DNA from: an uncultured virus (IMG/VR IMGVR_UViG_3300047548_000908)
Taxonomy: Duplodnaviria; Heunggongvirae; Uroviricota; Caudoviricetes
IMG/VR virus record: IMGVR_UViG_3300047548_000908
Location: 117,128-137,127 of that record
Reading direction: 5' to 3' (one strand)
DNA: 20,000 nt
The notes under the pieces are model-generated. The model was not told the DNA's origin. It made no database searches and worked only from the letters and a program-made list of their open reading frames with translations. Of the stretch, positions 1 to 20,000 are shown one piece after another. Position 1 is the stretch's first letter, and each line of letters starts with the position of its first letter. Made by a program: the position numbers and the translations under genes.

Positions 1-345
1 TATCATCTTCAGTTTTTTGTTGATCTTCGCAGTCTTAGCGGTGATAGCATGTCCTAGCATTGTCCCTGCGGCACTAAAAATCTCACTTGCAAATCTGCTA
101 TCTACTTGCATACCTAAATCAGATAAATCTTTGTATCCTTCTACTGCTAACTGAGCCAGTTCGTCTAGTTCAATGTCACTAGTTTCTAATCCACGTACTT
201 GTGGGAGTGCGTTTTCTATCTTTTCTAGGTTAGAATAAGACTCTTGTGTAATGTTTTGAATTTCATCCTTCGTTAACGGTTTAGGAAACGGATCTGCATT
301 TTCAGATTCCTCTAATTCAAACAAGTCGATAAGCTTTTTGTTCAT
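1..345 (-). CDS. Probable terminase small subunit (3' end truncated by window)
   Basis: Hand-translated, absent from the ORF track: ATG at 343-345, MNKKLIDLFELEESENADPFPKPL...IENALPQVRGLETSDIELDELAQLAVEGYKDLSDLGMQVDSRFASEIFSAAGTMLGHAITAKTAKINKKLKMI, open to base 1. Helical, preceded by exact TATAAATA and next to the gp4-like gene. TerS function is inferred. Confidence 0.55.
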   Translation of the reverse strand, partial: MNKKLIDLFELEESENADPFPKPLTKDEIQNITQESYSNLEKIENALPQVRGLETSDIELDELAQLAVEGYKDLSDLGMQVDSRFASEIFSAAGTMLGHAITAKTAKINKKLKMI

Positions 346-366
346 GTAAATACCCAATATGTATGA

Positions 367-374
367 TATTTATA
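367..374 (-). promoter_or_regulatory. T4-type late promoter TATAAATA
   Basis: Exact T4 gp55 consensus on the minus strand, 21 nt upstream of the ATG at 345. Confidence 0.8.
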
Positions 375-393
375 CCGAATATATTGACTTATT

Positions 394-831
394 TTACTTT
401 CTAGACCCCTGATGAAATAGGTTCTCTTCAGTTAAAACTCTAAACGTCATTCCCATTCTCTTGCAGTATGCTGTGGCACTAGCCCACTTGGCTTGATTTA
501 TTGCCACAATCATTCTGTCTTTCATTGAAGCCTTTTTACTCTCGATCAAACTTTGTTTTTTAGGTTTGATTTCTACTACTTCAGCTATTTGCTGCCCAAA
601 CTTATTTTGATATAGGACAAAGAAATCCGGAATGTACATCGTTGTTTTTCCCGTCATCGGGTGCTTGTAAGGTATTGATATAGATTCACTTGCCCACTTT
701 AAAATGTTGTCGTTATTGTCAAGAAACATCATAAAGGACATTTCCCAACCTGACCGAAATCTAGGTTTATGATTACCTAAATACTTTTCTGGATGTTTTG
801 GAGTATAGATTCCCTGTGCAAAGTTTGCCAT
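394..831 (-). CDS. gp4: Head completion protein, T4 gp4-like (TnsA-like PD-(D/E)XK fold)
   Basis: Motifs G.Y.PKHPEKY.G, RSGWE..FM..LD, W.SE.I.IPY, YIPDF, VEIKP, N.AKW..A..YC. Confidence 0.88.
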   Translation of the reverse strand: MANFAQGIYTPKHPEKYLGNHKPRFRSGWEMSFMMFLDNNDNILKWASESISIPYKHPMTGKTTMYIPDFFVLYQNKFGQQIAEVVEIKPKKQSLIESKKASMKDRMIVAINQAKWASATAYCKRMGMTFRVLTEENLFHQGSRK

Positions 832-1196
832 TATACCACCACATTACGTTGTACTGTTTGATTAGGCTTAGGTTGAGAACTTAATCCATATAGAGTAGTT
901 TTAGATTTAAAGCTATTCAAGTAATAAGCTATAAACGTATTAATTTCTAACTTAGTTTTACCTTTAATTTCATCTAGTAGAGTTAACACAGGAATCTGAG
1001 TTAAGTTTGATATTCTAAAAAGAAAGACTGTAAATGTTTTAGCTGCGGTTAGGTTAGTTGAAACGCTTTTGAAGTAAGAAAACACAATGTCAAACTCAGA
1101 GGCATTTACAATAACATCAAATTGAAAGAATTGATCAACAATCCTAGTTGAAACTGAAGAATTGTTGAACGTGTCGATTATACTTTTTTCTGCCAT
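831..1196 (-). CDS. Hypothetical protein, likely virion/baseplate-associated
   Basis: 121 aa ORF with AGGA SD, stop overlapping the gp4 start (TAATG), inside a late operon. Confidence 0.7.
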   Translation of the reverse strand: MAEKSIIDTFNNSSVSTRIVDQFFQFDVIVNASEFDIVFSYFKSVSTNLTAAKTFTVFLFRISNLTQIPVLTLLDEIKGKTKLEINTFIAYYLNSFKSKTTLYGLSSQPKPNQTVQRNVVV

Positions 1197-1205
1197 ATAG
1201 AATCC

Positions 1206-2375
1206 TTAGTCTACCCTAGGCGGGGATTTTATTATGCGTGTCGCGCCTTCTACTGCGCTACCAATTGCACTATCCACTGTCCTAGTAATTGCAGTAGTAT
1301 TTAATGTCGGGAAGCTGAATGGTGTGTTTCTATTTGGAGTGCCTTTTATTGCATCATTAACTCCCGCTAGTACTTCAGACTGAGCAATCTTTAGTATATT
1401 TTGTGGGTTTTTAAATGTTTGAGCGGCTGCTCCTGTTTTTTGAATCGCAGCAAGAAAGTTTCCATCTTTTATGTCGCCCATAATTCCACCTGCTGCCGCA
1501 ACCAATCCACCTTGTCCAAGTATGTTTGATTGTGAACCGGGTCTTGCGATCGGACTTAGTGTTCTGTCGTAAGTCGATGAATTACCAAATGTCTTTATGA
1601 TTGCATCTGGGCTCTTACCGTCGATTGCACCCTCATAGTATTTTACAGTTTCATATTGCAATGTCATTTGGTTTTCCATTGTGCCATTGCCTTGTGAGTA
1701 GTCATAAGTATCATGACTGAAACTTTCAATAAGAGGATTGATTAAACTGTACATAACAAAGTTATGTTGATTAAATCCGTATACATCTACCGATCTAAAG
1801 AAAGGTGGTTTAGCATTACCTTCTCTTCCACCCGATACGTTCGCAGGGGCTTCACCAGTATAACCCCAATCGAGTTCTTTTTCTATTCCAGTAGTATACG
1901 GAGTTCTTTTATTGTAATCAATTGCAAATCCTGAGCTTGCCCCGGTTTGCTTTGTATGATCAATCGCATCTCTTTGAGATGGATCTTTATAGTAATAGGA
2001 ATAATATGAATACCACAAGTGACGAATTAAGTTTGCATTGTCGTCATGAAATGTGATGTTTACTGGATCATATTTTATTTTAGTCTGAACCAATCTTTTT
2101 CTATTGTACTGGTTCATTTCTGCAATGTTAAAACTAAACTTAGGTAGTTGAACTGTCTTAACTGCTAATCCAAAGTTTGAATTATCTTTGAATACTTTAC
2201 TAACAACATCAGAATTAAGCTTGAATTCTACATGAAATAAGAACTTAAACTTTGGACTGTATGCGTACCCATTGGGCCTAAACGTCTTTGATGCATGGGT
2301 AAAATCACGAAGGTATTCGCTGCCAAAGAATCCTTTGGCAGCGTCCCTAAAGAAGGTTTGAAAAAATCCAGCCAT
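1206..2375 (-). CDS. Tail-tube-fold protein (gp19/gp54/gp48-like tube initiator or baseplate-tube junction)
   Basis: PKFKFLFHV.F, VKTVQLPKFSF, YN.K......I.YDPVNITFHDD, L.NPLI.SF....DYS....MTLQYE parallel the adjacent tube gene, with insertions and a C-terminal extension. Confidence 0.75.
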   Translation of the reverse strand: MAGFFQTFFRDAAKGFFGSEYLRDFTHASKTFRPNGYAYSPKFKFLFHVEFKLNSDVVSKVFKDNSNFGLAVKTVQLPKFSFNIAEMNQYNRKRLVQTKIKYDPVNITFHDDNANLIRHLWYSYYSYYYKDPSQRDAIDHTKQTGASSGFAIDYNKRTPYTTGIEKELDWGYTGEAPANVSGGREGNAKPPFFRSVDVYGFNQHNFVMYSLINPLIESFSHDTYDYSQGNGTMENQMTLQYETVKYYEGAIDGKSPDAIIKTFGNSSTYDRTLSPIARPGSQSNILGQGGLVAAAGGIMGDIKDGNFLAAIQKTGAAAQTFKNPQNILKIAQSEVLAGVNDAIKGTPNRNTPFSFPTLNTTAITRTVDSAIGSAVEGATRIIKSPPRVD

Positions 2376-2399
2376 TTACTAGATTTCTTATACCTTTGA

Positions 2400-3026
2400 T
2401 TAACCAATACCTGTTGCTGAACCGCCACCGAACGCACGACCAACGTTTTGACCAATACCAGAAGTAAGTGGTGCCTGAATTGCGTTGTCGAAACGAACTG
2501 ATAGCTGAATTGAAGCAACTTCGCTTGTCTTGTAATCTAAGTTGTTGTAGTTAACAGACTTAACAAAGCAACCATACAATTCCCAAGTTTCTAGAATGTT
2601 TGGTAGAAGTGTACCGTTACCACCATCTAGAATTTCGTAATTGATTTGGAACTTGTAGTCTTGACCAGTTGCAGCAGAAGCCTGCTCAACAAAGTCTAAC
2701 TGCTTCTGTAACTGTTGACCAACTAGCTTACTGACATTACCAGCAGCGTCATCACGAAGATTGATTGTGATTTCTTGCCAAGAATGCTTACCTGCTAGAT
2801 AGACTTTACTGTTGTAAATATCCATCGTGATTTCATCGAACTGAACTTGAGGACGAGTAATGTCCATAACTTGTTTAGTCAATTCAACCGTTGAGCCACC
2901 AGTACCAAAATTCAAAAATAGAACTCGGAAGCGATATTGTAATTTTGGCATCAACATACCTTGGGAGCTTGGTGTGTTATCTGCTCCTACGGTCATGTTG
3001 TATAACGATTGTGAGGCTGTTGCCAT
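2400..3026 (-). CDS. gp19: Tail tube protein, T4 gp19-like
   Basis: PKLQYRFRV, RP.V.F.EI, YLAGK.SW..ITINLRDD, WELYGCF...VNY..LDY. Immediately downstream of the sheath; AGGAG SD. Confidence 0.92.
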   Translation of the reverse strand: MATASQSLYNMTVGADNTPSSQGMLMPKLQYRFRVLFLNFGTGGSTVELTKQVMDITRPQVQFDEITMDIYNSKVYLAGKHSWQEITINLRDDAAGNVSKLVGQQLQKQLDFVEQASAATGQDYKFQINYEILDGGNGTLLPNILETWELYGCFVKSVNYNNLDYKTSEVASIQLSVRFDNAIQAPLTSGIGQNVGRAFGGGSATGIG

Positions 3027-3045
3027 TTTTTATCTCCTATATTTT

Positions 3046-3053
3046 TATTTATC
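3046..3053 (-). promoter_or_regulatory. Late promoter GATAAATA for the tube operon
   Basis: NATAAATA box just upstream of the AGGAG SD of gp19. Confidence 0.72.
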
Positions 3054-3062
3054 TCTTTAAGA

Positions 3063-3082
3063 GGCCCCCATTTAAGGGGGCC
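3063..3082 (-). terminator. GC-rich hairpin after the sheath stop (terminator or 3' stabiliser)
   Basis: GGCCCCC-ATTTAA-GGGGGCC, 7-bp stem; weak U tract. Confidence 0.55.
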
Positions 3083-3088
3083 ACTTAA

Positions 3089-6000
3089 TTAACCGCCAAT
3101 TTCACCTGTGTTCAAGATGCGAACTGGGATGTAGATAAATTCAGCAGCCTTAACTGGCTCAATTGCTACATCAACCCACAACTCGTTTCTATCGATACGA
3201 GCAGGGGTGTTATTGCTCTCATCACAAACTACTAAGTAGTCGTAAACACCACGCTTTGCAACTAGATCAACTAACAACGACTGAACAACGCCAGTCATCT
3301 CTTGACGAGTGATTGCATCATTTGGTTCGAACACGAATGGTCTAGCAAGAACTTGTAGACGTTCACGCAAGTAGCAAACTAAACGAGCAACGTTAGTTCT
3401 ATCCATTGCAGATTGTGTGTCTTTAGAGTTCTTGTTACCCCAGTTCAACAAGCCTACGTTCGTGAAGTAAGCAAGTGGGTTCAACTGGTTGGTATAGAGA
3501 ACGTCACGAATTCCCATGCGGTTCTTGATAGACACGAACTCACCGGTAGTCTTTTCGATATAACCAATGTTAGTGGCGTTATCAATTGTACCACGACGAG
3601 TACCTGCTGCTGCGAACCAAGGATAAGCAACCTGATCGTTACGCAAGAATGTACGCAACATCATGTGTGATGCAGGAACAACTACGCTTGCACCAGTCAA
3701 ATCAGTTGCAATTCCGCTTGGATAGAATATACCCATGTATTCATCTCTAGTAACAAGACCATCTTCACCTGTTGATGCAGCGCCTGCTTCGTTTCTTGCC
3801 CAAGCTTGAATTTCAGAAGCTTGATCACTCAAACGTAATGGTGTGTCACCAACGATGTAAGCAGTGTTATTACGATCATTGTTAAGAGCAACCATGTCTG
3901 GTTGTAGCTCAGGATAACCAGGAGAAGCCATTAGATTGAAGAAAGTATCTTCCTCACGAATTCCCATGTTAGTTGTTATTGCTGCTTTAAGTGCCTGAAC
4001 AACCATGTTACGCTGTGCCTTACGACCCATGTATGGAGAACCATCATTTTTTGTTCCGCTAGCAGAAACCCATGCGTTCTTAACTGCTGGTAAAGATCCT
4101 TCGAAGTCTAAACCATTGAAATAGTTAGTCTTGAAAGTCTTGACATTGTAGCCTGAACGACGAGTGTTGAACAATAACATTCCTTGTGGATATGAGTTTG
4201 CATCAGGTGCATCTAAATCTAGGTAGTTACTTGTCAACAAGTTGCTGATTGCTGGAATTGGATCATCGATTGGATCAGTTGTTCCGTTAGGTGCCCAACG
4301 TGCGTCAGCAAAAACGATACCAGTTGAACTAGTTTGATCGGTCTTGTCGATTAAAACCCACTGATCAACGGTGTCAACTGACTGCCAACGATAGATCATT
4401 GGATAGTTTTCTAGATCGCTAGAGTCTAACCACAAGTCACCATATGCCAATTGAGTAACACCGTCTGACTGAGTAGAAGGCTCACTTGCGCTTACAATAA
4501 CCCCATTTGGATCAGTTGAATTAACACCAGTGGCAGCTGGATGACCTGAACTGTCAAATGCCACGTTACCGTAACCTTTCCAAACGTTGTTAACGTTAAC
4601 TAGAATGTCAACTTCATCAACCACGCTATAGTACCATGGAGTACCTGTTGCTGGATCTGCCATCGGGGCACCTTCGTTAGCAGTATAAGAAACTGCAATC
4701 CAGTTTGAAAGAGCAGTTGAATATGTTACTGCTGGTGTACCGCTTACGATACCTACTGACTCGACTGCACCTGCATTTACAGAAATTACAACAAGTGTTA
4801 AGTCATTTGTAGTATCAACACCGCCTAAGTTTGAGCCTAGGATTGTTAGAGTGTCACCCACAGAGTAACCTGATCCACCGGACGTAATTCCGTTGACAAC
4901 ATAGTGAGTTCCTAAGTTGCTTACATTGAATATTGCATCGCCTGTTTCTTCTACAGGAGCAGTTGTATTTTGATAAGTGATAATAGAACCGTTCTTAGCA
5001 CCAGTAACAGTACCTGCGGTGAATCCAGCAGAAGCAATGATACCATCAACTGGATCAGAAATGCCATCAACTGTATCATCAAGTTCAATTACACCACCTG
5101 CAGTGTGAACAATTTGTATTGCACCTGAGGTTGTATTATTGGTGATTGAGGTGTAAGGAATATTTCTTGCTTTCCATGAATTTACGAAAGCGTCAGAGTC
5201 ATTACCAGCAACTTGGAATGCGTAAACATCGCTCATTGCGGAAGATCCTGGAACAGAAACACGAACCTTCAAAACAGATCCGCTAATGAATGTTGGATCA
5301 ACAACACTTCCGGTTACTACTGTTTCACCAGAGACTGCTCTTTCCCAGAAATAAAGAGGCGAAGTGTTAACTGAACCTCCCCACTGATACTGTGCAAAGA
5401 CAGTACCAACTGGAATTGCTGCGCCACCAGTTGAGTCTAAGGTTGCGTTTGCTGCTGCATCGCTAACAAACTGATTTACGGTTTGAACTACGAATGATGC
5501 GGCTGCACTGTTATACTTTGTTAAGATTGGTGTTAATCCATCTCTAGCAGAACCAACTTTAATCCAAACAGAACCAGTTGGTCTTGGCTTCAACTGACTT
5601 GCAGTCCATAGTGGCATCTGTGAAGAAGTGCCATATGTAACTTCTGGTTGATAGAATGTACCCTCATCAATTCCCAAACTAGCTAAAGAGCCAGCAACGA
5701 CATCAGTTAGTGTCAAGTAAGCATCCTTAGCAGGATGTGAAGAGTAAATTACAAGCTTACCGTTAACTGCTTCTGCATAAACGTTTGTAATACCAAATGC
5801 ATTGATTGCATCGACTACGCCTGAGATCGAAGTGCTACCAAATACGATATCAAGTGTGTATTCTCCGTTTACGTTGATTGTGAACTCATGTGATGGGTTC
5901 AATGAATTGTTTGGATCGATACTTCCTGCAACAGTTGCTAGACTTCTCTTCCACTGTGTGCTTCCAACAGGAACCCAAACGTTACTCTTGTTCTTATAGA

Positions 6001-6607
6001 AATACTCAGAAACAGCAGCAGGTGTTTCTGCTGGTTCAATTGCTACTACTGCGTAGTCGCCAATGTTTCCTAACGTAGAAACTGGTGCACCATTGTTGAT
6101 TTGTGCGGCATCAGTAATTACAAATGGAACTTTGTTAGTAAATTTGCCATTAGTTGCATTAAATTCAAAGATGCCCCATAACGAGTTAGTTGTATCTAAC
6201 CAATAAGTACCGTTTGCAGGTGCGCCTGATGGGCGTGAAACCTGTCCCACTAAAGTAGCCAAATCCACATCAGCTCTTAAAACATATGCAGTATTGGTAA
6301 CACCCAACAATGAATAAGCAGCCAATAGACCATACTCATTCAACTCATAACCTTGGATAGGTGTTCCGTTGCTAGTTTTATAGAAGAATGGATTACCGAA
6401 TAGATTAACCAAATCACGTTGGCTAGTAACTTGATATAGCTTGTTAGCATTTCCTTTTGTTGTTGCGATTGCTACTCCTGTTCCAGCAGCATTAGCCTTG
6501 TTTTGAGCAGTAGCTAATACTATCAACGGAACGGAGGCTGCGGCTGTAGTAACGTATTGACTTTGATCAATTACTGTTACCTCTACGCCTGGTGACACTA
6601 GTGCCAT
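3089..6607 (-). CDS. gp18: Tail sheath protein, T4 gp18-like, with large insertions (~1172 aa)
   Basis: N-terminal MALVSPGVEVTVID; C-terminal WFAAAGTRRG, LY..QLNP, WGNK, DR.NVARL, FVFEPND, CDESNNTP..ID.NEL.VDVAIEPVK.AEFIYI. The ATG at 6605-6607 has an AGGAG SD, so it is preferred over the track start at 6643. Confidence 0.96.
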   Translation of the reverse strand: MALVSPGVEVTVIDQSQYVTTAAASVPLIVLATAQNKANAAGTGVAIATTKGNANKLYQVTSQRDLVNLFGNPFFYKTSNGTPIQGYELNEYGLLAAYSLLGVTNTAYVLRADVDLATLVGQVSRPSGAPANGTYWLDTTNSLWGIFEFNATNGKFTNKVPFVITDAAQINNGAPVSTLGNIGDYAVVAIEPAETPAAVSEYFYKNKSNVWVPVGSTQWKRSLATVAGSIDPNNSLNPSHEFTINVNGEYTLDIVFGSTSISGVVDAINAFGITNVYAEAVNGKLVIYSSHPAKDAYLTLTDVVAGSLASLGIDEGTFYQPEVTYGTSSQMPLWTASQLKPRPTGSVWIKVGSARDGLTPILTKYNSAAASFVVQTVNQFVSDAAANATLDSTGGAAIPVGTVFAQYQWGGSVNTSPLYFWERAVSGETVVTGSVVDPTFISGSVLKVRVSVPGSSAMSDVYAFQVAGNDSDAFVNSWKARNIPYTSITNNTTSGAIQIVHTAGGVIELDDTVDGISDPVDGIIASAGFTAGTVTGAKNGSIITYQNTTAPVEETGDAIFNVSNLGTHYVVNGITSGGSGYSVGDTLTILGSNLGGVDTTNDLTLVVISVNAGAVESVGIVSGTPAVTYSTALSNWIAVSYTANEGAPMADPATGTPWYYSVVDEVDILVNVNNVWKGYGNVAFDSSGHPAATGVNSTDPNGVIVSASEPSTQSDGVTQLAYGDLWLDSSDLENYPMIYRWQSVDTVDQWVLIDKTDQTSSTGIVFADARWAPNGTTDPIDDPIPAISNLLTSNYLDLDAPDANSYPQGMLLFNTRRSGYNVKTFKTNYFNGLDFEGSLPAVKNAWVSASGTKNDGSPYMGRKAQRNMVVQALKAAITTNMGIREEDTFFNLMASPGYPELQPDMVALNNDRNNTAYIVGDTPLRLSDQASEIQAWARNEAGAASTGEDGLVTRDEYMGIFYPSGIATDLTGASVVVPASHMMLRTFLRNDQVAYPWFAAAGTRRGTIDNATNIGYIEKTTGEFVSIKNRMGIRDVLYTNQLNPLAYFTNVGLLNWGNKNSKDTQSAMDRTNVARLVCYLRERLQVLARPFVFEPNDAITRQEMTGVVQSLLVDLVAKRGVYDYLVVCDESNNTPARIDRNELWVDVAIEPVKAAEFIYIPVRILNTGEIGG

Positions 6608-6708
6608 TTTTATATCTCCTAATAAGTTTGTTTCTCTAATCATAGAATCAGAGGAGTCCCCGATTCACGAATCTTGATAGCTATACCCTTTTATATCTAT
6701 CATATGGG

Positions 6709-6716
6709 TATTTATG
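6709..6716 (-). promoter_or_regulatory. Late promoter CATAAATA for the sheath
   Basis: NATAAATA box ~100 nt upstream of the sheath ATG. Confidence 0.62.
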
Positions 6717-6763
6717 ATATATTCGTAAAAATAGCCATTTTACCGCACCTTTAAAGGTTATTT

Positions 6764-6771
6764 GATAAATA
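6764..6771 (+). promoter_or_regulatory. Late promoter GATAAATA for the HNH-like gene
   Basis: Box ends 5 nt before the ATG at 6777. Confidence 0.68.
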
Positions 6772-6776
6772 TTTTT

Positions 6777-7124
6777 ATGATCAGACCTATATGCAAACTA
6801 TGTAATAGGAATCACAGGGCTGTAAATTACCACCGAAACGGCAAGACTTACTACCGAAGTTGTTGCGATTCATGCGGAAGAAAGAAATCCAAAAAGTCCC
6901 CATGGAAACCCACTTGGGAAAAAAGCGGATATAAGAAAAAAGCCACATGTGACTTATGTGGCTTTAGAAGTGTTTACTCCTCACAGATTACCGTGTTTCA
7001 TATTGACGGCAAATTAGAGAATACTGAGTTCTCTAATCTTCGGAGCGTATGTTTGAATTGTGTAGAAGTTATAAAAAGAAAAGACCTTAATTGGAAACGA
7101 GGCGATTTAGAAGTCGATTATTGA
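6777..7124 (+). CDS. Zn-finger / HNH-like endonuclease-fold protein
   Basis: CKLC, CDSC, CDLC, then VFHIDG...N....NL...CLNC (beta-beta-alpha-Me pattern). ATG 6777 preferred over TTG 6762. Confidence 0.75.
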   Translation: MIRPICKLCNRNHRAVNYHRNGKTYYRSCCDSCGRKKSKKSPWKPTWEKSGYKKKATCDLCGFRSVYSSQITVFHIDGKLENTEFSNLRSVCLNCVEVIKRKDLNWKRGDLEVDY

Positions 7125-7754
7125 TTCTATTTTGGACCGTAGTTCATCGATTGTTCCATTGTTGTCGATGATATGATCATAGTTTAGCCCTACACTAGAA
7201 TATTCACTAGGATGAATGTTCATCTTATTGAGTGCTTCTTTACTGATAGCCCAACCAATATTAGTAGGACCTTTATTTACTGCGATTGCATGTTCATACC
7301 ATTCAGGGTTAGGTCCTCTGGTCACTCTTAACGTAATTCCTCCTGCCCGTTTAACTGCATCAAGTTCGTTGACGAACCTAGAATCAGTGATTACGATGTT
7401 ATCTTTAGATGATAGTAACTTGTGTTCAACGCTTGCAATCCAAATGCTATCATGAAAATGATTACGACAAACATCAGTTCCCCAGTATTGAAGAATCCAT
7501 CTCGGTGTTAAATGAGGCATATCTAGTCTCGCTGCCCACCAAGGATCAACTTGTTCTCGCCATTCTCTACTAGATTTAGTTGTGCCTTCAAGCATCTCCC
7601 TATCCCAACCAAAAACAGCCGAGACCGCATCTTTTAATGAGGAGGCGAAACTAAGACGTTTAAACCCATGATAAGTTACAAGCAAGTCGGCAATGGTATC
7701 TTTTCCTGATCCAATAAGCCCACTGATACTGATTATCTTCTTTGACTCTTGCAT
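7107..7754 (-). CDS. Deoxynucleoside monophosphate kinase, T4 gp1-like
   Basis: P-loop GLIGSGKDT, SFA..LK, TPR.ILQ.WGTD, VITD.RF.NE, H.SE, IDNNGT. Confidence 0.92.
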   Translation of the reverse strand: MQESKKIISISGLIGSGKDTIADLLVTYHGFKRLSFASSLKDAVSAVFGWDREMLEGTTKSSREWREQVDPWWAARLDMPHLTPRWILQYWGTDVCRNHFHDSIWIASVEHKLLSSKDNIVITDSRFVNELDAVKRAGGITLRVTRGPNPEWYEHAIAVNKGPTNIGWAISKEALNKMNIHPSEYSSVGLNYDHIIDNNGTIDELRSKIESIIDF

Positions 7755-7773
7755 GTTCTACCTTAAAAATAGA

Positions 7774-7802
7774 AGCATAACAAAATTCTAAAGAAAATGC
7801 TA
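7774..7802 (-). promoter_or_regulatory. Possible sigma70 promoter for the dNMP kinase
   Basis: TAGCAT-N17-TATGCT with TG extension on the minus strand; degenerate. Confidence 0.35.
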
Positions 7803-7810
7803 TATATTTT

Positions 7811-8575
7811 TTATCCAATTACCCAAGTCAAAGGTTGTGAATGGTCAGTATAAAGTTGCAGATCCTTAAGTAACTTTTCTTGCATATCTTTTGCTTCAGC
7901 TTTTAATGCAGCCCCGTTCAACGAGCTACCGCCACTCGGTCCTGCAATTGTTGCAAATTTTTCTCTTGCTTCACCTATTGTATATTTGATTTGAGAGAAA
8001 ACCCAATCTCCTATCCAAATTCCAGAACCTGGATCTTGTAGAAGCTCAGATTCAGACCTTTCTAAGTCTCCCCAAATTAATATTTGCTCACCTTGACCTT
8101 TTGGATCACGAACCATTTTTAATTCTTTGGTAACTGGGTTAAAAGTAAAAATTACATACCCACCAAACATTCTAGCAGCCAACTCAATGTACTGAGCATA
8201 GAAGTCATATGTAGCCAAACCGCCAGCGTAGTTATAGTTCAACAGGTAAGTGTTAAGAATAGCACTACTGAATGGGTCGAATGAAGACGCGGCAGGCCCC
8301 GTTTCTAGTCCAACTGTACGTCTGAACACTTGTCTTACATTTATAAACTCTGAAGGGAGAATATATGAGTTTTGATGTTTGTTTATTGTCATCAAGGTGT
8401 ATGATTCGTTCGTGGCGTTTTGCGCTCTCTGACGATATACCTTTAAAGCATACTTATAAGCAGCCTCAAAATGCTCTGGATCTGCCTCGATGTCCACGAT
8501 CCCTGAGCCTAACCGGTATCGAATGTTTTCGAACAGTTCTTCTTTTAGTTGATCCAATGTCATTGCCGTAGCCAT
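7811..8575 (-). CDS. gp13: Neck protein, T4 gp13-like
   Basis: I.YRLG...VDIE near the N-terminus; K..IGEAR.KF..I.GP.GG.SLNG..L..EA..L.....P..W.IG C-terminus typical of gp13 homologues. Confidence 0.85.
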   Translation of the reverse strand: MATAMTLDQLKEELFENIRYRLGSGIVDIEADPEHFEAAYKYALKVYRQRAQNATNESYTLMTINKHQNSYILPSEFINVRQVFRRTVGLETGPAASSFDPFSSAILNTYLLNYNYAGGLATYDFYAQYIELAARMFGGYVIFTFNPVTKELKMVRDPKGQGEQILIWGDLERSESELLQDPGSGIWIGDWVFSQIKYTIGEAREKFATIAGPSGGSSLNGAALKAEAKDMQEKLLKDLQLYTDHSQPLTWVIG

Positions 8576-8580
8576 AAAAA

Positions 8581-8612
8581 ATCTCCAGATGACGTATTTA
8601 TCATCAGGAGAT
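8581..8612 (-). promoter_or_regulatory. Late promoter GATAAATA (8595-8602) inside an SD-sequestering hairpin
   Basis: Minus strand ATCTCC-T-GATGA-taaatacg-TCATC-T-GGAGAT; the 3' arm holds the GGAG SD of gp13. Confidence 0.78.
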
Positions 8613-8633
8613 CTATCAGACGTTAGCTAAGAC

Positions 8634-8840
8634 TTATTTCTTAGCGGATTCCTTCTCTGCTTTTCTTGCGTTTTTCTCAGCAGTAATTTCATTACGGCGT
8701 GCTTTAATTAGCTTTCCGATTTCAGCAAGTGCTTTCCTAGCTCTCGTGCCGGCAGCTGCATTGCCTTTACTAAATTTTTCGTCTTCTTTAACCCACGCCT
8801 CAACTGCGGCTTTGATTTGTTCCACTGTAGTGTTATCCAT
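8634..8840 (-). CDS. Histone H1-like protein, Hc1 family
   Basis: KF.KGN.AAGTRARKAL.EI.KL.K.RR.EI signature; small and basic; AAGGA SD. Confidence 0.82.
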   Translation of the reverse strand: MDNTTVEQIKAAVEAWVKEDEKFSKGNAAAGTRARKALAEIGKLIKARRNEITAEKNARKAEKESAKK

Positions 8841-8884
8841 TTTTTTATTTCCTTAAATAAGACTGAATGTTAATCAGTTAACAT

Positions 8885-8892
8885 TATTTATT
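8885..8892 (-). promoter_or_regulatory. Late promoter AATAAATA upstream of the Hc1-like gene
   Basis: NATAAATA box, followed on the minus strand by inverted repeat AATGTTAA-N4-TTAACATT (8866-8885). Confidence 0.55.
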
Positions 8893-8958
8893 TAATGGAA
8901 CTTTAAGTGTATTTTTTATTCAGGTGTTGTTTTTTCTTTTTCATCATTCTTAGGCAAA

Positions 8959-8983
8959 GGCGAGTAGATATGATCTACTCGCC
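8959..8983 (-). terminator. Perfect 11-bp hairpin, possible 3' end of the structured element
   Basis: GGCGAGTAGAT-ATG-ATCTACTCGCC, followed by TTT on the minus strand. Confidence 0.55.
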
Positions 8984-9332
8984 AAAATAAAACCCATCAT
9001 TCTTGAGGCTCTATAAAAGATGCGACGATGAATTCAAAAATCACGGCGGAGGATTGTCTATGTCTCGCCAACCATATAGGAATTTGCCATATGCGCTGTT
9101 ATGCTGGAACATTGTTCATCGGGTAGTCCCAACCAGCCCGAGCCCTCTATCGCTATTACTATGACTCGGCAACTTCAACCATTAAGATACGGGAAACGTT
9201 TCTGTCATTGGACAGACGTTTAGGCATCAAAGGGTAGTCCCGTAAATTGGTGTTGATCTCACCCGCTACCGCCTCACTTGTAAGGGCGGATTACCGTCAT
9301 ACTCCCAGGTGTATGATTACCTATTGATCAAT
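8984..9332. ncRNA. Candidate structured ncRNA or structured DNA element
   Basis: No ORF in the track, GC-richer than its flanks, many nested stems and repeated motifs (GGGTAGTCCC x2, GATTACC x2), bounded by hairpins. Confidence 0.55.
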
Positions 9333-9355
9333 GAAAAACGGGCATTGCTGCCCGT
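9333..9355 (-). terminator. Rho-independent terminator of the MazG-like operon
   Basis: Minus strand ACGGGCA-GCAA-TGCCCGT-TTTT (GNRA loop), 5 nt after the stop. Confidence 0.85.
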
Positions 9356-9360
9356 ATGAA

Positions 9361-9771
9361 TTACAGATCGCCTTCTTTGCGATTCTCTGAATAGAATGCG
9401 TCGAACGTTCCACCTGGATAACGAGATTCCAGTTTGTGTACGTTTTCTGCTAGTACATCATTAGGGTCATATCCTAGTGCTCTGCAACTATTAATCCAGT
9501 ACCAACCAATGTCACCTAGTTCACGCATCATATGAAAACGATTGTCTTCATTGTATGGCTTACCTTGGAATAGCATCTTTTTGACGATTTCATTAAACTC
9601 GCCGCTTTCGCTTGCCAGTCCGATTCCACCTGTCATTAGAAGAGGGACATTTACGCCCAAGGCACTAAGCTCACGAACCCTAGCAATAAATACCTCTGTG
9701 TCATTGCTGGCTTCACTTGTTACTGCTTGGACGAAGTCCTTGTATTTGTTTAAATCAATTTGTTTTGTCAT
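9361..9771 (-). CDS. mazG: MazG-like NTP pyrophosphohydrolase
   Basis: GLASESGEFNEIVKK...RELGDI.WY....C.ALG.....V...N..KL..RYP motif of the all-alpha NTP-PPases. Confidence 0.9.
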   Translation of the reverse strand: MTKQIDLNKYKDFVQAVTSEASNDTEVFIARVRELSALGVNVPLLMTGGIGLASESGEFNEIVKKMLFQGKPYNEDNRFHMMRELGDIGWYWINSCRALGYDPNDVLAENVHKLESRYPGGTFDAFYSENRKEGDL

Positions 9772-9962
9772 GTAAGTTCCTTAAACATCATTTTTCTACC
9801 CTCAACCCCTAGAACGGAATCAAATATTTCTCTCGTTCTTTGCTGCATAGCACAAGCTAACATTAATAGTTCTTCCTCAGAATCAATGAGTTGTATAGAG
9901 TTATCTATCAACTGCATCAACTCTGCCATTCTTTCCTGAACTGAATTTTTGTCTATGTCCAT
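9768..9962 (-). CDS. Small hypothetical protein
   Basis: 64 aa, AAGGA SD, ATGA overlap with the MazG-like start. Confidence 0.75.
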   Translation of the reverse strand: MDIDKNSVQERMAELMQLIDNSIQLIDSEEELLMLACAMQQRTREIFDSVLGVEGRKMMFKELT

Positions 9963-9966
9963 AAAA

Positions 9967-10011
9967 AATCCTTAGTACATGTATTATATACTAAGGATTC
10001 GTTCAATGCAA
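9967..10011 (-). promoter_or_regulatory. Sigma70-type promoter TTGCAT-N17-TATAAT with its -10 inside an SD-sequestering hairpin
   Basis: -35 at 10006-10011, -10 at 9983-9988; inverted repeat AATCCTTAGTA (9967-9977) / TACTAAGGATT (9989-9999). Confidence 0.7.
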
Positions 10012-10026
10012 CAATTGTGGTTTAGA

Positions 10027-10434
10027 TCAACTGATCAAAGATTGCCTTCTAAGTTTTTCTATTTTATGCTCGGCTAACCTTACCAAATGCTCTAGATTCT
10101 CTACAGACTCGCAGTTCCAGCGTCTCAACGCTTTATTGATTGGACTATTTGGATCTCTTTTTGTTTTGGCACTAGCCCGAGATTTTTTCATGCCAGTCAT
10201 TCTAGCACAGAATGATTTTCTACGCTTTGCAGATTTGGAGCCTTTTTTTAGTTTACTAGGTTTAGTAGTGACTGCGGTTTTTAGTTTACTTCCTGGGTTT
10301 TCTCTGCGGTATGCTTTGACGGCTTTCCTGCTCATTCCGTCAGTTTTATCTTTTTTGTTTACCTTTTGCCAGTCTTCGGTTAGTTCTGAAATAATAGATT
10401 CGAATAAATCTTGATATTCACGGACTTTGTTCAT
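10027..10434 (-). CDS. Basic conserved T4-like phage protein (DUF6321-like), probable internal head protein
   Basis: GMS.KAV.AYRRENPGSKLKTAVT...RRKSFCARM.GMKK......DPNS.INKALRRWNC, recalled from T4-like cyanophage proteins; acidic N-terminus with LxE motifs; late promoter. Confidence 0.7.
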   Translation of the reverse strand: MNKVREYQDLFESIISELTEDWQKVNKKDKTDGMSRKAVKAYRRENPGSKLKTAVTTKPSKLKKGSKSAKRRKSFCARMTGMKKSRASAKTKRDPNSPINKALRRWNCESVENLEHLVRLAEHKIEKLRRQSLIS

Positions 10435-10455
10435 TTAAAAACTCCTGTGTGAATA

Positions 10456-10463
10456 TATTTATC
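10456..10463 (-). promoter_or_regulatory. Late promoter GATAAATA
   Basis: Upstream of the AGGAG SD of the 10434 gene. Confidence 0.75.
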
Positions 10464-10470
10464 AAAAACG

Positions 10471-10503
10471 AAAAAAGCCGAACTTAGTTCGGCTTTTTAT
10501 TTT
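10471..10503. terminator. Bidirectional rho-independent terminator
   Basis: AAAAAAGCCGAAC-TTA-GTTCGGCTTTTT; separates the early gene (10515-11765) from the late gene. Confidence 0.9.
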
Positions 10504-10514
10504 TGGACACTCGA

Positions 10515-11765
10515 TTAGAATGCCTTCAAGATCACCATAGATTCATTGAATCGACCATTCGGAATCGCTGAGACTGCTTTGATTTCTTTGAAGAACTTCC
10601 GAGCAGCGGGTTTGCCACCCATAATCTCTTTCAACTGTTCAGCAGGTTTACGAAGCGTTTTCATTTCACTTTGGTTGGAGTCGAAACCGAGCAACGTATT
10701 TCCTTTGACACTGAACGTCTTGCTATATTCTTCTGCAACAAAGTGATACAGTTTGCGCTTAGAAGTATCATACACCCATGCTTCACTTGCTCCAACAAGT
10801 TTGGAAGGGTGAACACTAACGAGATTGAGCTTGGCTTGCTCGTCAGTAAACGACTTCATGTACTTAAGTTTTGCAACAAGCTTTTCGACAGGCACAGGCT
10901 TACGCTTGCGGGGAGCCCGAGTAGCTTTCTTGAGATTAACGTAGTTCGACAGGTCACCCAAAACAGACTCGATGAACGAAAGAATGTTCTTGAGTTGAGT
11001 TTTGGTTCGATGCGAATAAGCTTCCACCAGTTGGGAATCTTTACCGCGAAGAACCTCTTCGTATTCAGCTTGCTTTCGCTTCCAAACGTCAACGATCAGG
11101 GGAACGTGCTGAGGCATCACAGTGTATTTGGTCAGCAGCTCCACAGTTTTTGCCGTAGCTTTTGACTTGCATCCCGCTTCGAGGAAGTCATCAAAGACAC
11201 CCTCAAGTTCACCAGATGCCTCCATAGCCTTTTCACGCATGATCTCTTGCACGTTAGGCCTCTTAGATACGGGAGTGTCCTGCTTTTCTACTTTCTTAGC
11301 TCCTTTGCCACCAGTTTGGGAATGCTGGATTCCCTGAGTCAGCGACGTTTTAAGACGTTCAACTTCAGCATCGAGTTTGGACTGTTCTTCCTTGTTAAGT
11401 TCCAAGCCGCGCAAAGTCATTCGCGCAAGCCAACCATAAGTGGTGATGAACTCACTATCAGGGACTTTCCCCACAGCTTTCGCATCAGCAGTTTTTTTGT
11501 TTTCCGTGAGATACTGGAGAAACAGTTGCTTTGCTTCCTTTTTAGAGAAGAAGTAGTTGTACCAATTGAACCCCTTCAGCAGTTGAATAGAGCGTTCGTT
11601 TGGTTCAGGTTGAACAGGAAATGCAGGCTCATCCCCATGATACTTGCCATCCAAGTCCTTAGGGATCAGAGCCTTGACAAAGGTACTGACAATTGCATCA
11701 CGTTCAGCTTTAGTGACTCGGGGAGCCTTGCTGACAGGAATGAGAACTTTTGCTTTGCGAGCCAT
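10515..11765 (-). CDS. Conserved hypothetical early protein of T4-like phages (416 aa, Lys-rich)
   Basis: Long ORF with AAGGA SD and a sigma70 promoter. NWYNY and the C-terminal WVYDT..RKL...SVKG.TL.GFD...S..KTLRKP...PNGR.NE..VILK look like a T4-like phage family. Function unknown. Confidence 0.8.
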   Translation of the reverse strand: MARKAKVLIPVSKAPRVTKAERDAIVSTFVKALIPKDLDGKYHGDEPAFPVQPEPNERSIQLLKGFNWYNYFFSKKEAKQLFLQYLTENKKTADAKAVGKVPDSEFITTYGWLARMTLRGLELNKEEQSKLDAEVERLKTSLTQGIQHSQTGGKGAKKVEKQDTPVSKRPNVQEIMREKAMEASGELEGVFDDFLEAGCKSKATAKTVELLTKYTVMPQHVPLIVDVWKRKQAEYEEVLRGKDSQLVEAYSHRTKTQLKNILSFIESVLGDLSNYVNLKKATRAPRKRKPVPVEKLVAKLKYMKSFTDEQAKLNLVSVHPSKLVGASEAWVYDTSKRKLYHFVAEEYSKTFSVKGNTLLGFDSNQSEMKTLRKPAEQLKEIMGGKPAARKFFKEIKAVSAIPNGRFNESMVILKAF

Positions 11766-11792
11766 ATTTTTCCTTTAGTTGAACTTGCTTCG

Positions 11793-11821
11793 ATTATATA
11801 GCAGGAATCCCCGCTAGTCAA
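11793..11821 (-). promoter_or_regulatory. Sigma70 early promoter TTGACT-N17-TATAAT
   Basis: -35 at 11816-11821, -10 at 11793-11798. Confidence 0.85.
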
Positions 11822-11830
11822 TCAAAACAT

Positions 11831-11962
11831 TCAATGAATGAGACCGATCGCATAAAAGAGCAGGGTAAAAACGCCCACGATCGGAATGCTGTAGTAGATG
11901 ACCATAGCAGTCAGAACGAGCGCACCCATGAACAGTTCCATTGCTTCTTTGATGACAGACAT
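11831..11962 (-). CDS. Small hydrophobic membrane protein (43 aa)
   Basis: Hand-translated MSVIKEAMELFMGALVLTAMVIYYSIPIVGVFTLLFYAIGLIH*, AAGGA SD; below the ORF-track cutoff. Confidence 0.7.
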   Translation of the reverse strand: MSVIKEAMELFMGALVLTAMVIYYSIPIVGVFTLLFYAIGLIH

Positions 11963-11983
11963 TGCTTTGTCCTTTTGAATCAG

Positions 11984-12205
11984 TTAAACAAGAGCTTTAG
12001 CAACGCGACTCGACAGAGTTGCGACACGATTACGAGCCTTGACAGTCACGTCCATCGCTTCGCTCCATTTACGATCATTCGAAGCGGTTCGGCGAAGTTC
12101 CCAAACTTTCTTGGCTGCTTCTTCAGCTTTCATAGCAAGACCGTATTCCACCAAAGCAGCTTCCAGTTCAGCGAAGACCTTCAGATTCGTTTTCGACGTT
12201 GCCAT
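11984..12205 (-). CDS. Small hypothetical early protein (73 aa)
   Basis: MATSKTNLKVF..., AAGGA SD before the ATG at 12203-12205; consensus promoter upstream. Confidence 0.75.
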   Translation of the reverse strand: MATSKTNLKVFAELEAALVEYGLAMKAEEAAKKVWELRRTASNDRKWSEAMDVTVKARNRVATLSSRVAKALV

Positions 12206-12235
12206 TTGCTGTTCCTTGTTTTTCACTGTAAAGAC

Positions 12236-12264
12236 ATTATAGCAAACTTTGGATTTTATGTCAA
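12236..12264 (-). promoter_or_regulatory. Consensus sigma70 promoter TTGACA-N17-TATAAT (extended TGn)
   Basis: -35 at 12259-12264, -10 at 12236-12241. Confidence 0.9.
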
Positions 12265-12268
12265 CCTA

Positions 12269-12276
12269 AATAAATA
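12269..12276 (+). promoter_or_regulatory. Late promoter AATAAATA
   Basis: Upstream of the AAGGA SD and the ATG at 12295. Confidence 0.7.
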
Positions 12277-12294
12277 TTTCAAAGGAATATTAGT

Positions 12295-12666
12295 ATGAAG
12301 ATACGAGAAATAGACCCACAAGAGGATGACATCTTTAATGTGTTGGACTGGATGGGAGTTACTGAAGATGACGTTGAAATAAGTGACGTAGAAACATATC
12401 CCATATCCACATTTATCAAACAAATAAAAGAGGAAGAAGCCGATCCGGGCTATAATACAGAAAAAGACCGCGCCCAAATAGATTTTATCAAATCTCTCCT
12501 ACAGGCTGGGAAGAGACAATACCCTGTTGTAGCAATCTCTGGTTATGAAGGTGATGAATTAATTGTACGAGAAGGTCATCATAGGTTAAGGGCTACATAT
12601 GAATTGGGTATTAAAACTATACCCGTTATAGTTATAACTGAACGACCTGATGTAGATTATGATTGA
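12295..12666 (+). CDS. ParB/Sulfiredoxin-like domain protein
   Basis: PVV......LIVREGHHRLRA..ELG..TIPV matches the ParB/Srx G(H)HR motif; acidic; no HTH. Confidence 0.75.
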   Translation: MKIREIDPQEDDIFNVLDWMGVTEDDVEISDVETYPISTFIKQIKEEEADPGYNTEKDRAQIDFIKSLLQAGKRQYPVVAISGYEGDELIVREGHHRLRATYELGIKTIPVIVITERPDVDYD

Positions 12667-12690
12667 ACGTATCACAATGTGATATGTTCA
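12664..12690. terminator. Long inverted repeat between convergent genes
   Basis: TGAACGTATCAC-AAT-GTGATATGTTCA (one G-U pair), starting at the TGA stop; no U tract. Confidence 0.5.
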
Positions 12691-12721
12691 GTACGGCCTA
12701 CCCAAAACACATATAGAGACT

Positions 12722-12958
12722 TTAGACAATGACCAGACGAAGAGTAGGGTCATTGAAGAGTTCCTTAACCTCACGCATGACTCGATCAATGTCTCGTTTC
12801 TCCCATTTCCATGCTTTCACCTGCTCCTCGATCAGTTGAATACGTTGTTGGTTTGTCGTGGCGCGGTAGACTTTGAAAGACAAATCGGTAGAGGTTTGGA
12901 AGGGGAAATTGACCAAGTAACGACCCTGAACAGTTTCGAACGCGAGATTCATACTCAT
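12722..12958 (-). CDS. Small hypothetical early protein
   Basis: 78 aa, AAGGAG SD, consensus sigma70 promoter. Confidence 0.78.
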   Translation of the reverse strand: MSMNLAFETVQGRYLVNFPFQTSTDLSFKVYRATTNQQRIQLIEEQVKAWKWEKRDIDRVMREVKELFNDPTLRLVIV

Positions 12959-12985
12959 TGATAGCTCCTTGACTCGATTTTTAAC

Positions 12986-13014
12986 ATTATACAGTAAACA
13001 GGATTTATTGTCAA
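12986..13014 (-). promoter_or_regulatory. Consensus sigma70 promoter TTGACA-N17-TATAAT
   Basis: -35 at 13009-13014, -10 at 12986-12991. Confidence 0.9.
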
Positions 13015-13016
13015 CC

Positions 13017-13024
13017 GATAAATA
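13017..13024 (+). promoter_or_regulatory. Late promoter GATAAATA for the gp14-gp15-NUDIX operon
   Basis: Box ends 4 nt before the ATG at 13029. Confidence 0.78.
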
Positions 13025-13028
13025 CAGT

Positions 13029-14684
13029 ATGCCAAGATTAAGCCTTTACCGTTCAGAAAAAACTAATGACTATCGTTTTATGGATAGGACGATACGAGAG
13101 ATGTTTACTGTAGGCGCCACGGACTTATTTGTACATAAGTACTTGGGTGTTAACAATGAAAATCCTAGTGTAGATAATACACAACCTCAATATGACAAGT
13201 TAGACCCTTCAAATATCCAAGATTTGTTATTCTTGGAAAATAGGGATAGAAAATATGACCCAAACATCTATCGACTTCGAGGGCATTACAATGTTCAAAA
13301 TTTAGATTTTGACTTAAGTCAATTTGGATTGTTTTTAAACAATGATATTTTGTTCATCACGGTGCATTACAATGAAATGATTGATATCTTGGGAAGAAAG
13401 TTAATGGTTGGTGATGTATTAGAACTACCGCACCTGACTGACTTTCATCCTATGAATGAATCGATTCCCATTGGTCTTCGCAGGTATTACCAAATTACAG
13501 ATTGTAACTTTGCAAGTGAGGGCTTTAGCGCAACTTGGTATCCTCATTTATGGAGAGTTAAATGTGAACCTCTTGTCGATAGTCAAGAGTTTGCAGATAT
13601 TCTACAAAGACCTACTAACACAGACAATTATCTAGGTGATTGGGACAAGAATAAAACTTATGTTCCTGGATACACAGTTACGTTTGGTGACAAGGTGTAT
13701 ACTCCATTGCAAGATGTGCCTGCTGGTACTCCTTGCACTGACACAAACTATTGGAAGTTAGAAGACTCCGATAACCTCAAGGATTTGCTTACTACTTACA
13801 ACAAAAATATTCAAATTAATGATGCTGCGATTGCTGAAGCGATAAGGTTAGTCCCAAAGAGTGGATACGACAGACAACAGTTGTATGTTGTACCTACGTT
13901 TAATGGTCAACCTGCGAGCCCAGTAAACATAGTAGTGAGTGGTGCAGGTGCGCCTACTCCAACTAGAGGTACAGTAACTCAGATTTGGTCACCGGGGTAT
14001 GTCAAAGGAAGCCTAGTTATTCGTATAGGTGCATCAGCACTTAAAAATATGATGGATATGACTGCATCAGGAATGACTCCAATTGGTAAATTCTTTGAGA
14101 CAGTTTTAGAGCTTGCAGAAAAAGCTCCAGATAGGACTGACTCGGGGTCAGGTCCAGTTCACGGGGATTTAGTGCTTGCAGCAAAGTCGTTTGGTCCTAT
14201 GAGTGGTCCGTTTGGAACTTCCGACAATACTTTTGCATTTGCTGATGAAGATATAGGAAAAGCAGGATTTAAAGGTAAACCATCTGAACAAATGGATTAT
14301 CTTGCAGATTGCGATCCTAGGTTTAAATTTATAGCAAGGACTACTCCTCAGAACTTTGGTTATATAGATGGATACTTAACTGGGGATGGAACTGCTCCGA
14401 ATGGTTTACCAACAGGAGCAGGGACTTCGTTCCCAACTGATCCAAAGGTAGGAGATTACTTCCTAAGAACTGATTACTTACCGCAGTTGCTCTTTAGGTG
14501 GGACGGAAATATTTGGGTGAAAATTAGCAGTAATGTTAGAACTGACACAGGTTATGCTGACACAAATAATCAATCGCAGTTGAATACGTTCATAAATAAC
14601 AGCAACGTAACAGTATTGACAAATGGAACTACCATACCTGAAAAGCAGGCGCTTTCAACAATACTTAAAATTCAACCAGATTAA
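13029..14684 (+). CDS. gp14: Neck / head-closure protein, T4 gp14-like, with C-terminal extensions (~551 aa)
   Basis: MPRLSLYR start; DLSQFGLFL.ND.LFITVH....I.ILGRKLMVGDVLELPHL and W.VKCEP resemble gp14; directly upstream of gp15. ATG 13029 preferred over TTG 12969. Confidence 0.75.
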   Translation: MPRLSLYRSEKTNDYRFMDRTIREMFTVGATDLFVHKYLGVNNENPSVDNTQPQYDKLDPSNIQDLLFLENRDRKYDPNIYRLRGHYNVQNLDFDLSQFGLFLNNDILFITVHYNEMIDILGRKLMVGDVLELPHLTDFHPMNESIPIGLRRYYQITDCNFASEGFSATWYPHLWRVKCEPLVDSQEFADILQRPTNTDNYLGDWDKNKTYVPGYTVTFGDKVYTPLQDVPAGTPCTDTNYWKLEDSDNLKDLLTTYNKNIQINDAAIAEAIRLVPKSGYDRQQLYVVPTFNGQPASPVNIVVSGAGAPTPTRGTVTQIWSPGYVKGSLVIRIGASALKNMMDMTASGMTPIGKFFETVLELAEKAPDRTDSGSGPVHGDLVLAAKSFGPMSGPFGTSDNTFAFADEDIGKAGFKGKPSEQMDYLADCDPRFKFIARTTPQNFGYIDGYLTGDGTAPNGLPTGAGTSFPTDPKVGDYFLRTDYLPQLLFRWDGNIWVKISSNVRTDTGYADTNNQSQLNTFINNSNVTVLTNGTTIPEKQALSTILKIQPD

Positions 14685-14693
14685 AGGCACTCA

Positions 14694-16070
14694 ATGAGTA
14701 ATTACTTCTATGACAATCAAATCCGTCGTTTTCTAATTCAATTTGCAAAAATATTTTCAAATTGGCAAGTATCAAAAGGGAAAGATCCACAGGGAAATGA
14801 TATTTTGGTTAGAGTTCCTATCATGTATGGGGACGCAAGCAGACAGGCTGCTACTATTATCGCAAATAACAGCACTAGTAACTTGCCAAGCGCTCCGCTG
14901 ATTACTTACTATATTAGCGGATTAGAATATGATCAAAAGAGAACTCAAGACCCTTATTTCGTAGACAAATTAAACATTAGACAACGAACATTCAATGAAG
15001 CCACACAATCATACGAAACTACACAAGGACAAGCATATACAGTTGAACGTTTAATGCCAGTCCCCTACACTCTTAGATTAAACGTGGATTTTTGGACAAC
15101 TAACTATCAACAAAAACTTGAGTTAATTGAACAACTAGGTGTTCTCTTTAATCCTAGCTTAGAACTGCAAAGCACGGATAACTTTATCGATTGGACTAGT
15201 TTAACAGTTGTTTACCAAGACGGACTTACTTTCTCTAGTAGGAGTATTCCAGTAGGAACAGGAAATCCAATCGACGTAATGTCTTGGAAGTTTTACATGC
15301 CTATATGGATTAGCAGTGCAGTCAAAATCAAAAAGCTTGGTGTTATCTACAAGATTATTGCAAGTATCTTTAAAGGACATGCACTTGATGATATGCAAGA
15401 TGATGATTTACTGATGGGTACAAGGCAAAAGATAACACCGTATGGCTATAAAGTACTATTAATAGGGAACTCGTTGCAACTTCTGCCCGGCAGTCAAACG
15501 TTAAACGAGACTAATCAGTCATTAGAATTGCCTAGTAGTCCAAATACAGAATTGTACTGGAAAGGTGTATTAGATGCGTACGGTACGATTAGACCAGGCG
15601 TGTCTCAGATATGGTTGCAAAATCCCAACCTCGATACAGAAATTGTAGGCACGATAGCACTTAATCCAAATGATGATAGGTTGTTAATTTTTAACATTGA
15701 TCAAGATACTTTACCTCAGAATACCTTAGATGCAGTTAACAGCGTGATCAATCCATTGCAAAAGAGTCCAGAGCATGGACTCCCTACTGCTGTAAACGGG
15801 CAACGATATTTGATAGTTGAAGATATCGGCAACGAATCAAACACAGAATTTTCTGCTTGGGGCGACGTTGTTGCAGAAGCAAATGACATCATTGAATTTG
15901 ATGGTAATAGCGGAAAATGGTTTGTTAGCTTTGATAGCGCAGCACCTCAAACTGCTGCTCAGTTTGTCACCAACTTAACTACTGGAGTTCAATATAGATT
16001 TGACGGGTTAAACTGGATGAAATCTTACGAAGGTATATATGAAGCAGGTGATTACAGTATAGTGATTTAG
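14694..16070 (+). CDS. gp15: Tail sheath stabiliser / tail terminator, T4 gp15-like, with C-terminal extension
   Basis: YFYD.QIRRFL.QF..IFSN, VPI.YG, YD.KR, PVPYTL...V.FWT....K..LIEQL..LFNP. Confidence 0.88.
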   Translation: MSNYFYDNQIRRFLIQFAKIFSNWQVSKGKDPQGNDILVRVPIMYGDASRQAATIIANNSTSNLPSAPLITYYISGLEYDQKRTQDPYFVDKLNIRQRTFNEATQSYETTQGQAYTVERLMPVPYTLRLNVDFWTTNYQQKLELIEQLGVLFNPSLELQSTDNFIDWTSLTVVYQDGLTFSSRSIPVGTGNPIDVMSWKFYMPIWISSAVKIKKLGVIYKIIASIFKGHALDDMQDDDLLMGTRQKITPYGYKVLLIGNSLQLLPGSQTLNETNQSLELPSSPNTELYWKGVLDAYGTIRPGVSQIWLQNPNLDTEIVGTIALNPNDDRLLIFNIDQDTLPQNTLDAVNSVINPLQKSPEHGLPTAVNGQRYLIVEDIGNESNTEFSAWGDVVAEANDIIEFDGNSGKWFVSFDSAAPQTAAQFVTNLTTGVQYRFDGLNWMKSYEGIYEAGDYSIVI

Positions 16071-16071
16071 T

Positions 16072-16494
16072 ATGGAAACTACAAGAACATCTGCGGGTGT
16101 GTTCTTCTACTCTTCTTCCTCTAATAGATTTTTGTTTTTACTGCGAAATGATGCTAGAAATTTTGGTAACTGGGGTTTACCGGGGGGGAAAATTGATGAA
16201 GACGAAACTTTGTTACAAGGTATTGAACGTGAATGCTTGGAAGAAATGAACTATTTTCCTAAAAGAGCAAAGTTAATACCTATACAGAAGTTTGTAAACA
16301 ATTCATTTGTATATCACACATTCTTCTGCAAGGTCAAAAATGAGTTTATTCCCAAGTTGAATAGAGAGCATTGTGGTTACTGCTGGATAGATACAGATAT
16401 CTATCCTAGGCCTCTGCATCCGGGATTATTTAATACAGTAAACTTTGACATTGTACAAGAAAAGTTGAAAGGACTAATAGGAAAAGCGGACTAA
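16072..16494 (+). CDS. NUDIX hydrolase
   Basis: Nudix box WGLPGGKIDEDETLLQGIERECLEEM; LN.EH.GY.W; LHPG. Confidence 0.92.
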   Translation: METTRTSAGVFFYSSSSNRFLFLLRNDARNFGNWGLPGGKIDEDETLLQGIERECLEEMNYFPKRAKLIPIQKFVNNSFVYHTFFCKVKNEFIPKLNREHCGYCWIDTDIYPRPLHPGLFNTVNFDIVQEKLKGLIGKAD

Positions 16495-16506
16495 GTCCGC
16501 TTTTCC
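16480..16506. terminator. Bidirectional terminator whose loop is the NUDIX stop codon
   Basis: GGAAAAGCGGAC-TAA-GTCCGCTTTTCC between convergent genes. Confidence 0.88.
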
Positions 16507-16523
16507 ATTCTACAACTTATGTA

Positions 16524-17639
16524 TTACACGCTTGCTACTGAAACTGTTTCGTTAGCAGTCGGTGCATCTAACGTCCAAGGTACTGATTGACCTGTTGAAA
16601 ATTGTGTCCCTGTTCCTCTGACAACTAATGCTCTTCTTGCAGATAACTTTAGAACATAATAAGTGCCACCGTCGCTGTCTAGTGCGGTAAGTCTCATCTC
16701 ACCTTCGCCTGGCGCGGTTGCTACTAATCTACATTGACCAGTTCCCTGACCAGTTGTGACTAAGTAACGTCTTGAGGATTCTTGCTTTACAATGTCACCT
16801 GCAACAGCACTTGATCCCCCTGGCACAAATGCTACAAAACTAAGTGCATTTTGTGTAGTGTTAGTCAATGATGCAGTAATTGTGCCATTTCCACCAGACA
16901 TCGTTGCAGTTGGAACAGATGTATAACCTGAACCTGCGTTAGTTAATGTAGCAGTACCGATGCCATAACTTACACTTAATGTTGCGCCAGTTCCAGTTGC
17001 ACTATCGGTAGTCGTGGCGACTGGATTACTAGGTAATACTGTGTATGAACCTGCCGATGCAACAGTCACAGCATTTACGCCAAACCCTAAGTTAAAACTT
17101 ACACCCTGAACACCGCCACCATTTGAAGTTGAATCAGGTGTGACTGGGTCGGCTGTGAGAGCAGTGCTCTTAACACCTGCATCAGTGATTGTAATTCCAT
17201 CAATAACACCGGCAGTTGCAGTTACTGTTAAAACTGCAGGTGTTGAAAACCCTGTACTAAACGTAAAGGTATCTCCAGTAACCCAAGTTCCAGTTCCTTG
17301 ATTCTGTACTCCGGCTGTTCTGATCTTTACACTAGCGACAGTAAATGTTGCAGCAGTACCAGTACCACCGACAACGGTTAATACGTCACCTGGTTCATAA
17401 TCAGCATTTGCTGCCCCAGTACCAGATGTTGTGACAGTAGCAGTTTTAGCAACCATCGTTGAAACAACACCAGTCGCTCTTACGCCACCTGGCAACTCAG
17501 GTAAGCCAAATGTAAATGTTGGTATTGCAGTATAATTGTTATTAGTTCCGCCTACGACTAATGTTGACGAAACACTCTCACCACCAATAGCCGGTACGTT
17601 TAAACTTCCAAAAAACTTCTTTTTAATAGGACGTCCCAT
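16524..17639 (-). CDS. Gly/Thr-rich virion (tail-associated) protein
   Basis: MGRPIKKKFFG start with AAGGAG SD; repeated (N/S)xGSGYT / GD.LT / GA.AT beta motifs; C-terminal IVKQ..SRRYLV domain. Confidence 0.7.
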   Translation of the reverse strand: MGRPIKKKFFGSLNVPAIGGESVSSTLVVGGTNNNYTAIPTFTFGLPELPGGVRATGVVSTMVAKTATVTTSGTGAANADYEPGDVLTVVGGTGTAATFTVASVKIRTAGVQNQGTGTWVTGDTFTFSTGFSTPAVLTVTATAGVIDGITITDAGVKSTALTADPVTPDSTSNGGGVQGVSFNLGFGVNAVTVASAGSYTVLPSNPVATTTDSATGTGATLSVSYGIGTATLTNAGSGYTSVPTATMSGGNGTITASLTNTTQNALSFVAFVPGGSSAVAGDIVKQESSRRYLVTTGQGTGQCRLVATAPGEGEMRLTALDSDGGTYYVLKLSARRALVVRGTGTQFSTGQSVPWTLDAPTANETVSVASV

Positions 17640-17661
17640 TTGTTTTCTCCTTAAAATTGGA

Positions 17662-17721
17662 CCGTTCTAGGGCCTACGCTGTGGGACTCACAGCATAAAT
17701 CTTTGAACATGATTATTTATT
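17662..17721 (-). promoter_or_regulatory. Late promoter AATAAATA (17714-17721) plus structured 5' leader
   Basis: Promoter overlaps the fibre stop codon; leader hairpin UAUGCUGUG-AGUCC-CACAGCGUA with outer GUUC/GAAC pairing. Confidence 0.6.
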
Positions 17722-19998
17722 CCCCTTGATCAAATTACGAAGAACCTTAACTTCCTCATTCAAGTCTTTTATTGCTTGAATCAGTAGAGCTACGATCCTA
17801 TCATATTTTACCGCCTTCATACCATCTTGTCGTGTACCTACAATTTCTGGTAAGACCTCTTCGATTTCTTGTGCAATAACACCGATGTCATGCTTTCTAC
17901 GGAAGTATCCGTCGATATCAGATTCGTTTACATTTAGCCAATCAAATTCAACTCCAGTTATCTTTGATATCTTATCAAGTGCATTAGAAATTGGTTTAAT
18001 ATTTGCTTTTAGTCTTCTGTCAGAGCCTGAGTATGCTATAACATCATATGCAGCACTAATGTTTCCACCTGAACTTATATTGCCATTTGCAATCAATAGA
18101 CCACCAATTACAGGACCTACTAATCCTAACGTAATATTTGCTTGTGCTGATGATCCAGCAGATAGCACTAATAATTGATTAGTTCCGTCATATTTTATTT
18201 TTCCTCCGGATGAGGTTAATGTCAATTCTCCTCCGGTTGAGAATAGGTTGCTTGCATAAACGTTGCCTCCTATGCCCGCACCGCCGGCGATAACAAGTGC
18301 ACCTGTTGTAGTAGAAGTTGAGCTTGCGGTGTTTGTTCCCGTAATAGTAGTAAACCTACCTAATCTTGCAGTAGTTCTACCTATGTTAACATTATCAATA
18401 TCTCCAGTGACTGTAGGATTTATAAATAATTGTCCATATAACCCAGTTGGACTAATCCTAACGTTACCTGAAGGGCTAAGTTCAAGGTCATCGCTTGTAA
18501 GCGTGACATTTCCTGAATTTACAGTAAATGTTACTTTCCCGCTCGCATTTAACGAAGTAAAGCTACCGTTGCCCCCATTAACGTTAATAACACCCGTAAC
18601 ATTAGCACCAACAATGTTGTTAGCGGCATACACATTAGAACCACCTATACCTACAGAATTGCCTACTACTAGTGCTCCTGTAGAACTAGTCGTTGCTGCT
18701 GTAGTAGAGGCAATGCTTATGACACCTGAACCAGTAAGAGTAACGTTACTATTTGAGGTAATTGCAGCATTACTAAGAGTTACAACTGCGTTGGTTACAT
18801 AAGTATTTGCCTTAAATGTTTTTTGTCCAGTGATATCTTGATTGGTATCAGTTGTAACAACATTACCTGGAATTGTACCAGTCGCCCCCTGTACACCCTG
18901 TGGTCCTTGTGGACCAGTTGCTCCCTGTACACCCTGTCTTCCCTGTGGTCCTTGTGGACCTGGTCCTCCTTGTACACCTTGTGCTCCTGCTGCTCCTGCT
19001 GCTCCTTGCACACCTTGTGCACCAATGAATCCTTGTGGTCCTTGAGCACCAAGTGAGCCTTGCACCCCTTGTGGTCCTTGTGCACCGATTGGACCTTGTG
19101 CTCCTGCCAACCCTTGTGCTCCTGCCAACCCTTGTGCTCCTTGTGCTCCTCGTACACCGGCAACTGTTATTGTCCAAGAACTCGCAGTTGTTGATCCCAC
19201 ACTATAATCTGCTGCAATTGCAAAGCTAGTGCCGCCTGTTATAGTTACAGTACCTTCGAAGAAGTTATTGGTAGTGTTTATAGCACGAACTCTAGTTCCA
19301 GTAACAAATGCACCTTGCTGGTTAGTGGTTAATGTAATAGTTCCTGAACTTGCAGGAGTTGCAGAAGTACTAGAGGTAACACTTGAATAACCAGATCCCG
19401 CTGCCCCTTGAACGCCTTGTGGTCCTTGTGGTCCTGCACCACCAGGTGAACCTTGAATCCCTTGGACACCTTGGACACCTTGTGGTCCTTGAGCACCTGC
19501 TGCTCCCGTTGCTCCTTGGACACCTTGTCTTCCTTGAGCACCTTGAGCACCAGCGACGCCCTGAGGACCAGTTGCTCCTTGGACACCTTGTGGACCAATC
19601 GCACCTTGCGCACCTTGAGCACCTGTAGCACCTTGCGCTCCGACTGGACCAACAGCTCCTTGGACACCTTGTGGTCCTTGTGCTCCAGTGCTACCTACTG
19701 CACCGGAATAACCTGATGTTCCAGTTTGACCATTACTTCCAGATATTCCGCTGAATCCACTTATACCAGAATATCCTGATCTTCCACTAAAACCAGATAC
19801 ACCAGATCCAGAAATGCCACTAAATCCCGATGATCCACTGACACCACTGAATCCAGATTCTCCGCTCCATCCAGATATACCTGAGAATCCTGATGTTCCA
19901 GTTGTTCCGGTTGCACCAACTGCTCCGCTCCATCCTGATGTTCCAGATGCGCCCGAGTAACCACTGAACCCACTTCTACCTGATGCGCCAGACCAACC
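17713..19998 (-). CDS. Collagen-like tail fibre with C-terminal intramolecular chaperone (peptidase S74); 5' end outside the window
   Basis: Frame read codon by codon and open from 17713 to the window end (at least 761 aa), so GTG 19200 is not the start. G-X-S and G-X-Q triplets; SDRRLK.NI...ALDKI..I.GV.FDW...IGVIAQE.E.VLPE.V......[14 protein letters not shown]. Confidence 0.92.
18880..19998 (-). repeat. Coding Gly-X-Y triplet repeats (9-bp periodicity)
   Basis: G-X-Q blocks ~18880-19155 and ~19399-19704; G-X-S block ~19705-19998. Confidence 0.9.
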
Positions 19999-20000
19999 TG

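What the first reader, a model, noticed from the sequence alone, without database searches (positions are those of the whole stretch)
8984..9332. ~350-nt densely structured non-coding element between the MazG-like and Hc1-like genes
Seen: the only long gene-free stretch in a tightly packed region, GC-richer than its flanks and bounded by the MazG terminator and an 11-bp hairpin. Stems visible by eye: TTGATC(9253-58)/GATCAA(9326-31) enclosing CCGCC..GGCGG (9269-9289) and TCATAC..GTATGA (9297-9316); TACGGG(9188-93)/CCCGTA(9239-44) enclosing AAACG-TT-TCTGTC-attg-GACAGA-CGTTT; CCGAGCC/GACTCGG (9138-9169); CATAT..ATATG (9073-9093); GGCG..CGCC (9045-9069). Two stems have G-U pairs favouring a minus-strand RNA; one (9223-9254) favours plus. 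I see no tRNA, tmRNA, RNase P or group I intron signatures. Inference: an undescribed phage ncRNA, possibly a partner of the adjacent basic Hc1-like protein, or a structured replication origin or packaging signal.
Basis: partly seen in the sequence, partly recalled or inferred. Interest (0 to 1): 0.8.

Follow-up and report, generated by a model that had tools for sequence, protein, structure and literature searches.

The report
New large pseudoknotted phage RNA
The gene-free stretch encodes a roughly 390-base RNA that folds into many helices and several pseudoknots, is conserved in dozens of uncultured giant phages, and matches no described RNA family, so it looks like a new class of large structured RNA whose job is still unknown.

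Summary
Window 8946-9333, read on the minus strand, is a conserved non-coding RNA of 377-431 nt. A profile of it finds full-length copies in 149 fetched loci, 73 of them distinct with 16-nt flanks. These come from uncultured phage and metagenome contigs, some about 360 kb long. On 51 distinct sequences, my 88-pair structure with four pseudoknot pairings is paired in 93.4% of cells. Shifted controls give 34-44%. Sixty-two pairs carry compensatory changes, and 0 of 500 shuffles reach the observed values. U-G pairs fix the RNA strand as minus. Single-sequence folding energy is no better than shuffles (z -0.76 and -0.60), so only the comparison reveals the structure. No Rfam 15 family matches the window or nine relatives, ARAGORN finds nothing, and there is no coding signal. 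The RNA is an accessory cassette at the variable junction between mazG and the neck gene. Twenty-one of 80 related loci join the two genes with 92 nt or less and no RNA. None of 70 relatives has the Hc1-like gene, so that partnership is not supported, and nothing supports an origin. The 3' segment can pair either locally or with a conserved loop. Function is unknown; I favour an autonomously folding trans-acting RNA.

The parts
8946..9333 (-). The whole conserved RNA element, 388 nt in the window. RNA position p corresponds to window coordinate 9334-p.
   Evidence: blastn and nhmmer homology. Alignments A1-A4. Structure counts.
9326..9331 (-). PKa 5' strand UUGAUC. It pairs with the loop of hairpin P5.
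   Evidence: helix 1: 6 of 6 pairs have changes on both sides, 89.8% of cells paired.
9249..9263 (-). Hairpin P5 (GGUG/CACC). Its loop GAUCAA (9253-9258) is the PKa partner.
   Evidence: The P5 stem itself is poorly aligned by MAFFT (55-58% paired). It is seen by eye as GCG/CGC, GAUG/CAUC and similar.
9298..9322 (-). H-type pseudoknot. P2 is AGGU (9319-9322) with ACCU (9307-9310). P3 is CAUAC (9311-9315) with GUAUG (9298-9302).
   Evidence: P2 96.3% paired, 3 of 4 pairs compensatory. P3 is 71.1% paired, 5 of 5 compensatory. P3 has at least 4 of 5 bp in 53 of 62 sequences under a rigid geometry.
9269..9289 (-). Hairpin P4, CCGCC/GGCGG.
   Evidence: helix 4: 98.8% paired.
9188..9244 (-). P6 (UACGGG/CCCGUA) encloses the conserved GACUACC...AUGC stretch and hairpin P7 (AAACG-UCUGUC/GACAGA-AA-CGUUU).
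   Evidence: helices 7 and 8: 100% and 93.3% paired, 5 of 6 and 7 of 11 pairs compensatory.
9138..9169 (-). Hairpin P9 (CCGAGUC/GGCUCGG) with a conserved 18-nt loop AUAGUAAUAGCGAUAGAG (9145-9162).
   Evidence: helix 9: 99.7% paired, 6 of 7 pairs compensatory. Loop conservation is seen.
9095..9137 (-). P10 (GCUG/CAGC) plus P10a (GUUGGGAC/GUUCCAGC). The loop carries CGAUGAA (9115-9121), the 5' strand of PKc.
   Evidence: helices 11-13. P10a has 8 of 8 pairs compensatory.
9026..9032 (-). PKc 3' strand UUCAUCG. It pairs with the P10a loop.
   Evidence: helix 13: 100% paired, with C-G 25, U-A 25 and U-G 1 at one pair; the divergent member L141 has CCGUGG/CCACGG at this position.
9035..9086 (-). Three-way junction. 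P11 is CAAAU/UUUUG. P12 is a small CC/GG hairpin. P13 is UGGCG/CGCCG with an almost invariant loop AGACAUAGACAAUCCUC (9049-9065).
   Evidence: helices 14-16: 91.6%, 97.3% and 96.1% paired. The 19-mer found 74 viral loci.
8958..8968 (-). Invariant 3' segment UCUACUCGCCU. It is the partner of the P9 loop (PKd', with 9146-9154) and also the 3' arm of the local hairpin P15.
   Evidence: 9 pairs, 99.8% paired. Pair 180-376 is U-A 27 / A-U 22. Pair 182-373 is C-G 46 / U-A 5.
8959..8983 (-). It is an alternative to PKd' and is not terminator-like.
   Evidence: it forms in 62 of 62 sequences (dG -10.4 to -19.8); not scored as a terminator; the 5' arm varies, with compensatory GGC/GCC to GGU/ACC.
8946..8954 (-). 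Conserved 3' tail CCUAAGAAU. It resembles CCUCAAGAAU at 8999-9008 and changes in parallel with it.
9338..9355 (-). Intrinsic terminator of mazG, immediately upstream of the RNA.
   Evidence: A comparable hairpin plus T-run is present in only 17 of 72 distinct relatives.
9361..9771 (-). MazG-like pyrophosphatase gene, the upstream neighbour.
   Evidence: MazG lies upstream on the same strand in 62 of 70 related elements.
8634..8840 (-). Hc1-like gene. It is a window-specific insertion and not part of the RNA system.
   Evidence: PF07432. Found beside 0 of 70 related elements.
7811..8575 (-). Neck / head-tail adaptor (Ad2) gene, the usual downstream neighbour of the RNA. Its promoter-like TGATAAATA lies at 8595-8603 (minus).

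Best explanation
Window 8946-9333, minus strand, encodes a member of an undescribed class of large (377-431 nt), highly structured, multi-pseudoknotted non-coding RNA. The class is carried by uncultured jumbo myophages distantly related to Rak2/K64-1-like phages.

Shown:
- The RNA has about 16 covarying helices.
- The 5' end pairs with the loop of hairpin P5.
- There is an H-type pseudoknot (P2/P3).
- The loop of P10a pairs with a 3' strand (PKc).
- The conserved loop of P9 pairs with an invariant 3' segment (PKd').
- That same 3' segment can instead form a stable local hairpin (P15), so two mutually exclusive 3' conformations are both encoded.
- The gene is an accessory cassette in the variable mazG-to-neck-gene junction. 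It is absent from close relatives.
- It lacks the ATAAATA promoter-like motif that precedes the neighbouring genes.

Inferred:
- It is made by read-through of the mazG transcript, possibly followed by processing.
- It folds autonomously into a compact tertiary structure.
- It acts in trans during infection, as a ribozyme-like, protein-scaffolding or self-assembling RNA comparable in kind to GOLLD or ROOL. It is not a regulator of its neighbours.
- The long invariant loops would serve as tertiary or partner contacts.
- The 3' strand exchange (P15 versus PKd') would work as a folding or activity switch.
For: Homology:
- blastn found 10 of 80 mazG loci with 74-81% identity over the element.
- The 19-mer of the P13 loop found 74 viral loci, of which 73 hold the element or a divergent or partial copy and L154 is a chance match.
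- A P9-loop pattern found 50 viral loci.
- A metagenome pattern found 37 loci.
- In all, 149 loci hold a full-length copy, 73 distinct with flanks.

Structure on alignment A3 (51 distinct sequences):
- 88 pairs, 93.4% of cells paired, against 33.8-43.7% when partners are slid by 1-3 columns.
- 62 pairs have changes on both sides (shuffle mean 42.8).
- 599 compensatory cells (shuffle mean 171.7).
- Covariation score 0.385 against 0.160.
- 0 of 500 shuffles reach the observed value for each of these measures.
- A first version of the structure gave 87.0% paired.
- The divergent member L141 has PKc fully rewritten as CCGUGG/CCACGG.

Strand: U-G is the commonest pair at columns 260-282 (37 of 51) and 376-402 (29 of 51).

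Not coding:
- No conserved ORF.
- The median longest stop-free run is 43 codons on one strand and 59 on the other.
- Column variability is 0.185, 0.193 and 0.190 by position modulo 3.

Not a known family:
- Rfam gathering thresholds give no hit in the region.
- At E<=10 there are 7 matches of 10.7-17.9 bits, against gathering scores of 40-80.
- Nine relatives give one irrelevant match.
- ARAGORN finds 0 genes.

Accessory cassette:
- 21 of 80 mazG loci have the neck gene 48-92 nt after mazG with no RNA.
- Other loci carry different cargo at the same junction.

Transcription context:
- ATAAATA lies within 80 nt upstream in 0 of 72 distinct loci, and within 120 nt downstream in 64 of 72.

3' alternatives:
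- PKd' has 9 pairs, 99.8% paired, with two covarying pairs.
- P15 forms in 62 of 62 sequences and has its own compensatory changes.
Against: - There is no evidence that the RNA is made. No RNA run was available, so expression, ends and abundance are unknown.
- Folding energy of the single sequence is no better than shuffles.
- In the window and 16 other distinct relatives (17 of 72), a strong terminator-like hairpin with a T-run sits directly upstream. This argues against simple read-through there. No promoter of its own was recognised.
- A fixed position 60-100 nt upstream of the neck gene in 62 of 70 relatives, together with two alternative 3' structures, is also what a cis-regulator would show.
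- The trans-acting, ribozyme or scaffold part of the statement is inference from size, complexity and accessory status only.
- Related sequences can beat column shuffles without any structure. The slid-partner control is the stronger one here.
- The structure was drawn partly from the window sequence itself.
- The P5 stem and the local hairpin are poorly resolved in the MAFFT alignment.
Confidence: 0.6

Rival explanations
1. It is a cis-acting element of the surrounding transcription unit. Either it is a structured 3' UTR that sets the end, stability or processing of the mazG transcript, or it is a riboswitch-like or protein-responsive leader controlling read-through into the neck and tail genes. 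The P15 hairpin versus PKd' exchange would be the expression platform.
For: - It is always on the same strand as its neighbours. mazG is upstream in 62 of 70 and the neck gene downstream in 62 of 70, typically 60-100 nt away.
- There is no promoter-like ATAAATA upstream (0 of 72), so it is probably part of the upstream transcript.
- Two mutually exclusive pairings of the invariant 3' segment are both supported by compensatory changes.
Against: - Close relatives express the same neighbours without it: 21 of 80 loci have a 48-92 nt junction.
- The neck gene keeps its own promoter-like hairpin with ATAAATA in 64 of 72 loci.
- In the window, and in locus L092 (the same contig as L002), other genes lie between the RNA and the neck gene.
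- P15 is not followed by a U-run in most members, which read AUUGCC, so it is not a classical terminator.
- About 390 nt with four pseudoknot pairings is far larger than known cis-regulators of this kind. That comparison rests on general knowledge and was not tested.
Confidence: 0.2
2. It is a very divergent or degenerate member of a known large RNA class (group I or II intron remnant, tmRNA, RNase P RNA, GOLLD/ROOL) that the covariance models fail to recognise.
For: - It has a multi-pseudoknot architecture and a size typical of such classes.
- There is a weak resemblance, recalled from memory, of GGGACUACC and GAGACAUAGAC to the group I R and S elements.
- Homing endonuclease genes occur nearby: an HNH ORF at 6762-7124, and a homing endonuclease at the same place in K64-1.
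Against: - No Rfam 15 model scores above 17.9 bits in the region at E<=10, and none does in nine diverse relatives at E<=1.
- ARAGORN finds no tmRNA.
- The element does not interrupt a gene. Relatives without it have a plain 48-92 nt intergenic junction.
- The order of helices (5' end paired to a hairpin loop, 3' strand paired to two loops) does not match the tmRNA, RNase P or group I topologies as I recall them. This is inference.
Confidence: 0.05
3. It acts at the DNA level as a replication origin, packaging site or recombination hot spot whose hairpins form in DNA.
For: - It lies at a hypervariable junction where different cargo is inserted.
- It contains many inverted repeats.
Against: - Pairs are kept through U-G and G-U, which would be C-A or A-C on the other strand.
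- Long-range and loop pairings are typical of RNA tertiary structure.
- There is no GC-skew inflection at the element.
- Close relatives lack it, which an essential origin or pac site would not allow.
Confidence: 0.03
4. It is the RNA partner of the adjacent basic Hc1-like protein.
For: Adjacency in the window only.
Against: No Hc1 homologue was found beside any of 70 related elements, each examined with 1.5 kb on either side.
Confidence: 0.02
5. It is a decayed protein-coding gene or a chance collection of hairpins.
For: - Folding energy is no better than shuffles.
- A short peptide-like stretch (GDDEF..GGGLSMSRQP) recurs on the opposite strand in three relatives.
Against: - 74-81% nucleotide identity with no frame kept, and the frames differ between relatives.
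- No three-base periodicity.
- 62 compensatory pairs.
Confidence: 0.01

Closest known systems
GOLLD and ROOL (large 'ornate' structured RNAs found mainly in phages and prophages; Rfam families)
   Same: Large, phage-borne, rich in pseudoknots and conserved loops, accessory rather than universal, and of unknown function when found. Covarying 'pseudoknots' in such RNAs can turn out to be contacts between molecules. I saw the search listing and abstract of bioRxiv 10.1101/2024.12.08.627333; the rest is recalled.
   Different: - No sequence or structure match to either Rfam model.
- Smaller: about 390 nt against roughly 580-800 nt (recalled).
- No tRNA genes nearby, with 0 in the 20-kb window.
- A different host group of phages.
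Candidate structured RNAs of IMG/VR (Fremin, Bhatt and Kyrpides 2023, PMC10690425)
   Same: The same kind of source data (IMG/VR intergenic regions) and the same kind of evidence (covariation).
   Different: Their 8,495 DNA-virus candidates are 29-151 nt long (section 2.1, read), so the 390-nt RNA as a whole is not among them. Single hairpins of it might be. The supplementary alignments could not be searched because the look-ups timed out.
phi29 packaging RNA (pRNA)
   Same: A phage-encoded, non-coding, structured RNA that works in trans and uses loop-loop pairing. It lies close to structural genes. (Recalled.)
   Different: - pRNA is about 120-174 nt, belongs to small phi29-like podophages and has an Rfam model.
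- No match here.
- Nothing here links the RNA to packaging.
tmRNA
   Same: About 360 nt with several pseudoknots, and sometimes phage-encoded. (Recalled.)
   Different: - ARAGORN finds none, and there is no Rfam tmRNA hit.
- There is no 5'/3' acceptor stem, T-arm or CCA end.
- There is no conserved tag reading frame.

Membership tests
Any Rfam 15 family (4227 models) | Covariance-model score at or above the family's gathering score | tested here: not met
   the only hit in the window is freshwater-2 at 17637-17714; the best score in 8800-9450 is 17.9 bits, against gathering scores of 40-80; nine relatives give one unrelated match at E 0.42.
Group I intron | Match to the group I model (RF00028) | tested here: not met
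   No Intron_gpI match at E<=10 or at E<=1 in relatives.
Group I intron | Interrupts a gene, so that removing it restores a continuous reading frame | tested here: not met
   It lies after the mazG stop codon and terminator and before the neck gene's promoter-like hairpin. Relatives without it have a 48-92 nt intergenic junction.
Group I intron | P3-P7 pseudoknot core with a guanosine-binding site | not tested
   Only a recalled resemblance of two short motifs. The helix order found here does not suggest this core.
tmRNA | tRNA-like domain formed by the 5' and 3' ends, plus a tag reading frame | tested here: not met
   ARAGORN finds 0 genes. The 5' end pairs with an internal hairpin loop instead. 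There is no conserved ORF.
RNase P RNA | Match to the bacterial or archaeal RNase P models with their conserved regions | tested here: not met
   No hit at E<=10.
Intrinsic terminator (for the 3' hairpin P15) | GC-rich hairpin followed directly by a U-run | tested here: not met
   Not reported by the terminator scan. Most relatives read AUUGCC after the stem, and the U-run precedes the stem.
Riboswitch or cis-regulatory leader | Conserved sensor domain coupled to alternative structures that control an adjacent gene | tested here: inconclusive
   Alternative pairings of the 3' segment exist. However, the neighbours are expressed without the element in close relatives, other genes can intervene, and the downstream gene keeps its own promoter-like motif. 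No ligand or effector could be tested.
GOLLD / ROOL type large phage RNAs | Homology to the published consensus | tested here: not met
   No Rfam match. The resemblance is in kind only.
GOLLD / ROOL type large phage RNAs | Self-assembly into multimers | not testable with these tools
   Covariation cannot tell pairing within one molecule from pairing between molecules.

The most novel reading that the evidence does not exclude
This is a new class of large natural RNA with a function of its own, either a ribozyme or a self-assembling RNA particle. It is carried as a gene-sized accessory cassette by jumbo phages. Its activity would be gated by a strand exchange in which an invariant 3' segment leaves a local hairpin and docks into a conserved hairpin loop. 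Some of the covarying 'pseudoknots' (5' end with P5 loop, P10a loop and P9 loop with the 3' strand) may be contacts between molecules.
Probability: 0.25. Interest if true: 0.9.

Novelty: categorically new. Interest (0 to 1): 0.8.

Why it matters
Large natural RNAs with many pseudoknots and long invariant loops are rare. Historically they have turned out to be ribozymes, cores of ribonucleoprotein machines or, recently, self-assembling RNA cages.

This one is well defined. It has clear ends, about 88 supported base pairs, 60-70 distinct natural variants, and divergent members that rewrite whole helices. It is short enough (about 390 nt) for direct transcription, chemical probing and cryo-EM.

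It is an optional cassette in jumbo phages, sitting at a junction where phages swap accessory genes. That points to a role in the phage-host contest rather than in core replication. An RNA-only accessory function of this complexity in a phage would be unusual.

The finding also shows a limit of single-sequence folding statistics. The energy z-score test failed even though the structure is among the best supported by covariation.

Tried and rejected
- Single-sequence folding: z -0.76 and -0.60. Uninformative, because pseudoknots are not modelled.
- RNAalifold on the raw MAFFT alignment A2: recovered only part of the nested helices, so the structure was drawn by hand and by a covariation scan.
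- blastn against 50,697 GenBank phage records: only the mazG part matched (87 records, 60-80% identity). No cultured phage holds a detectable copy.
- Genome scan with the 19-mer: 9 matches in bacterial genomes. None holds the element by nhmmer, and one has only a local 18-bit hit around the motif. I read these as chance matches.
- Sequencing runs: no RNA holder was listed. This is no evidence either way, and read laying was therefore not used.
- Earlier findings of this scan: nothing on record.
- Supplements of PMC10690425: the archives with alignments could not be read within the time limit.
- First version of the P9-loop pseudoknot, with UCGC at 9022-9025 (PKd): 95.6% paired, with C-A mismatches in some sequences. 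Replaced by the better supported partner at 8958-8968 (99.8% paired). The pairing of 9021-9025 with the 5' arm of P15 was tested and rejected (55.1% paired).
- A closing helix between the 5' and 3' flanks: good in the window (-7.0 kcal/mol), L096, L030 and L006, but weak or absent in most of 73 sequences. Not claimed.
- A possible extra pairing of UGG (9179-9181) with CCG (9120-9122): position 154 follows 213 in only 31 of 51 sequences. Rejected in favour of PKc.
- A possible tertiary pair 162-277: 48 of 62 compatible, 12 A-A. Left open.
- A whole-length covariance model was not built, because the tool's calibration limit excludes models of this length.
- P5 and P15 are poorly aligned by MAFFT. 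P15 was checked per sequence instead.
- Two divergent members (L094, L141) and the chance match L154 were left out of alignments A2 and A3 before counting. L094 and L141 were examined separately.
Full report
**What is there.** Window 8841-9360 is the gap between two minus-strand genes. One is an Hc1-like gene (8634-8840; Pfam PF07432, E 1.8e-14). The other is a MazG-like gene (9361-9771). The gap holds only short ORFs of 30-53 aa. The mazG terminator lies at 9338-9355 on the minus strand. An 11-bp hairpin lies at 8959-8983. Further downstream on the minus strand come a neck or head-tail adaptor gene (7811-8575), a dNMP kinase, an HNH ORF on the other strand, and a 1184-aa tail sheath.

**First tests on the single sequence were negative.**
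- Rfam 15 at gathering thresholds has no hit in the gap. The only hit in the window is freshwater-2 at 17637-17714.
- At E<=10 the region gives seven matches of 10.7-17.9 bits to families whose gathering scores are 40-80.
- ARAGORN finds no tRNA or tmRNA in the window.
- Folding energy is no better than dinucleotide shuffles on either strand. The minus strand gives z -0.76, with 19 of 100 shuffles as good. The plus strand gives z -0.60, with 33 of 100.

**Relatives change the picture.**
- A search for MazG relatives in IMG/VR gave 80 loci. blastn with the intergenic region found 10 of them with 74-81% nucleotide identity over window 8946-9330. No ORF is conserved there.
- The almost invariant 19-mer of one loop found 74 viral loci. 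A second pattern from another loop found 50. A metagenome scan found 37.
- With an nhmmer profile of the alignment, 149 fetched loci hold a full-length copy: 10 from the mazG set, 59 and 48 from the two viral scans, 31 from metagenomes, and the window itself. The sets overlap in contigs.
- Before the metagenome scan there were 61 distinct element sequences beside the window's, 377-431 nt long with a median of 385. Over all 149 loci there are 73 distinct sequences when 16-nt flanks are included.
- Of the 74 loci found by the 19-mer, one (L154) is a chance match. Two (L141, L094) are divergent members scoring 145 and 75 bits. I left these three out of alignments A2 and A3 and looked at the two divergent members separately.
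- Nine matches of the 19-mer in bacterial genomes do not hold the element and are of the number expected by chance.
- No GenBank phage record has a blastn-detectable copy.

**Structure.** I number the RNA from window 9333 (position 1) down to 8946 (position 388). From the alignments, a covariation scan and inspection, I drew the helices below.

| Helix | Positions | Note |
|---|---|---|
| PKa | 3-8 with 76-81 | 5' strand pairs with the loop of hairpin P5 |
| P5 | 71-74 / 82-85 | hairpin |
| P2 | 12-15 / 24-27 | H-type pseudoknot with P3 |
| P3 | 19-23 / 32-36 | H-type pseudoknot with P2 |
| P4 | 45-49 / 61-65 | hairpin |
| P6 | 90-95 / 141-146 | encloses the conserved GACUACC...AUGC stretch and P7 |
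| P7 | 113-123 / 128-140 | hairpin |
| P9 | 165-171 / 190-196 | conserved loop AUAGUAAUWGCGAUAGAG |
| P10 / P10a | 197-208 / 224-239 | |
| PKc | 213-219 (P10a loop) with 302-308 | pseudoknot |
| P11 | 248-252 / 295-299 | closes a three-way junction with P12 and P13 |
| P12 | 254-256 / 260-262 | small hairpin |
| P13 | 264-268 / 286-290 | nearly invariant 17-nt loop AGACAUAGNCAAUCCUC |
| PKd' | 180-188 (P9 loop) with 366-376 | pseudoknot |

Counted on A3 (51 distinct sequences), the 88 pairs give these results:

| Measure | Observed | Control |
|---|---|---|
| Cells paired | 93.4% | 33.8-43.7% with partners slid 1-3 columns |
| Pairs with changes on both sides | 62 | shuffle mean 42.8 |
| Compensatory cells | 599 | shuffle mean 171.7 |
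| Covariation score | 0.385 | 0.160 |

None of 500 shuffles reached the observed value for any of these measures. A first version of the structure gave 87.0% paired.

- Several helices are rewritten completely between members. Examples are CAUAC/GUAUG, CCACA/UGUGG and GCAUG/CAUGC in P3, and CCGAGUC/GGCUCGG versus CCAAAAG/CUUUUGG in P9.
- In the divergent member L141, the PKc pairing CGAUGAA/UUCAUCG is replaced by CCGUGG/CCACGG.
- U-G is the commonest pair at two positions, 37 of 51 and 29 of 51. This fixes the RNA strand as the window's minus strand.
- The weakly resolved parts are P5 (55-58% paired in the MAFFT columns) and P3 (71%). Both suffer from register shifts. With a rigid per-sequence search, P3 has at least 4 of 5 pairs in 53 of 62 sequences.

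**Coding is excluded.** There is no conserved frame. The median longest stop-free runs are 43 and 59 codons on the two strands. Column variability shows no three-base periodicity, at 0.185, 0.193 and 0.190.

**The 3' end has two encoded conformations.**
- Its 3' arm is invariant while its 5' arm varies in sequence and register.
- The same 3' arm is complementary to the invariant P9 loop. GCGAUAGA pairs with UCUA-C-UCGC, and W180 pairs with W'376.
- This gives nine pairs, 99.8% paired. Pair 180-376 swaps U-A (27) and A-U (22). Pair 182-373 swaps C-G (46) and U-A (5).
- The local hairpin also has compensatory changes: GGC/GCC to GGU/ACC in five sequences, and G to A with C370 to U in L096 and L101.
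- The two pairings exclude each other. In isolation the hairpin is the more stable in 62 of 62 sequences.
- I read this as a built-in alternative, either a folding intermediate or a switch. I cannot say which state is functional.
- P15 is not a terminator. The scan does not report it. In most members the stem is followed by AUUGCC, and the U-run precedes the stem.
- One observation remains unexplained. CCUCAAGAAU before the hairpin and GCCUAAGAAU after it change in parallel, for example AGU/AGU in L109 and AGG/AGG in L091.

**Genomic setting.**
- Among 70 related elements with 1.5-kb flanks, mazG lies upstream on the same strand in 62. The neck gene lies downstream on the same strand in 62, mostly 60-100 nt away. 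An Hc1 homologue was found in none.
- In the window, the Hc1-like gene is therefore an extra insertion between the RNA and the neck gene. The neck gene keeps its own inverted repeat with TGATAAATA at 8595-8603.
- Of the 80 mazG loci, only 10 hold the full RNA, plus one copy cut by a contig end.
- In 21 loci the neck gene follows mazG after only 48-92 nt. Others carry different cargo there, such as two ORFs of about 90 aa or a 239-aa ORF.
- The RNA is thus an optional cassette in a variable junction.
- ATAAATA, the promoter-like motif before the neck gene, occurs within 120 nt downstream of the RNA in 64 of 72 distinct loci. It occurs within 80 nt upstream in none. Seventeen of 72 have a strong hairpin with a T-run directly upstream, as the window does.
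- The simplest reading is transcription from upstream, as the tail of the mazG transcript. The upstream terminators in some members remain unexplained.

**Which phages carry it.**
- The record is 137 kb and is estimated to be 35% complete.
- The neck protein's best cultured relatives are jumbo myophages of the Rak2/K64-1 type, at about 38% identity (Xanthomonas phage XaC1, Klebsiella phage K64-1, E. coli phages of 350-385 kb).
- These share the order neck gene, homing endonuclease or small ORF, dNMP kinase, sheath. They have no 400-nt gap before the neck gene.
- Two metagenome contigs with the RNA are about 359 kb long.
- The mazG DNA resembles that of cyanomyoviruses. The structural module, however, points to jumbo phages.

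**Comparison with what is known.**
- No Rfam family matches the window or nine diverse members.
- It is not an intron, because it interrupts no gene.
- It is not a tmRNA, because ARAGORN finds none and the ends do not pair with each other.
- It resembles GOLLD and ROOL only in kind.
- The IMG/VR screen of Fremin et al. (PMC10690425; abstract and section 2.1 read) reports candidates of 29-151 nt. It can therefore at most hold fragments of this RNA. Its supplementary alignments could not be searched.
- Full-text searches returned no description. These comprised three topic searches, one for motif strings (whose single hit is an unrelated paper) and one for jumbo-phage ncRNAs. The Minerva preprint (10.64898/2026.09.22.753630) had no occurrence of six context terms (MazG, myovir, T4-like, freshwater, head-tail, novel ncRNA).

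**Verdict.**
- The interpretation 'undescribed phage ncRNA' is supported.
- The Hc1 partnership and the origin or packaging ideas are not supported.
- That this is a real, strand-specific, structured RNA I put at about 0.95.
- That it is an undescribed class, at about 0.8.
- That it works in trans as an autonomous folded RNA rather than as a cis-regulator, at about 0.6.
- Expression, ends, partners and activity are all untested.

Noticed in passing
window 17637-17714 (minus): A match to Rfam freshwater-2 RNA (RF02980): 56.5 bits against a gathering score of 49.9. It is a second, known structured motif in the same window.
   Followed up: no
window 8576-8625 (minus); L009, L015, L022, L037 and other loci just before the neck gene: A conserved inverted repeat of the form CUCCNGAUAAAUAC...AUCUGGAG lies directly before the neck gene's start. 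It contains a T4-late-promoter-like ATAAATA in its 5' arm and loop and the GGAG ribosome-binding site in its 3' arm. Exact TGATAAATA also lies before the gene at 10434 and at 6763.
   Followed up: partly
mazG-to-neck junction in L002-L081: The junction is a hot spot for accessory cargo. Observed states are nothing (48-92 nt), two ORFs of about 90 aa (one ending ...WFAWYPVK...YRRKIN...), a 239-aa ORF, the RNA cassette, or in the window the RNA plus an Hc1-like gene.
   Followed up: partly
window 3089-8575 compared with L215 (K64-1) and L216 (XaC1): The order neck gene, HNH or homing endonuclease, dNMP kinase, tail sheath is shared with Rak2/K64-1-like jumbo phages. The window's record (137 kb, 35% complete) is therefore probably a fragment of a genome of about 360-390 kb.
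   Followed up: partly
window 8999-9008 and 8946-8955 (minus): Two similar motifs, CCUCAAGAAU and GCCUAAGAAU, flank the 3' hairpin. They change in parallel in several lineages, as if both met the same partner. No complementary sequence was found within the RNA.
   Followed up: partly
RNA positions 162 and 277 (window 9172 and 9057): The only variable base of the invariant P13 loop tracks a base in the junction before P9. The counts are A with U 40, G with C 6, U with A 2, and 12 A-A exceptions. This may be a tertiary pair.
   Followed up: no
window 9232-9241 and 9121-9130 (minus): GGGACUACCC occurs twice in the window's RNA, once in the P6 domain and once in the P10a loop. The second copy is not conserved in relatives.
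   Followed up: no
window 8936-8943 and 9338-9345: In the window the U-run of the mazG terminator is complementary to an A-run just after the RNA (UUUUUCAU / AUGAAAAA; -7.0 kcal/mol). A comparable closing helix is seen in only a few relatives.
   Followed up: partly
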